64,000 nucleotides of DNA. Origin: Rhodobacteraceae bacterium bin131 (GTDB taxonomy: Bacteria > Pseudomonadota > Alphaproteobacteria > Rhodobacterales > Rhodobacteraceae). Shown here in pieces: positions 1 through 64,000 of the stretch (position 1 is the stretch's first letter; the number at the start of each line of letters is the position of its first letter). Under the pieces are notes generated by a model, which saw nothing but the letters and a program-made list of their open reading frames with translations, searched no databases and had not been told where the DNA came from. The DNA lies in contig MPNP01000001.1 of assembly GCA_002239085.1 (NCBI GenBank), positions 49,169 through 113,168 on the forward strand, read 5' to 3'. Made by a program: the position numbers and the translations under genes.

Positions 1-141
1 AAAGTTATTGGTGATGCAGGTTGTGCTGAACCCTCAAGAACGATGGTTCAGTTTTTCCATCCGAGTTGCTGATTCAATTTAGGGATTAGATTGTATCGGG
101 AATGGAGTTAATCCGACCACTCAGTCCATTCAGTGTTAATT

Positions 142-1422
142 TTAGTCAACGATGATCCCAATGGGAGATTCGAGGTGCTTGACAATCTCAGCAAGAAAGT
201 TGGCTCCTACTGCGCCATCAACAATTCGATGGTCAACTGAAAGGGTTACCGACATTTTTGTTTCAATCCCGATGCTACCATCTTGCTTAACGACCGTCTT
301 TTTGATTCCTGCGCCAACGGCTAAAATTGACGCATGGGGCGGATTAATAATGGCATCGAAATTCTCAACTCCGTACATACCAAGATTAGAAATAGTGATG
401 GACCCCCCGATATATTCAACCGGTGAAAGTTTTTTATTTCGTGCTCTTTGTGCCAAATCCTTCATTTCACGGGACAATTCCACCAGAGATTTATCTTGGG
501 CGTCCATAATAACTGGGGTGAACAGACCTTCATCAACGGCAACGGCAACTGCTACATCTGAAGATTTTAGTTGAATGATTTTACCAGCTGCCCAAACGGC
601 ATTGGCACCGGGAACAGCCTGAAGACCCTTGGCAACAGCAGCAATAATAAAGTCATTGATGGATACCTTGCGTCTAGATGGGGCAAGGTAGTCATTGATT
701 TTCGCTCGCAGCTGAAGGAGAGCATCTAAAGATATCTCACGTCGTAAGTAGAAATGTGGAATCGTCTGCTTTGATTCGGTTAAGCGAGTTGCAATTGCTC
801 TACGCATTCCCTGGAGTTCAATAACCTCATGGGCTCGAGTTTGATATATTTTTGCCACCTGTTCAAAGCCTAAAGACTCTTGAATTGTTGCTGTGGGTTT
901 GGCTACTTGTGGTGATTGAGAGAGGAATTTTTCAATATCTCTTTTCACAACGCGGCCTTTTGGTCCCGTTCCGCTCAAGGCACTTAAAGAGATATTATTA
1001 TTTTGTGCTAAACGCCGTGCTAATGGTGAAGCAAACACCCGGTCCACCTGAGGTAGAATTGATTTAACAGGCTTAGCGGTTGATGCTTCTTGTTTTTCTT
1101 GTGGGGGCACGACTGGTATTGATTCTTTCTTCTCAATTACCTTTTGAGGTGTGGGTTCGCTAGGTTCATCGCCTGAGGATATTTCTGCAATAGGAGCATT
1201 GACTTTAATTCCTTTAGTCCCTTCTAGAACGATAAGTTTGGTGATGGTACCTTCATTATCAGCTTCAAGTTCCATTGTCGCTTTATCGGTTTCAATTTCA
1301 GCGAGTAAGTCACCTGGTTCAACAGTATCGCCTTCTTGAACACACCATTTGCTTAAGGTTCCTTCTTCCATGGTAGGAGAAAGGGCAGGCATTAAAATTT
1401 GAGTAGCCATGGGTATTATCAA
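142..1422 (-). CDS. pdhC: Pyruvate dehydrogenase complex E2 (dihydrolipoyllysine-residue acetyltransferase)
   Basis: 426-aa ORF. N-terminal lipoyl domain with [10 protein letters not shown], a PSBD-like segment (ASPLARRLA), and the C-terminal catalytic DHRIVDGA motif. Overlaps the pdhB stop by 4 nt. Confidence 0.9.
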
Positions 1423-2825
1423 TCCATATACAAAACAGCTTTCGCAGCCGTGACTATTTCATTTGTGCTGAGCAAGGCAAGTTTTTCCAAATTGGCAGCA
1501 TAGGGCATTGGGACATCCTTCCCACTGCAATTGATAACGGGTGCATCAAGCCAGTCAAAGGCATTTTGCATCAAAACGGAACTAATGTAATTGCCAATTG
1601 AACAGACTGGGAAACCCTCTTCTACAGTGATACATCTGTTGGTTTTTTTTACCGAATTAATAATCGTTTCAGTATCCATCGGCCGAAGGGTTCTTAAGTC
1701 AATAATTTCTGGTTCAACCCCCATCTGCTGCAGCTCTCGTGCAGCCTCAAGGGTATAACTCATTCCAATCCCAAACGAAACTAGGGTTATATCTTTACCT
1801 TCTTGCCACAATTTAGCTTTGCCAATAGGTACTGTAAAATCATTATCTGTTGGAACTGCAAATGACTGATTATAAAGGATTTCATTTTCAAGGAAAATAA
1901 CTGGATTAGGATCTCGAATCGCTGATTTTAACAACCCTTTAGCATCGGCCGAAGAGTAGGGTTGGATCACCTTCAATCCTGGTATATGAGAATACCAAGC
2001 TGCATAATCTTGACTATGTTGGGCGCCAACACGAGCAGCTGCCCCGTTGGGGCCGCGAAAAACGATTGAAGTCTGGACTTGGCCTCCAGACATATAATTG
2101 GTTTTGGCTGCTGAGTTGACAATTTGGTCTATTGCTTGCATAGCAAAGTTAAAGGTCATAAACTCAACTATAGGTCTTAATCCGGCGAAAGCAGCACCCA
2201 CACCAACTCCAGCAAAACCATGTTCAGTAATCGGCGTATCAATGACTCGATTAGATCCAAATTCATCAAGAAGACCTTGGGAAACTTTATAAGCTCCTTG
2301 ATATTCAGCCACTTCTTCCCCCATAAGAAACACGGTTTCATCCCGTTTCATCTCTTCTAGCATGGCATCTCGCAATGCTTCTCGTACGGTTAAATCCTGC
2401 GTTGGTTCAGTCCAAATTTCTGACGCCGTTGAAATTTGCTCTGAATCTCTAGTATGTTCAGGGTTACGAGTCGTTACATCCGCGATTTTGGCGTTTTCAG
2501 GTTCAGTTTTAGGGGTTGAAATAGGGGATTGCGAAGGTGTTTTTTTTGCAGAGGCATCTCGGGAATCGTCATTTTCTGTTTCACCATCTTCCAAAATCGT
2601 TGCGATCGGGGTGTTCACCTTGACTTCTTGTTCACCTTCAGGAATTAGTATCTGTTTTATTACGCCATCTGAAATCGCTTCAAACTCCATAGTCGCTTTG
2701 TCGGTTTCGATTTCAGCGATGATATCGCCGCTAGTGACCTCTTGACCTTCATTAACAAACCATTTAGCAATTTTACCAAACTCCATAGTCGGTGACAAGG
2801 CAGGCATCAGGATTTGACTAGCCAT
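1419..2825 (-). CDS. pdhB: Pyruvate dehydrogenase E1 beta subunit with N-terminal lipoyl domain
   Basis: 468-aa ORF. N-terminal lipoyl domain (MPALSPTM..., [10 protein letters not shown]), an acidic/Ser-rich linker, then a transketolase-like pyrimidine-binding E1-beta core ([21 protein letters not shown]). Lies between pdhA and pdhC. Confidence 0.9.
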
Positions 2826-2868
2826 GGGTGATTTCCTTTAATACCTTATAATCAACTTTAACACCAAA

Positions 2869-3858
2869 CTATCGGTAGATATCAGTCCAAAGCTCATCAG
2901 GATGTGGTTCGGGACTTTCTTGAGCAAAGTCACTTGCTTCCTTAACAGATTTTTTAATTTCATTGTCAATTGATTTGATTTCTTCTTCAGAGGCAAATTT
3001 ATATTTGAGCAATACATCGCGCAGATGATCGATTGGATCTTGTTCTTTTCTTACCTTTTGGACTTCATCACGAGTTCGATATTTTGCTGGGTCAGACATG
3101 GAATGCCCTCGATAGCGGTAAGTTTTCATCTCTAGAATATATGGACCATTTCCTTTTCGACACACTTCAACGGCATGGAGTCCAGCTTTTTTAACTTCTA
3201 GGACATTCATTCCATCAACGGCTTCACCGCTAATGCCGAACGCTTGACCGCGTGTATAAAGTTCAGGAGTTGAAGAAGCTCGCTTAAGGGAAGTTCCCAT
3301 AGCATATTGGTTGTTTTCGATGACAAAAATGACGGGTAAACTCCATAGGCTAGCCATGTTAAAGGCTTCATGAACTTGTCCTTGATTGGCTGCACCATCG
3401 CCAAAATAAGTAAAGGTTACGTTGTCAGATTCTAAATATTTATCTGCAAACGCGATACCGGCTCCGATGGGGACTTGGGCTCCAACAATTCCGTGACCTC
3501 CATAAAAATGTTTTTCAAGGCTAAACATGTGCATTGAGCCGCCTTTTCCTTTTGAAAATCCTCCTGAGCGGCCAGCTAATTCGGCCATAACACCACTAGG
3601 ATTCATACCACAGGCAAGCATATGACCATGGTCACGATACCCTGTAATGCGCTTGTCTCCTTCATTGGCTACGGCCTCCAAACCTACAACTACAGCTTCT
3701 TGACCAATATACAAATGGCAAAAGCCGCCAATTAGCCCCATACCGTATAGCTGTCCAGATTTTTCTTCAAATCGGCGGATTAGAAGCATATCGTGATAGA
3801 GTTTTAAAAGTTCTTCTTTTGTTTCTATCGGCTTCTTCTGTTTTTTTTGTACTGCCAA
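2869..3858 (-). CDS. pdhA: Pyruvate dehydrogenase E1 alpha subunit
   Basis: 329-aa ORF with the TPP-binding motif YFGDGAANQGQVHEAFNMASLWSLPVIFVIENNQYAMGT. First gene of pdhABC. Confidence 0.9.
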   Translation of the reverse strand: MAVQKKQKKPIETKEELLKLYHDMLLIRRFEEKSGQLYGMGLIGGFCHLYIGQEAVVVGLEAVANEGDKRITGYRDHGHMLACGMNPSGVMAELAGRSGGFSKGKGGSMHMFSLEKHFYGGHGIVGAQVPIGAGIAFADKYLESDNVTFTYFGDGAANQGQVHEAFNMASLWSLPVIFVIENNQYAMGTSLKRASSTPELYTRGQAFGISGEAVDGMNVLEVKKAGLHAVEVCRKGNGPYILEMKTYRYRGHSMSDPAKYRTRDEVQKVRKEQDPIDHLRDVLLKYKFASEEEIKSIDNEIKKSVKEASDFAQESPEPHPDELWTDIYR

Positions 3859-3956
3859 AAAGGTCTCCGTAGATAGGATAGTAAATTTTTGGATAATAAC
3901 TTATTATTCAATAAGTATTTAAAATAGTATTGCTATAAATTAGCACAAAAATCCGA

Positions 3957-4694
3957 TTACTTAAATCTAGGTGCTAAATCCCGAGATTTATTGATTTCAA
4001 ACTCAGTCATGAGTAGAGAAAATTCCTGTATTTGTCGGAAAGTATCTGGACCTAATAAACTACAGCTTGATTCGTTAATGCGAACAACCCAGTCAGTGAT
4101 TGAGGCGACTGTTCCAAAGTCATGGCTAATTAATATAACCGTACAGTTTGTGCGCTCTTTGTATGACATTACTAGCTCATAAAACTTTACCTCATTTCCT
4201 ATATCCATTCCTTGGGTTGGTTCATCCAATGCCAAAATCTGAGGTTTGAATAGTAAAGCCTTACTGTATAAAACTCTTTGAGTTTGTCCTGGAGAGAGGT
4301 CTAGGATTGATTGTTTAAGAAGATGTTTAATTCGGGTTTCTTGGGCGATCTCGTGGATTTCGTCGCTGCTCACTTTATTCCCAAGCCTAAGAAAATTGTG
4401 AACATCTAAAGGCATAAGGCTATTGATTTGTAGTTTTTGCGGGACGTAACCAATTTGAATACCTTTTTTGATGGTAATCTTACCGGTAGTAGGGGTCAGA
4501 GCTCCAATAATAAGTTTCAGGAGAGTGGATTTTCCTGCACCATTATGGCCCATAACAGTATAAAAAACACCCTCATCAAATGAGATACAGACGTCATTTA
4601 AGACTAATTTACCAGCAAATTTTTTGCCGATATTTTCAAATCTAATTAGTTCCACTGAAAGATATGTTTTGTTCTTGTGGTAATCGCTAACCAA
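3957..4694 (-). CDS. znuC: Zinc-type ABC transporter ATP-binding protein
   Basis: Walker A GHNGAGKST, ABC signature LSPGQTQR, Walker B ILALDEPT. Lies directly downstream of znuA. The start is uncertain: TTG at 4694, and there is no nearby ATG. Confidence 0.75.
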   Translation of the reverse strand: MVSDYHKNKTYLSVELIRFENIGKKFAGKLVLNDVCISFDEGVFYTVMGHNGAGKSTLLKLIIGALTPTTGKITIKKGIQIGYVPQKLQINSLMPLDVHNFLRLGNKVSSDEIHEIAQETRIKHLLKQSILDLSPGQTQRVLYSKALLFKPQILALDEPTQGMDIGNEVKFYELVMSYKERTNCTVILISHDFGTVASITDWVVRINESSCSLLGPDTFRQIQEFSLLMTEFEINKSRDLAPRFK

Positions 4695-4725
4695 GTTGTT
4701 AAGGCATCAATATAGCTGGAAATAA

Positions 4726-6207
4726 TTAACAATTTTCAAGCGAGTCGGCAATGGAATTCAGGATTTCAAAATAAAGCATTGAGCTGTCTTCAAAATTTAT
4801 TCCCGAGGGGTCAACGGTATAAATATTAAATACAATATCACCGGCGACAGTGTTAATAAGATTCTCATCAAAAAAGGGTTCTACAAGGACACAAATTTCA
4901 CTGATTCCTTCAACTTGATCAATAAACCGGCTGATATGCCTTGCACCTGACTCGCCAAGAGATTGGTCTTTTAAAGAGACAATCGGGCTCACATTGTAAC
5001 GCTCTTCAAAGTACTGATAGGCATCATGGTAAACGATGTATACAGGCTTTGTGATGGTCATTTTTGTAGCGATGGATTCGTCTAATTCTTGTATTTTTGC
5101 TGACCACGATTGAAAATTCGCTTCATAAGTAGTTTTATTTTCGGGATCGATTTCACCTAAAGACTCTTTAATTATTCGCAGCCATTCAATTGCAATTAAG
5201 GGATCAAACCATGCATGGGGGTCAATTATTCCGTGATGATGGAGATGGGGGTCGTTGCTAACGCTGGTATCCTCGGAGTTGCCATCATTGCGTTGGCTCA
5301 TGTTGTCGGTATCGTTGCCGTTTTCCCTATCGCTTCTGTCGTGAGAATTGTTCCTATGGTTATCATCGTGGCTCTGGCTCATGTTGTCGGTATCGTTGCC
5401 GTTTTCCCTATCGCTTCTGTCGTGAGAATTGTTCCTATGATTATCATCGTGGCTCTGGCTCATGTTGTCGGTATCGTTGCCGTTTTCCCTATCGCTTCTG
5501 TCGTGAGAATTGTTCCTATGATTATCATCGTGGTCCTGGCTCATGTCGTCGGTATCGCTGCTGTCTCCACTATCGTTGCGATCGTGGTCCTGGCTCATGT
5601 CGTCGGTATCGCTGCTGTCTCCACTATCGTTGCGATCGTGGTCCTGGCTCATGTCGTCGGTATCGCTGCTGTCTCCACTATCGTTGCTGTCGTGGTCCTG
5701 GCTCATGTCGTCGGTATCGCTGCTGTCTCCACTATCATTGCGATCGTGGTCATGGCTCATGTCGTCGGTATCGCTGCCGTTTTCCCTATCGCTTCTGTCG
5801 TTGCTATTGCGACTCTCAAGTTCACTCATTAATTCGGCATTTTCAAAAAAGGAAACAAGTTCACGACGAGGTAGCAGCAAATTCTCAGTTTCTTCCAATA
5901 AAGACACCGTAACACCCGATGAAGATAATGCAGAGATTATGTTATCCAAATCAACAACCATCTCTGGACCCGTCCAAAAGATTATATCTGCATCAGCTAT
6001 TTTTTTTGCCTTGGAAGGGGTGAGTTGAAACCCATGGGGTGACCCAGAGCTAACAATAGGTTCGCTCGTACCTACACCATCCATAATCATTAAAACTAAG
6101 GAATTGACAGGCTTAATATCAGAAAGAACATTTATTGAATTTTGGGCTAATACACTTGTCGTAAAGAACAGAAAAGTAACCAAACTGAACTTGAATAATT
6201 TCTTCAT
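4726..6207 (-). CDS. znuA: Zinc ABC transporter periplasmic substrate-binding protein (ZnuA/TroA family) with a greatly expanded His/Asp/Ser/Asn-rich repeat loop
   Basis: Signal peptide MKKLFKFSLVTFLFFTTSVLAQN. Cluster-9 SBP motifs (SPHGFQLTPSKAKKIADADIIFW; DPHAWFDP; YIVYHDAYQYFEERY). The central ~190 aa consists of in-frame tandem repeats. Confidence 0.8.
   Translation of the reverse strand: MKKLFKFSLVTFLFFTTSVLAQNSINVLSDIKPVNSLVLMIMDGVGTSEPIVSSGSPHGFQLTPSKAKKIADADIIFWTGPEMVVDLDNIISALSSSGVTVSLLEETENLLLPRRELVSFFENAELMSELESRNSNDRSDRENGSDTDDMSHDHDRNDSGDSSDTDDMSQDHDSNDSGDSSDTDDMSQDHDRNDSGDSSDTDDMSQDHDRNDSGDSSDTDDMSQDHDDNHRNNSHDRSDRENGNDTDNMSQSHDDNHRNNSHDRSDRENGNDTDNMSQSHDDNHRNNSHDRSDRENGNDTDNMSQRNDGNSEDTSVSNDPHLHHHGIIDPHAWFDPLIAIEWLRIIKESLGEIDPENKTTYEANFQSWSAKIQELDESIATKMTITKPVYIVYHDAYQYFEERYNVSPIVSLKDQSLGESGARHISRFIDQVEGISEICVLVEPFFDENLINTVAGDIVFNIYTVDPSGINFEDSSMLYFEILNSIADSLENC
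5293..5810. repeat. In-frame tandem repeats inside znuA: 3 x 81 bp followed by about 4.5 x 54 bp
   Basis: The unit-start motif tggctc recurs at 5294, 5375 and 5456 (81-bp period), then at 5537, 5591, 5645, 5699 and 5753 (54-bp period). Units are near identical at the DNA level. They encode 27-aa (SQSHDDNHRNNSHDRSDRENGNDTDNM) and 18-aa (SQDHDRNDSGDSSDTDDM) repeats on the minus strand. Confidence 0.9.
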
Positions 6208-6283
6208 GATAGCAACTCATTAAACTAATAAATAACTTTGACCAGAAAAATATGATGTTTTGTATGGGTGTGTAGTCCTACAT

Positions 6284-6303
6284 AATTGACAATTTTGTCA
6301 ATT
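6284..6303. promoter_or_regulatory. Perfect 20-bp palindrome AATTGACAA-TT-TTGTCAATT; candidate Zur/Fur-family operator in the znuA/znuB divergent region
   Basis: Perfect 9-bp inverted arms with a 2-bp spacer, read directly from the sequence. Lies about 80 bp upstream of the znuA start (6207) and upstream of znuB on the other strand. Confidence 0.45.
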
Positions 6304-6717
6304 CAAGCTAGATATTTTCATAATCACAGCTAGTTGCTATTTGACTTGATGCCTTTAAAGATACCCAAACACTGTTTTCAGGGGAAATATATCAAGATGA
6401 AACTTATACTTTTGCAACACTATCGTGATGAATATACTGTGGGCCAGATTGTCCACCGTCAAAATATGAGAGATTTATCACAGATTCTAGTTCAAAGAAT
6501 ATACCAGATGAAACTGCTCAACCGAGAGCTGATAGTAAATTGTATATGAAATGGTGCTCGGTAGTGAACGGTTTTTTCCTGTTCCAGTCCTTTTGATATG
6601 AGTCCCAAAAGTACTGCAAATAGTGTATCTTTATTTGGGTAAGCTAGACTCTGTAATTTATTAAACCACTTCACCAGAAATCTGATTTGTGCATAAGAAA
6701 AATTGAACGGTATCTTC

Positions 6718-7512
6718 ATGATTGATGACTTTATTTTAAGAGCTGTTTTCGCAGGAATTGCCGTTTGCTTCGTAGCTGGACCAATTGGGTGTTTTGTTTT
6801 GTGGAGGAAAGTTGCATATTTTGGCGATGCCACTGCTCACTCGGCAGTACTAGGTATTGCGTTCTCACTTGCCTTGAACATTTCTGTGTTTATTGGTGTT
6901 TTCGTCATGGCATTTATTGCCGCAATTTGTATCACAATTACGACAACCCGAACGTATAGTTCTGATACAGTTTTAGGAATTTTAGCTCACTCATCCCTTG
7001 CTATTGGGCTTTTATCTATTTCATTTGTTCCAACCCAAACACTTGATTTGGAGGCTTACTTATTTGGCCAAATTCTAGCGGTGTCATCAACAGATATAAT
7101 AGTGATAGGAGTTGGTTCGTTATTGATATTAGCTTTTATCATTACTCAATGGGAAAAGCTGTTAATTGCTACTTTAAGTGAGGAACTATCGTTTGCGGCA
7201 AAAATCAATCCGCTGTGGTATACTTGGGGTCTCAATCTGAGCTTGGCGATATTAGTGGCTTTATCTATAAAATTAATCGGGATTCTATTAATTTCAGGAT
7301 TGCTTATAATCCCAGCCGCAACGGCAAAGCCTTTTTCAAAAAAACCGTCTTCAATGGCTGTATTGTCTGTAGTTTTTGGGTGTACTTCTGTCATCTTAGG
7401 GGTTGGGTTATCTTATTTTACCGACACTCCCACCGGGCCTTCAATCATTTCTGTTGGGGCCTTATTTTTCTGTCTTGCTTGGGCGGTAGCTTATATTAGA
7501 GGTCTTAGATAA
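6718..7512 (+). CDS. znuB: Zinc ABC transporter permease
   Basis: Polytopic hydrophobic protein of the ABC-3 family (MIDDFILRAVFAGIAV...; YFGDATAHSAVLGIA). The ORF opens at TTG 6703, but ATG 6718 matches typical ZnuB N-termini better. Confidence 0.8.
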   Translation: MIDDFILRAVFAGIAVCFVAGPIGCFVLWRKVAYFGDATAHSAVLGIAFSLALNISVFIGVFVMAFIAAICITITTTRTYSSDTVLGILAHSSLAIGLLSISFVPTQTLDLEAYLFGQILAVSSTDIIVIGVGSLLILAFIITQWEKLLIATLSEELSFAAKINPLWYTWGLNLSLAILVALSIKLIGILLISGLLIIPAATAKPFSKKPSSMAVLSVVFGCTSVILGVGLSYFTDTPTGPSIISVGALFFCLAWAVAYIRGLR

Positions 7513-7601
7513 TCTTTAAATTTTTCAGGAATTATGGACTGGGTCAAAGCAGCTAAGTAATGTCCGCCTGAAATTAATTTAATTCTCTTACCATCCACTC
7601 T

Positions 7602-7901
7602 TTATTGGATGATAATCTCGCTAATATGAATATATGCCAACTTCTCACGGGCAACCTCATCAAGTAAGTCAAGGTCTAAGTTTTCTGTTGAGAAATGATT
7701 CAATTTGGTATTGATTCTAGCCATTTCTTCCTCTTGAGCTGCCAATTCATTATGGAGCTCTGCGAGTTCGTCTTGGAGCTTAATTTTTGCAATCAAGCCA
7801 CGATTTCCATTCAGGATGGTATTAAAGGTAAAAAAACATATTGTTAGGATGCAAATCAACACACCCCAAACCACAAGATCCTTTATACTTTTAACAAACA
7901 T
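7602..7901 (-). CDS. ftsB: Septum formation initiator family protein (FtsB/DivIC-like)
   Basis: 99 aa with an N-terminal TM helix, a coiled coil (LQDELAELHNELAAQEEEMARINTKL) and a C-terminal LDLLDEVAREKLAYI motif. In alphaproteobacteria this gene usually lies near pdhA. Confidence 0.7.
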   Translation of the reverse strand: MFVKSIKDLVVWGVLICILTICFFTFNTILNGNRGLIAKIKLQDELAELHNELAAQEEEMARINTKLNHFSTENLDLDLLDEVAREKLAYIHISEIIIQ

Positions 7902-7971
7902 TAGTTTATTGCTTTAGAAATTCTATTGCTTGCCATTCTATAACCTAATCAAATTGCATTGCAATCCCAAT

Positions 7972-9168
7972 CTACAAAGTACCTTCATTACGAAGTCTCA
8001 GTGCTTCAATACCAGGTAAGGGGTTCCCCTCAAGATACTCGATAAATGCACCACCCGCAGTTGATACATAACCCATTTCATTAATTATATTATGGGGCGA
8101 GAGGGCGGCAATTGTATCCCCGCCCCCAACTATTGATTGAATTTTTCCGGATTGAGTATTTTCAGCGACAATTTTTCCGACTTCAAGAGTTGCCTTATTA
8201 AAGGGCACATATTCAAAAGCACCAAGAGGGCCATTCCATATTACCGTTTTGCTAGAGCAGATAATTTTACGAAACGACTCTATTGATTTAGGTCCAACAT
8301 CAAAAATTGCCTCGAATTCATTTATCGAATTAATATCGGTGTTACGAGCATTGGAAGCATGATTGATATTGTCACTAACACAGGCATCAATTGGTAATGC
8401 AATTTGGCAACTATTTTCCTTGGCGAGTTGTAGAATTTTATTTGCAGTTTCTACGTGGTCACTTTCAACCAAGGATGTACCAACTTTATGTCCCGTTGCT
8501 TTGAGAAATGTGTTTCCCATCGCACCGCCAATTATGAGTGTATCCATCTTCTGCGTAAGATTCATCAATACGGCGATTTTGGTTGAAATCTTTGCACCTC
8601 CGATTATTGCCATTGAAGGGTGATTATTACCACCAAGAAGCGCATCAATTTGATTGATTTCATTCTGGAGATGAATACCAGCATAAGAGGGTAATATTTT
8701 TGTAATTCCAACCATGGATGCATGACTTCTGTGACAAACAGAAAAAGCATCATTACAATAGATATCCCCCCAGCAAGCTAACTGTCTTGAAAATGATGCA
8801 TCGTTGTCTGTTTCACCAGAATAAAATCGTAGATTTTCCAAAAGAGAAATGCCTTTTTTGGCTAATTTGGCCTGATTGTAGATATCGGAAAAAAAAATAA
8901 TTTTCTCTTGGATAATAGATTCAATCGTTTCGACAAGTTGGGATAATGAGAATTCAAGGTTGAATTGTCCTTTTGGTCTACCAAAATGCGAAGCAATTAC
9001 GGGATAGCCTCCTTGCTCCAAAATATATTGGATAGTTGGAAGAGTTTTCTGGATACGGGTTGTATCAGAAATTTTGCCTTCAAAGAATGGTACGTTGAAG
9101 TCAACACGGAGAAGAACTCGTTTCCCGTCTAACTCAGCTGACCTGATATCATGGAGTTGCATTGTCAC
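7972..9168 (-). CDS. pgk: Phosphoglycerate kinase
   Basis: 398 aa. Contains KRVLLRVDFNVP, and IIGGAK..., GGGDT motifs typical of PGK. Confidence 0.95.
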   Translation of the reverse strand: MTMQLHDIRSAELDGKRVLLRVDFNVPFFEGKISDTTRIQKTLPTIQYILEQGGYPVIASHFGRPKGQFNLEFSLSQLVETIESIIQEKIIFFSDIYNQAKLAKKGISLLENLRFYSGETDNDASFSRQLACWGDIYCNDAFSVCHRSHASMVGITKILPSYAGIHLQNEINQIDALLGGNNHPSMAIIGGAKISTKIAVLMNLTQKMDTLIIGGAMGNTFLKATGHKVGTSLVESDHVETANKILQLAKENSCQIALPIDACVSDNINHASNARNTDINSINEFEAIFDVGPKSIESFRKIICSSKTVIWNGPLGAFEYVPFNKATLEVGKIVAENTQSGKIQSIVGGGDTIAALSPHNIINEMGYVSTAGGAFIEYLEGNPLPGIEALRLRNEGTL

Positions 9169-9235
9169 CGATAGATTAGAGGTAATTCTTTCGTTGATGG
9201 TGTTGATCTAAAGAATTAGTGTGCCGTCGAAATAC

Positions 9236-10237
9236 TCAATTGATAGCTCCCAACTTGTCGGCGACATCCAACATTCGATTTGAAAAACCCCACTCATTGT
9301 CGTACCAACTCAAAACTCGACATAGTACACCCTCCATGACTTTGGTTTGATCCATGTGAAATATTGAGGAATGACTGTCATGATTGAAATCAGAAGATAC
9401 ATTGGGTTTTGTGGTATAGCCTAAAATACCGGTCAAACTAGATTCGGCGGCGTCTTGAATGGCGTCACAAATCTCTTCAATTGAGGTCGGACGTGCGGCT
9501 TCAAATGTTAGATCTACTACAGATACATTGGGAGTGGGGACTCTTAATGCGACACCATCTAGTTTTCCTTTAAGTTCCGGCAAGACTAATCCTACAGCAC
9601 GTGCAGCACCTGTTGAAGTTGGAATCATTGACATTCCAGCTGCTCGTGCTCGATAAGAATCTGTATGCAGAGCATCAAGGGTCGGTTGGTCGCCAGTATA
9701 AGAATGAACAGTGGTCATGAAACCCTTATTAATCCCAATAGAGTTGTGAAGAACTTTAGCGACAGGTGCTAGGCAGTTAGTCGTACAAGAAGCGTTAGAA
9801 ACTATTTGGTGATTAGGCTGAATGGTTTCGTGATTAACACCGAAGACTACTGTATTGTCTGCATCTTTACATGGAGCTGATACTAAAACTTTGCGTGAGC
9901 CGTTATTTAGGTGGAGTGCAGCAGCATTCTTGTTAGTATATCGCCCAGTGCATTCCAAGGCAACATCAACGTTATGCCAAGGGAGATTACTAGGTTCTTT
10001 AATTGCTGTTACAAGAATTTTTCGAGAGTCGACGATTAAATAGTCCCCATCGAACGTTACGTGATTTGGCAATCGTCCATGGACTGAGTCAAATTCAAAA
10101 AGAAGAGCAAGCTTTTCAACCGGTCCTAAGTCATTTATGGCAACGACTTCAATATCGTCTCTATTCGACTCGATCAATGCTCTAAGAACAAGCCGACCGA
10201 TTCGTCCAAATCCGTTAATACCTATTTGTGTTGCCAT
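9236..10237 (-). CDS. gap: Glyceraldehyde-3-phosphate dehydrogenase
   Basis: 333 aa. N-terminal INGFGRIGR Rossmann motif and active site SNASCTTNCLAP. Confidence 0.95.
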   Translation of the reverse strand: MATQIGINGFGRIGRLVLRALIESNRDDIEVVAINDLGPVEKLALLFEFDSVHGRLPNHVTFDGDYLIVDSRKILVTAIKEPSNLPWHNVDVALECTGRYTNKNAAALHLNNGSRKVLVSAPCKDADNTVVFGVNHETIQPNHQIVSNASCTTNCLAPVAKVLHNSIGINKGFMTTVHSYTGDQPTLDALHTDSYRARAAGMSMIPTSTGAARAVGLVLPELKGKLDGVALRVPTPNVSVVDLTFEAARPTSIEEICDAIQDAAESSLTGILGYTTKPNVSSDFNHDSHSSIFHMDQTKVMEGVLCRVLSWYDNEWGFSNRMLDVADKLGAIN

Positions 10238-10304
10238 AATTTAATTCCCTATCTTATATTAATTCGGAGCCAATTAGAGGTGGTCAAAACCTCCCCATTG
10301 CGGT

Positions 10305-12326
10305 TTAGTTTAAAAGAGATATAACTTTTTCTACAATATGGCTGGTGGTTATACCAAATTTTTCATACGCTTTATCAGCAGGCGCCGATACACCGAAGCT
10401 TTTCATTCCAATAAAACCAGCTTTTTTAAAATTGCCCCGCTCACCGATGAGCCATCGGTCCCAGCCCATTTGCATTGCGGCTTCGATTCCAACGCGAATA
10501 GGACCACGGGGCAAAACCAGTCGCCGATAGTTTTCGTTTTGTTGGTCAAATAATTCCCAACATGGAATCGAAACTACACGAACGCCAATTCCCTGAGCTT
10601 GTAGTGTTTGTCGAGCTTTCATGGCAAGGTGAACTTCTGACCCAGAGGCTATGAGTATAACTTGCCGAGTGGTTTCGAAATCAGCTAGGATATAAGCCCC
10701 CCGAGCCGTTAAATTTTTAGAGGTGTACTTTGTCCGGAGTGTTGGCAAACCTTGGCGTGAAAGTGCTAGAATGGAAGGAGTTTTCTTTTGGGATAGAGCC
10801 AATTGCCAAGATTCAGCGGTTTCGGTTGTATCACAGGGGCGGAAAACGTGAAGATTTGGAGTTGCTCGAAGCATGCATAAATGCTCTACAGGCTGATGAG
10901 TTGGTCCATCTTCTCCCAAGCCTATGGAATCATGGGTCATTACATAGATAACAGGTATCTCCATCAATGATGAGAGTCGAATTGAAGGCCGAGCATAATC
11001 AGCAAAACACAAAAAAGTTCCACCATAAGGTCGCAGACCTCCATGAAGTGCCATTCCATTCATTGCAGCTGCCATGGCATGCTCACGAATTCCGTAATGA
11101 ATATATCTAGATTTGCGATTTGTTTGATTAAAAACTCCTAATTTGGTGGTATAAGTGTTGTTAGAACCAGTTAAATCAGCCGACCCGCCAAACAATTCGG
11201 GAATGAAGTGTGTTAATTCATTTAATACGATTTCTGAAGACTTTCGGGTAGCAACCTTTGAGAGTTCGGTACTAGCATTCCGTTTAATTTTACGAATTTT
11301 GGTATTTAATTTAGGGTGAACCTCACCCGAAAATATACGTTTGAATTCATTTTGCTTTTTTTCACTGAGCTGGTGAAAACGATTGAGCCAATTGTTATAA
11401 GCTTCGGAGTTTTGAAGTCCGAACTGTTCCCATTGAGATTTAATATTATCGGGGATGACAAAGGGAGGATTATTCCAGTCATAGTTCTGGCGAACTTGTG
11501 TGATTTCGTCTTCTCCTAGAGGCGAACCGTGCGAGGAAGCTTTTCCTTGTTTAGCCGGAGAACCGAAGCCAATCATTGTTTTGCATGCAACAAATGCTGG
11601 TTTTGGTGATGCTTTTGCTTGCCGTAAAGCAGAGCTTATCTCATCGGGATTATGTCCATCGCACTCAATGGTGTCCCAGCCGCTTGCTTGAAATCGTTTT
11701 TGTTGACAGGTCTTATCACTTAAAGAAACATCGCCATCAATGGTAATGTTGTTGTTATCCCAAAGCAGGATTAACTTAGACAGTTCAAGCTTTCCAGCAA
11801 GAGACAGGGCTTCTTGGCTAATGCCTTCCATCAGGCATCCGTCACCGACAATTGCAATGGTGTGGTGGTCAACAATCTGTTGACCAAATATTGCCCTTAA
11901 GTGCTCCTCGGCAATAGCAAATCCAACCGCATTTGCTAATCCCTGACCCAATGGCCCGGTTGTCGTTTCAACACCTGAATTTGGATGAAATTCTGGATGC
12001 CCCGCAGTGATTGACCCAAGTTGACGAAATTCTTTTAATTGCTCTAGTTTGAATGCTTTGTAGCCGGTGAGATAAAGCAGGGAATAGAGGAGCATTGATC
12101 CGTGCCCGGCCGAGAGAATAAACCGGTCCCGATCAGGCCAACTAGGATCTAAAGGATTATATTTTAAAAAATCTTTAAAGAGTACTGTTGCAACATCGGC
12201 CATCCCCATAGGCATGCCGGGATGTCCTGAATTTGCCTTCTGTACAGCATCCATTGAAAGGACTCGCACAGCAGCCGCAAGTTTGAAATGATCAGGGAAA
12301 CAAAGTTTCAAATGATCAAGTTTCAT
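10305..12326 (-). CDS. tkt: Transketolase
   Basis: 673 aa. Contains SGHPGMPMGMA and the TPP motif GDGCLMEGISQEA. Order is tkt-gap-pgk. Confidence 0.95.
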   Translation of the reverse strand: MKLDHLKLCFPDHFKLAAAVRVLSMDAVQKANSGHPGMPMGMADVATVLFKDFLKYNPLDPSWPDRDRFILSAGHGSMLLYSLLYLTGYKAFKLEQLKEFRQLGSITAGHPEFHPNSGVETTTGPLGQGLANAVGFAIAEEHLRAIFGQQIVDHHTIAIVGDGCLMEGISQEALSLAGKLELSKLILLWDNNNITIDGDVSLSDKTCQQKRFQASGWDTIECDGHNPDEISSALRQAKASPKPAFVACKTMIGFGSPAKQGKASSHGSPLGEDEITQVRQNYDWNNPPFVIPDNIKSQWEQFGLQNSEAYNNWLNRFHQLSEKKQNEFKRIFSGEVHPKLNTKIRKIKRNASTELSKVATRKSSEIVLNELTHFIPELFGGSADLTGSNNTYTTKLGVFNQTNRKSRYIHYGIREHAMAAAMNGMALHGGLRPYGGTFLCFADYARPSIRLSSLMEIPVIYVMTHDSIGLGEDGPTHQPVEHLCMLRATPNLHVFRPCDTTETAESWQLALSQKKTPSILALSRQGLPTLRTKYTSKNLTARGAYILADFETTRQVILIASGSEVHLAMKARQTLQAQGIGVRVVSIPCWELFDQQNENYRRLVLPRGPIRVGIEAAMQMGWDRWLIGERGNFKKAGFIGMKSFGVSAPADKAYEKFGITTSHIVEKVISLLN

Positions 12327-12638
12327 ATTGTCCCCCGGTGTAAATTTGAGGAAATTAACATTTGATGAGTCTCAGGCTGTAAATATTTATAGATCCATTG
12401 CATCATTTTAATCGTTTATTAAAAAACTTTTTAGAGTTAAGATTTCTAATTGAAGTAAGGTTTGGTGAAATTTGCAAATTAAATTTATAAAGTCTGAATT
12501 TGCAATGTCCATTAAGTCAATAAATGTTTTGTTTTTTACTTTCTACAATATAATCCTGTTCTGTTTGCTTTACATTGGATGAATAGAGAATAATTATTTG
12601 CAACAATTTTAAGTTCGGTTGCATGATGAACAAATACC

Positions 12639-13010
12639 ATGGAAGATACTATTACGAGCTATATTGGCAGGTTGGAAAAGGCCTTTGACCAAGTTATTAA
12701 GAGAATCGAAATTCAACAGCAATTGTTCCAGCAAAGAATTGAAGAAACTGAATATCAATTGGCTGAAGAACGACAACGCAATGAAGATCTAATCAATGAA
12801 AACCTCCACACTTTAAAATTGGTAAAAAAAACTACGGCAGATGAATTCAATGAGCAAATTCAGGAATATTCAAAACGTGAGCAGATTTTACTCCAAGAAA
12901 TAAAAAATTATAAGAAGCAATTATCAGTACTAACCAAACAACGTAACAAAGATGTTGACGATTTAAGAATGATTATCAGTGAATTAGAGGAAATACTAGC
13001 AAAGACATGA
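12639..13010 (+). CDS. Coiled-coil protein preceding zapA (DUF4164-like)
   Basis: 123 aa, almost entirely heptad-like and charged. The stop overlaps the zapA start (ATGA). This position is typical for alphaproteobacteria. The family assignment is not verifiable here. Confidence 0.5.
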   Translation: MEDTITSYIGRLEKAFDQVIKRIEIQQQLFQQRIEETEYQLAEERQRNEDLINENLHTLKLVKKTTADEFNEQIQEYSKREQILLQEIKNYKKQLSVLTKQRNKDVDDLRMIISELEEILAKT

Positions 13011-13315
13011 TTGATAGTAAGGTGACTATATATATCAATACCGGAACTCAAAGGCTTCCTTTAACATGTTCTGAAGATGATGTTCAATCGTTGATGATGG
13101 CGACCAAAAAGTTCCAGTTAGAACTTGATATAGTTGATCAATTATACCCTAACGATAGTGCGACCAACAAAGTCTTATTGACAGGCGTTCGTATCGCGGA
13201 CGCAATAAACTTAATTGAGCAAGATCCAAAACTTTATCATGCTGAAATCAATAGGCTTAAAGAGTTAACCGAAAAAATGGAACGACTCGCCCAGAACTTA
13301 GAAATAGATCCTTAA
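13007..13315 (+). CDS. zapA: Cell division protein ZapA
   Basis: 102 aa. The pattern KVTIYINTGTQRLPLTCSEDDVQSL...VLLTGVRIADAINLIEQ resembles ZapA. A 6S-like RNA follows, as in the zapA-ssrS synteny. Confidence 0.65.
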   Translation: MIDSKVTIYINTGTQRLPLTCSEDDVQSLMMATKKFQLELDIVDQLYPNDSATNKVLLTGVRIADAINLIEQDPKLYHAEINRLKELTEKMERLAQNLEIDP

Positions 13316-13325
13316 AGACATTTTT

Positions 13326-13510
13326 GTCCGCCAAGTGCAATGTTTCAGGGTTATTTCCAAAGAGATTTTTTGGAATTGGTTTGCTCAACACGGATGAAAA
13401 AGTTTCAATCTTTCCTGTATCGCAAGGAGAAGTTGCTTAATTTTCATCCAGAATTGCCTTGAAGATACCGGACTCTGTTTACTCCAAGCCATTGGTGTTC
13501 ACCACCGGAC
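13326..13510 (+). ncRNA. ssrS: Candidate 6S RNA
   Basis: ORF-free stretch right after zapA. Hand folding gives a closing stem (13326-13342 with 13494-13510), a large central bubble (about 13367-13391 opposite about 13450-13472), and a long terminal hairpin with a 9-bp core (ggatgaaaa/ttttcatcc). Length is about 185 nt. Ends are approximate, within about 30 nt. Confidence 0.55.
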
Positions 13511-13684
13511 TTGATGGAATCAACTCAAAGGGTCGCCAGAGATGGTAGGTTTACCTGCAAATTTCTTCCATCTTAAATAACCTTACAACAATTTATTATT
13601 AATTGGGTACACACGGTAGATTAAATATCTTACATATACCTGAATGTCAGAGGAATTTTTGAATTGATTCACCTGCCCATTAAT

Positions 13685-14056
13685 TTAATTATTGTTGTGC
13701 TCCCGAATTCTTTCGGCAGCATCTTTGTTAAAGTTAACACCTTTATCATCCAATAATTGATCAAGCTCTCCAGATAGGGCCATTTCTGAGACAATATCAC
13801 ACCCACCAACAAATTCTCCTTTGATATAAAGTTGTGGAATTGTCGGCCATTCTGAAAAAGTCTTAATTCCCTCTCTAAGAAGAGGGTCATCAAGGACATT
13901 GATATCTTCAAATTTTATATCAAGGTAGTTCAAAACTCCAGCAACGCGAGATGAAAATCCACATTGAGGGCTTAGTTTGGTACCCTTCATAAATAAAACA
14001 ACATCTGCTTCATCAATTGTTTTTTTGATTTTAACTTGGGTGGTATCTTGGTTCAT
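13685..14056 (-). CDS. grxD: Grx4-family monothiol glutaredoxin
   Basis: 123 aa with the CGFS active site (SPQCGFSSRV) and WPTIPQLYIKGEFVGGCDI. Confidence 0.9.
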   Translation of the reverse strand: MNQDTTQVKIKKTIDEADVVLFMKGTKLSPQCGFSSRVAGVLNYLDIKFEDINVLDDPLLREGIKTFSEWPTIPQLYIKGEFVGGCDIVSEMALSGELDQLLDDKGVNFNKDAAERIREHNNN

Positions 14057-14301
14057 TATTTCTCCGGTGCTCTAGTAGTAAGGGCGAGGGCATGGAGCTC
14101 GCCGTTTGGACCATCCATAAGCCCTTTTAAGGATTTATAGACAGCTTTTTGTTGTTGAATCCTGTTCAATCCACGAAAACTCTCATCAATCACTTCGGCT
14201 GCATAGTGGTTACCATCCCCAGCTAAGTCCGTAACAGTGATTTTAGCTTTGGGGAACGCAGTTCGAATGAGATTTTCAATTTGGGTACTTTTTACAGGCA
14301 A
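14056..14301 (-). CDS. BolA family protein
   Basis: 81 aa. BolA-like features (GDGNHYAAEVIDESFRGL..., HALALTT). Stop/start abuts grxD, the classic BolA-Grx pairing. Confidence 0.8.
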   Translation of the reverse strand: MPVKSTQIENLIRTAFPKAKITVTDLAGDGNHYAAEVIDESFRGLNRIQQQKAVYKSLKGLMDGPNGELHALALTTRAPEK

Positions 14302-14731
14302 AACTATTTTCCCTAAATTTTACTCGGTTGAATCAACTTACACAAATAGTATGGTTAATAACAAATTACAGGTAAATTTGAGGGAATTTGAAATAATGTA
14401 GGTTTTAAGAAAGTCAATTATCTTAATAAGAGAGTGTGTTGAGGTATCTCGCGCTCGGATTGATATTCGGCTCATTAAACGCAAAGCTGATGGAAATAAA
14501 ACAAATTCAAAGAAAGATAAATAGTGAATCACTCTAATGGCTTTGGTAGACCAAGCCAAAGTGCTTATGGAAGTTAAATGTCAAAATTAAGTTGCAAGGA
14601 CATCAATTCAGTCAATGACCTTAAGGCAAAAGATTCGGCTTCAATCAATAAATGTGAGTCATACGATGGTCAATATAGGTGGTTTTCCAAGTGCTTGAAT
14701 TTATTGGTGCTACTTGTTCCAAGTCTACAAT

Positions 14732-15616
14732 TCATGTCTTTGCTAATTTAACCTCAGAAAGAATAAAATCGCGGAAAGCGATAACCTTTTTTGAATCTCT
14801 TAATTCATAAGAGTAAGCTAAGTAGATTGGAATTTCATCCGACTTGACATCAGGGATAACTGGTATGAGGCCTTCAACAACATTGGATACATAGTCAGGC
14901 AGAATACCAATTCCCAAATCATTAATGATGCTCTGAAATACCCCATAATAATTATTCACAACCATCTGACACGATGGGTTATAATTAAAAACATCCCGAA
15001 TATACACACTCGCAGCAGGTGATAACATGCTTGAGTAATTCTGAGTGATTAGTCGATGGCTTGCTAATCCTTCTAAACTCAGCGGAAGAGCGTGCTTTTG
15101 GGCATAGCTGACACTGGCAAACAATCCCATCCGAGAACCCATTAGTTTTCTGCGGATCAGGTCCGCTTGTGAAGGTTCTTTCATTCGAATTGCTACATCA
15201 GCCTCTCGCATTGGAAGATCAAGGGTTTTTTCATTAAGTAATAGGTGGATGTTTATTTCTGGATTTGCTGCAAAAAATTTGGGCAATTTGGGCCCAAACC
15301 ATAGAATTCCAAATCCTTGAGTGGTCGTAACCTTTAGATTCCCTTTAGAGGCTCGTTTAAAATCATTTATCTGAGCCTGAGCTGCGTTCATTTGTTGAGC
15401 CATCTTTTCGGAGGCCTCAAATAAGTAACTCCCTTGCTCAGTTAAAATTATTCCCCGAGCATGCCGGTGAAATAATTTAGTTCCAAAATCATTCTCTAAA
15501 GAACTGATGTGACGACTCACTACGGATTGATGGATGCCTAATGTACTCGCGGCTTGAATAACGCTTTGAGATTTTGCAACAATACGAAAAATTCGAACTT
15601 TATCCCAGTCCAACAT
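14732..15616 (-). CDS. LysR family transcriptional regulator
   Basis: 294 aa. N-terminal wHTH (FRIVAKSQSVIQAASTLGIHQSVVSRHISSLE) and a LysR substrate-binding domain. Confidence 0.85.
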   Translation of the reverse strand: MLDWDKVRIFRIVAKSQSVIQAASTLGIHQSVVSRHISSLENDFGTKLFHRHARGIILTEQGSYLFEASEKMAQQMNAAQAQINDFKRASKGNLKVTTTQGFGILWFGPKLPKFFAANPEINIHLLLNEKTLDLPMREADVAIRMKEPSQADLIRRKLMGSRMGLFASVSYAQKHALPLSLEGLASHRLITQNYSSMLSPAASVYIRDVFNYNPSCQMVVNNYYGVFQSIINDLGIGILPDYVSNVVEGLIPVIPDVKSDEIPIYLAYSYELRDSKKVIAFRDFILSEVKLAKT

Positions 15617-15764
15617 AATTCACTTTCAAAGGGTCCTAGTTGGGTTTGTATGTGAGATATTTGATTAACAAAGAAATAAATTCAACCAAGACAATTGAAT
15701 TAAACTCATCTATAAAAATGTTTTATGCTATTGTTTAAGGATCATCTTTTTTGGGTCAATTCAC

Positions 15765-18572
15765 ATGAAAAGTTTTGCACAATTGATTTGTAAAACGCCC
15801 TTAGCATACGAGAGTGAGTTTCCTGTATGTACAAAGGATTCACGCTTTGTTGCTGATCCACAATTTGCACAATTATTAACGAATACTGCAAGTTGCAGCC
15901 CGTATTTACGAAGTATAATAGAAAAGAATTTGCCCTGGGTAGCCACCTTGGCAGAAGCTAACCCTGAAGCGATTTGCCAGGAGTTTTGTCAACCCTTTTT
16001 AATTGAATCAAGCGTCCAAGTCGCCGATGAACTCAGGAAAAGAAAGAAAAAAATTGCCCTCTTAATCGCCCTCGCCGACCTAGGAGGAGTATGGACCCTC
16101 AATCAAGTGACAGAAACTCTGACTCAATTTGCTGATTTTGCCTGTGACATTTTGCTAAAATCATTAGTTAATGAAGCAGCAAATAAGGGGAAAATTAAAG
16201 CAATCTCAGACGGTCAGCAAACAAGTTTTGGCGGACTATTTATCCTTGCCATGGGTAAAATGGGAGGCAAAGAGCTTAACTATTCATCAGATATTGACCT
16301 CGTTGTATTGTTTGATGAAACCAAGCATGATTTAGACCAGTTTAATCTGGTCAAATCAGAGTTTGTAAAAATCACCCGAAAATTTACCCGCTTGATGAGT
16401 GAAACAACGAAAGAAGGATATGTATTTCGGACAGACTTAAGATTACGCCCAGATCCATTTGTCAATCCAGTATGTCTGTCGGTTGGTGGAGCCGAACGCT
16501 ATTATGAAAGCTTCGCAAGAGCTTGGGAAAGGGCCGCTTATATCAAGGCAAGACCCTGTGCCGGGGACATTGCCGCTGGATACGAATTTTTACAAAGGAT
16601 CAACCCGTTTATCTGGCGCCTGCAATACGATTTCACCGCCCTGCAAGATACCAGTGAAATGCAAGACCGAATTTGGGAAAATGTGGGTTCAACAGATATC
16701 AATAATCTTTTTGGATATAACCTCAAACTTGGCCGAGGGGGTATACGAGAGATCGAATTATTTGTCCAAACTTACCAAATGGTTGCTGGAGGAAGAGATC
16801 AATCCCTCCGGATTAAAGATACAATGGGAGCGTTGAATTGTCTTGTGAAGAAAGGGTGGGTTGACAAAGAAACAGCTTACGGTCTCAAAGTAAACTACAC
16901 TAAACTAAGAACTTGGGAACATCGAGTTCAAATGATTCGCGATGCACAAACCCATCAGCTGCCTAAAACCACCCAAGAAATGCAGCGACTAGCCGCCTTA
17001 TGCGGATTAGGTAGTTCTGATGAATTGGTGAAGGCTGTTCGTGCTGCACTTATGGTGGTCCAAGAAAATACAGGCAAAAATTCTGACCAACCTGAAGCTG
17101 CCGTAGAAACATCTGATTATTCGTTTATGAGTGAAGCCGAGCGCAATTTAGTTGAACAATGGCTCCATTTGCCTGCGTTCAGAACTGACCGAGCCAACCA
17201 AATATTTAATCGTCTGCGTCCTCAATTGTTTAATCGGATAGCACGCTCAGGTAACCCACGAGAAGCACTGATTCAGTTTGACTCTTTTTTACGAGGACTT
17301 CCCGCTGGTGTTCAACTATTCTCTCTATTTGAGGCTAATCCACAGTTAATGGAACTATTGACAGATATCTGTGCTACAGCTCCTAAACTAGCTCAGTTTT
17401 TATCACGAAACTCCCGCGTATTGGATGCTGTGCTGGAAGCGAATTTTTTTGAGCCTCTTCCTGCGATGAATAGCCTGAAGAAAGAACTGACTCAGTTACT
17501 CAGTGGTTTGACCGATTATGAATGGACTTTGCGACAAGCAAGAAGATGGATGCATGAAAAGCATTTCAAGATTGGGACACATCACCTCAAAAGTATGCTG
17601 AATCCAAAGGAAATCGCTATAAGCTACGCTTCTTTAGCCGATGCAGTAATAACGAGTATTACCCCTCATGTTGTTGAACAATTTAGTAAATTATATGGTT
17701 TGCCACCAGGAAGAGGGTTTACGATTTTAGCAATGGGTTCACTTGGGTCACAAAACCTGACGAGTAAGTCCGACCTTGACATCATTTTGATTTATGACCC
17801 GCTTGATGAAGATTACTCAAAAGGCAAAAAACCCCTTTCTTCGCGGCAGTATTATGCTCGACTTACCCAAGCGCTTGTCTCGGCTTTATCATCCCGCTTA
17901 CCAGAGGGGCAGCTATACGAAATAGATATGAGACTACGCCCATCCGGTCGTAAAGGTCCTGTTGCGACGTCGCTTAAGTCATTTAAATATTATCAACTAA
18001 CTGATGCTTGGGTTTGGGAACATTTGGCTCTTACGAGAGCAAGAACAATTGCTGGAAATGATGAACTCGCACAAGAAATTGAAGAGTTTCGTCAAGACCT
18101 CATTTCTCGGCCTCATGATCAACAAAAGATTGTTGATAGCGTTATAGATATGCGAAATCGACTAGCCAAAAATGCTCCAGTGAATACTGAGAAAAATGTG
18201 TGGGAATTGCGAAGCGGAGAAGCTAGAATCCTTGATATTGAGCTGATAGCCCAAGCCGGTGCTTTATTATCGGGTAGTAAGCAAAGGAGGGTCGATGAGC
18301 AGTGCAATGCCGGATACCAAATAGGTTGGATGACTCCAACCGAGAGAGACTGCTTGAAGGAGACCTATGCTCAGCTTGGAACAATTAAACAAGCCATATG
18401 CTTAACGGTAGAGGGAGAGTTTAATCCTGAAAATGCAGGAACTGGTGTAAAGGAATTTTTACTCACCCAAACTGGTTTTAATTCATTGGAAGAATTAGGA
18501 AACTGTCTTTCTGAAAATAGGAATATTGCCCGAAAGGCAATAAATCGTATATTGTCTCGCACTTGTGGTTAG
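15765..18572 (+). CDS. glnE: Bifunctional glutamine synthetase adenylyltransferase/adenylyl-removing enzyme
   Basis: 935 aa with two nucleotidyltransferase modules (GKMGGKELNYSSDIDLVVLF and MGSLGSQNLTSKSDLDIILIY), each followed by RLRPDP/RLRPSG motifs. Confidence 0.9.
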   Translation: MKSFAQLICKTPLAYESEFPVCTKDSRFVADPQFAQLLTNTASCSPYLRSIIEKNLPWVATLAEANPEAICQEFCQPFLIESSVQVADELRKRKKKIALLIALADLGGVWTLNQVTETLTQFADFACDILLKSLVNEAANKGKIKAISDGQQTSFGGLFILAMGKMGGKELNYSSDIDLVVLFDETKHDLDQFNLVKSEFVKITRKFTRLMSETTKEGYVFRTDLRLRPDPFVNPVCLSVGGAERYYESFARAWERAAYIKARPCAGDIAAGYEFLQRINPFIWRLQYDFTALQDTSEMQDRIWENVGSTDINNLFGYNLKLGRGGIREIELFVQTYQMVAGGRDQSLRIKDTMGALNCLVKKGWVDKETAYGLKVNYTKLRTWEHRVQMIRDAQTHQLPKTTQEMQRLAALCGLGSSDELVKAVRAALMVVQENTGKNSDQPEAAVETSDYSFMSEAERNLVEQWLHLPAFRTDRANQIFNRLRPQLFNRIARSGNPREALIQFDSFLRGLPAGVQLFSLFEANPQLMELLTDICATAPKLAQFLSRNSRVLDAVLEANFFEPLPAMNSLKKELTQLLSGLTDYEWTLRQARRWMHEKHFKIGTHHLKSMLNPKEIAISYASLADAVITSITPHVVEQFSKLYGLPPGRGFTILAMGSLGSQNLTSKSDLDIILIYDPLDEDYSKGKKPLSSRQYYARLTQALVSALSSRLPEGQLYEIDMRLRPSGRKGPVATSLKSFKYYQLTDAWVWEHLALTRARTIAGNDELAQEIEEFRQDLISRPHDQQKIVDSVIDMRNRLAKNAPVNTEKNVWELRSGEARILDIELIAQAGALLSGSKQRRVDEQCNAGYQIGWMTPTERDCLKETYAQLGTIKQAICLTVEGEFNPENAGTGVKEFLLTQTGFNSLEELGNCLSENRNIARKAINRILSRTCG

Positions 18573-18592
18573 ACATTGATTGGGAGGTCACA

Positions 18593-18883
18593 TTGACAAA
18601 AAATCATTCTTTTGATCCTAGAGGGCTTATTGCTGAGTCTTATCGGATGGAGCAAATAACCGAGAGTGAATGTCGATCAATATTTTTAGATTGGGTTTTG
18701 GGAATACCTGATGGTCAGTCGCAACAAGAACATATCAGGCAACTCTTAGGCTATTACCAGTCAAAATATCCCGATCATCCCACTACCAAATTACTTTTGG
18801 AAGGGTTGCGAAGCCCTCAGCCACGTAGAAAACGGAAACAATCTCGTTTAGTATTGCGAAATACCCAAAACAATTCAGATTAA
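18593..18883 (+). CDS. Small hypothetical protein downstream of glnE
   Basis: The ORF is open from 18563. A strong SD (GGGAGG, 18582-18587) lies 5 nt before TTG 18593. No motif recognised. Its stop codon overlaps the gltA stop on the opposite strand. Confidence 0.4.
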
Positions 18884-20175
18884 CGGTCTTCAATCGGAAT
18901 ATATTTAAGATTGACATTGCCCGTATACTTTTGCCTTGGGCGGCCAATTTTTAATGTTGGATCAACGATCATTTCTTTCCACTGCGCGATCCACCCCACT
19001 GTCCTTGATAAAGCAAATATCGGTGTAAACATGGACGTCGGGTATCCCAGTGCGTCAAGAATGATACCGGAGTAATAATCTACGTTAGGATAAAGCTTTT
19101 TCGACTGGAAATAGTCGTCTTCAAGGGCAATCTTCTCCAATTCCTTGGCGACTTTTAGAATCGGTTTATCATCACTATCCAAGATTTCTAGGACTTCATC
19201 GGCAGAAATCTTCATTATATGAGCTCGAGGGTCAAAATTTTTATAGACGCGGTGTCCGAAACCCATCAGTCTGAATGGATCTGATTTATCTTTTGCGCGA
19301 TTAATATATTCCGGTATTTTATCCACGGTTCCAATTTCGCGGAGCATATTCAGGCAAGCTTCGTTAGCCCCACCGTGGGAAGGCCCCCAGAGACATGCTA
19401 TTCCTGCCGCAATACAGGCGAATGGATTGGCACCAGAAGAGCCAGCGAGTCGGACTGTTGAAGTTGATGCATTTTGCTCATGGTCGGCATGGAGCATAAA
19501 AATGCGGTCCATGGCTCGACTGATGGTAGGATTAGTATCATATTCTTGAGTGGGAACTGAGAAGCACATTTTCAAGAAATTGGTTGGATAATCAAGATCA
19601 TTACTGGGATAGATATACGGCTGCCCGATTGAGTATTTGTATGCCATAGCCACGATATTTGGAAGTTTGGCAATCATCCGAATACAGGCAATTTCCCTTT
19701 GTTGGGGGTCATTAATATCAGTCGAGTCATGATAAAATGCAGACAATGCTCCCACCACTCCTGTTATGATGGCCATTGGGTGTGCATCGCGACGAAATCC
19801 TCTGAAAAAATTGATTAACTGTTCATGAACCATGGTATGCATAGTGACTCGCTCTTCAAAATTTGCGAGTTCATCGGCAGTTGGCAGGTGTGAGTAGAGA
19901 AGAAGGAAGCAGACCTCAAGGTAGTATGAGTTTTTGGCGAGTTCAGCAATATCATAGCCCCGATATTGCAGGATCCCTTTTTCCCCGTCGATGAAGGTAA
20001 TTTCCGATTCACATGATGCTGTTGAGGTGAATCCTGGGTCATATGTGAAAATGTTGGCATCACGATATAAATGGCGAATATCTAGGACGTCGGGTCCAGC
20101 TGAAGGGGAAGATAAATCAAGGGGGTATGACTTATCGTTTATCACTAATTTTGCGTTTTTTTTATGTGAAGTCAT
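18880..20175 (-). CDS. gltA: Citrate synthase
   Basis: 431 aa. Contains [15 protein letters not shown] and the [14 protein letters not shown] signature. Confidence 0.95.
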
Positions 20176-20691
20176 GGCGTCCTAGTAGCCTCTAATGAAC
20201 AATTAATATTGAAGTTAACTTGGTAGATGGTGAATACTTTTAAAATGCCTTTCAATGTAAACTCATAATAATCCAATCAACAGAGCAAATAATAACTGCT
20301 TGCTAATTCGTCACGATTTGGGAATTGACTAATATCTATACCAAGGCAGGAGGTTTTTCAAGACAAACCCCAATCGGTTTCATTGATTCGGGGAAGGCAC
20401 CGCAATTATTTTCACCGATTTGCCTTCTAAACTTGATCAGTATTTAAAGTCGTGAACTATACCTTTTTTGCTTGTCATACGAGACCGCTTATCAAATGAG
20501 TATGTATAGGGTTGCCGTTTTGCTAAAATCTAATGTTATAGACTAATCACAACGTTTTTATTTTCCTTGAGACTAAGCCAGAATCTTAATCACGCAGGCG
20601 TCAGTGGTTAAGATTAAATAGAATAAGTAAATGGGGTGACCGATTGAATTTGAATATGCTTAAGGAGTAGCTGTAGGATTTTTCTCAGCGT

Positions 20692-22092
20692 TTAGTTGAT
20701 ATGTTTTCTCAATTCCTTCATTCGGTATAAACTCTCATCTTTCCCAAGTATAATAAGCAAATCAAAGACACTTGGAGAGTTTAATTTTCCAACCAAAGCT
20801 ATCCGAATAGGCTGAATCACCTTACCCAATCCCAAATTGAAGCGATTGCCTAATTCTCTTGTGAACTGTTCAAGGGAATCACGGGTCCAAAAAACATCTT
20901 CAATCGCGTCTAAATACGCATCAAAAACAGCAACGTTTATCTGCTTCATTGTGGCAATTGATTTTTGGTCGTATTCGCCTGGTTCGTACCACAAGAACCC
21001 TAATTCTTCCCACAATTCAACCAAATTTTTTGAACGGCCTTGGAGGAACGGTAATGCTTTTTGAACTTGGCTTTCAAGATTGTTATCAATACGAATTTGA
21101 TATTTTATTGAAACAAACTCCTTCAGTGATTGTAATAATGTAGAGGTATCTAAATTGGCTAAGTGGAGGCGTGATAAATGGTTGAGTATCTTGGGGTCAT
21201 AACGGGCCGATGACTTGCGTAAATCTTCAAGACGAAACCACTTTATTGCCTGGTCCATACAAAAGAATTCATCATCACCATGCGACCAACCTAACCGAGC
21301 AAGAAAATTACACGCGGCCTCAGGTATAATCCCGGCATTAAAAAACACCTCAACTCCCTCAGCTCCATCTCTTTTAGAGAATTTCTTACCCTGCTGATTA
21401 TGGATTAAGGGGACGTGAGCGAAGTTAGGGATTGACCAATTGAAAGCCTGATAAATCAGCTTTTGTTTGAAGGTGTTTGCAATATGGTCGTTGCCCCTGA
21501 TAATGTGGCTAATGTCCATGGCATGATCATCAACGACAACAGCAAAATTATAGGTCGGAGACCCATCAGATCGTAGAATTACAAAATCATCAAGTGTGTC
21601 ATTGTTGATTGAAACTTGTCCTAATACGATGTCATTGATCAATGATTTTCCAGAAAGAGGAGCTTTGACTCGAATGGTAAATGGTTTGTCTGGATAATCG
21701 GTGTCTGAGGCATCCCGCCAAGGGCTCACAAAAAAAGTAGCATTCCCTTTTTGCTTAGCTTCAGCTTGATAATCTGCAATCTCTTGTGGAGTAGCAAAGC
21801 ATTTATAAGCATGTCCCGTCTTAAGAAGATTAAGTGCCATTTCTTGATGGATTGGTTGTCTGGTGCGCTGGCTGATTGGTTCATCATCCCAATTTAAATT
21901 GAGCCATTTTAAACCATTTAAAATTCCTTCAGTGGCTTCGGGAGTTGATCTAGCTTGATCAGTATCTTCAATTCGTAATAGAAATTTTCCTCCATTGGCG
22001 CGAGCAAACAACCAATTAAATAAGGCAGTTCTTGCTCCACCGATGTGGAGATGTCCCGTGGGTGAGGGTGCAAATCTTGTGGTGACTGTCAT
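20692..22092 (-). CDS. gltX: Glutamate--tRNA ligase
   Basis: 466 aa. HIGH motif (PSPTGHLHIGGARTAL) and KMSKS-type motif (KKFSKRDG). Confidence 0.95.
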   Translation of the reverse strand: MTVTTRFAPSPTGHLHIGGARTALFNWLFARANGGKFLLRIEDTDQARSTPEATEGILNGLKWLNLNWDDEPISQRTRQPIHQEMALNLLKTGHAYKCFATPQEIADYQAEAKQKGNATFFVSPWRDASDTDYPDKPFTIRVKAPLSGKSLINDIVLGQVSINNDTLDDFVILRSDGSPTYNFAVVVDDHAMDISHIIRGNDHIANTFKQKLIYQAFNWSIPNFAHVPLIHNQQGKKFSKRDGAEGVEVFFNAGIIPEAACNFLARLGWSHGDDEFFCMDQAIKWFRLEDLRKSSARYDPKILNHLSRLHLANLDTSTLLQSLKEFVSIKYQIRIDNNLESQVQKALPFLQGRSKNLVELWEELGFLWYEPGEYDQKSIATMKQINVAVFDAYLDAIEDVFWTRDSLEQFTRELGNRFNLGLGKVIQPIRIALVGKLNSPSVFDLLIILGKDESLYRMKELRKHIN

Positions 22093-22144
22093 GGCTGATA
22101 GTTAGCAATAATATAGAAGATGAGATGCCTAACAGACCTTTATT

Positions 22145-23935
22145 TTATTTTTTGACTTCTCCTAGTGACGCAACTTTTTCGGCGATGATTTTAGCTCTTT
22201 CGTTCAGAAACTTATCGTAAAGCACTTTTAATTCTCCTTTGCTATTCATTGTTTCGAAAGGCACAAGATGCTCTTCGATTCTTTTTTGAAGAATAGTAGT
22301 TTTAATGAGGAATTTTTTTTCAGAGTTTTGGATAAATATTTCAGGTAATAGATTTGACATTCCTTTATTCGTTCTTCCATTAAGAAAAACACCATTTAGG
22401 CCACTGTTGATAGCATCTATATCTATATTAGCTTCTTCTAATAGTTTTTTTGGGAATACATGATGAGTATCAAGGTTTCTGTTAGCTTCAAGATCTCTGA
22501 ACATGTTTTCGTTTATTGGGTCACCTGTTATCCAATCACTTGGATTATTTGACATTACTAAAGAAGCTACAGCCCTTCCTAATCTAGTTTTTTTACCAAT
22601 CCAAGGAGTATGTTTAAGTAAACTTTTGTGACTACAAAGCGGGTAATCGGTTTCATTTAAAGCAGGTATATTCTTACTACACCATGTGCCATCAATCTTT
22701 ATCATCTGAAATTCACGCTTTAGAGCCACAAAATCAAAAAAAAGCCTATCGTTAGCTTGTGCGTCATACCTATCAGAAAATATACATCGCCAATAATATG
22801 TACTAAGTAACTCTCTTGCTGAATTGATTTTTGAGGGGTTAGTAATTTCGTTGTAAATTTCATACAAGGCAGCAATCACGTGTAAAGGTGGCCAACTAGG
22901 TAAGATCCTATCTGTGAAGGCACCAAATGCGGAAGCTTTTTCCAAACTCCATGAAAGATGCATTAATAGTTTTTTGATTGTGTTGCTCTTATTCATTTCC
23001 TGTTGATACAACAAATCAAGTGCTTTTTTGTAATTTACTTCTTTTGGAGCTAAATCTGACTTCAGACAAGCGACTTTAAGCATCCATTCGCCGATATCGG
23101 GTATCCAATCTTCTGGATCATTTTTGAAATAATAACCAAAATTTTTACCTTCCTTACCGCATTCTTCATTGATTGAAGTACGTAAATTTTCACTATGCTG
23201 AGATTCAACTCGAGCGACCTCAATATCAAAGCGTTTGATTTTCACAGAGGAGGTATTTGTTTCAACAAAAATGTCAGTAGCCGTTGGACGGTCAGTAGAT
23301 GAAGGAAGAAAACATGCCCAGAGTTGTCTTTTGAAAAAATTCTCTTTAAAAAACGCATCTATTTTAATCTCAAGTAACCTGGCCTCTTGAGAATTTGATT
23401 TGAAAATCTCTTGACACCAATTGGTTAGAGGTGAAAATGCTTTGTCATCATGAACTTTCAGTAGAATGTCAAGTGGAACTAGGTTGGCATCGTAAGAATT
23501 TGATACATCACGATATTCTTTTTCTTTACGGGTTTCTTTTCCGTAGGCCTCAAGAAGAGAAAATTCTAACTCACTAGAAGATAAATCTTCAAATTTTACA
23601 AAAAGTCTGCTTTTTGCCTTTCCATGAATACATTGCAACAACGATGTCATTCGTTGTTGACCATCTAGAATAAATTCCGAAAAATCTCCTGTAGAATTTC
23701 TAAAGTCAAGATTGTAAAAATCCCGTGGTTCAAACTGTTTGTCCCTATCCTTTTCTAGGATTAGAAAGAAACCAACTGGCTTATCATTAATTATAGCTTG
23801 GATATAATTCTTGACTTTATCCATGGTCCAAACGAAACTTCTCTGAAAATCAGGTAGGATAACAGACCCGTCTTGGGAGAGCTTAAGCCAGTCTTCTAAA
23901 ACTCTGAAGTCATATTTTATTGATGAGCTCTTCAT
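22145..23935 (-). CDS. DUF262 (ParB-like NTPase) plus DUF1524 (His-Me finger nuclease) protein, GmrSD/SspE-type
   Basis: 596 aa. N-terminal DUF262 hallmarks LPDFQRSFVW and ILDGQQRMTSL. C-terminal DUF1524-like nuclease motif DTHHVFPKK...NGVFLNGRTNKGMSN. Divergent from the adjacent operon. Confidence 0.8.
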   Translation of the reverse strand: MKSSSIKYDFRVLEDWLKLSQDGSVILPDFQRSFVWTMDKVKNYIQAIINDKPVGFFLILEKDRDKQFEPRDFYNLDFRNSTGDFSEFILDGQQRMTSLLQCIHGKAKSRLFVKFEDLSSSELEFSLLEAYGKETRKEKEYRDVSNSYDANLVPLDILLKVHDDKAFSPLTNWCQEIFKSNSQEARLLEIKIDAFFKENFFKRQLWACFLPSSTDRPTATDIFVETNTSSVKIKRFDIEVARVESQHSENLRTSINEECGKEGKNFGYYFKNDPEDWIPDIGEWMLKVACLKSDLAPKEVNYKKALDLLYQQEMNKSNTIKKLLMHLSWSLEKASAFGAFTDRILPSWPPLHVIAALYEIYNEITNPSKINSARELLSTYYWRCIFSDRYDAQANDRLFFDFVALKREFQMIKIDGTWCSKNIPALNETDYPLCSHKSLLKHTPWIGKKTRLGRAVASLVMSNNPSDWITGDPINENMFRDLEANRNLDTHHVFPKKLLEEANIDIDAINSGLNGVFLNGRTNKGMSNLLPEIFIQNSEKKFLIKTTILQKRIEEHLVPFETMNSKGELKVLYDKFLNERAKIIAEKVASLGEVKK

Positions 23936-24036
23936 ATAATTTTTCTAAATTAATTTTTGAATTTTAATATGTTTTATTTACCTAATAGAATATATTGGTG
24001 AGTAATGTTCGGAGAATATGAAGAATTTTTCATTTT

Positions 24037-24045
24037 TGTTATAAT
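24037..24045 (+). promoter_or_regulatory. Extended -10 promoter element TGTTATAAT upstream of the island operon
   Basis: Exact TGnTATAAT read in the divergent intergenic region, about 120 nt upstream of the first possible start. No clear -35. In AT-rich DNA a chance match is possible. Confidence 0.3.
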
Positions 24046-24167
24046 TTGACCCTTGATTAGACTTGCCATAGGGAAGAGTACCCGATTGGATTTGTAGAAT
24101 TTGCTGACGAATTAGTACAATAGCATTTTTGTCTTGAGGAGTTTGCTCTGAGGGTCAATAAGACTGG

Positions 24168-25754
24168 TTGTCAAAACTCATTCAACCTTACATAGACAAG
24201 AAGGTGGAGAGAGCTACAAAGAACCTCTCAAACAGAACAATTGAAAAAGTTCAATCTCCAGTCAAAAAAACACTAATACTAATTTTAAACTGCACTTCAC
24301 AACCTAAAAAATTTACCAAAATTTGTCTTTCGATTATGAATATAACAACCACTAAGTGCTGTAAGCAAGACCATAAATTGAGTGAAACTTGTTGGTCAAA
24401 TGCTAATGCACCCCAAATTGCTGGTGTTCCGAAATTAGTAAATTCAAAGAAATATATTAGAAAGAAACCACTTCATGAGCCCCAAATTGAGTATGGTTTA
24501 AACTATAAAGATAAACATCATCCTGACCTACCACATATCGTGAAATTCTCTGGCGGAAGATCTAGTGGGATGTTACTACTAACCCTTCTGTGCAATCAAA
24601 TTTTAGATGCAAAAAGGGGCGATGTAGTTATATTTAACAATACTTCATGTGAACATCCATATACCTATGACTTTGTTAAGCGTTGTAAAAAGGTAACTGA
24701 GAACTTTGGGATTCCTTTTTTTATAGTTGAATTCATTACTTACGAAGACTCAAGGCGAGGTGAATGGGCGCGATTTCCTTCTTATCGGCTTACAAATGAA
24801 AATCCGATAAGTTCCGATAACCCCAACGGTTTTCATTGGAAAGGAGAAGTTTTTGAGGAGCTTATATCTTGGTCTGGATTTATTCCAAATCAATTCAGTC
24901 GAATTTGTACAAAAAGAATGAAGCTTGAGACTACAAGATATTTTCTCCAAGATTGGTTTACCAGTGAAGATGCAGTTCAGCAAGTCGGTCATTTTGATGC
25001 ACAGTCAAGAATAGATCACCGGGTCACTTATTTACGTCATTTACGCAATGGTGGTAGTGTCCCAGAGGAAATATTTTTTAAGAAAAAAAGGTTTGTATGG
25101 AGTAGGCCTCATTTTAGGCAAGAACAAAAATACCTTGATTTCTCAAGTGCTTGGATACCATTCGTACTACCAAAAAAGTCAATTCCAAGCAATCGCTCTC
25201 AATTGGTTTCCAAAGGTTTTGAATATGTTTCTTTTATTGGCCTAAGAGGTGATGAAAAAGTAAGAGTCAATCGGGTAAAAGAAAGAAATTCAAATCTAGA
25301 TGCATACGGCTTTGAAGGAGAACACATTTATCTCCCACTTGATAATATGAATATTTCCAAAGAGGATGTGAATGTTTTTTGGAGTAACCAAGAATGGGAT
25401 CTTAATTTACCCATGGGAGGTGGGCTTTCAAACTGTGTTTACTGTTTTTTAAAGGGTGCCAAAAATCTTCGTGGTATTCACGCCGAGATGGAAAGAATGA
25501 AACATAGAGGTGATATTCCCAATTACGGCTCAATTGAAAACACTCCATGTGACCTTGAATGGTGGAAACGGATTGAAAGGGATTATGGAAGAGATTTGTT
25601 AGCTGAAAATAGAAAGAAATCAAATAATGAAATTAATTTTCTTGGTTTCTTTGGGAATAAAACTGGATTTAATTATGAGCTGCTATCAAGTGCCAACGAT
25701 AAAGTAATGAATAAGTATATAGGCGAACTTTTACCGTGTGATTGCACAGAATAG
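24168..25754 (+). CDS. PAPS-reductase-like PP-loop ATP pyrophosphatase (DndC/SspD-like)
   Basis: 528-aa ORF. PP-loop IVKFSGGRSSGMLLL, later Cys motifs SNCVYCFLKG, and C-terminal LLPCDCTE. The N-terminal ~115 aa is Lys/Cys-rich with no recognisable domain. The start is uncertain (TTG 24168 or ATG 24336). Confidence 0.75.
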   Translation: MSKLIQPYIDKKVERATKNLSNRTIEKVQSPVKKTLILILNCTSQPKKFTKICLSIMNITTTKCCKQDHKLSETCWSNANAPQIAGVPKLVNSKKYIRKKPLHEPQIEYGLNYKDKHHPDLPHIVKFSGGRSSGMLLLTLLCNQILDAKRGDVVIFNNTSCEHPYTYDFVKRCKKVTENFGIPFFIVEFITYEDSRRGEWARFPSYRLTNENPISSDNPNGFHWKGEVFEELISWSGFIPNQFSRICTKRMKLETTRYFLQDWFTSEDAVQQVGHFDAQSRIDHRVTYLRHLRNGGSVPEEIFFKKKRFVWSRPHFRQEQKYLDFSSAWIPFVLPKKSIPSNRSQLVSKGFEYVSFIGLRGDEKVRVNRVKERNSNLDAYGFEGEHIYLPLDNMNISKEDVNVFWSNQEWDLNLPMGGGLSNCVYCFLKGAKNLRGIHAEMERMKHRGDIPNYGSIENTPCDLEWWKRIERDYGRDLLAENRKKSNNEINFLGFFGNKTGFNYELLSSANDKVMNKYIGELLPCDCTE

Positions 25755-25756
25755 AA

Positions 25757-26893
25757 ATGTCCGAATTACCAGTTTACCTTGATTACCAATCGACTACTCC
25801 GATTGACCCACGTGTGGCAGAAGTGATTTCAGAGTCCTATGAGAAGTTTTTTGGGAACCCTCATGGTCGACAACATTACTATAGTCGGATTGCGGCTGAG
25901 GCCATTGAAGATGCACGAGAAAAAATTGCATATCTTATTGGTGCATTCCCTAATCGTATTGTATTTACTTCAGGAGCGACCGAGTCATGCAACCTTGCTT
26001 TACGTGGGATTGTACAAAACTCTAATGGAAAGCGAAAGAGAATCATTTCAGTTGCAACTGAACATTCAGCCGTGTTAGAAAACTTGAATGCGATAGAAAG
26101 ATTGGAGTTTGAAGTTAAGTTTGTGAAAGTCGATAGAGATGGGATAATAGACCTAGAACATTTAAATAATTTAATAAATGAAAACACCCTAATCGTATCA
26201 GTTATGGCTGTGAATAATGAGATAGGAGTTGTTCAACCAATTAATAAAATCGCTGATATGTGCCATAGTAAAGGTGCTTTATTTCATACTGATGCAACTC
26301 AAGCCCCTGGTCGTATAATTATTGATGTTGAGGTATGGAATGCTGACCTATTAACAATATCTGCTCATAAACTTTATGGCCCTAAAGGTATCGGAATACT
26401 TTATGTTTCTGAAGACTCGCTATTGGCACCTATTTTTTATGGTGGTGGCCAAGAAAGGGGACTGAGGTCTGGTACATTGCCAACGCCATTAATTTGTGGT
26501 TTTGGGGAGGCAGCAGCGATAGTATCAGAGGAGGGTAGAAAAGACGCAAAACGAATGAACGAATTGAGTAAAAAGCTTTGGATTGGTTTAGAATCTTTGG
26601 CACCGGATATTGTTAAATTTGGATCATTAACACATAGGGCACCTGGAAGTCTTAATTTCGGATTTCCTGGAATTCCAGGTGACCGGCTTGTTGCAATGGT
26701 TGAAAATGAAATTGCTATCTCAACTGGCTCATCCTGTGCATCTGAAAGTAATTCTATTTCACACGTTTTGAGTGCATTAGGATTGCCTAGATCATCAATA
26801 TCAACTGCCATTAGAGTAAGCTTAGGAAGGTTCACAACTGAATCCGAAATCAATAAGGCACTATTAGCTTTCAAAACAATTTTAGCGAAGTAA
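25757..26893 (+). CDS. Class V aminotransferase-fold cysteine desulfurase (IscS/NifS/DndA/SspA-like)
   Basis: PLP lysine context SAHKLYGPKGIG, catalytic Cys loop STGSSCAS, N-terminal LDYQSTTPIDPRV. ATG 25757 is 3 nt after the preceding stop; the ORF is open from 25742. Confidence 0.85.
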   Translation: MSELPVYLDYQSTTPIDPRVAEVISESYEKFFGNPHGRQHYYSRIAAEAIEDAREKIAYLIGAFPNRIVFTSGATESCNLALRGIVQNSNGKRKRIISVATEHSAVLENLNAIERLEFEVKFVKVDRDGIIDLEHLNNLINENTLIVSVMAVNNEIGVVQPINKIADMCHSKGALFHTDATQAPGRIIIDVEVWNADLLTISAHKLYGPKGIGILYVSEDSLLAPIFYGGGQERGLRSGTLPTPLICGFGEAAAIVSEEGRKDAKRMNELSKKLWIGLESLAPDIVKFGSLTHRAPGSLNFGFPGIPGDRLVAMVENEIAISTGSSCASESNSISHVLSALGLPRSSISTAIRVSLGRFTTESEINKALLAFKTILAK

Positions 26894-26899
26894 TATTAC

Positions 26900-28855
26900 A
26901 TGCCCGACCCCAACCTAATTTTTTATGATACCCAAACAGAAACAGGATTTACCTCAGCAGGGGTTTCTGCTTTTTCTGAACTAAATCCTGCGGCTGTAGT
27001 CAGAGAACTGATACAAAATTCACTTGATGCCGCTTTGATTGAAGCCAAAGAAAATTGTGCAAAGGTGCAATTCAGACTATTTGAATCTCAAACTAAAGAC
27101 ATTCCCGGAATTAAAAGCTATAAAGCTGCGTTTAAGTCAGCTAAACATCATCAAATGGTTGATGGAAGACTGCCAATTGCTGCTGGTCCTATTGCCGAAC
27201 GGGTTGAAAATGCTCTGCGGAAAAAGAATCAAAGAATACTTGCGGTCTCTGACAACGGTTGTGGATTGGACAAAGCAAAAATGCTTGCCCTTTTAGGTGA
27301 TGGTATCAGTGCAAAAAGTGCTAATTCGGCTGGGACATATGGGAATGGCCACTCTGTTCCAATCCCGGCTTCTGACCTGAGATATTTATTATATGGAGGA
27401 TTAACTGAGAATGGAAAAACTATTGCTTCAGGAAAAGCTTTGCTAGCTACACATATAAAAAATAATAAATTACTTTCTGACCGGGGCTTATTTGTAGTTG
27501 ATGGAGTAATTGATACTCAATTGAGAGGTCTGAGTTATTCGTTTCCAAGTGAGGACTTAATTCCTGAACTGATTAGAAATGAAATTGATTTAATAAAAAA
27601 TACATTCGGTCATGGAACCGTAATTTTGGTACCATCCTTTAACCAATTTGGGGAAGATAATGAATCTTTGTGGAAAATAGTGTCAAAAGCCACGGTATGC
27701 AGTTTTTTTGAAGCTATTCATTCAGAAAAACTCATTATTGAAGTCAAGGATGATATTATCGGTAGTTCTAATTGCTTAAATAAACAAAACCTCAAGGAGA
27801 TACTTGAAGAATATAAGAATGAAAAAAGATCCACCGGAGCTTATATTAGTGGGTCAAAAGCAAATTTGGCGTATGAGACATTAGTTGAAAGCAAAATAAA
27901 TAAATTAGAAACTACATTGGGTAATGTGGATATCCTTTTAAATGACAAAAAAGTTGAAAGAACTAGTATAGGACTATGTCGAAATGGAATGTGGATAACT
28001 GACGTTATTCCCACTTTTAGGGGGAAATTTAGTGATTTATATCCTTTTCGAGCATTATTACTATTACATTCAGAAGAAAGAAATTCTCTCTATAAAATAA
28101 TTCAAGAAATTGAAACTCCACTTCACAATAAACTTGAATTAAAATTGATTTCAAATGATGAAAAAAAGAAAAAGCTTAAAAATGCATTAGATGAAATTTC
28201 TGACTGGTTTCGAAATAATGTTACCAAGTTGGATTCAAATTCTTACAGTCCTGATAGTGTTTTATGCTTAAGGTTTGTTGATGGTACACACTCTGGTGGG
28301 GGAATCGACAATGATTTTATGGGTCCACCTAGTGTTGTTGAACCTTTTAGTCCGGGTTCGGGTACTGATGAAGCTGAAGGATCTAGTGAAAAAGGTGAAC
28401 AGCCGAGCGGCGGTAAAGGAAATGGACAAGGAGATAGGAGTCAGAAAAAAAGACGCAAAATCAAAAACCCAAATAATTTTCGTATCGTAGCAAGGTCAAA
28501 TGGTTCTGAAAAACTAAAAATTTTACTTGATTGCAATGAGGATTGCGAAAACGCTGAGCTAAGTGTTTTTATTGATGAGAACATTGATGAAACGTGTGAT
28601 AATTTTAGCAATAATGAACTTGTTAAACTGTTTGATGCTACAATTGATAGCAAAAAAATATCCCAAAAGAAGCTCGACAAAACTTCTAGAATTAAACTAG
28701 GAAAATTGAAGGCAAATACTCAAACAGTAATTGAAACTAAATTTCGTTTGCCAAATTTTGTACTTTGTAAAACCCTGAATTTTACTCCATCATTTAAAAT
28801 TGAAATTGAACAAATCGTTGAAGAACAAACTTCTGAAGGTAAAGCCAAGCGATAA
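26900..28855 (+). CDS. GHKL/Bergerat-fold (HSP90/MORC-like) ATPase with a long uncharacterised C-terminal region
   Basis: 651 aa. N-box VRELIQNSLDAA, G1 box VSDNGCGLD, G2-like AGTYGNGHS. Has a Gly/Ser/Glu-rich linker and a basic patch (GGKGNGQGDRSQKKRRKIKNPNN), then a Cys/acidic C-terminal domain. Confidence 0.7.
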   Translation: MPDPNLIFYDTQTETGFTSAGVSAFSELNPAAVVRELIQNSLDAALIEAKENCAKVQFRLFESQTKDIPGIKSYKAAFKSAKHHQMVDGRLPIAAGPIAERVENALRKKNQRILAVSDNGCGLDKAKMLALLGDGISAKSANSAGTYGNGHSVPIPASDLRYLLYGGLTENGKTIASGKALLATHIKNNKLLSDRGLFVVDGVIDTQLRGLSYSFPSEDLIPELIRNEIDLIKNTFGHGTVILVPSFNQFGEDNESLWKIVSKATVCSFFEAIHSEKLIIEVKDDIIGSSNCLNKQNLKEILEEYKNEKRSTGAYISGSKANLAYETLVESKINKLETTLGNVDILLNDKKVERTSIGLCRNGMWITDVIPTFRGKFSDLYPFRALLLLHSEERNSLYKIIQEIETPLHNKLELKLISNDEKKKKLKNALDEISDWFRNNVTKLDSNSYSPDSVLCLRFVDGTHSGGGIDNDFMGPPSVVEPFSPGSGTDEAEGSSEKGEQPSGGKGNGQGDRSQKKRRKIKNPNNFRIVARSNGSEKLKILLDCNEDCENAELSVFIDENIDETCDNFSNNELVKLFDATIDSKKISQKKLDKTSRIKLGKLKANTQTVIETKFRLPNFVLCKTLNFTPSFKIEIEQIVEEQTSEGKAKR

Positions 28856-28857
28856 AT

Positions 28858-29703
28858 ATGACCGATGAAATCTTTACAGTCAATAATGAGGCAAATTCAA
28901 ATACTTCATCAGTAAGAATGACTGATATCCCTGTACTAGAAGTCGGCAATCAATCATACCCTAGGGGAATTTATACAATCAAATTTAAGGAAAGAGCCGA
29001 TAATTCATCGTTTGAAATTACTCATTGTATTGAAAATGCTCCTCTAATCAATCATCTGACTGAACTCGGCTGTACTAAATTTCTTTGTACAGTTTCTTCT
29101 CCAATTTCATCCTACAGAAGAAGCCATATCTCATTAGAAGCAACTCAGATAATAAGTTGGAATAATGATGACCTCGGAGAAGCTCCTTTACTGAAACCAA
29201 TGATTGTTGTTTCAAAGCATTATAATAAAGTTCTAGATTATGAAAAGGACGGCGTACATAAATTCTGGCATGGTGAAGAAGTAAAATTTATTCCGGGAAT
29301 GAGACTGGCTATGAGTCAAGTTATCAAGTTGGGGTCAGCAATTCAGAAACTACTAATTTACATTGAAGATAAAGAACTTGGTCCAGGTGAATTTAAGGTT
29401 AATGAAGATACTAATGAAAATTTTTATTTTCTAGTTAAACTTGCTCCTGACCTTCATCAATTCTTAAAAATTAATCAGCTAAGCCCTCTCCAAAATAGTA
29501 TCAATACTCACATTGTAAGTTCATGTTTTAGTTATTTAAAACGTCACTATGCAAATGAAGAATACAAAAATTATAGAAATTTGATTGGTTTATTTAAGGA
29601 ACTTGAATCAAAGGGATTGCTTACTTGGACTGATGATGAATTTTTACCTGAATTGGCCGCTACCAAGCTTTATCCTCACATTGTAAATGAGACTGATAAA
29701 TGA
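28858..29703 (+). CDS. Hypothetical protein (island operon gene 4)
   Basis: 281-aa ORF starting 3 nt after the GHKL ATPase stop and overlapping the next gene by ATGA. No motif recognisable by eye. Confidence 0.6.
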   Translation: MTDEIFTVNNEANSNTSSVRMTDIPVLEVGNQSYPRGIYTIKFKERADNSSFEITHCIENAPLINHLTELGCTKFLCTVSSPISSYRRSHISLEATQIISWNNDDLGEAPLLKPMIVVSKHYNKVLDYEKDGVHKFWHGEEVKFIPGMRLAMSQVIKLGSAIQKLLIYIEDKELGPGEFKVNEDTNENFYFLVKLAPDLHQFLKINQLSPLQNSINTHIVSSCFSYLKRHYANEEYKNYRNLIGLFKELESKGLLTWTDDEFLPELAATKLYPHIVNETDK

Positions 29704-30578
29704 GCTCGATTTCTTTTATTGAGTTTGATGCAGATAAATTTTCAAATTTGCAAAGAAATCTTTTAAAACCCAAAAATAAAGGTTCAGAACAGCAGTGTAA
29801 ATTTTTAGAAAGGGTCATAGATTCATCTAATTTTTGTACAGAATTAGAGAAGATGTTGCCACAAGGAATCGAAGAAAATAAACTACCGGATTTAGTTACG
29901 AAAATGACTGAAGCTGAATTCAAAGATCCCCCGTGGGATACAGAAAAAAGAATTTACTCAATTTGGAAGAATATTCCTCCTAGAATTGCATGTAGGACTA
30001 CTTTTTGGGCTTATATTACTTATCAGCAAATTAAAAGTGATAGAATCAAATCATCATATTTGGTAGGGGGCAGGGGTAGTACCGGCAAGAATTGTATTCA
30101 TGAAGCATTAAACTCAAATGATAGGAAAGAGATAGATAAGTGTATTAGAGAAGTATTTCGCAGGCTTGGAGGACTTAAGCTTGCCCGTGGTAACAGGAGT
30201 ATCTATGTTGATTGTATTCTTGCTCGAGCATGGTGGAGAGAGAGGTTGGTTGAAGAAGTAGCAAAGGGGGATTGTGAATTAGAAGTTTATGTCCGTGATG
30301 CTGTTCGTATCAGTCAAAGCTATTGGGAAAAATTAGTGACATTTATTGTTTCACGAAACTCAGTGTTTGGTTCAACTGAAATTAGAAGTAAGTTTATTAA
30401 AATTCTTGGAGAGGAGTTGGCAACTGACCCAAATTCTCCCATGCAAAAAATTGAAAACTTAGTATTAGCCTCAAAAACTTTGAGTTCTGTTCAAGCGTCA
30501 CTTGAGCTCAGTATTTTAGACCCAAAAGAGATTGAAGAGAAAATGTTGGATATTATTAATTCAATATCAAACCAATAA
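29700..30578 (+). CDS. Hypothetical protein (island operon gene 5)
   Basis: 292-aa ORF, translationally coupled (ATGA overlap). Appears largely helical with Trp/Arg-rich segments (ARAWWRERLVEEV, SQSYWEKLVTFIVSRNSVFG). The size is compatible with the roughly 290-aa DUF4007 (SspB) class, but this is not verifiable here. Confidence 0.6.
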   Translation: MSSISFIEFDADKFSNLQRNLLKPKNKGSEQQCKFLERVIDSSNFCTELEKMLPQGIEENKLPDLVTKMTEAEFKDPPWDTEKRIYSIWKNIPPRIACRTTFWAYITYQQIKSDRIKSSYLVGGRGSTGKNCIHEALNSNDRKEIDKCIREVFRRLGGLKLARGNRSIYVDCILARAWWRERLVEEVAKGDCELEVYVRDAVRISQSYWEKLVTFIVSRNSVFGSTEIRSKFIKILGEELATDPNSPMQKIENLVLASKTLSSVQASLELSILDPKEIEEKMLDIINSISNQ

Positions 30579-30603
30579 ATTATAAAGCCCAGTTCGAATC
30601 TAA

Positions 30604-31809
30604 CTACTGTAGATAGGATTGGTTGAGACTGATGAATTTTACCATGTCACCAGCCTTCCTAGGTCTATCGTTTGGTTCCCTTATCATTAACGCATTTGAT
30701 CTGTAGAGTACATTCAATAAAGAACTGTCTTGATGTTCATGAGCTTTGATGTTTGGTCTTTCAGTTGAATAATCAACGATAGCGCGTAGATAGTGTTCGC
30801 GTGGTCCATTGGCGTTTAATGGAGCGGACAGTTGGGCAATTTTTCTGGGTAAACCAATTGGATTTAATCGCTGCATAGCCTGAATTACGGGAAGAATAAA
30901 GACATAACCACAAACGATAGCTGAAACGGGATTACCAGGCAAACCAACTAATAGACTGCGAGGATTGCGACCAGCAAATAGTGGTTTGCCCGGACGCATT
31001 GCAATTTTATAAAATGAAATTTCAAAGCCCATTTTGTGTGCCGTATCTTGAACGAGATCAAAGTCACCAACCGAAGCTCCTCCAATTGTAAGAATAAGGT
31101 CGGAACTCTGTGCCATATTAAGAATGTTGGATATCGAGGATTCATTATCGCGGGCTATGGGGAGAAGTTTCACTTCACATCCAGCAACTTCAAGGATTGA
31201 CTTCAAGCCATATACATTTGAAGCAACAATCTGATTATCAGCTGGAATCTGTCCGGGCATAACCAACTCATCCCCAGTAGGAATAATTGAAACAATCGGT
31301 TTTTTGTAAACTAATAGTCGAGCTTGGTTCATCGCGGCCAGAAGCGAAATCAATGCGGGCGTAAGAACATGAGGCGCTGAAACTTTATACCCTTTCTTAA
31401 AATCGCTTCCGGCAAGTCGGATAAATAAATTTTCTTCTAAATGCTCATTGAGAATGATGATAGACCCGCAATCGTTCACATCTTCCACAATGACAACCCG
31501 GTCGGCTCCTTTGGGTATTGGAGCACCTGTATAAATTCGAACGGCCTCATTTCGACCCAAACAATAATCAGGAATGTCTGCTCCAGCAGGAACGGTACCA
31601 ATAATTTTTAATTGTTTTCCAGCTTCTGAATCATTTTGGCTAACAGCAAATCCGTCCATTGAAGAACTATCAAATGGTGGTTGGTCACGAGGTGATAACG
31701 TATCTTGAGCAAGTACTCGACCTGCCGCTTCGCTCAGATCAATCCACTCAGTTTCAAGGGGTGAGGTGATGGCTAAAAGCCGCTTCAATGCCTCACTGAC
31801 CGATATCAT
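30604..31809 (-). CDS. moeA: Molybdopterin molybdotransferase
   Basis: 401 aa. MoeA-like (SPRDQPPFDSSSMDGFAV; GGASVGDFD; GLPGNPVSA). Confidence 0.9.
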   Translation of the reverse strand: MISVSEALKRLLAITSPLETEWIDLSEAAGRVLAQDTLSPRDQPPFDSSSMDGFAVSQNDSEAGKQLKIIGTVPAGADIPDYCLGRNEAVRIYTGAPIPKGADRVVIVEDVNDCGSIIILNEHLEENLFIRLAGSDFKKGYKVSAPHVLTPALISLLAAMNQARLLVYKKPIVSIIPTGDELVMPGQIPADNQIVASNVYGLKSILEVAGCEVKLLPIARDNESSISNILNMAQSSDLILTIGGASVGDFDLVQDTAHKMGFEISFYKIAMRPGKPLFAGRNPRSLLVGLPGNPVSAIVCGYVFILPVIQAMQRLNPIGLPRKIAQLSAPLNANGPREHYLRAIVDYSTERPNIKAHEHQDSSLLNVLYRSNALMIREPNDRPRKAGDMVKFISLNQSYLQ

Positions 31810-32282
31810 GCCACCTCAAATCGACCAGATTTTCCACCATCCTTGAAGATAAGACGTGTTTCTGAAATAATCACACCTCGGTCGACTGATTTAACCATGT
31901 CGTAAATCGTCAACGCTGAAACGGATACCGCAGTGAGAGCTTCCATTTCAACTCCAGTTTTACCTGATGAAGTTACTTCAGCAATGATGTCAATGCACGG
32001 TGGTTCTTGAAGGGGAATGAACTCAATGCTTGCACTATTAATTAAAATACTATGACATAATGGAATGAGGGAAGGGGTTTGTTTACTAGCCATGATCCCC
32101 GCAATTCTGGCAATCCCAAAAACATCACCCTTTTTAATCTTATTTTGGGTAATCAGTTCAAGCGTTGATAATTTCAGTAAGATTCTGCATTTTGCCTGAG
32201 CAATGCGGTTAGTCTTCGGCTTGTGATCAATATCAACCATGTGAGCTTCACCTTGGTGATTGAAATGCGTTAAATCGGTCAT
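31806..32282 (-). CDS. moaC: Cyclic pyranopterin monophosphate synthase accessory protein
   Basis: 158 aa. Contains LIPLCHSI and GVEMEALTAVSVSALTIYDM, characteristic of MoaC. Confidence 0.9.
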   Translation of the reverse strand: MTDLTHFNHQGEAHMVDIDHKPKTNRIAQAKCRILLKLSTLELITQNKIKKGDVFGIARIAGIMASKQTPSLIPLCHSILINSASIEFIPLQEPPCIDIIAEVTSSGKTGVEMEALTAVSVSALTIYDMVKSVDRGVIISETRLIFKDGGKSGRFEVA

Positions 32283-33088
32283 ATGGCTATTGCCTCACTA
32301 GAGATACCAAGAAGCGTTTCTAAAGCCTTCTGAACATTTTGTTTGCGCATGAGACTTTCACCGACCAGAAAGCACTTGATTCCACCCTCTGCAAGGTAAT
32401 CAAGGTCGGATTGAGTAAATATTCCTGATTCTGAAACAACAACTTTCTCTTTGGGAAGATATTTCATAAGTCGTTTAGTTGTATCCAAACGCACTTCAAA
32501 AGTTTTTAAGTTTCTATTATTTATTCCAATTAAGTTTGACCTGAGTTGTGTTGCTCGATTGATTTCATCCTCATTATGAACCTCAATCAATACGTCCATA
32601 CCGTGATCAATAGCTGTTTGCTCTAATTCCGCAGCAAGTTGATCATCCACTAATCCCATGATAATAAGAATACAATCGGCACCAATTGCACGAGACTCAA
32701 CGACCTGTATGGGGTCAATCATAAAGTCTTTACGAAGAATAGGTAGCGAAACAGTATTTGCAGCCTGTCGTAAAAAATCATTATTCCCTTGGAAACTCGG
32801 TCGGTCAGTCAAGACTGATAAGCAAGCTGCACCTCCATTACAATAAGACTGGGCTAATTCGATGGGATCGAACTTATCCCTGATCAGCCCCTTGGAGGGA
32901 CTTGCTTTTTTTATTTCAGCGATAATAGCATAGCTCAAAGCTGACTGGATTTGCAAGGCCGTAGCAAATCCTCTAGGTTTTTTTACTGACTGTGCAATTA
33001 TTTCCAATTCATGCAATCCCACTTGGGACTTCAGTTGATTGACTTCCTCAAGCTTGTAGTCATGAATTTTTTGCAGAATGGAAGTCAT
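32279..33088 (-). CDS. trpC: Indole-3-glycerol phosphate synthase
   Basis: 269 aa. Contains [18 protein letters not shown] and RKDF motifs. Confidence 0.9.
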
Positions 33089-34107
33089 AACTCATGTGTG
33101 TTTGTTGCTAAAACTAATGCATCAAGTTTTTCCAGCGCTGTTCCACTATCAATTGCAGTCTGAGCCATTTGCACTCCCTCTTTAAGGTCTTGTGCCTTAT
33201 TGACAATTACCAAAGCTGATGCGGCATTCAGCAAAACAGCATCTCGATATGGAGATAATTCTCCAGCGAGGAGTTTCCGCATTGCTTCCGCGTTGTCGTG
33301 AGGTTCACCACCTTTGATTGAATCAAATGGGTGAACCGGTAGACCAGCATCATCAGGAGTAATCGTAAATTCTTTGATTTCACCATTTGCCCACTCAACT
33401 CCATACGTGGTACCCGTAATTGCCACCTCATCAGTACCGTCTTGACCATGGACAACCCAAGCCCTTTCACAACCAAGTTTGCCGAGGGTTTGAGCCATAG
33501 GGATTAATAGCTCACGGGAGAACGCTCCAGTCAGCTGGTATTTTACTTGAGCGGGATTGGTCAATGGTCCCAATATATTAAAAATAGTTCGCGTTCCAAG
33601 TTCTTTCCTGACTGGCATTACGTGTTTCATAGCGGGATGATGAACGGGAGCCATCATAAACCCAATCCCGATTTGATTGATCGCTTTCTCGGTTACTTCA
33701 GGTCCAGTCATCACATTGATATTGAGTTCACTCAAAACATCCGCAGCACCGGATTTCGATGAAAGATTTCGATTACCGTGCTTGGCAACTGGTATTTGGC
33801 AACCCGAAACGACAAATGCTGTTGCTGTAGAAATATTTAAAGTTCCTTTGCCATCTCCTCCAGTTCCGACTATATCCATGGCATTTTGAGGGGCTTTGAT
33901 GCCGAGGCACTTGTTGCGCATGACGGTGGCAGCGGCGGTAATCTCATCAATTGTTTCTCCACGCGTTCGCATGGCCATCAAAATGCCTGCCATTTGGGCA
34001 AGGGTAGCTTCGCCAGTCATGATAAAATTAAACACTGATTCGGCTTGCGCTTCAGTAAGCGGACCACGGCTAGAGGCTGAAATTAATTCCTGGATATTAT
34101 GGGTCAT
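33085..34107 (-). CDS. trpD: Anthranilate phosphoribosyltransferase
   Basis: 340 aa. Contains [18 protein letters not shown] and [18 protein letters not shown]. Confidence 0.9.
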
Positions 34108-34687
34108 TTTGATAGGCTTTGGCGAAGTCTAAAAATTTCTTAATAATTTCGATTCCATATTCAGAAGCAATACTTTCAGGATGAAATTGGACACCATAGA
34201 TTGGGAGAGTTTTATGCTCAATGCTCATAATTAAGCCATCCTGAGTCCAGCCGTTCACCATTAAGCAATCGGGTAATGAACTTCTGTCAATGATCAGCGA
34301 ATGATACCTTGTTGCCAAAAATGGAGAGGGTAAGTTGGCAAGTAATCCTGTACCTGAATGGAATATCTGGCTTGTTTTTCCGTGTACGATTTTTTCACTT
34401 TGGATGATATTTGCTCCAAAGGCATTGCCAATGACTTGGTGCCCTAAACAAACTCCCATCAGAGGTAATTTAACCTTGGCTGTTGCCAAAGTTAGATCAG
34501 GGCAAATTCCTGACTTATTTGGCCCGCACGGCCCGGGCGAAAGGATAATTCCAGTTGGTTTGGCGGCGATGATTTCCTCAGTTGTTCTTTCGTTGTTGCG
34601 AAATACCTCAAATGCAACATTTTGGGAACCAATATATTGGACCAAATTGAAAGTAAAACTATCGAAATTATCAACAATATAGAACAT
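34097..34687 (-). CDS. trpG: Anthranilate synthase component II (glutamine amidotransferase)
   Basis: GATase-1 triad context GVCLGHQ and FHPES. ATG 34687 ([15 protein letters not shown]) is preferred over the upstream TTG at 34717. Confidence 0.9.
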
Positions 34688-34900
34688 AGGAGCGACTCTT
34701 GTGTCGGCGTTAGCCAAGCGAATACTCTCTAAAACAGTAAAGCATGATAAGAATTTTAAAATACATTGAACTTCAACGTAATGCCAAGAATTCTTTGCGC
34801 ATAAAAATCAGTATAGATTTCATTATAAATCTCGGTATTCATGTCCCTAGAGTGTACTCTGGCTTGCGTGACCAACTGAAATAAAATTTTCAAATGCAAC

Positions 34901-36412
34901 CTATTCAGAAAGCTCAATTAGAAACTTGTGGGCATTTTCTGCTGCTTTTCGGAGTGCCATTGATTTATCAACCGACTCTTGCCATTCAAATGCTGGGTCA
35001 CTATCAAAAACTACGCCACCTCCGGCTTGAATATAAAGAGTCTGATCTTTTATGACAGCCGTTCTTAACGCAATACACATATCCATTTCATCATTGCTAG
35101 AAAAGTACCCAACTCCACCGGAATAAATTCCGCGTTTCGTTTTTTCTAATTCATCAATTATTTCCATTGCCCGTATTTTTGGAGCACCGCAGACCGTTCC
35201 CGCTGGAAAACCAGCCATTAGAGCGGAGAGAGCATCCTCATTTTCAGCCAATTCACCGGTGACGTTAGATACGATATGCATGACATGGGAGTATTTTTCA
35301 ATTACAAATTGCTCGGTCGGTTTAACCGATCCTATTTTTGCCACTCGCCCCACGTCATTTCGCCCCAAATCAAGCAGCATCAAATGTTCTGCCAATTCTT
35401 TTTCATCATTCAGCAGTTCATGAGCTAAGGCATCATCCTCCTCACTTGAATTACCACGCGGACGGGTACCTGCAATTGGTCTGACAATAACTTGGTCGTT
35501 AGCAACTCTGACTAGAATTTCTGGGCTCGCACCAATGACATGGAACCCGTCAAAGTTAAAGAAGAACATAAAGGGAGAAGGGTTGGTTTGTCGGAGTGCT
35601 CGATACAGAGAGAAGGGCGGGTGCTCAAATTTTAGCGACCATCTTTGACTGGGAAGAATTTGAAGTGCATCTCCAGCCTGAATATAGTTCTTTGATGTAG
35701 TGACGATTTTTTCATATTCTTCTTTTGTGGTTTCAGCAACAAAGTCAAGCGGAGTTTGTTGACCTGCTTTAGCAGTTTTATATTTTATGGCTACTTCTTC
35801 TAACTTATTAACCGCTCCTTGAAGCCTATTCCTGCCTTGATTGTAAGCATCCCTAGCGGATATGTTAGGGTTATACCAAATGGGACAGGTAAGGGTAACT
35901 TCTCTTTTAACACCGTCGATCACAGCGATAATTGAAGGGCGAATAAATAATGCGTCAGGGGTTCCTATGACATCGGGATTACCATTGGGTAAATCTTCAA
36001 TAACGCGAATCATATCATAGGAAAAATAGCCGAATATCCCGGCTGAACTTGAGGGTAACTCTTCGGGAATGTCGATTTTGCTTTTGGCAATAAGCTGACG
36101 GAGCGATGCGAGGGGGTGTTCCGATTCTAAAGGAAGAGTATCATCCTTTTCAAAGCCATGGGACCAAGTGATTGTTGCGTTTTGATTGTGAAACTTCCAA
36201 ATAAGGTCAGGAGCAAATCCTACAATTGAATATCGACCTAGATCTTCTCCCCCAGTAACTGACTCGAGTAAGAAACTGTTTTTTTCGGTCCCAGTAAGTT
36301 TAAGCATAATTGTCACCGGGGTATCAAGGTCAGCAGGAAGCTGTGTAAAGATTATCTGGTTACTTTCTTGCTGATATATACTTTCAAATTGTTCAAAACT
36401 AGGAAGATCCAT
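34901..36412 (-). CDS. trpE: Anthranilate synthase component I
   Basis: 503 aa. Chorismate-binding domain (GTRPRG, LMLLDLGRNDVGRV, GYFSSNDEMDMCIALRT). Confidence 0.9.
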   Translation of the reverse strand: MDLPSFEQFESIYQQESNQIIFTQLPADLDTPVTIMLKLTGTEKNSFLLESVTGGEDLGRYSIVGFAPDLIWKFHNQNATITWSHGFEKDDTLPLESEHPLASLRQLIAKSKIDIPEELPSSSAGIFGYFSYDMIRVIEDLPNGNPDVIGTPDALFIRPSIIAVIDGVKREVTLTCPIWYNPNISARDAYNQGRNRLQGAVNKLEEVAIKYKTAKAGQQTPLDFVAETTKEEYEKIVTTSKNYIQAGDALQILPSQRWSLKFEHPPFSLYRALRQTNPSPFMFFFNFDGFHVIGASPEILVRVANDQVIVRPIAGTRPRGNSSEEDDALAHELLNDEKELAEHLMLLDLGRNDVGRVAKIGSVKPTEQFVIEKYSHVMHIVSNVTGELAENEDALSALMAGFPAGTVCGAPKIRAMEIIDELEKTKRGIYSGGVGYFSSNDEMDMCIALRTAVIKDQTLYIQAGGGVVFDSDPAFEWQESVDKSMALRKAAENAHKFLIELSE

Positions 36413-36422
36413 TACCCACCTT

Positions 36423-38282
36423 TTATTGCAGTTGTGAGTGGACAGAGTTAATAATTTCTTGGTTCAGTGAAAACCTCTTTGAGGCTAGCAAATCAGAAGT
36501 AAAGAAATTGAAGTAGTCGGTTGAAACTCCCTGCGACAATTGTTCTTCATAAAGAGGGAGCAGTTGGGAAACATTTGAAGACTCTCGGTCAGCAGGAAGA
36601 ATTTCCGTCAGCAAAGCCAATCCAACCCTTGACCCATTTTCAACTATAACAGAAGATTTCGCGTCTTGAAGTTTGAAGATATCTTGATGTAACTCGCCAA
36701 TCGAATTTTGAGGTGGAGAAAAACGAGTTGATTCAATAGCAGTATTCAATTCGCCTAAGCCAACACTGGCGAGCTTAACACCTGCTTCAATTGCGGCCCT
36801 GTTTTGTTCAGCGAGCTCTATTTTTTGCTGGAGCAAATTATTATCAACCCAATCAGATATGATTTGTTCCTTAACATCCTCAAAGGGTTGGAGAGTTGGA
36901 GGGGTGGTCGCATCAAGTCTTAAAGCAATAGCACCCCCATTACTTAAATTAATTATCTCGGGGAAGGAATTCTCAGTCAAAGAGCTAGCTGCGGTTCTAA
37001 ATTCTTGGAAAGCAGTAATTTGCTCGGTTGAGAGATCATTATAATCCACCGTGCCGAGAACCATATCAGTTTCATTCGCCAGGTCTTCCAAGGTAGCACC
37101 AGAAGCGAGAATATCATTGTAATTTTCAATATTACTGTTGATTAATTCCAGTGCTTTTTCATTCACTCCTTGAGTTCGAAGTTCTTCCTTGGCTTCTTCA
37201 AAAGGAATCGAAACAGCAGGAATGATTGCATTGATTCTGTAAAGGGCATGGCCTATGGATATTTCGACCGGCTCAACAACCGATAATTCATCAGATGCAA
37301 ACACTAATGAAGCCGCTGATTCAGATAAATCTTCAATACGAACAATCCCTTGGTCCAAGTCTTCAGGAAGAATTCCTTTTTCTGTCGCGAGGGTATCAAA
37401 ATCCTGAATTTCATTTTGGATACTATCGTAGGCCTCTTGTGCTTCCTCTATAGTTGGAAATACCAAACGGTCTATCGCTCGCTTTTCAGGCGCTTGATAT
37501 GTTTCTCCTGCATCATCGTACATAACTTGAAGCTCATCATCGGAAACCTCAATTGTATCAGTTAACATATCGGGCAAGACCCAAGCATAGGTAATGGCTA
37601 GGGTTGTTGGAAGAGTATAGTCATCAGGATTATCTTGATAGTATGCTTGTAGATCTTCATCTTGCCATTGGGGATCAGGATTAGTGAGTAAATTATCAGT
37701 AATCTCAACCCATTCATATGACCGACGTTGGAACTGATATTCAATCAACTTATCAAGATAAATGTTTGGAATTGAAACACCACTTGTTAGGGCATCAGTC
37801 AGTAAATTTCTAGCGGCGTCTTTTCTAACTAATTCGTCATAATTCGATTTAGTAATACCATTAGACTGGAGTGTCAATTCATAAACGGACTTATCAAAGC
37901 TGCCATCAATACCAGCAAAACTTGGAGTTGTAATAATGTTGTTATAGACGACCTCATCACCGACGGATAAACCAATATTTTTAAGTTCATCATCAAGGGC
38001 TGCGCGACTGCTTACAGATGCAATCGCGTTTTGAGAGGCACCAAAGGCTATGGCATCTTGAATTGATAAGGTATTCCCCAATTGTTGAGAAAGCTGGTTG
38101 GCCGAACTTCGTAATGACGTAACATAATCGTCAACACTGACTTTTTCGGAACCTACTTTACCAATGGTATTGGAAATACCGGAGTAATTACCGATTCCAA
38201 ACCCCATTAAGCCAAGGATTAAAAGCCCAAGAAGTACCCATACCGGAATATCCAAGGCTTTGTTTCGCTTTCGAGCAGCCAT
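36423..38282 (-). CDS. Periplasmic chaperone / peptidyl-prolyl isomerase D-like protein
   Basis: 619 aa. N-terminal TM anchor followed by a SurA-N-like region. The position upstream of trpE is typical of alphaproteobacterial ppiD. The parvulin domain is not clearly recognisable by eye. Confidence 0.65.
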   Translation of the reverse strand: MAARKRNKALDIPVWVLLGLLILGLMGFGIGNYSGISNTIGKVGSEKVSVDDYVTSLRSSANQLSQQLGNTLSIQDAIAFGASQNAIASVSSRAALDDELKNIGLSVGDEVVYNNIITTPSFAGIDGSFDKSVYELTLQSNGITKSNYDELVRKDAARNLLTDALTSGVSIPNIYLDKLIEYQFQRRSYEWVEITDNLLTNPDPQWQDEDLQAYYQDNPDDYTLPTTLAITYAWVLPDMLTDTIEVSDDELQVMYDDAGETYQAPEKRAIDRLVFPTIEEAQEAYDSIQNEIQDFDTLATEKGILPEDLDQGIVRIEDLSESAASLVFASDELSVVEPVEISIGHALYRINAIIPAVSIPFEEAKEELRTQGVNEKALELINSNIENYNDILASGATLEDLANETDMVLGTVDYNDLSTEQITAFQEFRTAASSLTENSFPEIINLSNGGAIALRLDATTPPTLQPFEDVKEQIISDWVDNNLLQQKIELAEQNRAAIEAGVKLASVGLGELNTAIESTRFSPPQNSIGELHQDIFKLQDAKSSVIVENGSRVGLALLTEILPADRESSNVSQLLPLYEEQLSQGVSTDYFNFFTSDLLASKRFSLNQEIINSVHSQLQ

Positions 38283-38388
38283 TCATACCTCTAATAAGAC
38301 AATAAAAATATCTAATTTAACTAGGAAAGGAAGCATCCTTTACAAGTGGAAAAGCTTATGAAATTAGATGCTTGTATATGATTTAAGG

Positions 38389-39597
38389 TTATCTGAAAAA
38401 TTTATTATTGTTGATTGTAAAGCGTTTCAATCGATGAAAAAAATCTTCAATTTGGTCCGTGTTGATATTCGCAAATGCAACACGAACATGTTGCCCACAA
38501 GATCGAATTTGTGGTTCTGCCAATTTATTCTCAAACATAGTATCTGGTAACATAAGGATATTTTCTTCTTCAAGAAGTAATTTGACTAAGTGTTCCGAAT
38601 CAAAAGAAAACGGGTGCCTGACATATGCAAAATAGGCCCCGTAACCTAATAATTGCCACCCCTCCACCTTCCTCAATCCTGTTTCAATGGCATGTCCTCG
38701 GTTCAGAATGACTTGGCGCTCTTCTAAAAGCCAAGATCGCAAGTTTTGTAGACCATGGAGAGCACCTACCTGAGCGAGTTGGTTAGGACAAATGCTGATA
38801 GTATCAAGGATTTTTTCTGCCTGCTGGAGAAGCTCTTCATTGGTAATGATGCAGCCCAAACGATAGCCTGTTAGCCTGTATGCTTTCGAGAAAGAGTACA
38901 GGTGGATAAAGGTTTCGGCCCAATTGGGGTCGCAGAACAAATCATGGGGTTTACTGTCATGAGCAGAGAAATCGCGGTAAGTTTCATCAAGAATTAGATA
39001 AATATTATTAGCTTTTGCTAATTGAAAAAATTCTTTGATGGTACTTTTGGAATATTCCACACCGCAAGGGTTATTGGGCGATATCAATACAATAGCTTTA
39101 ACATTGTCGCAAAGTAACTTTGAAGCTTTTGTAGGGTCGGGAAGTAAATTTTCATCAACATCAAGGATTTTCGCTTGGATACCCATCATATCCAACCACA
39201 TCTTATGATTGAAATACCAAGGGGCTGTGAGCATAATCGTATCACCTGATTGAGCCAGGGTCGAAATGACCGTTGTAAAGGCTTGGTTACAACCAGAAGT
39301 TAATGCGACTTGGTTTGAGTAAATTAATCCTTCGTAGAGTTCAGACCATTGCTCGGCAATCTCAGAACGTAATTCGGGATTACCTAAAACAGGCCCATAT
39401 ACACTTGACGAAGGATTATTAATCACCGCATGAGCAATTGCTTCTCGTAAAAGCGGATGAGGCAAATCAATGGGTGCGGCTTGTGAGACATTTAACAAGC
39501 TCTGATTAGTTTGCGGATGTATTTCGTTTAACCATTGTCGTGCTTCCATGACAGGTGGGCTGATGGTTTCCACAAGATTAGAATTAAGTTGTTGCAT
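38389..39597 (-). CDS. Class I/II PLP-dependent aminotransferase
   Basis: 402 aa. PLP-lysine motif YSFSKAYRLTGYRLG and NPCGVEY (NPxG) motif. Confidence 0.8.
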   Translation of the reverse strand: MQQLNSNLVETISPPVMEARQWLNEIHPQTNQSLLNVSQAAPIDLPHPLLREAIAHAVINNPSSSVYGPVLGNPELRSEIAEQWSELYEGLIYSNQVALTSGCNQAFTTVISTLAQSGDTIMLTAPWYFNHKMWLDMMGIQAKILDVDENLLPDPTKASKLLCDNVKAIVLISPNNPCGVEYSKSTIKEFFQLAKANNIYLILDETYRDFSAHDSKPHDLFCDPNWAETFIHLYSFSKAYRLTGYRLGCIITNEELLQQAEKILDTISICPNQLAQVGALHGLQNLRSWLLEERQVILNRGHAIETGLRKVEGWQLLGYGAYFAYVRHPFSFDSEHLVKLLLEEENILMLPDTMFENKLAEPQIRSCGQHVRVAFANINTDQIEDFFHRLKRFTINNNKFFR

Positions 39598-39696
39598 GAT
39601 ATTCTGCCCCTATCAATACTTGCTTGAATCAAAAAGTTCTCAAGTTAGGCATTAAACTATTTTTATTACAGTCACTAAAATATAGAATTCTATTAG

Positions 39697-39784
39697 TGGC
39701 GGAGAGACAGGGATTCGAACCCTGGGTACCCTGAGGTACAACGGTTTTCGAGACCGCCCCGTTCGACCACTCCGGCACCTCTCC
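39697..39784 (-). tRNA. tRNA-Ser (anticodon CGA), CCA encoded
   Basis: Reverse complement reads GGAGAGGTGCCGGAGTGGTCGAACGGGGCGGTCTCGAAAACCGTTGTACCTCAGGGTACCCAGGGTTCGAATCCCTGTCTCTCCGCCA. It has a 7-bp acceptor stem, anticodon loop CTCGAAA, a long variable arm (GTACC-TCA-GGGTAC) and a T-arm CAGGG-TTCGAAT-CCCTG. Confidence 0.9.
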
Positions 39785-39941
39785 TCAACCTTTCATTTAT
39801 ACTAAATGATTTAATTTTCCAGTACGGATAATGAAAAATTAAATTATCATAAACTAAATATAACCATCGTTTAAAATTGAAAATATTATTGATTTCAGCT
39901 GAAAAAATAACTGACAAAATTTTTTTTAAAAACAGATTTGA

Positions 39942-39970
39942 ATTTCATAAAACTGTCATAAATTTGTAGC
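39942..39970 (+). promoter_or_regulatory. Pho-box-like 11-bp phased heptamers upstream of pstS
   Basis: Reads ATTTCAT-aaaa-CTGTCAT-aaat-TTGTAGC, three 7-bp repeats with 4-bp AT spacers. The middle one equals the CTGTCAT consensus half-site. A further TTGTCAT lies at 40002-40008. The boxes are 75-100 bp upstream of the pstS ATG. Confidence 0.35.
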
Positions 39971-40044
39971 AAATCTAAAAAGAAACAAACCTAATTCTTC
40001 ATTGTCATTTTGACAAAAACTATTTTAATTGGAGAATTATAATT

Positions 40045-41073
40045 ATGAATAAAATCATTCAGTTTGGACTTGTCACTTTAATTTTGTTGGCAGGGTCCGT
40101 TGCAGTATCTGCGAGAGATAAGATTCTTATCGTCGGGTCTTCAACGGTATTTCCATACACGCAATCTGTTGCCGAACAATTTGTTAACCTGTATGGTGTT
40201 GATGCTCCTACTGTTGAATCCACTGGCAGTGGAGGTGGAATGAAGCTCTTTTGTGCTGGAATTGGGGTTGCTCATCCTGATATTACCGGTTCCTCAAGAG
40301 CAATGAAAAGTTCTGAATATGAGTTGTGCCAGAGCAATGGTGTAACCAATATAACTGAAGCTTTAATTGGCTTTGATGGTCTTTCAATCGCGATTGCCAG
40401 AGAAGGCAATCCTGATATAGACCTGACCTTAGAGGAAATTTATCTCGCTCTCGCGGCTGAAGTTCCTGTGAATGATGGGTGGGGACCCAATCCCCATACC
40501 AAGTGGTCAGAAATCAACCCCAGCCTGCCTGACCGTGATATCCTCGCCTACGGCCCTCCGCCGACCTCAGGTACTCGCGATGCTTTCGTTGAACTAGCAA
40601 TGCATGTTGGCTGCAAAAAACTAGACTATGTTGCTGACAAAGATGGTGACTGGGTAGACGAAAATTGTAGTAGAATGCGGCAGGATGGTCCATTTGTTGA
40701 GGCCGGTGAGAATGATAATCTTATTGTTCAGCGCCTCATTGCTGACCCAACAGCAATGGGTATTTTTGGATATTCGTTCCTGTTTGAAAACCTTGATACG
40801 CTTAAACCTGTTAGTGTCAACGGAGTTGCTCCAGATGGAACGACAATTGGCGATAAATCATATCCGATTTCCCGCCCCTTGTTTTTCTACACCAAGAATG
40901 ACCATCGTGGTGTTATTCCTAACCTTCAGGAGTTTATTGAAGAGTATATGAGTGAAGAAGCATTAGCGCCAGGTGGATATCTCTCTGAGAGAGGGCTCGT
41001 GTCATTGAATGACCAACAAAGAATGACCTTGCAAAATGATGTTATTAGCGGTAAAATGATGGACCCTAAATAG
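40045..41073 (+). CDS. pstS: Phosphate ABC transporter substrate-binding protein
   Basis: 342 aa. Signal peptide, GSSTVFPY motif, PstS-family PBP. Followed by pstC and pstA. Confidence 0.9.
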   Translation: MNKIIQFGLVTLILLAGSVAVSARDKILIVGSSTVFPYTQSVAEQFVNLYGVDAPTVESTGSGGGMKLFCAGIGVAHPDITGSSRAMKSSEYELCQSNGVTNITEALIGFDGLSIAIAREGNPDIDLTLEEIYLALAAEVPVNDGWGPNPHTKWSEINPSLPDRDILAYGPPPTSGTRDAFVELAMHVGCKKLDYVADKDGDWVDENCSRMRQDGPFVEAGENDNLIVQRLIADPTAMGIFGYSFLFENLDTLKPVSVNGVAPDGTTIGDKSYPISRPLFFYTKNDHRGVIPNLQEFIEEYMSEEALAPGGYLSERGLVSLNDQQRMTLQNDVISGKMMDPK

Positions 41074-41090
41074 TACCGTAGAACAAAGTT

Positions 41091-41119
41091 TCTGCCGCCT
41101 GAATTGTTCGGGCGGCAGA
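41091..41119 (+). terminator. Stem-loop after pstS (intra-operon attenuator/partial terminator candidate)
   Basis: Perfect 9-bp stem tctgccgcc / ggcggcaga with an 11-nt loop, followed by ttccgttatt (only partly U-rich). Lies 18 nt after the pstS stop and 25 nt before the pstC start. Confidence 0.45.
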
Positions 41120-41143
41120 TTCCGTTATTGAGAGTATTAGCTC

Positions 41144-42520
41144 GTGACGTTTTTGCCCTTTCTCATAGTTTTTGTCTTGGCTATAGTTGGCTATATCATC
41201 AATGTTAGAGCCGCAAATGCAGTTCGAAATTCAGGAAATAGGCTACACTCTATCTCGCTCTATCATGGCTTATACTCATTATTTATTATCTTTTTCCCTC
41301 TGACAATTCTGATTCTAATTTGGTTAATTTTTGAAGGTCCACTCCTTGACCGGATTGTTTATCAATCATTATCTCCAGAATATACAGCCAATATAGGAGT
41401 AGGTGCTCAACAGCTAATCATTGCCGAAATTCACTCCATCGCAAGAGGGTTGGTTTTTGGGGAGCCTGAAGATTGGAAGATCAAAGCGGCTGAAGTTTAT
41501 ATCCAGTGGCAAAACTTATCTAAGAACGCACTTTTTTTCACCACTATTGTAACGTGTGTAGTGTTGCTATTCTGGTCGCGAACAAAAGTTAGGCATTCAT
41601 TTCGTGCCCGTCAAAATGTTGAGAAAATAGTCACTTGGGTGATGATATCCTGCTCGGTGGTTGCCATTTTTACCACGGTAGGGATCATTGCTTCACTATT
41701 ATTTGAAACGATTAGGTTTTTTAGTTTAGTCCCGATTAGTGAATTCCTTTTTGGACTCAACTGGGAACCTCAGATACCCATCCGTGAAGACCAAGTTGCT
41801 GGCAAAGGGGCCTTCGGTTTTTTTCCTGTCATTCTTGGCACCCTAGTCATCACCGTAATTGCTGTGTTTATTTCGGTTCCAGTAGGGCTCATGTCTGCGA
41901 TTTATCTGAATGAATTTGCTCCCCCTAGCATTCGCTCAATGAGTAAACCAGTATTGGAAGTTCTCGCCGGTGTTCCAACAGTTGTATACGGGTTTTTTGC
42001 AGTACTTGTAGTCGCCCCGGCGATTGGAAATCTTGGTGATAGCCTAGGATTGTCAATAGCACCTAATACGGCACTCGCGGCAGGGAGTGTGATGGGAATA
42101 ATGATCATACCGTTTATTTCTTCTTTTGCTGATGACGCTTTATCGGCCGTTCCCAAAACACTTAGAGATGGTTCACTCGCTTTGGGAGCCACGCGGGCAG
42201 AAACGATGATGCTTGTGTTATTTCCGGCCGCAATACCTGGAATAGTGGGTGGTATTCTCCTTGCCGTGAGTCGAGCCATAGGCGAGACAATGATTGTAGT
42301 GATGGCTGCAGGATTAATTGCCAAACTCACTATTAACCCATTGGATAGCGTAACAACGGTTACGGTTCAAATTGTGTCCCTTCTAATTGGCGACACATCC
42401 TTTGATAATCCCAAAACTCTTGCGGCATTTGCATTGGGTATGATGCTCTTCCTGATTACTTTGGCAATCAATGTCATTGCCCTTAGTATTGTGCAAAAAT
42501 ATCGTGAAATATACGATTGA
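41144..42520 (+). CDS. pstC: Phosphate ABC transporter permease PstC (long form)
   Basis: 458 aa, polytopic. EAA-like loop in the C-terminal half (LRDGSLALGATRAETMMLVLFPAA). GTG start. Confidence 0.85.
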   Translation: MTFLPFLIVFVLAIVGYIINVRAANAVRNSGNRLHSISLYHGLYSLFIIFFPLTILILIWLIFEGPLLDRIVYQSLSPEYTANIGVGAQQLIIAEIHSIARGLVFGEPEDWKIKAAEVYIQWQNLSKNALFFTTIVTCVVLLFWSRTKVRHSFRARQNVEKIVTWVMISCSVVAIFTTVGIIASLLFETIRFFSLVPISEFLFGLNWEPQIPIREDQVAGKGAFGFFPVILGTLVITVIAVFISVPVGLMSAIYLNEFAPPSIRSMSKPVLEVLAGVPTVVYGFFAVLVVAPAIGNLGDSLGLSIAPNTALAAGSVMGIMIIPFISSFADDALSAVPKTLRDGSLALGATRAETMMLVLFPAAIPGIVGGILLAVSRAIGETMIVVMAAGLIAKLTINPLDSVTTVTVQIVSLLIGDTSFDNPKTLAAFALGMMLFLITLAINVIALSIVQKYREIYD

Positions 42521-42534
42521 TAGGAAAACCAATA

Positions 42535-43800
42535 ATGAGCGTGTTAAATACTTCGGATTTAGTCAAGAAAAGCTTAGTAAGGCGAAATAGACGCCAGATC
42601 CTCTTACAGGGATTTGGGATTATGGCTGTATTTTTTGCCTTTTTGATGTTGTTTCTACTTATTTCGTCGTTGGCTGTTTCTGGGTTTAAGTCACTCACCC
42701 AAACGCATATAGAATTTACAGTCTATGTTGACCCTATATTAGTTGATAAGCAACTCCTACCACGTGGAAACTTCAAGACAATATTGGTGGATTCACTGGC
42801 TCAATACCTTCCAGAAGTAGAATCATCGCAAGATAAAAGACAGCTGGGAAAATTGTTGAGTAATGGGGCACAATTCACTCTTCGCGATAAGATTGTTGCC
42901 AATCCCGATATAATTGGTACATCCATCCAAGTTAAAGTGCCGACATCTGACCCCTATGACCAATTTCAAAAAAATACAATCAAGCGTGACACTCCAGAAG
43001 AGTTTCGACGAATAAAGGATAACGAAATTGCTTGGTTTGATTCTCTTAAGGAGCAAGGATTGATTTCCAACCCTCTTAATCGATGGTTGATCACTAATGC
43101 TGACAGTCGTTTCCCTGAATTGGCAGGTCTAAAGGGTGCTTTATTAGGATCCTTCTGGGCTTTGCTTGTTTGCTTCCTGATTTCATTTCCACTTGGCATT
43201 GGTGCGGCAATATATTTAGAGGAGTTCGCACCAAAAAACCGCGTGAGTAACTTTATTGAGGTTAACATCAATAACCTTGCTGCCGTACCGTCAGTTGTTT
43301 TTGGTCTTCTTGCTCTTGCTGTGTTTATTGGGTGGTTTGGTCTTCCTCGCTCGGCACCGCTAGTGGGGGGGATGGCTCTCGCACTGATGACAATGCCGAC
43401 AATCATTATTGCGACTCGAGCTGCTCTCAAGGCCATTCCACCAAGTATTCGTGAAGCGGCACTCGGTGTAGGGGCTTCCCAACAGCAAGTTGTATTTGGG
43501 CATGTATTACCTTTGGCTATGCCAGGCATTCTGACTGGAACCATTATCGGCCTTGCTCAAGCACTCGGGGAAACGGCACCACTTTTACTGATCGGGATGA
43601 ATGCTTTTATTACATCAGCTCCAGGTTCACCTCTTGATACAGCCACATCTTTACCTACCCAAATTTTTATTTGGGCTGATAGCCCTGAAAGAGGATTTGT
43701 GAGTCGTACTTCTGCGGCAATTTTGGTTTTGCTAATGTTTTTGATTTCCATGAATGCCTTGGCAATTTTTTTGCGAAACCGTTTTGAGCGAAACTGGTGA
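42535..43800 (+). CDS. pstA: Phosphate ABC transporter permease PstA (long form)
   Basis: Polytopic. Contains IREAALGVGASQQQVVFGHVLPLAMPGI. ATG 42535 with an AGGA SD is preferred over TTG 42517. Confidence 0.85.
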   Translation: MSVLNTSDLVKKSLVRRNRRQILLQGFGIMAVFFAFLMLFLLISSLAVSGFKSLTQTHIEFTVYVDPILVDKQLLPRGNFKTILVDSLAQYLPEVESSQDKRQLGKLLSNGAQFTLRDKIVANPDIIGTSIQVKVPTSDPYDQFQKNTIKRDTPEEFRRIKDNEIAWFDSLKEQGLISNPLNRWLITNADSRFPELAGLKGALLGSFWALLVCFLISFPLGIGAAIYLEEFAPKNRVSNFIEVNINNLAAVPSVVFGLLALAVFIGWFGLPRSAPLVGGMALALMTMPTIIIATRAALKAIPPSIREAALGVGASQQQVVFGHVLPLAMPGILTGTIIGLAQALGETAPLLLIGMNAFITSAPGSPLDTATSLPTQIFIWADSPERGFVSRTSAAILVLLMFLISMNALAIFLRNRFERNW

Positions 43801-43941
43801 CCTGATTATTAAGTAAATTTTATCCGAAGAGTTGAAATCCCATTCCATTGGGCAATATATCCATTTTGCCATTGGGAATATAGAATACTATAAAGATTAT
43901 ATATTTGAGGATTGATAGAGTCTGATGCTCTGAGAGGTCTT

Positions 43942-44547
43942 ATGAGTGAAGAAGAGAAAAACAAGTTAGATACAACAAGCTCCGAAGAGCAACTTTCTGA
44001 GGATACAATATCATCTTCATCGGAATTTAATGACTCCAATGAGGTTGAGGCGATTTCCTTCAACCCAATAAAGGAGGAGACACCTGAAGAGGACTTGGAT
44101 GCGAGTTCAAGTGATCAAGCTGACACCTCCGAAGATGATAACGCAGAAGTCGAATCCGAGCCAAAGAAAAAGTGGAGTATTTTAAACCCTGAAATTTCGG
44201 CCGTCATTGCCCTTAATGGCAAACAGTTTCCTGTTAAAGTGGGTGAAAAATGCCGGGTTTTAGATTTAGAAATACATGAAGAAGGAACGACTAAATCAGT
44301 GAATACTGTGGTATTGGGGCAAGGCGAACAAACCGTTTTGGGTGACCCGTACATCAAAGATGCTATTGTCGTTCTTAAATCACACCGGGTTGATTCGCAA
44401 AAACTCATCAACTTTAAAAAACGCCGCCGAAAAAGCCAGTCCAAACGGACCAAGGGTTACCGGCAAAAAGCAACTGTATTTCTGACGCACAGTATAAACA
44501 TTCCAGGCTTGCCTGAATCACGAATGCACGAAGTTGTCTCAGATTAA
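43942..44547 (+). CDS. rplU: 50S ribosomal protein L21 with a ~85-aa acidic N-terminal extension
   Basis: L21 core (AVIALNGKQFPVKVGEKCRVLDLE... KKRRRKSQSKRTKGYRQKATVFLTHSI) from about 44197. There is no ATG/GTG/TTG in frame just before the core. ATG 43942 has a GAGAGG SD. Followed by rpmA. Confidence 0.75.
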   Translation: MSEEEKNKLDTTSSEEQLSEDTISSSSEFNDSNEVEAISFNPIKEETPEEDLDASSSDQADTSEDDNAEVESEPKKKWSILNPEISAVIALNGKQFPVKVGEKCRVLDLEIHEEGTTKSVNTVVLGQGEQTVLGDPYIKDAIVVLKSHRVDSQKLINFKKRRRKSQSKRTKGYRQKATVFLTHSINIPGLPESRMHEVVSD

Positions 44548-44590
44548 TATTTTGATTTAGTTATTCTTAACTTTAAGAGGGTAAAACACA

Positions 44591-44845
44591 ATGGCTCATA
44601 AGAAAGCAGGGGGTTCATCTGGTAATGGTCGTGACTCGGTTGGGCGACGTCTCGGAGTTAAAAAATTTGGTGGAGAGCACGTGAAACCTGGAAATATCAT
44701 AATCCGTCAAAGAGGAAATCAATTCTGGGCAGGTGAAGGAACTGGAACTGGGAAAGATCACACCATTTTCGCGACTTCAGAGGGTCGAGTGTCATTTTCA
44801 AAGGGATTTAAGGGTCGGAGTTTTATCTCTGTAACGACTTCCTGA
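44591..44845 (+). CDS. rpmA: 50S ribosomal protein L27
   Basis: 84 aa. Sequence begins [29 protein letters not shown]..., canonical L27. Confidence 0.95.
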
Positions 44846-44995
44846 TAGATGAATAACGGGGGCGCCCCCTACGATTACTGCAATTGCTTGGCCACTTAGT
44901 GTAGAATAGTAATGGTATAAGAGGAAATCACCTTCAGCAAAAATTAAAGCCAATCACTGTAAATCAGGTTCTGATTGCTTTGGGTATTCACAAAA

Positions 44996-46036
44996 ATGCA
45001 GTTTCTTGACCTTGCCAAAATCCATGTCAGATCTGGATCAGGAGGCAATGGAGCCATCAGTTTTCGCCGTGAAAAGTATATTGAATTTGGTGGCCCTGAC
45101 GGAGGTAATGGGGGTCATGGGGGTGATATCATTCTAAAAACTGTTCCCTCACTTAACACATTGATAGAGTTTAAGTATCGGCGACATTACTTTGCTCCCA
45201 ACGGAAAAAACGGCATGGGCCGGCAAAAACATGGAGCTAAAGGGAAGAATCTCGTAATTGAGTTGCCACAAGGCACTGAGGTCTTGGATGAAACACAAAC
45301 TGTCCTTCTTTATGATTTAATTGAACCTGGTCATGAAGTAACTCTTGCAATGGGCGGTAACGGGGGATTTGGCAACTATCATTTCAAGTCCTCAACAAAC
45401 CGAACCCCAAGGATCGCTAAACCAGGTCAACCTGGGGTTGAACTCACCTTATATCTCAGGCTGAAGATTCTTGCCGATGTCGGGCTTGTGGGTCAACCCA
45501 ATTCAGGGAAATCAACATTTCTATCACGCGTTTCAAATGCCAAACCAAAAATCGGGAGTTATCCATTTACGACCCTTTATCCGCAACTCGGTAATATCAC
45601 CCGAATTGATTCAGAAATCACAATCGCGGATATTCCAGGAATCATTGAAGGTTCGGCTGACGGGAAAGGACTCGGAAGTCGTTTTCTAGGACACATTGAG
45701 CGATGTTCTTGCTTACTCCAATTAATCGATATCTCGCAGACCGACCCTGTTGCAGATTTTCAATTGATCAATCATGAGTTATTAAGCCAGGGAACAGGTT
45801 TAGAGAAAAAACCCCGTATTGTTGCATTAAATAAGATTGACTTGGTTGAACAAAGTCAAATTGAAAGAATTACTCAACAGCTCAAACACGTTTGCGATTA
45901 TCCCTTAGTGGTTATTTCAGCTCACGAAGAGTTGGGGTTAGAGTTTTGTTTGAGTCAACTCTTTAAGGTCGTTGGCCAAGTCAGAGGGTACAATAAGGCA
46001 AACAACATTGAGAGTAGGGCTTTGTGGACTCCATAA
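44996..46036 (+). CDS. obgE: GTPase ObgE/CgtA
   Basis: Obg fold N-terminus (FLDLAKIHVRSGSGGNGAISFRREKY, GGPDGGNGGHGGDI) and G1 motif GQPNSGKST. ATG 44996 is preferred over TTG 44975. Confidence 0.9.
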   Translation: MQFLDLAKIHVRSGSGGNGAISFRREKYIEFGGPDGGNGGHGGDIILKTVPSLNTLIEFKYRRHYFAPNGKNGMGRQKHGAKGKNLVIELPQGTEVLDETQTVLLYDLIEPGHEVTLAMGGNGGFGNYHFKSSTNRTPRIAKPGQPGVELTLYLRLKILADVGLVGQPNSGKSTFLSRVSNAKPKIGSYPFTTLYPQLGNITRIDSEITIADIPGIIEGSADGKGLGSRFLGHIERCSCLLQLIDISQTDPVADFQLINHELLSQGTGLEKKPRIVALNKIDLVEQSQIERITQQLKHVCDYPLVVISAHEELGLEFCLSQLFKVVGQVRGYNKANNIESRALWTP

Positions 46037-47139
46037 TTTCGTTAGAAGAAGCTTCAAAAATTGTCATAAAAATTGGCTCAGCTCTTCTTTTAGACAAGCA
46101 GAATCGTCAAGTTAACACGCAATGGTTGAAGTCATTATGTCAAGAAATCAGTGTTTTGGTACGTGATGGTAAGCAGGTGAGCATTGTTTCATCGGGTTCT
46201 ATAGCCCTTGGGCGCCTTATCCTCAACTTAAATCAACAGCACTTATCACTTGAACAGACCCAAGCTGCTGCAGCCTGTGGTCAAATCAAACTGGCGCGAA
46301 CTTACGAAGAAATTTTACATCCATACGGGTTAAAGACAGCACAGATTTTGCTCACTCTTGATGATAACAAAAACCGCCGTCGATACCTGAATGCAAGGTC
46401 AACAGTGAATACTCTACTTGGGTTTGGAGTGATTCCAATAATTAATGAAAATGACACTGTGGCAACTGATGAAATTCGCTTTGGTGACAATGACCGGTTG
46501 GCCGCCCAAGTGGCGGTCATGATTGGCGCTGAAATTCTTGTCCTGTTCTCCGATATTGACGGGCTTTATGACAAAAATCCAAAAGAGTATCATGACGCAA
46601 AGCGAATCCCGGTCGTTGAAGCTGTTGATTCTACAATCATGGCAATGGGAGGCAAGACTGGTTCTGAGTTGTCAAGCGGAGGTATGAAGACCAAGCTTTT
46701 AGCCGCTCGCACCGCTACCCAGGCCGGATGTGCAATGGTCATTTCCAATGGGTTTCAAATGCATCCCCTGACCGATTTACGTAATGGAGGTAACAGTACA
46801 TGGTTTAAGCCAAGAACAAGTCCCCATTTGGCTCGCAAACAATGGATTTCTTCAATGAAAACAAAAGGAAAGGTTGTGATTGATGCGGGTGCTCAGGCTG
46901 CTTTAAAAAACGGAAAATCCTTACTTCCAGCCGGTGTAATCAAGGTGATTGGAGAATTTGAAAAAGGCGACCCTGTAGAAATCACCACAATTGAGGGTGA
47001 GCAACTTTGTTCTGGATTAATTCGATATTCAAGCACTGAGAGTCGTAAAATTAAAGGGTATAAATCGCAAGAAATCATTCATATACTAGGTTTTCCAGGA
47101 AGAGCCGCACTCATTCATAAGGATGATATGTCTGATTAA
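46024..47139 (+). CDS. proB: Glutamate 5-kinase
   Basis: 371 aa. AAK domain (IVIKIGSALL, VSSGSIALG, NENDTVATDEIRFGDNDRLAA) plus a C-terminal PUA domain. GTG start overlapping the obg end. Confidence 0.9.
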   Translation: MDSIISLEEASKIVIKIGSALLLDKQNRQVNTQWLKSLCQEISVLVRDGKQVSIVSSGSIALGRLILNLNQQHLSLEQTQAAAACGQIKLARTYEEILHPYGLKTAQILLTLDDNKNRRRYLNARSTVNTLLGFGVIPIINENDTVATDEIRFGDNDRLAAQVAVMIGAEILVLFSDIDGLYDKNPKEYHDAKRIPVVEAVDSTIMAMGGKTGSELSSGGMKTKLLAARTATQAGCAMVISNGFQMHPLTDLRNGGNSTWFKPRTSPHLARKQWISSMKTKGKVVIDAGAQAALKNGKSLLPAGVIKVIGEFEKGDPVEITTIEGEQLCSGLIRYSSTESRKIKGYKSQEIIHILGFPGRAALIHKDDMSD

Positions 47140-47169
47140 AGTATAAGAGATACAAACAAAGGGAATTCT

Positions 47170-48423
47170 ATGGATATTAAAGCACAGGTTGAAAGAATTG
47201 GACTCAATGCCAAGCAAGTCGTCTCAAAACTCAGCCTTGCTTCGATTGAAATCAAAAACGAAGCATTAGAGAAGGCCGCTAATCAGATACAATCAAGTAT
47301 GAAGATGATTATCGATGCCAATCAAAAGGACTTGATTGAGGGAACAAAAAAGGGCTTATCAGATGCCATGTTAGATCGTTTAGAACTCACTTCAGCACGA
47401 TTAAACGATTTGATAGGTTCTATGCATGATATCATTTCCCTTGACGACCCTGTTAATCAAATATTAGCGGAGTGGACTCGTCCTTCGGGCTTACGAATCA
47501 GGCGGATATCGACTCCGTTAGGGGTAATTGGGATTATTTTTGAGTCACGCCCGAATGTTACTATAGATGCCGCTTCACTTTGCCTAAAATCAGGTAATGC
47601 ATCAATTTTGCGTTGCGGCTCCGACAGCTTTAATACATCCCATCAACTCCATACCTGTTTCGTAAGAGGGTTGGTTGAAGCTGATTTACCTGAAGCAAGT
47701 ACGCAGCTCATTCCGTCACGCGACCGCCAAGCCGTTGACGCAATGCTTGGTTTAAACCGCTACATTGATGTTATCGTTCCGCGAGGGGGAAAAAATCTCG
47801 TTGAATTGGTGCAGAGACGAGCACGAGTGCCAGTTTTTTCTCATTTGGAAGGGATTTGTCATGTCTATGTTGATAAAGAAGCAGACTTGGAAAAAGCCGT
47901 AAGGGTTGTCGTGAACGCTAAAACTCGCCGAACCGGAATTTGTGGTGCAATGGAGTGTTTGTTATTTGACCGCGAAGTGATTGGTCAATTAGGTAAACCT
48001 ATAATCGAAGCGTTGCGTGACAAAGATGTTGAGATCAGAGGTTCTGAGGAGTTTGTGGGTTTTGATGGAGTAATACCAGCCCAAAAAAGCGATTTTGGCA
48101 AAGAATTTCTAGCCAATATTCTCGCCCTTAATGCCGTTGATGGCATTGATGGAGCGATTGAACATATCCGTAAATTTGGGTCGGGTCACACAGATGCCAT
48201 CATTACCGAAAACGATCAAACAGCGGCTAAGTTTATGACTGAGTTAGACTCTGCTATTTTGATGCAAAATGTCTCAACCCAGTTTGCTGATGGTAATGAA
48301 TTCGGAATGGGAGCCGAAATCGGAATCGCAACCGGAAAGATTCATGCACGAGGGCCAGTGGGAATCAACCAACTCACAAGTTTTAAGTATCTTGTTGAAG
48401 GAAACGGAATTATTCGTCCCTGA
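47170..48423 (+). CDS. proA: Glutamate-5-semialdehyde dehydrogenase
   Basis: 417 aa. Contains GVIGIIFESRPNVT, catalytic-Cys region RRTGICGAMECLL, and GSGHTDAIITEN. Confidence 0.9.
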   Translation: MDIKAQVERIGLNAKQVVSKLSLASIEIKNEALEKAANQIQSSMKMIIDANQKDLIEGTKKGLSDAMLDRLELTSARLNDLIGSMHDIISLDDPVNQILAEWTRPSGLRIRRISTPLGVIGIIFESRPNVTIDAASLCLKSGNASILRCGSDSFNTSHQLHTCFVRGLVEADLPEASTQLIPSRDRQAVDAMLGLNRYIDVIVPRGGKNLVELVQRRARVPVFSHLEGICHVYVDKEADLEKAVRVVVNAKTRRTGICGAMECLLFDREVIGQLGKPIIEALRDKDVEIRGSEEFVGFDGVIPAQKSDFGKEFLANILALNAVDGIDGAIEHIRKFGSGHTDAIITENDQTAAKFMTELDSAILMQNVSTQFADGNEFGMGAEIGIATGKIHARGPVGINQLTSFKYLVEGNGIIRP

Positions 48424-48447
48424 ATATGAACGAAAATTTAAATCACT

Positions 48448-49035
48448 TTAGCTGCCCCAAACTCGAACATCAGCACAATCAAGATGGATGAAGTTTGAAG
48501 ACGAGTATTGACCAATACCGCCAAAAGAACACGCTTGGGCAGCCTTGGCAATTTGGCTTACGCGACGACCTTTGACCCGAATGTCGGCGGCCATTCCTTT
48601 TAAATGATAAGAATTACGTGAGACACTCCGAGATTTGCGTCTCAAATGATCATTTGTCTTTTTTGTTCGATATCCACTTAACAGTTGAATGGGTTCATTG
48701 GTTTCAAGAAGATTGTGTACAGCAGAGATATGGTAGAAATTATCCCGTTGCATCTCAAAGGAAACATCTTCACGCCAATCACGCATGAACCAGTTAATTT
48801 CAGAAGTTGCCTCTAAAATCGGAACACCGTCAATCCAATAGATTATATCAATATTCTCACTTGTTTGTCCGTTAAACATTGTCAAGCGACGATATTGACC
48901 CGCCCCTTTAACATATCCTGTGGCTTTAGAATATACTGGTGCGGCCGAAAGCGCGACCATCGCACCGGCTCCGAGTAGAAAATTACGCCGGTTATAATAT
49001 ATGTTACTTTTATTCACTGCTACCTCAAACGGCAC
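48448..49035 (-). CDS. DUF882 / peptidase M15-like protein with Tat signal (MepK/YcbK-like)
   Basis: 195 aa. Twin-arginine leader (YNRRNFLLGAGAMVALSA) and a C-terminal SYHLKGMAADI...IHLD metal-binding-like motif. Divergent from an L,D-transpeptidase gene, as with E. coli ycbK-ycbB. Confidence 0.7.
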   Translation of the reverse strand: MPFEVAVNKSNIYYNRRNFLLGAGAMVALSAAPVYSKATGYVKGAGQYRRLTMFNGQTSENIDIIYWIDGVPILEATSEINWFMRDWREDVSFEMQRDNFYHISAVHNLLETNEPIQLLSGYRTKKTNDHLRRKSRSVSRNSYHLKGMAADIRVKGRRVSQIAKAAQACSFGGIGQYSSSNFIHLDCADVRVWGS

Positions 49036-49120
49036 GAAATTAATCGTGCCATTGTAAATGATTGATTTTTTCTTTATCGTATAATAAAGATATTTTTACT
49101 TAAAGCAAGTACAAACAAGC

Positions 49121-50854
49121 ATGAAAATAAAAAAAAATTCATTGCAAACTTCTAAAGTTTTAACTTGGTTCCGAACAGGGTCTATAATCATAATGAAAAC
49201 ACAACTGAGCCGCTTGATTCATGGGGCACTAGTAGCCTTCTTTGTTATTGCTGCCGGAACCTTAAAAGTAAGTGCCGAACTTAAAGAAGTCAGTCTGCCG
49301 AGCAAAGATGAAATCAATTTCATTGCTTTGGTTTCTGGCGACAAGGATTTGTACGGCTTTTACAGGAAAATGAATTTTGAACCCATCTGGATTGGTCGAG
49401 AACCTATCCAGCAAAGACGTCTGAAGGCCTTGAAAAACGCTATCAACTTACTGGATTCTCACGGTTTATCCCTTGAGGTCATTGATGCTGTCAATTTATG
49501 GGATGGCACAGTTGATTTGAATAACCCTGCGAGGGTTCAAGAAGCAGAGGTTCGCTTTACGAACCTGTTTTTATCTTATGCTGAAATTATCAATACTGGA
49601 TGGCTTAACCCGAAAGAAGTATCAAAAAAAATTGATTTGAGCAAACCTAATCCGTTACAAGCTGAATCCATTTTGACTGAATTCGTTTCAAGTGACCCCG
49701 AGAAGTTTCTTGCCAGTCTCGCTCCACAAACATGGGAGTATGCTCAATTACGAAAAGAGCTAAAACAGTTACAAACTGATGTATTGAATGGAGGTTGGGG
49801 ACCTCAGGTCAAAGCCACTCGTTTAAGTGTCGGCGACCAGGGAAGTGAGGTGATTAAATTACGAAATAGGCTATTTCGTATGGGATACTTGCCAAAGTCT
49901 ATCAGCAGTATCTATGACCTATCTCTTGCACATGCTGTAAGGATTTTTCAGAACGTCCATGGCCTTTCACCGACTGGGACTGCAACCACAGATACAATAC
50001 AAGCAATCAACATCGAGCCTGAGATGAGAATGCAGAGCGTCATTGTGTCATTAGAACGAAGCAGGTGGATGAACCAGCCCAAAGATTCCAATTATGTCGT
50101 TGTTAACATTCCAGAATATAAGGCACGTTACTTTGAGGGCGCTAAGGTTGAGTTTGAAACTCCAGTTGTCGTAGGAAAATCAAAAGAGAACTTGCAAACT
50201 CCTGAATTTTCTAAAAATATGCAGTTTATTGTCGTTAATCCGATTTGGCACGTTCCATATTCAATCGTTACAGAAGAAATTTTTCCCTCATTGAGAAATG
50301 ATCTCGCTGCCGAACAATATATCACTTTTTATGACAATGCCGGGATACAAATTGACCGTTCAGAATTGGATTTAACAAGTCAATTCAAACGAGCATCATT
50401 CCCTTATAAGGCTAAGCAACTTCCCGGTCCCACCAATCCTCTTGGTCAAGTCAAATTTATGTTCCCTAATCGCCACAGCATATATTTACATGATAGTCCA
50501 GCAAGGAGTTTGTTTGGACGTGATTATCGAGCCTATAGTCATGGTTGTATTCGCTTGAAAAGACCGTATGAGTTTGCACGACTCCTTCTTAACAATGAAG
50601 GGTATAACTTTGATGAACTGGTGGCCGCAACTGCCGGAACTGATAATGAAATTGCAGTCTATTTGAAGAAAGAAATACCAGTTCATATAACTTATCAGAC
50701 GGCTTGGGCAGGAGAAGATGGGCGTATTCACTATCGAAAAGATATATACAACCGAGATGATTTGATCTTCGCAGCGTTAAACTTGGAAGGAGATGCAACG
50801 ACCCAGGATACGGATTTAGAAGTTGTATCAGTACAGACTTCGTTTATTCAGTAA
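49121..50854 (+). CDS. L,D-transpeptidase family protein (YcbB/LdtD-like) with peptidoglycan-binding domain
   Basis: PG-binding repeat (GSEVIKLRNRLFRMGYL...AVRIFQNVHGLSPTG) and a YkuD catalytic motif (IYLHDSPARSLFGRDYRAYSHGCIRL). The probable true start is ATG 49193, just before the signal-like helix. Confidence 0.8.
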   Translation: MKIKKNSLQTSKVLTWFRTGSIIIMKTQLSRLIHGALVAFFVIAAGTLKVSAELKEVSLPSKDEINFIALVSGDKDLYGFYRKMNFEPIWIGREPIQQRRLKALKNAINLLDSHGLSLEVIDAVNLWDGTVDLNNPARVQEAEVRFTNLFLSYAEIINTGWLNPKEVSKKIDLSKPNPLQAESILTEFVSSDPEKFLASLAPQTWEYAQLRKELKQLQTDVLNGGWGPQVKATRLSVGDQGSEVIKLRNRLFRMGYLPKSISSIYDLSLAHAVRIFQNVHGLSPTGTATTDTIQAINIEPEMRMQSVIVSLERSRWMNQPKDSNYVVVNIPEYKARYFEGAKVEFETPVVVGKSKENLQTPEFSKNMQFIVVNPIWHVPYSIVTEEIFPSLRNDLAAEQYITFYDNAGIQIDRSELDLTSQFKRASFPYKAKQLPGPTNPLGQVKFMFPNRHSIYLHDSPARSLFGRDYRAYSHGCIRLKRPYEFARLLLNNEGYNFDELVAATAGTDNEIAVYLKKEIPVHITYQTAWAGEDGRIHYRKDIYNRDDLIFAALNLEGDATTQDTDLEVVSVQTSFIQ

Positions 50855-50884
50855 TTCTATTGCCCAATACCACTTTCTAGAATT

Positions 50885-51970
50885 ATGCCAATTTTTACAG
50901 TTTCCGAGATTGCTCATTCTCTAAATGGAGAAGTGTTTGGTAATCCGTTAATTGAATTAAGGGGACTTGCAAGCGTTGAGTCTGCTGGTCACGACCAAAT
51001 CGTACTAGCGATTAAGGACGAATACCGCCAACGGCTCAGAAAAAGTAAAGCTCGAGTTGCTATTATTTCCAATGCTGATGGGTGGGATACCCTTGGCTTG
51101 GAGGCTGCAATCGTCATTGATAATCCACGCATGGGCTTGGCTTTGTCAACACAGTTGTTTCAGCCAAAATTTGAGTTCAGTCAGGGAATTCACCCTAGTA
51201 GTTATATTAGTCAATCAGCCCTCATTGAAGAAGGGTGCTCAATTGGACCGTTTTGTTACATTGGTGATAATGTTCATATTGGGCAGAAGACTAAGATTGC
51301 TGACCATGTTTCAATTTATTCGGACTCAGTTATTGGTCAAAATGGATTGTTAAATTCAGGCGTTCGGGTCGGTTCTCATGTGAGTATCGGAGATTTTTTT
51401 AAATGCCATGCAAACACGGTCATTGGATGTGATGGTTTTTCGTTTGAAACCAAAGAACAAGGTTCAATCGACGATGTTAAAGAAACTCTTGGTGCCGGAG
51501 TTAAGCATACTCAATCAAACTACTATAAAGTCTATTCTTTGGGGTCAGTTAGAATCGGTGATCATGTTGAAATTGGGGCTTGTACAGCGATTGACAGGGG
51601 GACACTCATAGCGACTTCAATAGGAAGTGGAACTAAACTTGATAATCTCGTCCACATTGCTCATAATGTTCAAATCGGAAGAGATTGCTTAATTTGTGGG
51701 CAGGTGGGGATTGCTGGTTCAGCAAAACTTGGTGACCGAGTTGTTTTTGGTGGGCAAGTCGGTGTAAAAGATCATATCAAGGTCGGTAATGATGTTATTG
51801 CTGGTGGTGCAACAAAGATTTTTTCTAATGTTTCCGCAGGGAAGATTGTCATGGGTTCACCCGCAGTTGAAATGACTCATAATATTGCCATATATAAAGC
51901 GTTAAGGAAGTTGCCCAAATTGTTACAAAAAGTTAAACTGTTGGAACAAAAATTAGGACGTCCGGGATAA
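50885..51970 (+). CDS. lpxD: UDP-3-O-acylglucosamine N-acyltransferase (LpxD-like)
   Basis: 361 aa. LpxD-type N-terminal domain ([17 protein letters not shown]) followed by left-handed beta-helix hexapeptide repeats and a C-terminal helix. Confidence 0.8.
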
Positions 51971-52000
51971 TCCCTTTAGTAGACAAATCCAGAATTTTTT

Positions 52001-52267
52001 ATGGAAGACTCAATCCCCACAAAGGTAATTCAAATCATTGCTGAACAAGCCGTACTGGATGTAACAGACGTAACTCCTGAATCGACCCTTCAAGAACTCG
52101 GGATAGATTCGCTTGGTGTTTTTGAATCAATCTTCGCCATTGAAGAGTCTTTTGATATTCAAATCCCCTTTGATGCCAATTACCCTGAGCAAAGCGAATT
52201 AGATATTTCAAGCGTGAGTTCAATCATTGAAGCAGTTGAAAAACTGGTAATGGGCAAGGAAAACTGA
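52001..52267 (+). CDS. Specialised acyl carrier protein
   Basis: 88 aa with the phosphopantetheine attachment motif LGIDSLGVFE. From memory it resembles AcpXL/NodF-type ACPs rather than AcpP. Confidence 0.8.
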   Translation: MEDSIPTKVIQIIAEQAVLDVTDVTPESTLQELGIDSLGVFESIFAIEESFDIQIPFDANYPEQSELDISSVSSIIEAVEKLVMGKEN

Positions 52268-52273
52268 GAGTCA

Positions 52274-53482
52274 ATGCATCGGGTTGTCATCACCGGTCAA
52301 GGGACTTTCAATCCTTTAGGTAAATCAGTAGCGGAGACTTGGAAGGCTTTCCAAGAAGGTCACTGCGCCATCGCCCCAGTTGACATTGACGGCGTTGAAA
52401 GGCTATCAATCAAAATCGGCGGTCAGATCAAAGATTATAACCCCGAAGATCATTTCAATCGCCAGGAATTAGCTCTTTATGACCGATACACACAGTTTGC
52501 GCTGTTTGCTGCTAGTGAAGCAATTGAGCAATCGGGATTAGATTTTTCAAATGATTTAGCATTGCATACTGGCGTTGTTATTGGTACAGCTGCTGGGGGA
52601 TTAAATACCCTTGATGAGAGTTATAAACAGGTCTATCAGGAGAAAAAAAATCGTGTTCATCCTTTGGTAGTGCCCAAGCTCATGAATAATGCGGCTGCAA
52701 GTATTGTCTCCATGAAATACAATTTACAAGGACCGACCTATTCAATTGCCACAGCATGTGCTTCCTCAAACCACGCCATCGGTAGCGCGTACCAGTTAAT
52801 TCAAACTGGTGGTGCAACTTGTATGATTGCTGGTGGAAGCGAATGCATGATTTGTTTTGGTGGCATCAAAGTTTGGGAAGCACTCAGAGTTATGTCATCA
52901 AATACTTGCCGGCCATTCTCACGCAACAGAAAAGGTATGATAATGGGTGAGGGGGCCGCATTATTTGTATTGGAAGAATACGAGTCAGCAAGAAACCGTG
53001 GTGCCGATATTCTCGCAGAGATTATTGGGTTTTCAATGACCTCAGATGCCAAAGATATCGTTGTTTTGTCAATGGATGGTCCAAAGAGGGCCATGGAGAA
53101 TGCAATTAGTAATGCAAAAGTGAATCGAGAGGAGGTTGATTATATCAACGCCCATGGTACGGGTACTGTTGTAAACGATCGCGTTGAGACTGCGGTTATT
53201 AAGCAAGTATTTGGTGAAAGGGCAAAAGAATTAATGGTGTCATCAACTAAATCAATGCATGGACACTTGATCGGTGGGACGGGAGCTATTGAACTGTTAG
53301 CCTGTACTCTCGCCTTGCAAAAAGGGGTTATTGCACCGACAGTCAATTATGAAGAATTTGATCCAGAATGTGACCTTAATGTCGTTCCGAACGAGGCACA
53401 AGAAGCTAAAGTTAGAGTATCTATTTCAAATGCATTCGCTTTTGGTGGCTTAAATGCAGTACTTGTGTTGAAAAGGACCTAA
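52274..53482 (+). CDS. Beta-ketoacyl-ACP synthase II-like condensing enzyme
   Basis: 402 aa. Active-site Cys context IATACASSNHAIG, His motifs NAHGTGT and SMHGHLIGG, and C-terminal NAFAFGGLNAVLV. Confidence 0.85.
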   Translation: MHRVVITGQGTFNPLGKSVAETWKAFQEGHCAIAPVDIDGVERLSIKIGGQIKDYNPEDHFNRQELALYDRYTQFALFAASEAIEQSGLDFSNDLALHTGVVIGTAAGGLNTLDESYKQVYQEKKNRVHPLVVPKLMNNAAASIVSMKYNLQGPTYSIATACASSNHAIGSAYQLIQTGGATCMIAGGSECMICFGGIKVWEALRVMSSNTCRPFSRNRKGMIMGEGAALFVLEEYESARNRGADILAEIIGFSMTSDAKDIVVLSMDGPKRAMENAISNAKVNREEVDYINAHGTGTVVNDRVETAVIKQVFGERAKELMVSSTKSMHGHLIGGTGAIELLACTLALQKGVIAPTVNYEEFDPECDLNVVPNEAQEAKVRVSISNAFAFGGLNAVLVLKRT

Positions 53483-53549
53483 ATGAGCAATCGTATCAGT
53501 CGAAAAGAAAACAAAACCACTCTGACTGATTTACAGTGAATCATTGGTC

Positions 53550-54152
53550 TTAGATCTTATCCCACGCTTCCGTAAAGCCATTTAAAGAAACCGAATAAAC
53601 TAACGGCTCGGGTTCATTGAAGTAGTTAAAGGTCATCAGCAGAATCTTTCCAGATTTTAAATTGTCAACTTCTGAACCAAATACTGCGGCTTCAACTAAG
53701 CACCCATCCGAACGACAATAGCTGAATTGGTATTGCTTTTCAGGCTTTGTATCATCAACAATCAAGCGTAAGCCTGTGCGTAGATTTGTTCCCAATGGGG
53801 TGAGTATGTTCATACCAGCTTTAATCAGAGGGTCGTTTTCAACTTTAAAAATTTCGACAATGGCATTAACTCTTTCACCATCTGGAGAATAGATAATTTG
53901 CTGCATAAAGCATACGACGTTTTCTTCAGCACCTTGTCCAACGTTACAATTAACTACCCAGTCACCAACCTCTTCAGGGACTGGTTGACCAACTTGTAAG
54001 TTACTTAGATTGTTATCCGTGGAAACCTCATCTGTTGCAGTCTCTTCAACCGGAGTCTCTTCATTGGTTTGAGCATGAACAACCGACCAAGTGAAGGAAC
54101 CTAAGAAGATAGAAATTAGAGTCAAACGAAATAAGTAATTCTTTTTGAGCAT
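53550..54152 (-). CDS. Secreted protein, invasion-associated locus B (IalB)-like
   Basis: 200 aa. Signal peptide and Cys-pair pattern (GDWVVNCNV...VVCFMQQ; YCRSDGCLVEA), reminiscent of the IalB family. Not verifiable without an HMM. Confidence 0.5.
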   Translation of the reverse strand: MLKKNYLFRLTLISIFLGSFTWSVVHAQTNEETPVEETATDEVSTDNNLSNLQVGQPVPEEVGDWVVNCNVGQGAEENVVCFMQQIIYSPDGERVNAIVEIFKVENDPLIKAGMNILTPLGTNLRTGLRLIVDDTKPEKQYQFSYCRSDGCLVEAAVFGSEVDNLKSGKILLMTFNYFNEPEPLVYSVSLNGFTEAWDKI

Positions 54153-54263
54153 TTTTATATACCAATGAAAAATAGTGAATTATGAACATGTAGACATATT
54201 TATTTCTAAAGAAAAAATTCAATACTCAGTCGCTATAAGTAATTTGATTCGCTGAGAATTCGT

Positions 54264-55559
54264 CTATTGCTCCTCGCTCTGTTTAGTTATTTTCAGTTGT
54301 GTTATGCGGTTTCGTTCTCGACCAGTTACTTCAAATCGAAACCCTTCGAGCCAATAAATTTCGCCTATTTCAGGAATATATTTAAGCTCATTAATCAATA
54401 ACCCAGCGATAGTTACCGCTTGATCCTGAGAAAAATCAGTAGCGAGTTGGCGGTTAATATCTCTGACTGTAACCGACCCTTCAACCAAATATTCGCCTGA
54501 ATTGATTTCTTGAACTTCAGGTTCGCGCTTCTCGTCATGTTCATCGTCAATTTCGCCGACAATTTCTTCAATGATGTCCTCAAGAGTAACAAGGCCTTGC
54601 AAAGCCCCGTATTCATCGACAACAAGTGCAAAGTGTGTTCGCTTCTCTAAAAAGTCGCGCATTTGGACTCCAAGAGGGGTAGTTTCTAAAACAAAGTATG
54701 GATCTTTGAGTTCCTGGTACCACGGATTGATGTCGGCTTTGATTGGTGTTTTCTTCCCTGTAATGTCCCAGTGTTTTCGATAAAGATCTTTAACATGGGC
54801 TATCTTTATTATATTTTCAGTTTCTCCTTGAAACACGGGCAATCGCGAGAATGGAGTATGCAAACATTTGGACAAAATGGTTTCATAGTTATCATCGCTG
54901 TTAAGCATTTCGATTTCAGAACGATGCAGCATGACTTCCTCAATGGTCCGATTAGGGAGATCTAAGGCCCCTAAAATTCTCTTTTGATCTTCCTTGTCAA
55001 ACAAACCTGAAGGGATAGCGAGGCCTATTCGGCCGATAATTTCATCTTGAACATCAGCGAGGCTATCTGGTTGGTGCTCAGCAATGCCAAAGAAACCGAG
55101 AATTCGACTGATAAGAAACTGAATAACATTGACTATAGGAGAAAAAATAGCAATAAAAGGTGCGAGAATTATTGAGGCCTTGTGAGATGCTATCTCAGGA
55201 CGAGCAATCGCATAACTTTTGGGAAGAATTTCGGCAAATATCAGTAAAAATGCGGTCATGACGACAGTTGTAATGAGTATCCCATTGTCGCCAAAAATGA
55301 TGACAAACATATTGGTTGCCACTGATGTTGCTAGGATATTTACGAGGTTGTTACCAAGAAGAATTCCACTCACGAGCCGTTTTCGGTTGGAGGTTAAGTC
55401 AAGGGCTTTTTTAGCCCCCTTACTTCCTTTTTCAGCCTGAACCTTTAACTTCCCCCTTGAAGCAGCTGTTAAGGCAGTTTCCGAGCCTGAAAACATGGCT
55501 GATAACACAATGAGAAGGAGGATAAATATTGAGTTAAATAAGATCGTATCAAATGGCAT
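54264..55559 (-). CDS. HlyC/CorC (CNNM) family transporter: DUF21 + CBS pair + CorC_HlyC domain
   Basis: 431 aa. Four N-terminal TM helices (FSGSETALTAAS), a CBS region, and a C-terminal transporter-associated domain (GFRFEVTGRERNRITQLKI). Confidence 0.85.
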   Translation of the reverse strand: MPFDTILFNSIFILLLIVLSAMFSGSETALTAASRGKLKVQAEKGSKGAKKALDLTSNRKRLVSGILLGNNLVNILATSVATNMFVIIFGDNGILITTVVMTAFLLIFAEILPKSYAIARPEIASHKASIILAPFIAIFSPIVNVIQFLISRILGFFGIAEHQPDSLADVQDEIIGRIGLAIPSGLFDKEDQKRILGALDLPNRTIEEVMLHRSEIEMLNSDDNYETILSKCLHTPFSRLPVFQGETENIIKIAHVKDLYRKHWDITGKKTPIKADINPWYQELKDPYFVLETTPLGVQMRDFLEKRTHFALVVDEYGALQGLVTLEDIIEEIVGEIDDEHDEKREPEVQEINSGEYLVEGSVTVRDINRQLATDFSQDQAVTIAGLLINELKYIPEIGEIYWLEGFRFEVTGRERNRITQLKITKQSEEQ

Positions 55560-55625
55560 TGCAAACTGTTAGTCAAAAAGTTGAAGTCAATTTAGCCGGA
55601 ATAAAATTGAGAACGAATTGCAATT

Positions 55626-56567
55626 TTACTTAGCCTCGCGAGCAAGCGGATGTTTTGTAAGAACGGTTTTCTTGAGATGCGAATCAACGACATGAGTATA
55701 GATTTGTGTTGTCCCAATTTCAGAATGTCCCAAAAGCTCCTGAATGACTCTTAAGTCGGCACCATTTGTTAACCAATGAGTAGCAATTGAATGGCGTAGA
55801 ACATGTGGCGATAGTTTTGCCTTGGAGATGCCGACGGACTGGCCGATTTCCTGGATCAGTGTGAACGCTCGAATCCGCGATAAGTGCCCATTACCACGAG
55901 CCGAGGGAAAAAGATAATTTGACTCTTGCTTACGAGTTTCTTTTTGGCGTTTAATTTCCAATTGGTTAAGCCAATTTCCAATGGCTCGGTTGGCAACTTT
56001 AGAAATGGGGACAAGCCGTTCTTTAGAACCTTTGCCTTTAACAATAATTGCATCAGGATTGCCTTGAACAGTATTACGTGGAAGTTCAACGATCTCAGAT
56101 ACCCGCATTCCAGTTGCATACATCAATTCAAAGAGACACGAATTGCGCGCCTTGAGGTAATCATTCTTTCCGTAATTCTTTGCTTGGTCAAGCAAAAGGG
56201 TTATTTCTTCTACCGATAAACATTTAGGTAATGATCGGGGGATTCTAGGGCTTTTGATTGTTGCTCCCAAATAATCACTCCGAAACCCATCTTCTTGCAG
56301 AAAACGGTAAAACTCTTTGATAACTGAAAGTTTACGAGCTTGGGTTGATTTGGATAGCTTTTGGGAATTAAGGTCACTCAAATAAGTCGTGATATTATCA
56401 CGAGTTGCACCAAGTAAGGAAATATTTTGACTGCTCAGATATTGCTTTAAACCTCGCATATCCCGCCGATATTCATTGACTGTATTAGCTGCTGCATTGC
56501 GCTCGGCAATCAACATTTCAATGAAAAGATCAATGAGTTGGATACATTTGATATTTTTCATTTTCAA
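55626..56567 (-). CDS. xerD: Site-specific tyrosine recombinase XerD
   Basis: 313 aa. Catalytic residues in context (ATGMRVSE; HVLRHSIATHWL; LGHSEIGTTQIYTHV). Housekeeping synteny next to aroK-aroB. Confidence 0.85.
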   Translation of the reverse strand: MKMKNIKCIQLIDLFIEMLIAERNAAANTVNEYRRDMRGLKQYLSSQNISLLGATRDNITTYLSDLNSQKLSKSTQARKLSVIKEFYRFLQEDGFRSDYLGATIKSPRIPRSLPKCLSVEEITLLLDQAKNYGKNDYLKARNSCLFELMYATGMRVSEIVELPRNTVQGNPDAIIVKGKGSKERLVPISKVANRAIGNWLNQLEIKRQKETRKQESNYLFPSARGNGHLSRIRAFTLIQEIGQSVGISKAKLSPHVLRHSIATHWLTNGADLRVIQELLGHSEIGTTQIYTHVVDSHLKKTVLTKHPLAREAK

Positions 56568-58047
56568 TTAACAAAATTTGGAGAGCAATTTCGCGAGCTT
56601 CATCTTTTAATCCAAATCGGGAAAGAGTTTCAAGTGCTGTTCCGATTTCATGAGGCGGGGTTTGGGTAATATCTTGGAGAATATCTAAAGTTTCTAATAA
56701 GGCTAGACCGTTTATATTACTGCGGCTATTCAATTCCACTTTATCGCCAGGTTTGAAGATTTTTAGACCTTCAAGAATAGATTCCTGCAACGCGGAATTA
56801 GGAATGGCTTCATTTAAGCGACCAAATTTCAAATCAATATAAAAATCTTCATTACGATTTGTCGGTACAAGTAAGTCGCGTTGATTGATACTGAGATCAC
56901 TTAAAATGACGGGAATAAAATGTCGAGGAGGAATTTTTCCATATTCCAAAAGTTGGTTGATAATCCGCGGTACAAAATACTTCGAAAATTCAACCTCCAA
57001 ACCAGCTTGAAGCATGAGTTTAAAAGCTTCCTGAAAAAACTTATTAATATCGTCTTCACGATCAAAATAGATTGCTTCTTCAAGGGATTGAATAGCATTA
57101 ACCCGATCCCAAACTCCCCCTGAAGCCGGTGGTTTATTCTCAGCGTAAGTTACTAATAAGGTTTCAAAAGGTAAAGCAATGCTTTGTACGAGACTTTCAT
57201 GGGCGCCAATCCGCGTTTTCCATGGTGAATTGGAATTTTTTTGATAATACCCTAAAGTATTATTCATATTTTGAAAACTATAGGAATAACCGCTGTCAAC
57301 AAGCATACGAAAGTGAAGGGGGCTTAATTCATCAATCGTGAATCCTGATGTTTTGAAAGTGAGTTCGGGGTAGAGATAAATTAAGATTATCTGTTCCTCA
57401 AGAGGTGAAAACTCGCCAAGAGCTTGGGCAACTTTAAAGGCGACGCTGGCCGTCTCCCATTCACCGAGTCGTACAAGGCAGTAAATACGTTGAGCCAAAG
57501 TTGGTTGGATACTAATGTCCCGTAGTATTTCTTGGCAAATTTGGGTTTCATTATTGGTTAAAAGGGCTATGTTAAAGCGCCTCTGAAAAAATTTCCTTAC
57601 GCTACGACCTGCACGGTCCATTAATACATTAGCATGATCAAGGGCACCAAGCTCCAGTAATTTATCAATTCGTACAAGAAATAGTTTTCCTTCTCCAAGA
57701 GAGTCAATTGGGGGGTCAGATTCAGCCAATAGAATGACATAAAGCAACTCAAGTGCTTCGGGAACAAGATTCGTCCCCATGCGGCTAATCTGGTCAGTAA
57801 TTGCTGAAGTTGTTGACCCTTTCCATAACTGTTTTGGAAACCCTGAAACACTACTTGGGATAAGGCCAACAGAATTCACATCCAAATCCATCAAGGTTGA
57901 TTGTGTGATGGTCAATGAATCAGATTCAGAATAACCAAGCGTTTGGTTAAAGAAGGTTCCAGTTTGGGAATTTGCTTGACTATAACATATCCCAAGGAAC
58001 GGGATAAGGAGAGCTGTTGATAGTAAAGTGCTAGCTCTGATTTGCAT
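56530..58047 (-). CDS. Secreted hypothetical protein
   Basis: The ORF is open to 58137, but ATG 58047 begins a signal peptide (MQIRASTLLSTALLIPFLGICYSQA). No recognisable catalytic motif. The 3' end overlaps the xerD start by 38 nt. Confidence 0.6.
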   Translation of the reverse strand: MQIRASTLLSTALLIPFLGICYSQANSQTGTFFNQTLGYSESDSLTITQSTLMDLDVNSVGLIPSSVSGFPKQLWKGSTTSAITDQISRMGTNLVPEALELLYVILLAESDPPIDSLGEGKLFLVRIDKLLELGALDHANVLMDRAGRSVRKFFQRRFNIALLTNNETQICQEILRDISIQPTLAQRIYCLVRLGEWETASVAFKVAQALGEFSPLEEQIILIYLYPELTFKTSGFTIDELSPLHFRMLVDSGYSYSFQNMNNTLGYYQKNSNSPWKTRIGAHESLVQSIALPFETLLVTYAENKPPASGGVWDRVNAIQSLEEAIYFDREDDINKFFQEAFKLMLQAGLEVEFSKYFVPRIINQLLEYGKIPPRHFIPVILSDLSINQRDLLVPTNRNEDFYIDLKFGRLNEAIPNSALQESILEGLKIFKPGDKVELNSRSNINGLALLETLDILQDITQTPPHEIGTALETLSRFGLKDEAREIALQILLIENEKYQMYPTH

Positions 58048-58171
58048 TGACCTCAATTGGTATTTCAATGATACCCTCAGGGGGCGTAAGGTTACCAAAA
58101 TAGGAATACCCAAGCAGACCTGCGAATACAACGACAATTATAAAAACTAAAATTACTATCCTTCGCCACAT
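58031..58171 (-). CDS. Possible 46-aa single-pass membrane peptide
   Basis: Read by hand as MWRRIVILVFIIVVVFAGLLGYSYFGNLTPPEGIIEIPIEVNANQS. It has one clear TM helix, overlaps the start of the downstream 505-aa gene out of frame, and falls below the ORF-track cutoff. It could be a chance ORF. Confidence 0.2.
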   Translation of the reverse strand: MWRRIVILVFIIVVVFAGLLGYSYFGNLTPPEGIIEIPIEVNANQS

Positions 58172-58562
58172 TGGGAATGGGTCATTTTAAAAATTATTCT
58201 TCTAGTATTAAATAGAGTTGTATGAGAATAAAAGCAAATTCATGACTTGGAAGCATGACGAACTTGTTGATCTGATCAAGGAAATCAAAATTTGTATTAA
58301 TCTCATTCGTGTAAATATAATGATTGTCTCAAACCTAGATTATAGGTGTGGCAGGATTTTTGAATTGCTATGAAACGAACAATTTTATTGCTTATAAATT
58401 AAAAACTTAAAGTACTAAAAATAATGATAATTCCTTGCATTTCCCAATTTAAGTGAATCAAGATTTCTTGAATAATTGCCTTTCGGCTTGTATATGATTG
58501 CCTTTTCTTAAGCGACTAATCTAAGTGAGCTGAAACTAATTTCCCACGGCAAAGAAAATTCT

Positions 58563-59090
58563 ATGCAAAATACATTAAAATGTCCCGTCGCTCTTATCGG
58601 TTTCATGGGAGTTGGGAAATCTACAATTGGCAAAAGATTAGCGAAGGAACTTCAGGTTGATTTTATCGATACAGACATGCAGGTTGAACAACGGGTAAAT
58701 AAAACCATTAGTGAAATATTTGCTGACTCTGGAGAGGATTATTTCAGAGAATTAGAGCATGCCGTCATTGATGAAATCTTTCTTGATGCTCCTCGAGTGG
58801 TCGCGATTGGTGGCGGAGCTTACTGCTTTGAAAAGAACAGAAAAATTATCGAATCAGTTGCGACTTCGATTTTGCTCCAAGCGGCACCCGAAACTATTTT
58901 TGAGCGTTTAAAAGTAGACCAAACAAGGCCCCTTCTTATGCATGAAAACAAAATTGCTGAAATCCGCAATTTACTTACCCTCCGGGAAGCATCTTATCAA
59001 TTGGCACGATATTGCTTCAGAACCGATGACGGAACGGCATTTGACGAACTCGTAATGAAAATTAAGCAAACTATTTTAGGAAATCAATGA
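58563..59090 (+). CDS. aroK: Shikimate kinase
   Basis: 175 aa. Walker A GFMGVGKSTIGKRLA and the FRELE motif. Confidence 0.9.
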   Translation: MQNTLKCPVALIGFMGVGKSTIGKRLAKELQVDFIDTDMQVEQRVNKTISEIFADSGEDYFRELEHAVIDEIFLDAPRVVAIGGGAYCFEKNRKIIESVATSILLQAAPETIFERLKVDQTRPLLMHENKIAEIRNLLTLREASYQLARYCFRTDDGTAFDELVMKIKQTILGNQ

Positions 59091-60226
59091 TATCACGTGG
59101 TCATCAGAAAATTGTTTCAAAAATTGTTACCGTCAATTTGGCGAATGATAGTTATGATATTCATATTGGTTATGGATTGCTTCAAAACCTTGATCACTAT
59201 TTATCAGATCTACTCCATCAACGTGTAACAATAATCACCGAAAGTAATGTTGCTGAACTTCATTTAACTCGATTAACAGAACCACTTGATCAAGTAGGTA
59301 TAAAGTGGGAAGTAATTATTCTTGAGCCTGGCGAGAAATCAAAATCGTTGACCGTTGTCCATGAAGTTGTTGAAAAGCTCTTAAGTCTTCAAATTGAAAG
59401 AAAGGACCTCTTGATTGCCTTCGGGGGAGGCGTGATAGGTGATTTGGCTGGTTTTGTTGCATCCATTGTGTTGCGTGGGATCGAATACGTTCAAATACCA
59501 ACAACTTTATTAGCTCAGGTTGATAGTGCGATTGGTGGAAAGACAGGCATTAATTCCAAACAAGGGAAGAATTTAATTGGTTCTTTCAAGCAACCAAAAT
59601 TAGTGCTGAATGACCTTGAATTGATCACTACCTTGCCTGCTCGACAGTATTGGGCCGGCTATGGGGAGGTGCTTAAATATGGACTAATTTGTGATCGGGA
59701 TTTCTTTGATTGGCTTGAGACCAATAGCAATCAAATTAAGGAGATGGAAATCGAAGCAATAATGAAAATGGTTCAAAAATCCTGTCAGATCAAATCCACC
59801 ATTGTTGAAGAGGACGAAAAGGAGCTTGGTAACCAACGAACCCTACTCAATTTAGGACATACCTTTGGTCATGCCTTTGAAACCCTAACAGATTATACAA
59901 ATTGCCTGTTGCACGGGGAGGCCGTTACAATTGGATGTAATCTGGCATTTCAGCTTTCAGCTGAAAGTAAATTCTGCCCTAAAGAAGATGTTGAGAGATT
60001 AACCGACCATATGAGGTCGTTTCAACTTGTACACTCGCCCAACCAAATAAAATATAATCACCCGACTGCCCAGATGTTAATGAAGGCAATGAAAAAGGAT
60101 AAAAAAGTCATGAATGGTGTTCTCAGATTTGTCTTGGTCCGAGGTATTGGTGAGGCGTTTGTAGCTGAAAATGTCAATTTAGGACTTGTTGAAAAAATAT
60201 TGCAATCAAACCTTCCCCACCAATGA
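59087..60226 (+). CDS. aroB: 3-dehydroquinate synthase
   Basis: 379 aa. Contains GGGVIGDLAGFVAS, DSAIGGKTGIN, and LNLGHTFGHAFE...LHGEAV metal ligands. Confidence 0.9.
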   Translation: MISRGHQKIVSKIVTVNLANDSYDIHIGYGLLQNLDHYLSDLLHQRVTIITESNVAELHLTRLTEPLDQVGIKWEVIILEPGEKSKSLTVVHEVVEKLLSLQIERKDLLIAFGGGVIGDLAGFVASIVLRGIEYVQIPTTLLAQVDSAIGGKTGINSKQGKNLIGSFKQPKLVLNDLELITTLPARQYWAGYGEVLKYGLICDRDFFDWLETNSNQIKEMEIEAIMKMVQKSCQIKSTIVEEDEKELGNQRTLLNLGHTFGHAFETLTDYTNCLLHGEAVTIGCNLAFQLSAESKFCPKEDVERLTDHMRSFQLVHSPNQIKYNHPTAQMLMKAMKKDKKVMNGVLRFVLVRGIGEAFVAENVNLGLVEKILQSNLPHQ

Positions 60227-60252
60227 GATGAATCTCTGGGAATACGCTTTAT

Positions 60253-61242
60253 TTATGATTTAGGGCTACACGAGGCTTGGCCGAGGACGCAGAATTGTGC
60301 ACAATAAGGGTGATTAAGATATACGGGACTCTCGGCTTCTTCTAAAGTTTCGCCCAATTCAAACTCTGGTTCATAAGGAAGAAGAGTGCATGAGACCACG
60401 GTCGGTTTAGGTGCAAACTTTCGCTTAACCACCATACGTGATGAGGCACACATCATTTGATTGGGGCTTTTATCAAGGATTTTCCAGCAGCCAACGGAAA
60501 TCTCGGGAATTTCCATATCCAAATCCATTTCGGGAAACAATACAAGCGATGAATGGTCATGAGGATCAATATTGTACAAGCGTTCATGGAACAAAGCACC
60601 AAAACCCCGACGCACTTCATTTTCATCTTCGGCCCAGTGCATTCGGCCTGCAACAGCGATATTAAAGCGGTGTTGACTCAGCCAATCCAAACCCATTAGA
60701 GTTCTTTCAAAGGCACCATCACCGCGTATCTCATCATGCTTTTCACCTTGATAGTGATCAAGAGATACTCTGACTACCAACTGATGCTGATAAGTATTAA
60801 TTATTTCAATTAGGCCTTTACGAATGTGCGGGCGCATCATTGGACGCATGGCATTGGTCAGAATAAGTAAGTCATACCCCTCACTGAGAATCGATCTCAT
60901 GATCCCAAGAATGTCTGGATTCATGAATGGCTCCCCTCCGGTTAAACCAATTTCTGATATTGGCCAGTTTCTTTCTTTGATTTGTTCCAGAAAGTTTTTA
61001 ACCTCGGCAGTCGTCATATAGACCAAACTATCGTTAGTCGGTGAGCTCTTAATGTAGCAATTGTGGCACTCAATGTTACACAGGGTTCCAGTATTGAACC
61101 ATAAAATTTGCGGTTTGTTGAGAGCAACAGAAGCTCTTTCAGAACCGTCTGCGGTGACCCTTGAATGGCAAAAACGGCCGTTATAACGACCATGAACTGT
61201 CAAATCAATTGCTTCGGTTGAGGAAGTATTGGTGGATTTCAT
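60253..61242 (-). CDS. Radical SAM protein, subfamily unresolved
   Basis: 329 aa. CX3CX2C motif (CNIECHNCY), GGEP SAM-binding motif (LTGGEPFMN), and a Cys-rich C-terminus (HPYCAQFCVLGQASCS) suggesting an auxiliary cluster. Confidence 0.8.
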   Translation of the reverse strand: MKSTNTSSTEAIDLTVHGRYNGRFCHSRVTADGSERASVALNKPQILWFNTGTLCNIECHNCYIKSSPTNDSLVYMTTAEVKNFLEQIKERNWPISEIGLTGGEPFMNPDILGIMRSILSEGYDLLILTNAMRPMMRPHIRKGLIEIINTYQHQLVVRVSLDHYQGEKHDEIRGDGAFERTLMGLDWLSQHRFNIAVAGRMHWAEDENEVRRGFGALFHERLYNIDPHDHSSLVLFPEMDLDMEIPEISVGCWKILDKSPNQMMCASSRMVVKRKFAPKPTVVSCTLLPYEPEFELGETLEEAESPVYLNHPYCAQFCVLGQASCSPKS

Positions 61243-61436
61243 AAATTCTTAATAATGTAGTTAATTCGGTTGGTTACTTTTTGCTTCAGCCTAAACCCTG
61301 TGAAAAGAACGAATTAAGTTCAAAGTAATACTGAAAAAATTCTTTTGTAGATATATGTGAATGAGGCTACCAATAATAATTTCAGCCTTATGAAATAATT
61401 CATTTTCCTGTGATTTCATAAATTTAAGTTCATCTC

Positions 61437-62891
61437 ATGTTTCAAATTATTCCTGTTGATCCCTTTAACCTCATTCTTTTTGGTGGCACTGGGGATTTGG
61501 CCAAAAAAGAGATTTTCCCGTCTTTATTCAACCGCTACCTAGTTGGCCAGATGACATCACAGTCAAATATCGTTGGTGTTGCTCGCAGTCCACTTTCCCA
61601 AAATGAATTTATAACTATCGTATTGGAGTCGATTCGTAATCGTCATGCAGGTCAAGAAATTGACGAAAGCAAACTGACTAGTTTTTTGAGCCTAGTCAAA
61701 TATGTGCAACTTGATGCAACCCAAGATACAAATTGGATGAATCTTTATAACCAACTCAATCAGGATTGGCTCAGTGTCTTCTATCTTTCAGTTGGACCAA
61801 ATGTATTTACCGCACTGACCCGGGGTTTGGCCAAGCATGGTTTTGTCAATAATCGGTCACGAATTGTCGTTGAAAAGCCATTTGGTCATAATTTAGATTC
61901 GGCGCGCCAGCTCAATCAACTCCTTGGTGAGGTATTTGAAGAAAGCCAAATTTATAGAATTGACCATTACTTAGGCAAAGAAACAGTTCAGAATCTTATG
62001 GCGCTGCGTTTTGCAAACATTCTTTTTGAACCCTTGTGGAACTGTCAATACATTGACCATGTACAAATCACTGTTGCCGAGAGTATAGGAGTTGCCGGAA
62101 GAGGGGGATATTATGATTCTTCTGGAGCCATGCGGGATATGGTACAAAACCACTTAATGCAGCTTTTATGTTTAGTAGCAATGGAGCCTCCTTCAAAATT
62201 TTCTCCTGATGCAGTTCGTGATGAAAAACTGAAAGTTATTCGTTCGCTAGAAGTACCAAAAGGTGGCAACGTAGTGCGCGGTCAATATGGTGCAAATGGA
62301 AAAATAAAAAGCTTTTTGGATGACATTGAAAACTCCCAGAGTTTAACGGAGAGTTATGTGGCAATGAAGTGTTCTTTAGCCAATTGGAGATGGGCCGGAG
62401 TTCCCTTTTATATTCGTACAGGGAAGAGATTGACAAATCGGGTAACCGAAATTGTTGTCGTCTTTAAAGACCTTCCGCATCTAATATTTGATTCATCCGA
62501 AACACTTAAGAGTAATGCACTCGTTATTAGGGTTCAACCAAAAGAAGGTATCATTATGCGAGTTACAATTAAGGAACCGGGTCCAGGGGGAATGCGGTTA
62601 GTTCAAGTTCCATTAGATATGAGTTTTGATAAATCACTTTCCTCAGGCGAGTTTGGACAACTCATTAATGCTTATGAAAGACTGATCATGGATGTTATCC
62701 GTGGTGACCAAACGTTGTTTATGAGAGGTGATGAAGTTGAAGCCGCTTGGGATTGGACTGACAAAGTTATTCAAAACTGGGAGGGGAATGAAAACAGACC
62801 AATTTTATATAAACCAGCAACAAGCGGGCCGACCGAAGCACATCACTTGATTCATGCCGACAACCGTAATTGGATGAAAATCTCAAAATGA
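61437..62891 (+). CDS. zwf: Glucose-6-phosphate 1-dehydrogenase
   Basis: 484 aa. Contains FGGTGDLAKKE and the signature RIDHYLGKE. Confidence 0.95.
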   Translation: MFQIIPVDPFNLILFGGTGDLAKKEIFPSLFNRYLVGQMTSQSNIVGVARSPLSQNEFITIVLESIRNRHAGQEIDESKLTSFLSLVKYVQLDATQDTNWMNLYNQLNQDWLSVFYLSVGPNVFTALTRGLAKHGFVNNRSRIVVEKPFGHNLDSARQLNQLLGEVFEESQIYRIDHYLGKETVQNLMALRFANILFEPLWNCQYIDHVQITVAESIGVAGRGGYYDSSGAMRDMVQNHLMQLLCLVAMEPPSKFSPDAVRDEKLKVIRSLEVPKGGNVVRGQYGANGKIKSFLDDIENSQSLTESYVAMKCSLANWRWAGVPFYIRTGKRLTNRVTEIVVVFKDLPHLIFDSSETLKSNALVIRVQPKEGIIMRVTIKEPGPGGMRLVQVPLDMSFDKSLSSGEFGQLINAYERLIMDVIRGDQTLFMRGDEVEAAWDWTDKVIQNWEGNENRPILYKPATSGPTEAHHLIHADNRNWMKISK

Positions 62892-63550
62892 ATCTCATCA
62901 CCTACAAAAATACATCCTATTGGGGTCAATCTGTTGCCATTCTGATTCATTCCCAACTTGAATATTTGATTTCCAAGAAGGGTAAAGCAAGTCTGGTGGT
63001 TCCAGGTGGTACAACACCAGATCCTGTCTTTAATGCCTTATCCAATATGGAATTAGACTGGTCAAAGGTGATAATAATCCCCTCGGATGAACGTTGTGTA
63101 CCCCTTGATTCTAAGCGATCAAATGAGAGAATGATACGCAATTCACTCCTCAAAAATAAAGCTGAAGGGGCACGTTTAATTTCGTTGTTTCAAGACCAGA
63201 GCAGTGGTGAAGAAACCAACAAACAAATTAGGTTATTACTACCATTGTCGATTTGTTTACTAGGAATGGGTGAGGATCTTCATGTTGCCTCTTTGTTCCC
63301 TGATTCTGATGAATTAAGTGATGCAATCGCCAAGGACGCTCCAGAGACTGTTTGTGTTTCTGTTCCAAGTCAGCCAGAGCAAAGAATTACCCTTTCGCTC
63401 AATGTACTTAATTCGGCCCAACATACTCACCTCTTGTTCAAAGGGGAAACAAAATTAAAGGTGTTTATGCAAAGAGGTCATGATCACAATAATCCATTGG
63501 CCCCAGTCAGTTTTTTTACACGCCAAGCGACAGTTCATTACATTGAGTGA
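62888..63550 (+). CDS. pgl: 6-phosphogluconolactonase
   Basis: SLVVPGGTTP and IIPSDERCVP motifs. ATG 62888 overlaps the zwf stop (ATGA). The ORF is open from 62870. Confidence 0.85.
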   Translation: MNLITYKNTSYWGQSVAILIHSQLEYLISKKGKASLVVPGGTTPDPVFNALSNMELDWSKVIIIPSDERCVPLDSKRSNERMIRNSLLKNKAEGARLISLFQDQSSGEETNKQIRLLLPLSICLLGMGEDLHVASLFPDSDELSDAIAKDAPETVCVSVPSQPEQRITLSLNVLNSAQHTHLLFKGETKLKVFMQRGHDHNNPLAPVSFFTRQATVHYIE

Positions 63551-63554
63551 CACT

Positions 63555-64000
63555 ATGTTGTGGCAAGAATTAAAGAGAATTCAGAAAATTGTCGACAAGC
63601 GTCGAATAAGTTCTTTGTTCAAACAGGATTCCAAACGAATTGAAAACTTCACTATCAAAGCGGATGGGCTATATTTTGATTATTCCAAAACCAATATTGA
63701 CCAATCAATTAAAAACCTGCTTATTCAGCTGACGAGTGTTGCAAATGTTGGAGCTTACCGCGACAGCATGTTTAGTGGTGAACCGATCAACGTCACTGAG
63801 AATCGACCCGTCTTGCATTTAGCTGAAAGAGGTAGTTTGTCGGCCAATGCTTCGGCTAATGCTCAACAAACAAACGTAATCGTTTCAGAGCAACACCAGA
63901 AATGCTATGAATTCGTTGATGGGATGCTTAATGGAACCATTAAACCCCATAAAGCACCAAGGTTTACAGATGTCATCAATATTGGTATCGGAGGCTCTGA
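63555..64000 (+). CDS. pgi: Glucose-6-phosphate isomerase (5' partial, runs off the window)
   Basis: Hand translation MLWQELKRIQKIVDKRRISSLFKQDSKRIENFTIKADGLYFDYSKTNID...NVTENRPVLHLA... matches PGI N-termini. Order is zwf-pgl-pgi. Confidence 0.85.
   Translation, partial: MLWQELKRIQKIVDKRRISSLFKQDSKRIENFTIKADGLYFDYSKTNIDQSIKNLLIQLTSVANVGAYRDSMFSGEPINVTENRPVLHLAERGSLSANASANAQQTNVIVSEQHQKCYEFVDGMLNGTIKPHKAPRFTDVINIGIGGS

Follow-up and report, generated by a model that had tools for sequence, protein, structure and literature searches.

A candidate phosphorothioation-like modification and restriction system of a new type in a low-GC genomic island

The six-gene island described here lies in a DNA stretch of 64,000 nucleotides (the window) and most likely serves to label the DNA of its host cell with sulfur and to attack invading DNA that lacks the label. 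The likeliest reading is a phosphorothioation-like modification and restriction system of a new type, and the gene set is widely shared yet undescribed. We favour a defence by a DNA sulfur mark with three separable modules, namely a writer, a GHKL ATPase trio as the preferred discriminator of self and foreign DNA, and an exchangeable nuclease, and we put the probability of this reading at roughly 40%.

The first-pass annotation had described an AT-rich island of six genes, five of them in a tightly coupled plus-strand operon. All six open reading frames are intact in the ORF listing at the coordinates given below, and the motifs quoted for them (FSGGRSSG, SAHK, SSCAS, ELIQNSLDA, DNGCGLD, DGQQR and HHVFPK) were each found in the translations. 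With a GC content of 0.352 the island is the minimum among all 8.4-kb windows of the stretch (mean 0.400, sd 0.016). Counted from ATG starts, the plus-strand genes are separated by gaps of 2, 6 and 2 nt, followed by a 4-nt ATGA overlap. Of the flanking genes that had been named, moeA (30604-31809) was recovered with three Pfam domains (MoeA_N, MoCF_biosynth and MoeA_C), whereas the supposed gltX (20692-22092) is GluRS-like from its motifs only. The divergent intergenic region (23936..24335, 30.5% GC) is, from its position and composition, presumably the site of the promoters for the nuclease gene and the five-gene operon; a promoter consensus scan found 36 sites compared with 30.3 expected, which is not above chance.

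The five core genes were complete in 73 of 82 related loci, and 72 loci keep them in identical order; contig ends truncate four of the nine incomplete loci. Since this order is shared by so many loci from other genomes, the arrangement of the plus-strand genes is not due to chance. The related loci all stem from metagenome-assembled genomes and span at least nine phyla with a patchy distribution. The cysteine desulfurase is retained in 80 of them, and writer and trio occur together in about 90%. Variations in order include a trio upstream of the writer (L069) and a nuclease gene between the desulfurase and GHKL genes (L076, L079 and L082).

The first gene of the operon (24336..25754, plus strand) encodes a PP-loop ATP pyrophosphatase of about 472 aa which is of the SspD/BrxP/DndC, PAPS-reductase kind. 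Its ORF opens at 24168; however, conservation is absent from the initial ~80 residues of this long frame and the homologues start later, so the start is probably near 24336. The protein contains the PP-loop SGGRSSG, the RxCTxxLK-type sequence RICTKRMKLE, a CxxC and a C-terminal CxC motif, and in its family C173, C247, C423 and C426 are invariant and C524 and C526 nearly invariant. It was matched by the PADLOC models of SspD (3.8e-8) and BrxP (6.8e-7), which also recognised 22 of the 22 family members tested. In hhalign the family aligned with genuine SspD at an E-value of 1.1e-4, whereas the similarity to DndC was not significant alone (PADLOC 0.005; hhalign 0.17). None of the NCBIfam models for CysH or tRNA thiolation matched the protein, and no relative by sequence was found in the PDB. 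The earlier assignment to the PAPS-reductase type is borne out by the motif but not by the Pfam PAPS_reduct profile, whose E-value of 0.011 stays under the Pfam threshold. Judged by sequence, the protein is no more than a remote relative of SspD and BrxP, and it is the predicted sulfur-inserting enzyme.

The second gene (25757..26893, plus strand; ORF opening at 25742) encodes a class-V cysteine desulfurase of the IscS/NifS/DndA/SspA type with 378 aa. It matched the PADLOC models of SspA (9.4e-136) and DndA (1.6e-133) and Pfam Aminotran_5 (2e-78), and scored 403 bits for IscS and 370 bits for DndA in NCBIfam, both under the equivalog cut-offs. Its family predicts that it serves as the sulfur donor. 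Three members of the PP-loop family are natural fusions to a C5 DNA methylase with intact motifs in both halves (P0307 against PF00145: 3.9e-70), which supports DNA as the substrate of the PP-loop domain. These fusions are located on mobile-element backbones without desulfurase or trio. In two further loci (L053 and L064) the PP-loop gene is accompanied by the desulfurase only and the trio is absent.

The third gene (26900..28855, plus strand) encodes a GHKL (Bergerat-fold) ATPase of 651 aa which corresponds to PADLOC PDC-M33A (1.5e-49). Invariant in its family are E36, N40 and D43, the motif D118-N-G-x-G-L, and G145, G148, G150 and H151. Its middle region is also conserved (CRNGMWI, AEGPLH), a linker of low complexity is made up of G/S/K/R, and the C-terminal domain contains the motif DENxDxTCD. 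Matches to HATPase_c and HATPase_c_3 were weak, and a PDB profile search yielded Hsp90 at 0.013 and the MORC3 and MutL N-termini above E 0.3. The two following genes had been described as encoding proteins of 281 and 292 aa without a recognised motif. The 281-aa protein (28858..29703, plus strand) found no match in Pfam, NCBIfam or PADLOC; nevertheless, 34 of 37 homologues matched PDC-M33B (best 3.2e-13), and we place it in this family. It comprises a beta-rich core (about residues 35-158), which carries the motif SPxSSYR, and then a helical C-terminus; the AlphaFold model is poor (pLDDT 58) and Foldseek retrieved generic beta-sandwiches only (E ~0.01). The 292-aa protein (29700..30578, plus strand), which is all-alpha and rich in Arg and Trp, matched Pfam DUF6339 (1.3e-5) and PDC-M33C (9.6e-5), as did 38 of 47 homologues for the latter model. 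Its AlphaFold model (pLDDT 91.6, pTM 0.89) is unmatched in the PDB (best E 0.95) and BFVD (best E 2.4), and similarity to SspB/DUF4007 is absent.

Together the GHKL ATPase, the family of the 281-aa protein and the DUF6339-like protein match models A, B and C of PDC-M33, a three-gene PADLOC candidate, in the same order, albeit weakly for B and C. Stand-alone trios were found on plasmids of Lactococcus, Ligilactobacillus and Deinococcus next to Abi, restriction or DNA methyltransferase genes. The Lactococcus plasmid trio is homologous to that of the island in its ATPase (hhalign 99.3%, 5e-20) and in its counterpart of the 281-aa protein (95.4%, 1.7e-8). However, the plasmid copies lack both the PP-loop enzyme and the desulfurase, with which the trio shares one operon in the island and in about 72 further genomes. 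Neither PDC-M33 nor DUF6339 is named in any paper within the literature searched.

The divergent gene (22145..23935, minus strand) encodes a GmrSD-family nuclease of 596 aa, in which a DUF262 NTPase/sensor domain forms the N-terminal part and a His-Me (HNH-like) nuclease motif lies in the C-terminal part. It had been read as a DUF262 plus DUF1524 protein. The first part was confirmed (Pfam GmrSD_N 1.8e-19; PADLOC HEC-05 7e-14), but the second is represented by the motif only, as the Pfam DUF1524 model gave no match at E<=10. Like GmrSD and BrxU, the enzyme carries the DUF262 motifs QR (F30-Q31-R32), DGQQR (91-95) and FxxxN (F223..N227) and the H..N..N motif of the His-Me region (HHVFP at 491-495, N514 and N523), all invariant or nearly so, and the C-terminal half aligns weakly with the His-Me region of BrxU. 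In the PDB, the family profile retrieved BrxU (7p9k) at 1.1e-10 and SspE (6jiv) at 0.66, and the PADLOC SspE model gave 0.006 over 13 residues only. Its linkage to a sulfur-writer operon, in contrast, resembles SspE.

This linkage is conserved in other genomes, as a GmrSD-type nuclease adjoins the core in 23 of the 82 loci. Elsewhere the core is joined to PbeA (1e-148 to 1e-151) and PbeC (3.7e-45) modules, once inserted between the PP-loop and GHKL genes, or has DndB as its neighbour (Pfam 6e-27). Type IV restriction genes are repeatedly found near the cassette, and about half of the loci contain no other effector. On plasmids, the same module of a sigma-like HTH protein, PbeA and PbeC is located downstream of genuine dndBCDE and sspABCD operons. 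The GmrSD-type enzyme, the PbeA/PbeC modules and DndB are variable effectors of the core. PbeABCD also pairs with methyltransferases, and dndCD is close by for only 42% of the PbeAC pairs (PMC6459918). Therefore, the association of the core with Pbe is not specific for sulfur.

Comparison with known systems agreed with the earlier view that the island is not a canonical Ssp or Dnd copy. According to the PADLOC models the generic cysteine desulfurase is the only full-length member among the six proteins, profile searches found no DndB, DndD or DndE in the locus and no SspB/DUF4007 or SspC among the six proteins, and the gene order is unlike sspABCD-sspE. An identity with Ssp, Dnd or BREX type 4 was ruled out, with equivalents of BrxC and PglZ missing as well. 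The island uses protein families that appear to be foreign to the four known phosphorothioation systems, a comparison made with Ssp, Dnd and BREX type 4 models. The island resembles SspABCD-SspE in its dedicated desulfurase, in a PP-loop enzyme with SspD as nearest named relative and in a DUF262 and His-Me protein beside the operon, and either operon type may have Pbe modules after it. However, it has a GHKL ATPase and two unrelated proteins in place of SspB and SspC (a DUF6079 P-loop ATPase), and its PP-loop protein has ~470 aa compared with 277 aa in SspD, which it matches only at E 1e-4 to 1e-9. With Dnd the island shares a DndA-like desulfurase and PP-loop and RxCTxxLK motifs that align with DndC, and DndB and the HTH-PbeA-PbeC module adjoin both the core in related loci and dnd operons, but DndD (an ABC/SMC ATPase), DndE and DndFGH are lacking. 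BREX type 4 (BrxP-BrxC-PglZ-BrxL) likewise joins a PP-loop writer to an ATPase-containing partner, although the island lacks BrxC, PglZ and BrxL. The same combination is present in Tdp (TdpC with TdpAB). Tdp is named among the established phosphorothioation systems (PMC12914056).

In the favoured reading, the desulfurase would take sulfur from cysteine as a persulfide and the cysteine-rich PP-loop enzyme would activate a DNA position with ATP and insert the sulfur, most likely at a backbone phosphate to yield a phosphorothioate, as the protein families suggest. The trio would form an ATP-driven DNA-handling complex, and we weakly prefer it as the part that distinguishes marked self DNA from foreign DNA without the mark, which it would exclude or restrict. 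This role is favoured because the trio occurs alone in plasmid defence islands and the writer also occurs without it. It would resemble that of TdpAB, DndFGH or PbeABCD beside their writers. In Tdp, a restriction complex likewise works apart from the PP-loop writer, which provides a precedent. The GmrSD-type enzyme, whose position next to the core is directly observed, would be the exchangeable nuclease arm, represented elsewhere by PbeA/PbeC, DndB or nothing, and may either sense the mark like SspE or be an add-on like BrxU. The proposal of a phosphorothioation-like module with a cognate nuclease is favoured by every computational test named for it, but a modification module of all five genes is not secure, since there are GHKL trios without the PP-loop enzyme and PP-loop enzymes without the trio.

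Several observations stand against the favoured reading. The PP-loop similarity is remote, with partial HMM matches, an hhalign probability of 57%, a sub-threshold Pfam score and no PDB relative; the Pbe association is not sulfur-specific; and the best solved relative of the nuclease is BrxU, not SspE. Moreover, profile and structure searches revealed no recognisable nuclease or DNA-binding domain in the trio, and translational coupling and ~90% co-occurrence fit the trio as part of the writer equally well. If the trio restricts unmarked DNA, plasmid copies that stand alone would be expected to damage the cells that carry them, unless their mode of action is different.

Tentatively, the five plus-strand genes could instead act jointly as the modification machine with the same chemistry and purpose, as the first-pass annotation had proposed. 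The GHKL ATPase would then replace the P-loop ATPase (DndD, SspC, BrxC), the 281-aa and DUF6339 proteins would stand in for DndE and SspB/DUF4007 as DNA-binding or nicking partners, and the GmrSD enzyme, elsewhere the Pbe modules, would be the sole restriction arm. Dnd, Ssp and BREX type 4 cannot modify DNA without an ATPase (PMC12914056), and among the four established phosphorothioation writers three depend on a PP-loop enzyme together with an ATPase and a DNA-binding part (PMC12914056, PMC12839542). The coupling and co-linearity of the five genes, the absence of a nuclease signature from the trio and the variable third modules, which are companions of dnd and ssp writers, are in line with this, and loci without another effector are common for dnd clusters too (PMC10853773). 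However, the trio also forms a plasmid unit without sulfur genes in defence-island contexts and is a PADLOC candidate alone, the PP-loop domain occurs without it in the methylase fusions and the two desulfurase-only loci, and comparisons of sequence and fold revealed no resemblance to DndD, DndE, SspB or SspC.

It is unlikely that the sulfur is placed elsewhere than in the backbone, for example on a thiolated base such as 2-thio-deoxycytidine, by the chemistry of Fe-S PP-loop tRNA thiolases, with the remaining island genes reading the mark. The PP-loop protein lies at a great distance from DndC and SspD, is ~200 residues longer than SspD, carries the CxxC and CxC motifs and has a cytosine-flipping C5 methyltransferase as its natural fusion partner, and GmrSD-type enzymes typically sense modified bases (PMC12137116). 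Nevertheless, SspD, BrxP and DndC are its only detectable relatives among named families, no NCBIfam tRNA thiolase model matches it, and PbeA/PbeC and DndB, the neighbours of the core, are known companions of backbone phosphorothioation. To our knowledge, bacteria have not been reported to use a thiolated DNA base as an epigenetic mark.

A cysteine desulfurase and a PP-loop ATPase are also central to tRNA thiolation and to cofactor pathways. This shared pair and a PP-loop protein without above-threshold family assignment would allow an RNA-thiolation, cofactor or sulfur-metabolism cassette beside a restriction gene, concerned neither with DNA nor with defence, but the fusion to a DNA methyltransferase, the constant link to a MutL/MORC-like GHKL ATPase and the repeated one to GmrSD, PbeA/PbeC, DndB and type IV restriction genes, the patchy spread of a low-GC island across phyla and the defence-island candidacy of the trio make this highly improbable. 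Many source genomes of the related loci are apparently those of sponge symbionts.

The six genes of the island (window 22145-30578), a minus-strand GmrSD-type nuclease gene and five plus-strand core genes, were recovered in the ORF calls and translations with the coordinates and motifs that the first-pass annotation had reported. The tight coupling described there for the plus strand was found again, with spacings of 2, 6 and 2 nt followed by an ATGA overlap when ATG starts are used. The AT-rich character of the island was borne out by a GC content of 35.2%, the minimum over all 8.4-kb segments of the 64-kb window (mean 40.0%, sd 1.6%). A GluRS-like gene flanks the island on one side and moeA-moaC-trpC on the other. 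Neither direct repeats bracketing the island nor an integrase at its borders was found, and there is no tRNA gene nearby, the sole one found being a tRNA-Ser at 39697-39784. Promoter-like sites were no commoner than chance in the promoter scan, and the terminator-like sites (8 observed, 5.0 expected) are not interpreted here.

The reading frame of the PP-loop enzyme opens with a TTG at 24168, about 56 codons upstream of the first conserved region. Since the homologues begin about 80 residues after this TTG, position 24336 is the likelier start of the gene. In public databases the identical protein is annotated with 516 aa, from a start that lies even further upstream than the homologue-supported one. 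The enzyme is about 470 aa long compared with 277 aa for SspD, and no family scored above threshold, with Pfam PAPS_reduct reaching an E-value of 0.011. The PADLOC SspD model matched a 39-residue stretch only (3.8e-8) and the match to the BrxP model (6.8e-7) was confined to the PP-loop stretch. Within the wider family both models matched 22 of 22 tested members (best 9.7e-10 and 5e-7, respectively); DndC matched seven, and the DndC models scored 0.0049 and 0.019. When the family was compared by hhalign with genuine SspD (E 1.1e-4, probability 57%), the SGGRSS loop and the RxCTxxLK motif aligned; against genuine DndC the E-value was 0.17, and the PP-loop and RWCTxRLK motifs nonetheless aligned. 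Of six conserved cysteines in the family, four are invariant and two almost invariant, and a CxxC and a C-terminal CDC are among them. A PDB sequence search with the family profile gave no match, and no relatives of the PP-loop protein were found on viral contigs. The first-pass annotation had named an assimilatory CysH or a tRNA thiolase, if also unlinked to the nuclease in other genomes, as the identities that would speak against a defence function. No NCBIfam model of this kind matched, and we rejected a CysH-, APS-reductase-, TtcA-, MnmA- or ThiI-type identity, as NCBIfam gave only two weak PRK13795 matches (5e-5 and 0.002), far below the cut-offs. Matches on plasmids were only distant PAPS reductases of prophage type and were uninformative.

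The second writer component was proposed to be a class-V cysteine desulfurase, which the PADLOC matches to SspA (9.4e-136) and DndA (1.6e-133) uphold. The two models score equally for this IscS/NifS-type enzyme, and it lies below every NCBIfam equivalog cut-off, including those of IscS and DndA. With its SspA-type desulfurase the operon resembles Ssp. It differs in that the sole ATPase of the core operon is of the GHKL type instead of the P-loop ATPase SspC. No match to SspC (DUF6079, BrxC-like) was obtained among the six island proteins, and SspB/DUF4007 gave none in PADLOC or Pfam. Likewise, DndB, DndD (an ABC/SMC ATPase) and DndE, whose absence had been suspected from the sequence, were not found in the PADLOC, Pfam and NCBIfam scans. 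In this the locus differs from Dnd, but DndB adjoins the core in five related loci of other genomes (Pfam DndB 6.3e-27), where it lies downstream together with a 170-aa partner. PADLOC detected none of the BREX type 4 partners BrxC, PglZ and BrxL among the six proteins. As SspB, SspC, DndD and DndE are all missing, the island is not a set of canonical Ssp or Dnd members. Canonical Ssp, Dnd or BREX-4 membership was rejected on these scans and on hhalign comparisons with genuine SspB, SspD and DndC, the reference operons being plasmid-borne sspA-sspB-sspC-sspD-pbeABCD and dndBCDE-pbe.

The divergent gene had been described as a DUF262 plus DUF1524 nuclease. The DUF262 part holds (Pfam GmrSD_N, 1.8e-19), with BrxU as the best solved relative in the PDB sequences (1e-10), and the QR, DGQQR and FxxxN motifs that define DUF262 GmrSD enzymes (PMC12137116) show little or no variation across 21 homologues. 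The Pfam DUF1524 model did not match at E<=10, so that the second half of the assignment stands only as an H..N..N motif: H491/H492, N514 and N523 are conserved at the C-terminus and align weakly to DHIYPK...N...N of BrxU. Domain plan and motifs fit SspE, for which the model scored only 0.006 over 13 residues and the sequence of the solved structure 0.66.

The three remaining core genes form a trio of a GHKL ATPase, a 281-aa protein and a 292-aa DUF6339-like protein, and of the PADLOC candidate models PDC-M33A, B and C, A and C match the window proteins and B matches homologues of the 281-aa protein. The GHKL assignment holds: PDC-M33A matches the 651-aa protein over residues 12-448 (1.5e-49), and the Bergerat-fold motifs I (ExxxNxxD), II (DxGxG) and III (GxxGxG) are invariant in 26 homologues. 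HMM matches to the GHKL superfamily were below threshold, and all PDB profile matches of the family were weak (Hsp90, E 0.013; N-termini of MORC3 and MutL, E 0.3-0.5). In the part encoded at window 28250-28855, a low-complexity linker of G/S/E/K/R composition, which includes the basic patch KKRRKIK, leads into a C-terminal domain. This domain carries an almost invariant acidic motif, (V/I)DENxDxTCD, which might bind metal. For the 281-aa protein of the window, PDC-M33B gave no match at E<=1; the same model matches 34 of 37 homologues that are 35-51% identical to it (best 3.2e-13). Its structural model was poor (pLDDT 58), and Foldseek returned generic beta-sandwiches only. The 292-aa protein (window 29700-30578) was matched weakly by PDC-M33C (9.6e-5) and by Pfam DUF6339 (1.3e-5; 25.4 bits, cut-off 23.2), and PDC-M33C also matches 38 of its 47 homologues. 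It yielded a confident all-alpha AlphaFold model (pLDDT 91.6). Since neither the PDB nor BFVD yielded a structural neighbour, this model may represent a new fold. Nucleic-acid binding is suggested by a conserved Arg/Trp-rich stretch at R150-R180 with an RGNR loop. Neither family was linked to genuine SspB by hhalign (E 0.19 for the 281-aa and 0.69 for the 292-aa family).

The locus is built from modules, and the breakpoints of rearrangement between them are constantly the same. The trio lies upstream of the writer in one related locus (L069), and in three others (L076, L079 and L082) the nuclease gene separates the desulfurase gene from the GHKL gene. In L084 (9908-21239), from which the desulfurase gene is absent, the operon is interrupted by a Pbe-like module, the order being PP-loop gene, sigma-like HTH protein, PbeA (5.6e-151), PbeC (3.7e-45), a 171-aa protein and GHKL gene. 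The genes downstream of the core vary. Linkage of the nuclease in other genomes, a check proposed from the sequence, was found in 23 of 82 loci, in which a GmrSD gene adjoins the core on this side; the sigma-like HTH protein occurs there in 14 loci and PbeA in seven, plus L084. A recurrent protein of about 500 aa (11 loci, e.g. L024:16188-17705 and L077:16262-17812) belongs to no family beyond one weak Methyltransf_23 match, and in several loci it separates the core from the HTH/PbeA genes. A module of HTH, PbeA, PbeB, PbeC and PbeD also lies downstream of the genuine plasmid dnd and ssp operons, so that Pbe-type modules are common to at least three different writers. The antiviral activity of the Pbe module depends on phosphorothioation, and many copies are paired with methylases (PMC6459918).

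Writer and trio also occur apart. Stand-alone trios without sulfur genes were found on plasmids of Lactococcus (L087:6923-10548), Ligilactobacillus (L086:6941-12445) and Deinococcus (L085:7433-10475). On the Lactococcus lactis plasmids, an operon for proteins of 655, 286 and 273 aa, the last one DUF6339, stands beside AbiGI/GII and an AlwI-type restriction gene, and on the Deinococcus plasmid the trio is near dcm-vsr. The Ligilactobacillus copy comes after hsdS and an N6-methylase gene, at the place expected for hsdR, and is split, with a group II intron (ltrA) interrupting it. Comparison by hhalign confirmed homology of plasmid and island trios for components A and B; for component C, the alignment of the Lactococcus DUF6339 protein with the 292-aa family was not significant. 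Conversely, two loci (L053 and L064) hold the writer alone, with only PP-loop and desulfurase genes; candidate substitute partners were unrelated to the trio profiles. Moreover, three natural fusion proteins (P0307, L100:8001-10472; P0299, L102:8001-9833; P0302, L101:83-2641) join a complete C5 cytosine DNA methyltransferase to the PP-loop domain of this family, and the catalytic motifs of both halves are intact. They lie on a conserved mobile-element backbone of Rep3, Bro-N/KilA-N, DUF2857, topoisomerase, the fusion, DUF3577, secretin and T2SSE, with neither desulfurase nor trio nearby, and they resemble an orphan self-marking device that would plausibly serve mobile elements in anti-restriction.

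The first-pass proposal of a phosphorothioation-like, non-textbook modification/restriction locus is supported computationally. We document which genes make up the locus, their linkage, their modular arrangement and the remote kinship of the protein families. The predicted theme is that of phosphorothioation-type modification and restriction, with components that differ from those of the established systems. As a mechanism, we suggest that the desulfurase would form a persulfide, and that the PP-loop enzyme would use ATP to activate a position in DNA at which sulfur is inserted. The most likely site would be the backbone phosphate, because SspD, BrxP and DndC are the sole named relatives and phosphorothioation accessory modules are the neighbours. 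The methylase fusions speak for DNA as the substrate, and for a PP-loop enzyme that can do without the trio when it is otherwise brought to DNA.

Our leading, tentative reading (roughly 40%) is that the trio would be the reader and effector of the mark, by analogy with Tdp, in which a PP-loop writer, TdpC, is accompanied by a separate TdpA/TdpB restriction complex. This reading would explain the stand-alone copies in defence islands as well as the orphan writers on mobile elements. Alternatively, the trio could provide the writer with its ATPase and DNA-binding component, as in Dnd, Ssp and BREX-4, which would account for the close coupling of the genes and for the presence of further, variable effectors; we regard this as somewhat less likely. 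With SspD, BrxP and DndC as relatives pointing to the backbone, a writer with a different sulfur chemistry is improbable. Such a writer would place a DNA mark other than backbone phosphorothioate, for example thiolated cytosine, for which the complex of GHKL, 281-aa and DUF6339 proteins would be a new kind of ATP-driven reader. If that were true, the island and its about 270 relatives would represent a fully new epigenetic defence chemistry that spreads horizontally through sponge-symbiont communities and is countered by the methylase::PP-loop fusions of mobile elements. An operon function unrelated to DNA is very improbable in view of the methylase fusions.

In the 2026 literature consulted (PMC12914056), Dnd, Ssp, Tdp and BREX type 4 count as the four phosphorothioation systems established so far, and the ATPase partner is a P-loop NTPase in Dnd, Ssp and BREX type 4. 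A GHKL partner is mentioned neither there nor in the comparative-genomics surveys PMC10853773 and PMC12839542. In papers accessible without subscription, to which our search was confined, we found no published description of PDC-M33, of DUF6339 or of GHKL together with phosphorothioation. As far as found, the locus is therefore partly catalogued as the candidate PDC-M33, and its combination with sulfur genes is undescribed in the literature searched. If our reading is true, it would be a fifth system beside these four, built on a MutL/MORC-like GHKL ATPase and two families of unknown fold, and PDC-M33 and DUF6339 would gain a testable function.

The system is widespread, mobile and experimentally tractable. 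The PP-loop family comprises more than 1,200 clusters at 90% identity in a word-indexed search. Among 1.84 billion representatives, 176 match at E<=1e-30. When one genome was scanned for each species, 273 relatives came up, the best 80 of which are all from metagenome-assembled genomes of Alpha- and Gammaproteobacteria, Acidobacteriota, Gemmatimonadota, Chloroflexota, Spirochaetota, Latescibacterota, Binatia, Rhodothermales and others. The five core genes are complete in 73 of 82 related loci, four of the nine exceptions being cut by contig ends; the window order is kept in 72 of them and inter-gene spacing is below 500 nt in 65. Relatives of the PP-loop enzyme are about 51% identical to the window protein, those of the trio 36-40%. 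Its occurrence in nine or more phyla suggests that the system moves horizontally within the sponge/coral-symbiont habitat. Because the system is almost confined to uncultured symbionts of many phyla, it would have been missed by surveys that used Dnd, Ssp or Brx queries and cultured genomes. Among loci L005-L084, many carry names or bin labels of sponge- or coral-symbiont type (Candidatus Poriferihabitaceae, Binatia, Latescibacterota, SB06xx, COS4, STY1, Plut), the habitat being read from these labels; the family name Poriferihabitaceae occurs in the literature searched only in a sponge genome note (PMC12859430). In a gammaproteobacterial MAG (L002/L008:60-9000 and 16617-16910), the system lies in an ICE-like region with DUF3577, AcaB and DUF2857. 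AbiE genes are next to it, and a truncation has left 97 aa of its GmrSD protein. Directly downstream of the system in a Poriferihabitaceae MAG is the gene for a type IV methyl-directed restriction enzyme (L005:16651-19782; PADLOC 3.7e-250).

Follow-up and report, generated by a model that had tools for sequence, protein, structure and literature searches.

The window, a stretch of 64,000 nucleotides from contig MPNP01000001.1 of Rhodobacteraceae bacterium bin131, contains an island with a G+C content of 33–37%, as against 41–43% in its flanks. The island and its genes are as follows.

22145–30578, no strand: whole island, six low-G+C genes between gltX and moeA, delimited by G+C content and flanking genes
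22145–23935, minus strand: GmrSD/DUF262-family protein, 596 aa, divergently transcribed (GmrSD_N, E = 1.8e-19)
24336–25754, plus strand: PP-loop, PAPS-reductase-like ATP pyrophosphatase, putative sulfur-inserting enzyme (SGGRSS motif, SspD match)
25757–26893, plus strand: cysteine desulfurase (DndA/SspA/IscS-like), sulfur donor (Aminotran_5, E = 2e-78)
26900–28855, plus strand: GHKL (Bergerat-fold) ATPase, subunit A (PADLOC PDC-M33A, E = 1.5e-49)
28858–29703, plus strand: p281, subunit B (PDC-M33B family), 281 aa, ATG start
29700–30578, plus strand: p292, subunit C (DUF6339/PDC-M33C family), 292 aa, ATG start
30604–31809, convergent: moeA-like gene, next after p292

The listed reading frame of the PP-loop enzyme starts at a TTG at 24168, but conservation is found only after the ATG at 24336, and the first ~80 residues of the TTG frame are unconserved. 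That of the desulfurase starts at a TTG at 25742; gene calls on sister contigs give 378 aa, which places the start at the ATG at 25757. The stop codon of the GHKL gene (TAA, 28853–28855) and the start of p281 at 28858 are separated by two nucleotides (AT), and the gap of three given in the first-pass annotation was a trivial error. The ATGA overlap that it reported is present, the p281 stop (TGA, 29701–29703) running into the p292 start (ATG, 29700–29702). Both reading frames had been taken as coding, and their homologues show that the two genes are real: for p281 there are 13 close ones (42–49% identity, E = 1e-62 to 1e-77), and a profile search found 358 representative clusters, while for p292 there are 144. 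Since the next gene, the moeA-like one, is convergent, p281 and p292 do complete the operon, as had been proposed. A scan of the island for promoters and terminators gave matches at chance level only. The window carries no rRNA gene, and contigs identical to it come from metagenomes only.

What kind of proteins are p281 and p292? The first-pass annotation saw no nuclease, methylase, ATPase or HTH motif in either, and this holds in scans of Pfam, NCBIfam and PADLOC. The p281 of the window has no match in any of these collections, including PDC-M33B of PADLOC at E ≤ 1. Among 90 diverse members of its family, 87 match PDC-M33B (PADLOC, best E = 2.3e-16), and the p281-family profile finds the B proteins of the triads on Lactococcus and Deinococcus plasmids (E = 8e-14 and 2e-5). 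The assignment of the window p281 to PDC-M33B is therefore one of transitive sequence homology, the window copy itself lying below threshold. No Pfam family is common to the 90 members. The AF2 model of p281 has a pLDDT of 57.8 overall and of 73–92 for residues 40–150; an N-terminal β-rich domain (about residues 35–158) is confidently modelled and the C-terminal helical part poorly. Foldseek searches of the PDB with this model, one of the checks proposed earlier, returned weak FN3-like noise only. Seven residues (P25, Y39, H56, R87, W137, W257, and F262) are conserved in 90–100% of 87 sequences, and the family is acidic, with a median pI of 5.2. H56, Y86 and R87 are kept in most members, Y86 in about 85%. 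The pair Y86–R87 next to a GHKL ATPase recalls topo VI, but topoisomerase-like nicking through this tyrosine was rejected, as there is no CAP/Toprim similarity and Y86 is kept in only about 85%.

The p292 protein matches DUF6339 (Pfam PF19866) over residues 166–282 with 25.4 bits, above the gathering cut-off of 23.2, as do 29 of 39 members of its family, and PDC-M33C of PADLOC with E = 9.6e-5. Its AF2 model is confident (pLDDT 91.7, pTM 0.89) and all-α, with 16 helices. Foldseek found no structural neighbour for it, the best E-values being 2.3 in the PDB and 2.0 among the viral structures of BFVD. In 88 sequences, F45, W103, G129, R150, R154, R163, and W179 are 97–100% conserved, and E71 and G164 are 93–94% conserved. 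The central region (residues 91–200) is basic, with a pI of 9.4. This basic core, with its invariant Arg and Trp residues, makes the helical, Arg/Trp-rich p292, the protein favoured in the first-pass annotation, the better candidate for a DNA-contacting partner. Within the close clade the acidic residues E71, E82, D146, and E210 are near-invariant. No relatives of C were found in a scan of IMG/VR. When the window C family was compared with its plasmid counterparts in hhalign, the match fell short of significance and the alignment was off-register; the likely kinship of the two rests on common Pfam and PADLOC models, synteny and an LARxWW motif.

B and C are closely coupled. The identical 4-nt overlap occurs at the B–C junction of 27 of 70 distinct loci, and the junction lies between −20 and +12 nt in 66 of them. 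Fused B–C proteins occur in at least eight representative clusters, three of which retain only the N-domain of B. Across the broad families the only conserved polar or acidic residues left are H56, Y86 and R87 in B and E71 in C, and of these only E71 and H56 are potential catalytic residues conserved across all architectures. Neither family keeps the acidic/His set typical of metal-dependent nucleases, and such a role for B or C is not supported. The idea of a specificity subunit with a hypervariable, TRD-like target-recognition segment was also dropped, there being no such segment in either protein. No DNA-binding fold was recognized by Foldseek in B or C against the PDB, or in C against BFVD, and PDB sequence searches with profiles of B, C, the PP-loop enzyme and the GHKL protein returned nothing.

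The GHKL protein matches PDC-M33A over profile positions 13–412 of 627 (PADLOC) and, weakly, HATPase_c and HATPase_c_3 (Pfam); it does not match SspC. GHKL motifs I–III are intact in the translation (E36xxxN40xxD43, D118xG120xG122, and G145xxG148xG150). They are followed by a low-complexity linker and a variable C-terminal domain, and nowhere in the operon is conservation lower than in the C-terminal third of this protein. GHKL, B and C are contiguous and in the order A-B-C in the window and in all loci examined. The first-pass annotation had placed two additional, nonenzymatic-looking proteins in the modification set. Co-occurrence statistics, which it had also called for, indicate that they are core components, fixed together with the GHKL and PP-loop genes: of 45 complete genome loci, which come from many phyla, 42 have the five genes in identical order, and in a search that started from the PP-loop enzyme every metagenome locus of sufficient length contained the triad (43 loci, among them all 8 with full flanks). 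Homologous operons thus do not lack the two genes, nor does either protein match a well-characterized family unrelated to DNA transactions. Triads linked to a PP-loop gene occur in four gene orders, and in the window's clade the PP-loop enzyme always adjoins the triad and was never seen without it. At one locus a single PP-loop gene is accompanied by two triads and an additional B–C fusion, a layout that would fit exchangeable recognition units.

The two sulfur enzymes carry the hallmark of a phosphorothioate (PT) system, namely a PAPS-reductase-like PP-loop enzyme with conserved cysteines together with a cysteine desulfurase. The PP-loop enzyme matches SspD (E = 2.6e-8), BrxP (6e-7) and DndC (4e-3) in PADLOC. 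SspD is matched by 21/21 family members, over a short stretch only and with a best E of 1.4e-10, and BrxP by 21/21 at E = 4e-7 or weaker. Besides SGGRSS, its motifs comprise an invariant Cys in RxCT, an invariant CxxC and a C-terminal LPCxCT(D/E) in which both Cys are invariant. The desulfurase matches SspA (E = 9e-136) and DndA (2e-133) in PADLOC. Its gene is absent from 29 of the 43 metagenome loci, so that it is dispensable at those loci.

The divergently transcribed GmrSD-like protein matches HEC-05 (E = 7e-14), and SspE only at E = 0.006 (PADLOC); its translation has an HHVFP motif near the C-terminus. It is probably a modification-sensing nuclease partner with a role like that of SspE. 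Orthologues with 30–42% identity directly adjoin the module in 11 distinct genome loci, and in clade II they lie inside the operon, between the desulfurase and GHKL genes. The PT-linked neighbours are swappable and include GmrSD/DUF262 proteins, PbeA (E = 4e-150) with PbeC (E = 1e-46), and DndB (Pfam, E = 3e-23).

By homology, GHKL, p281, and p292 are a unit that has already been catalogued as PDC-M33, a PADLOC phage-defence candidate proposed by guilt-by-embedding. Canonical triads are found on plasmids of Lactococcus lactis, Ligilactobacillus salivarius, Priestia, Planococcus, Arthrobacter, and Deinococcus, where they sit in defence islands beside R-M and Abi genes; their C proteins are annotated as DUF6339 by RefSeq, and canonical copies score 6.9e-162, 3.7e-63, and 3.7e-47 against the PDC-M33 models. 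No PP-loop or desulfurase gene is present on the replicon in any of these six genera, so that the triad is an autonomous unit with a function independent of sulfur chemistry. The window triad has the same three families, the same GHKL-B-C order and overlapping genes. It differs in belonging to a distant clade, which is obligately joined to a PP-loop enzyme and usually to a desulfurase and PT-linked nucleases, all of them missing from the plasmid triads, and in lacking the 77–80-aa ORF that precedes the plasmid triads.

The four established PT systems (Dnd, Ssp, Tdp and BREX type 4) use a PAPS-reductase-type enzyme with P-loop NTPases, or the enzyme alone (PMC12914056). The first-pass annotation compared the operon with the Ssp modification set. 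It is indeed a Dnd/Ssp-like sulfur-modification operon, and it shares with SspABCD-SspE a desulfurase, a PP-loop enzyme whose best PADLOC match is SspD, an ATPase, one or more small partners and a DUF262-family nuclease, as well as the logic of sulfur donor, activating enzyme, ATPase plus DNA partner, and PT-sensing nuclease. However, it is not Ssp: SspC is an AAA+ protein of the ORC/Cdc6 type, whereas the window ATPase is GHKL; DUF4007/SspB is replaced by the two unrelated proteins B and C; and SspD is matched only over a short stretch, at E = 1e-8 to 1e-10. Like Dnd modules, the module adjoins PbeA/PbeC and DndB homologues. In contrast to DndABCDE and DndCDEA-PbeABCD, the window operon has no DndD or DndE homologue. 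DndD has an SMC-like ABC fold rather than a GHKL fold, and DndE is a single double-RHH partner of about 120 aa for a DndD or CxC ABC ATPase, whereas the window has two partners, neither of them RHH. BREX type 4 (BrxP-BrxC), shown in 2026 to make phosphorothioate, likewise combines a PAPS-reductase-domain enzyme with an NTPase, an essential pair in that system (PMC12914056). There, BrxP is an SspD-SspB fusion and BrxC a P-loop homologue of SspC, while the window NTPase is not P-loop and neither PglZ nor BrxL is present. Topoisomerase VI, MutL and MORC also place a Bergerat-fold ATPase on DNA with non-ATPase partners. This is a functional analogy only, since searches with B and C revealed no resemblance, in sequence or structure, to Top6A, the C-terminal domains of MutL or the accessory domains of MORC. 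A literature search for DUF6339, PDC-M33 or GHKL together with phosphorothioate returned no relevant paper, and the combination of GHKL and PT is not mentioned in the Aravind-lab reappraisal of Dnd or in the MORC paper (PMC2292703).

What is the function of the triad in this operon? A function of the NTPase-plus-DNA-partner type is essential in Dnd, Ssp, and BREX type 4 (PMC10853773; PMC12914056); in Dnd, DndC and DndA are recruited to a core made up of the ATPase and its small obligate partner (PMC10853773). As the operon contains no homologue of DndD, DndE, SspB or SspC, the triad is the sole candidate for this function. We propose, at roughly even chances, that B and C form a noncatalytic heterodimer, in which C binds DNA and B is an acidic adaptor, and that this heterodimer, together with the GHKL ATPase, serves a PT-type modification system as its DNA-scanning core. 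The desulfurase would make a persulfide, and the SspD/BrxP-like PP-loop enzyme would activate the DNA site and insert the sulfur. The B–C heterodimer probably docks on an ATP-driven GHKL dimer. C would provide the DNA-contacting surface through its basic central region and the invariant W103, R150, R154, R163, and W179, and B would be an acidic, probably noncatalytic adaptor with the N-terminal β domain as its indispensable part. We infer that GHKL-B-C finds or presents DNA sites, a role like that of DndD–DndE, SspC–SspB, or BrxC of BREX type 4, and that the modification made with its help is a phosphorothioate. The divergent GmrSD-like protein would restrict DNA without the mark. Counted against a core of this kind were the sulfur-free plasmid triads, Tdp, the lack of a recognized DNA-binding fold, the poor model of B outside residues 35–158, and the lack of a TRD-like segment.

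The triad could instead be the restriction or effector side of the system, with the PP-loop enzyme and desulfurase marking self DNA unaided, GHKL-B-C acting as an ATP-driven sensor-effector that attacks or blocks DNA without the mark, B and/or C being an effector of a new kind, and GmrSD or Pbe proteins forming additional layers. In Tdp, one PP-loop-type protein (tdpC) alone is reported to be sufficient for PT synthesis (PMC12914056), and the PP-loop enzyme of the window might likewise do without the triad. Moreover, no further restriction gene is recognizable in about half of the PT-coupled loci, where restriction would fall to the triad. The stand-alone plasmid triads beside R-M and Abi genes, the guilt-by-embedding proposal for PDC-M33, and the typical occurrence of prokaryotic GHKL/MORC proteins in restriction-type operons (PMC2292703) point the same way. 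We nevertheless consider this arrangement, the main rival, less likely than the scanning core. B and C have no conserved residues of a nuclease or other known toxic enzyme, and the PP-loop enzyme of this clade was always seen together with the triad, whereas true R-M pairs often leave modification enzymes as orphans. GmrSD and PbeA/C already give PT-dependent restriction around a constant module of four to five genes (compare Ssp–SspE and Dnd–Pbe), and in the plasmid systems any homologous effector would need to recognize quite different marks, or no mark at all.

The first-pass annotation suggested another role, in which p292 would be the nickase of an Ssp-type system, equivalent to SspB, and p281 an accessory factor. 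Operon position and size do resemble those of sspB, and the near-invariant acidic residues of C in the close clade and the retention of H56, Y86, and R87 by most B proteins would suit a nickase. Yet the DUF4007 check that had been suggested was negative: neither p281 nor p292 matches DUF4007 (PF13182) or SspB at E ≤ 1 (Pfam, PADLOC), and neither do 90 members of the p281 family (Pfam, PADLOC) or 39 of the p292 family (Pfam). Likewise, DndE is not matched by p281, p292 or the 90 and 39 members of their families. The architecture described for SspB is a triple winged helix (PMC10853773), as against the 16 helices of C, whose confident model has no PDB neighbour and no such match, in a searched PDB copy that may lack SspB. 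On these profile and fold results an SspB/DUF4007 or DndE identity was rejected for B and C; for DndE, the sizes of 281 and 292 aa, the incompatible predicted secondary structures and the lack of an ABC ATPase in the operon speak to the same effect. With only E71 in C and H56 in B persisting as potential catalytic residues, conservation in neither family lends support to nicking, and the partner ATPase is GHKL, not SspC. A nickase is thus improbable. More improbable still is a TusA/TusE-like sulfur relay, in which B or C would take persulfide from the desulfurase and deliver it to the PP-loop enzyme. Close homologues do keep C77 and C223 in B and C98, C148, and C172 in C, but none of these is conserved across the four architectures (C172 51/88, C77 62/87, C223 38/87), nor is any other Cys, and this largely refutes the relay. 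Canonical triads also occur without any sulfur enzymes, and many loci lack even the desulfurase gene.

Returning to the DNA-scanning core, we offer a wider proposal with slightly less than even confidence: GHKL-B-C may be a portable, ATP-driven scanning core with two new folds that has captured an SspD/BrxP-like enzyme to give a fifth class of phosphorothioation, or a chemically different sulfur modification of DNA, the first with a non-P-loop NTPase, spread by horizontal transfer in sponge-associated bacteria of at least ten phyla. If this is true, a GHKL-based PT system with two partners of unfamiliar fold would be a fifth solution beside Dnd, Ssp, Tdp, and BREX type 4, and a sulfur-inserting enzyme would be able to plug into unrelated ATP-driven cores that handle DNA. 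Published neighbourhood searches that require a P-loop NTPase would then miss the system by design. The system is small, with four to six genes, and it would be the first opening onto the function of two orphan families, DUF6339 and the B family without a Pfam model, and also of the PDC-M33 of dairy Lactococcus and gut Ligilactobacillus plasmids. Its apparent concentration in the genomes of sponge symbionts may be relevant to phage defence and to gene flow within such dense communities.

The 281-aa and 292-aa proteins (p281 and p292) are the products of the last two genes of a six-gene island, 22145–30578, which is bracketed by gltX and moeA and has a G+C content of 33–37%, against 41–43% in the flanks. 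The island encodes:

Minus strand: GmrSD_N/DUF262 protein, 596 aa (GmrSD_N/DUF262, E 1.8e-19)
PP-loop/PAPS-reductase-like protein; best matches SspD (2.6e-8), BrxP (6e-7) and DndC (4e-3)
Cysteine desulfurase (CysDes); SspA (9e-136), DndA (2e-133)
Ending at 28855: GHKL ATPase, 651 aa; PADLOC PDC-M33A (1.5e-49)
28858–29703, plus strand: p281, 281-aa ORF; no match in Pfam, NCBIfam or PADLOC
29700–30578, plus strand: p292, 292-aa ORF; Pfam DUF6339 (25.4 bits, cut-off 23.2 bits), PDC-M33C (9.6e-5)

The GHKL ATPase has intact Bergerat motifs I–III, as read in translation. The stop codon of p281 and the start codon of p292 lie together in 29700–29703, which confirms the ATGA overlap described in the first-pass annotation; the gap upstream of p281, given there as 3 nt, is actually 2 nt, with the stop of the 651-aa gene at 28855. 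The two genes were also said to close the operon, and they do, since the downstream moeA-like gene (30604–31809) is convergent. The PP-loop ORF as listed, from a TTG at 24168, is over-extended: at least its first 56 residues are unconserved, and conservation starts after ATG 24336, from which the 472-aa product has the length of its homologues. This start leaves a divergent intergenic region of about 400 bp towards the GmrSD gene. For the desulfurase, 25757 is the most likely start. The sole RNA gene in the window is a tRNA-Ser (CGA) at 39697–39784 on the minus strand; no rRNA was found within the window.

A scan for the p292 family in one genome per GTDB species gave 49 loci. The genes for the PP-loop enzyme, the desulfurase, the GHKL ATPase, the p281 homologue (B) and the p292 homologue (C) stand in the window's order in 42 of the 45 genome loci with enough flank, and the other three hold remnants only. 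The reciprocal scan of JGI metagenome contigs for the PP-loop family gave 65 loci; a complete GHKL–B–C triad is present in 43, in four architectures, and in all eight loci whose flanks are complete on both sides.

Architectures of metagenome PP-loop loci with a complete triad
GHKL-B-C-PPloop: 20 loci
PPloop-CysDes-GHKL-B-C: 11 loci
PPloop-GHKL-B-C: 9 loci
GHKL-B-C-PPloop-CysDes: 3 loci

Since two of these architectures have no desulfurase, this gene is dispensable in the locus, as is DndA in Dnd systems. A second clade carries the GmrSD gene within the operon (PPloop-CysDes-GmrSD-GHKL-B-C). The order GHKL–B–C is unbroken in every locus examined. In three genomes (L043–L045), nothing but a p292-like gene or its fragments was found, with a DndB-like pair near one of them; the rest of the module is missing, and decay of these systems is likely.

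In the PP-loop enzyme, the SGG(R)SS loop, the Cys of RxCT, CxxC and both Cys of a C-terminal LPCxCT(D/E) motif are invariant. All 21 members tested match SspD (best E 1.4e-10) and BrxP weakly, which places them in a separate clade of their own. Distant homologues (36–40% identity) are longer ORFs (L116:5897–8326, 809 aa; L122:587–2404, 605 aa) on contigs that carry no triad, and may be N-terminal fusions or have another architecture. The phosphorothioate (PT)-coupled module (L003–L051) occurs in at least 10 phyla at 33–54% protein identity, suggesting that it has spread widely by horizontal transfer within one habitat. Nearly all of the species-representative genomes with the module are MAGs from lineages characteristic of sponge microbiomes, including Ca. 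Poriferihabitaceae, Binatia, Latescibacterota, Dehalococcoidia, Spirochaetia, Bryobacterales, Vicinamibacterales and Pseudomonadales, a skew that may partly reflect sampling.

B and C are tightly coupled. The two genes overlap by 4 nt in 27 of 70 distinct loci, and in 66 the junction lies between −20 and +12 nt. B–C fusion proteins of 584–634 aa are found in at least eight representative clusters, which is classical evidence of a physical complex. Three of the fusions are short forms (439–471 aa) that join the N-domain of B alone to a complete C, suggesting that B's helical C-terminal part may be a docking element, redundant once the proteins are fused. On four mostly short contigs (L056:3810–5129, L057:2468–4222, L058:5100–6926 and L059:255–1670), fused genes adjoin glycosyltransferases, a TPP enzyme and an AAA_15 ATPase, with no GHKL or PP-loop gene present; these are possibly orphan or independently acting copies. 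Another locus (L060:8894–21694), without a cysteine desulfurase, holds an HNH endonuclease, a fused B–C (587 aa), one PP-loop gene, two complete triads and a UDG-family gene; a 64-aa ORF stands before the second triad.

For p292, 144 homologues were found. Its model is very confident (pLDDT 91.7, pTM 0.89), with 16 helices and no structural neighbours in the PDB (best E 2.3) or BFVD (best E 2.0). The central third is basic (pI 9.4). Among 88 family sequences, F45, W103, G129, R150, R154, R163 and W179 are 97–100% conserved and E71 and G164 are at 93–94%; the motif RGNRSVYVDCPLARAWWRERL is kept as well in the closer clade. p281 has 13 close homologues, and a full profile search extends its family to 358 representative clusters. 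No Pfam family is common to 90 diverse members, but 87 of them match PADLOC PDC-M33B (best E 2.3e-16); by transitive homology, p281 is probably a divergent member. Its AlphaFold model is confident only in a beta-rich N-domain (residues ~35–158) and poor elsewhere, and Foldseek against the PDB returned nothing except weak FN3-like noise. The family is acidic (median pI 5.2). Residues P25, Y39, H56, R87, W137, W257 and F262 are 90–100% conserved (87 sequences, all architectures); they do not make up a nuclease-like set.

The first-pass annotation had proposed that one of the two proteins may be the equivalent of SspB (DUF4007), a nickase. Neither family matches DUF4007 or SspB, and PDB sequence-profile searches with both families returned nothing. 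An SspB-like nickase is very improbable and largely excluded, and a sulfur-relay reading, also largely excluded, is more improbable still. Neither family matches DndE.

Distant relatives of the GHKL ATPase (22–30% identity) are encoded on plasmids of Lactococcus, Ligilactobacillus, Arthrobacter and Deinococcus, in units of four genes: a 77–80-aa ORF, GHKL (~620–655 aa), a ~285-aa protein and an annotated "DUF6339 family protein". These units are part of defence islands, where their neighbours are Dcm/Vsr, type I M+S, AlwI, Sau3AI-like or AbiG genes, and are canonical PDC-M33 (A 6.9e-162, B 3.7e-63, C 3.7e-47), one of the candidate systems proposed by "guilt-by-embedding" (bioRxiv 10.1101/2024.01.29.577857). 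The B gene is on twenty plasmids, none of which carries the PP-loop gene of the window's clade, and the triad is autonomous of sulfur enzymes. Window-family profiles recover plasmid GHKL (E 5e-36) and plasmid B (E 8e-14). Profile–profile comparison of the window and plasmid C families gave no significant match, so their link is through shared Pfam/PADLOC models, synteny, and the conserved A..W and LARxWW motifs. The small ORF keeps its position directly 5′ of the plasmid GHKL gene (L133:5657–5899, L134:5852–6082, L135:5874–6107, L130:6666–6896), and has no PADLOC match and no counterpart in the window. On the Ligilactobacillus salivarius plasmid pMP1CEA3 (L132:8189–11661), a group II intron reverse transcriptase/maturase (ltrA) splits the B gene, with B fragments on both sides.

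As in the window, a GmrSD/DUF262 protein adjoins the module in 11 distinct genome loci. Alternative neighbours are PbeA (E 4e-150) and PbeC (E 1e-46), with methyltransferase-like and sigma70-r4 HTH proteins, or a DGQHR protein resembling DndB (Pfam DndB, E 3e-23), which has a 170-aa partner. Modules of all three kinds are known in Ssp, Dnd-Pbe and Dnd systems. Two families of ~170–190 aa without Pfam or PADLOC matches (fam10, e.g. L004:4021–4545; fam11, e.g. L018:2524–3087) also lie beside the module, in nine genome loci each; one family either precedes the PP-loop gene or follows PbeC, and the other is paired with the DndB-like gene. In PT systems, DndC/SspD and DndA/SspA are recruited to an ATPase-plus-DNA-partner core, DndD–DndE in Dnd and SspC–SspB in Ssp (PMC10853773); BREX type 4 has BrxP, an SspD–SspB fusion, and BrxC (PMC12914056). 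The island has no homologue of the DndD, DndE, SspC, SspB or BrxC core proteins, and GHKL–B–C would occupy this slot.

We give an even chance to the best-supported mechanism, in which the triad is an ATP-driven core, finding sites or presenting DNA, that serves the PP-loop sulfur enzyme in the window's clade. A heterodimer of B, as acidic adaptor, and C would sit on the GHKL dimer, C would contact DNA through its Arg/Trp surface, and the GmrSD-like protein would restrict unmarked DNA. Homology, linkage, fusions and fold prediction are results of the analysis; the complex, the DNA binding, the need for the triad in modification and the PT product are inferred. The main rival, in which the PP-loop enzyme modifies DNA alone and the triad is a restriction or effector arm, is possible, if distinctly less probable. 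It would fit the report that tdpC modifies DNA alone (PMC12914056), the plasmid triads that stand alone, and the lack of any other nuclease in many PT-coupled loci. However, B and C have no catalytic signature, no orphan PP-loop genes of this clade were found, and dedicated PT-dependent nucleases surround a constant module, all of which count against the triad as effector.

No paper dealing with DUF6339, with PDC-M33 or with PT systems that use a GHKL ATPase came up in full-text literature searches, and the GHKL–PT combination is absent from the 2024 Dnd reappraisal and the MORC paper (PMC2292703). BREX type 4 was added as the fourth PT system by a 2026 survey whose search demanded a neighbouring P-loop NTPase (PMC12914056), so a GHKL-based system would have been missed. 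The core is a catalogued but uncharacterised triad, both small subunits of which are without known fold relatives. With about equal probability for and against, the island would encode a PT-type modification–restriction system with a different ATPase core.
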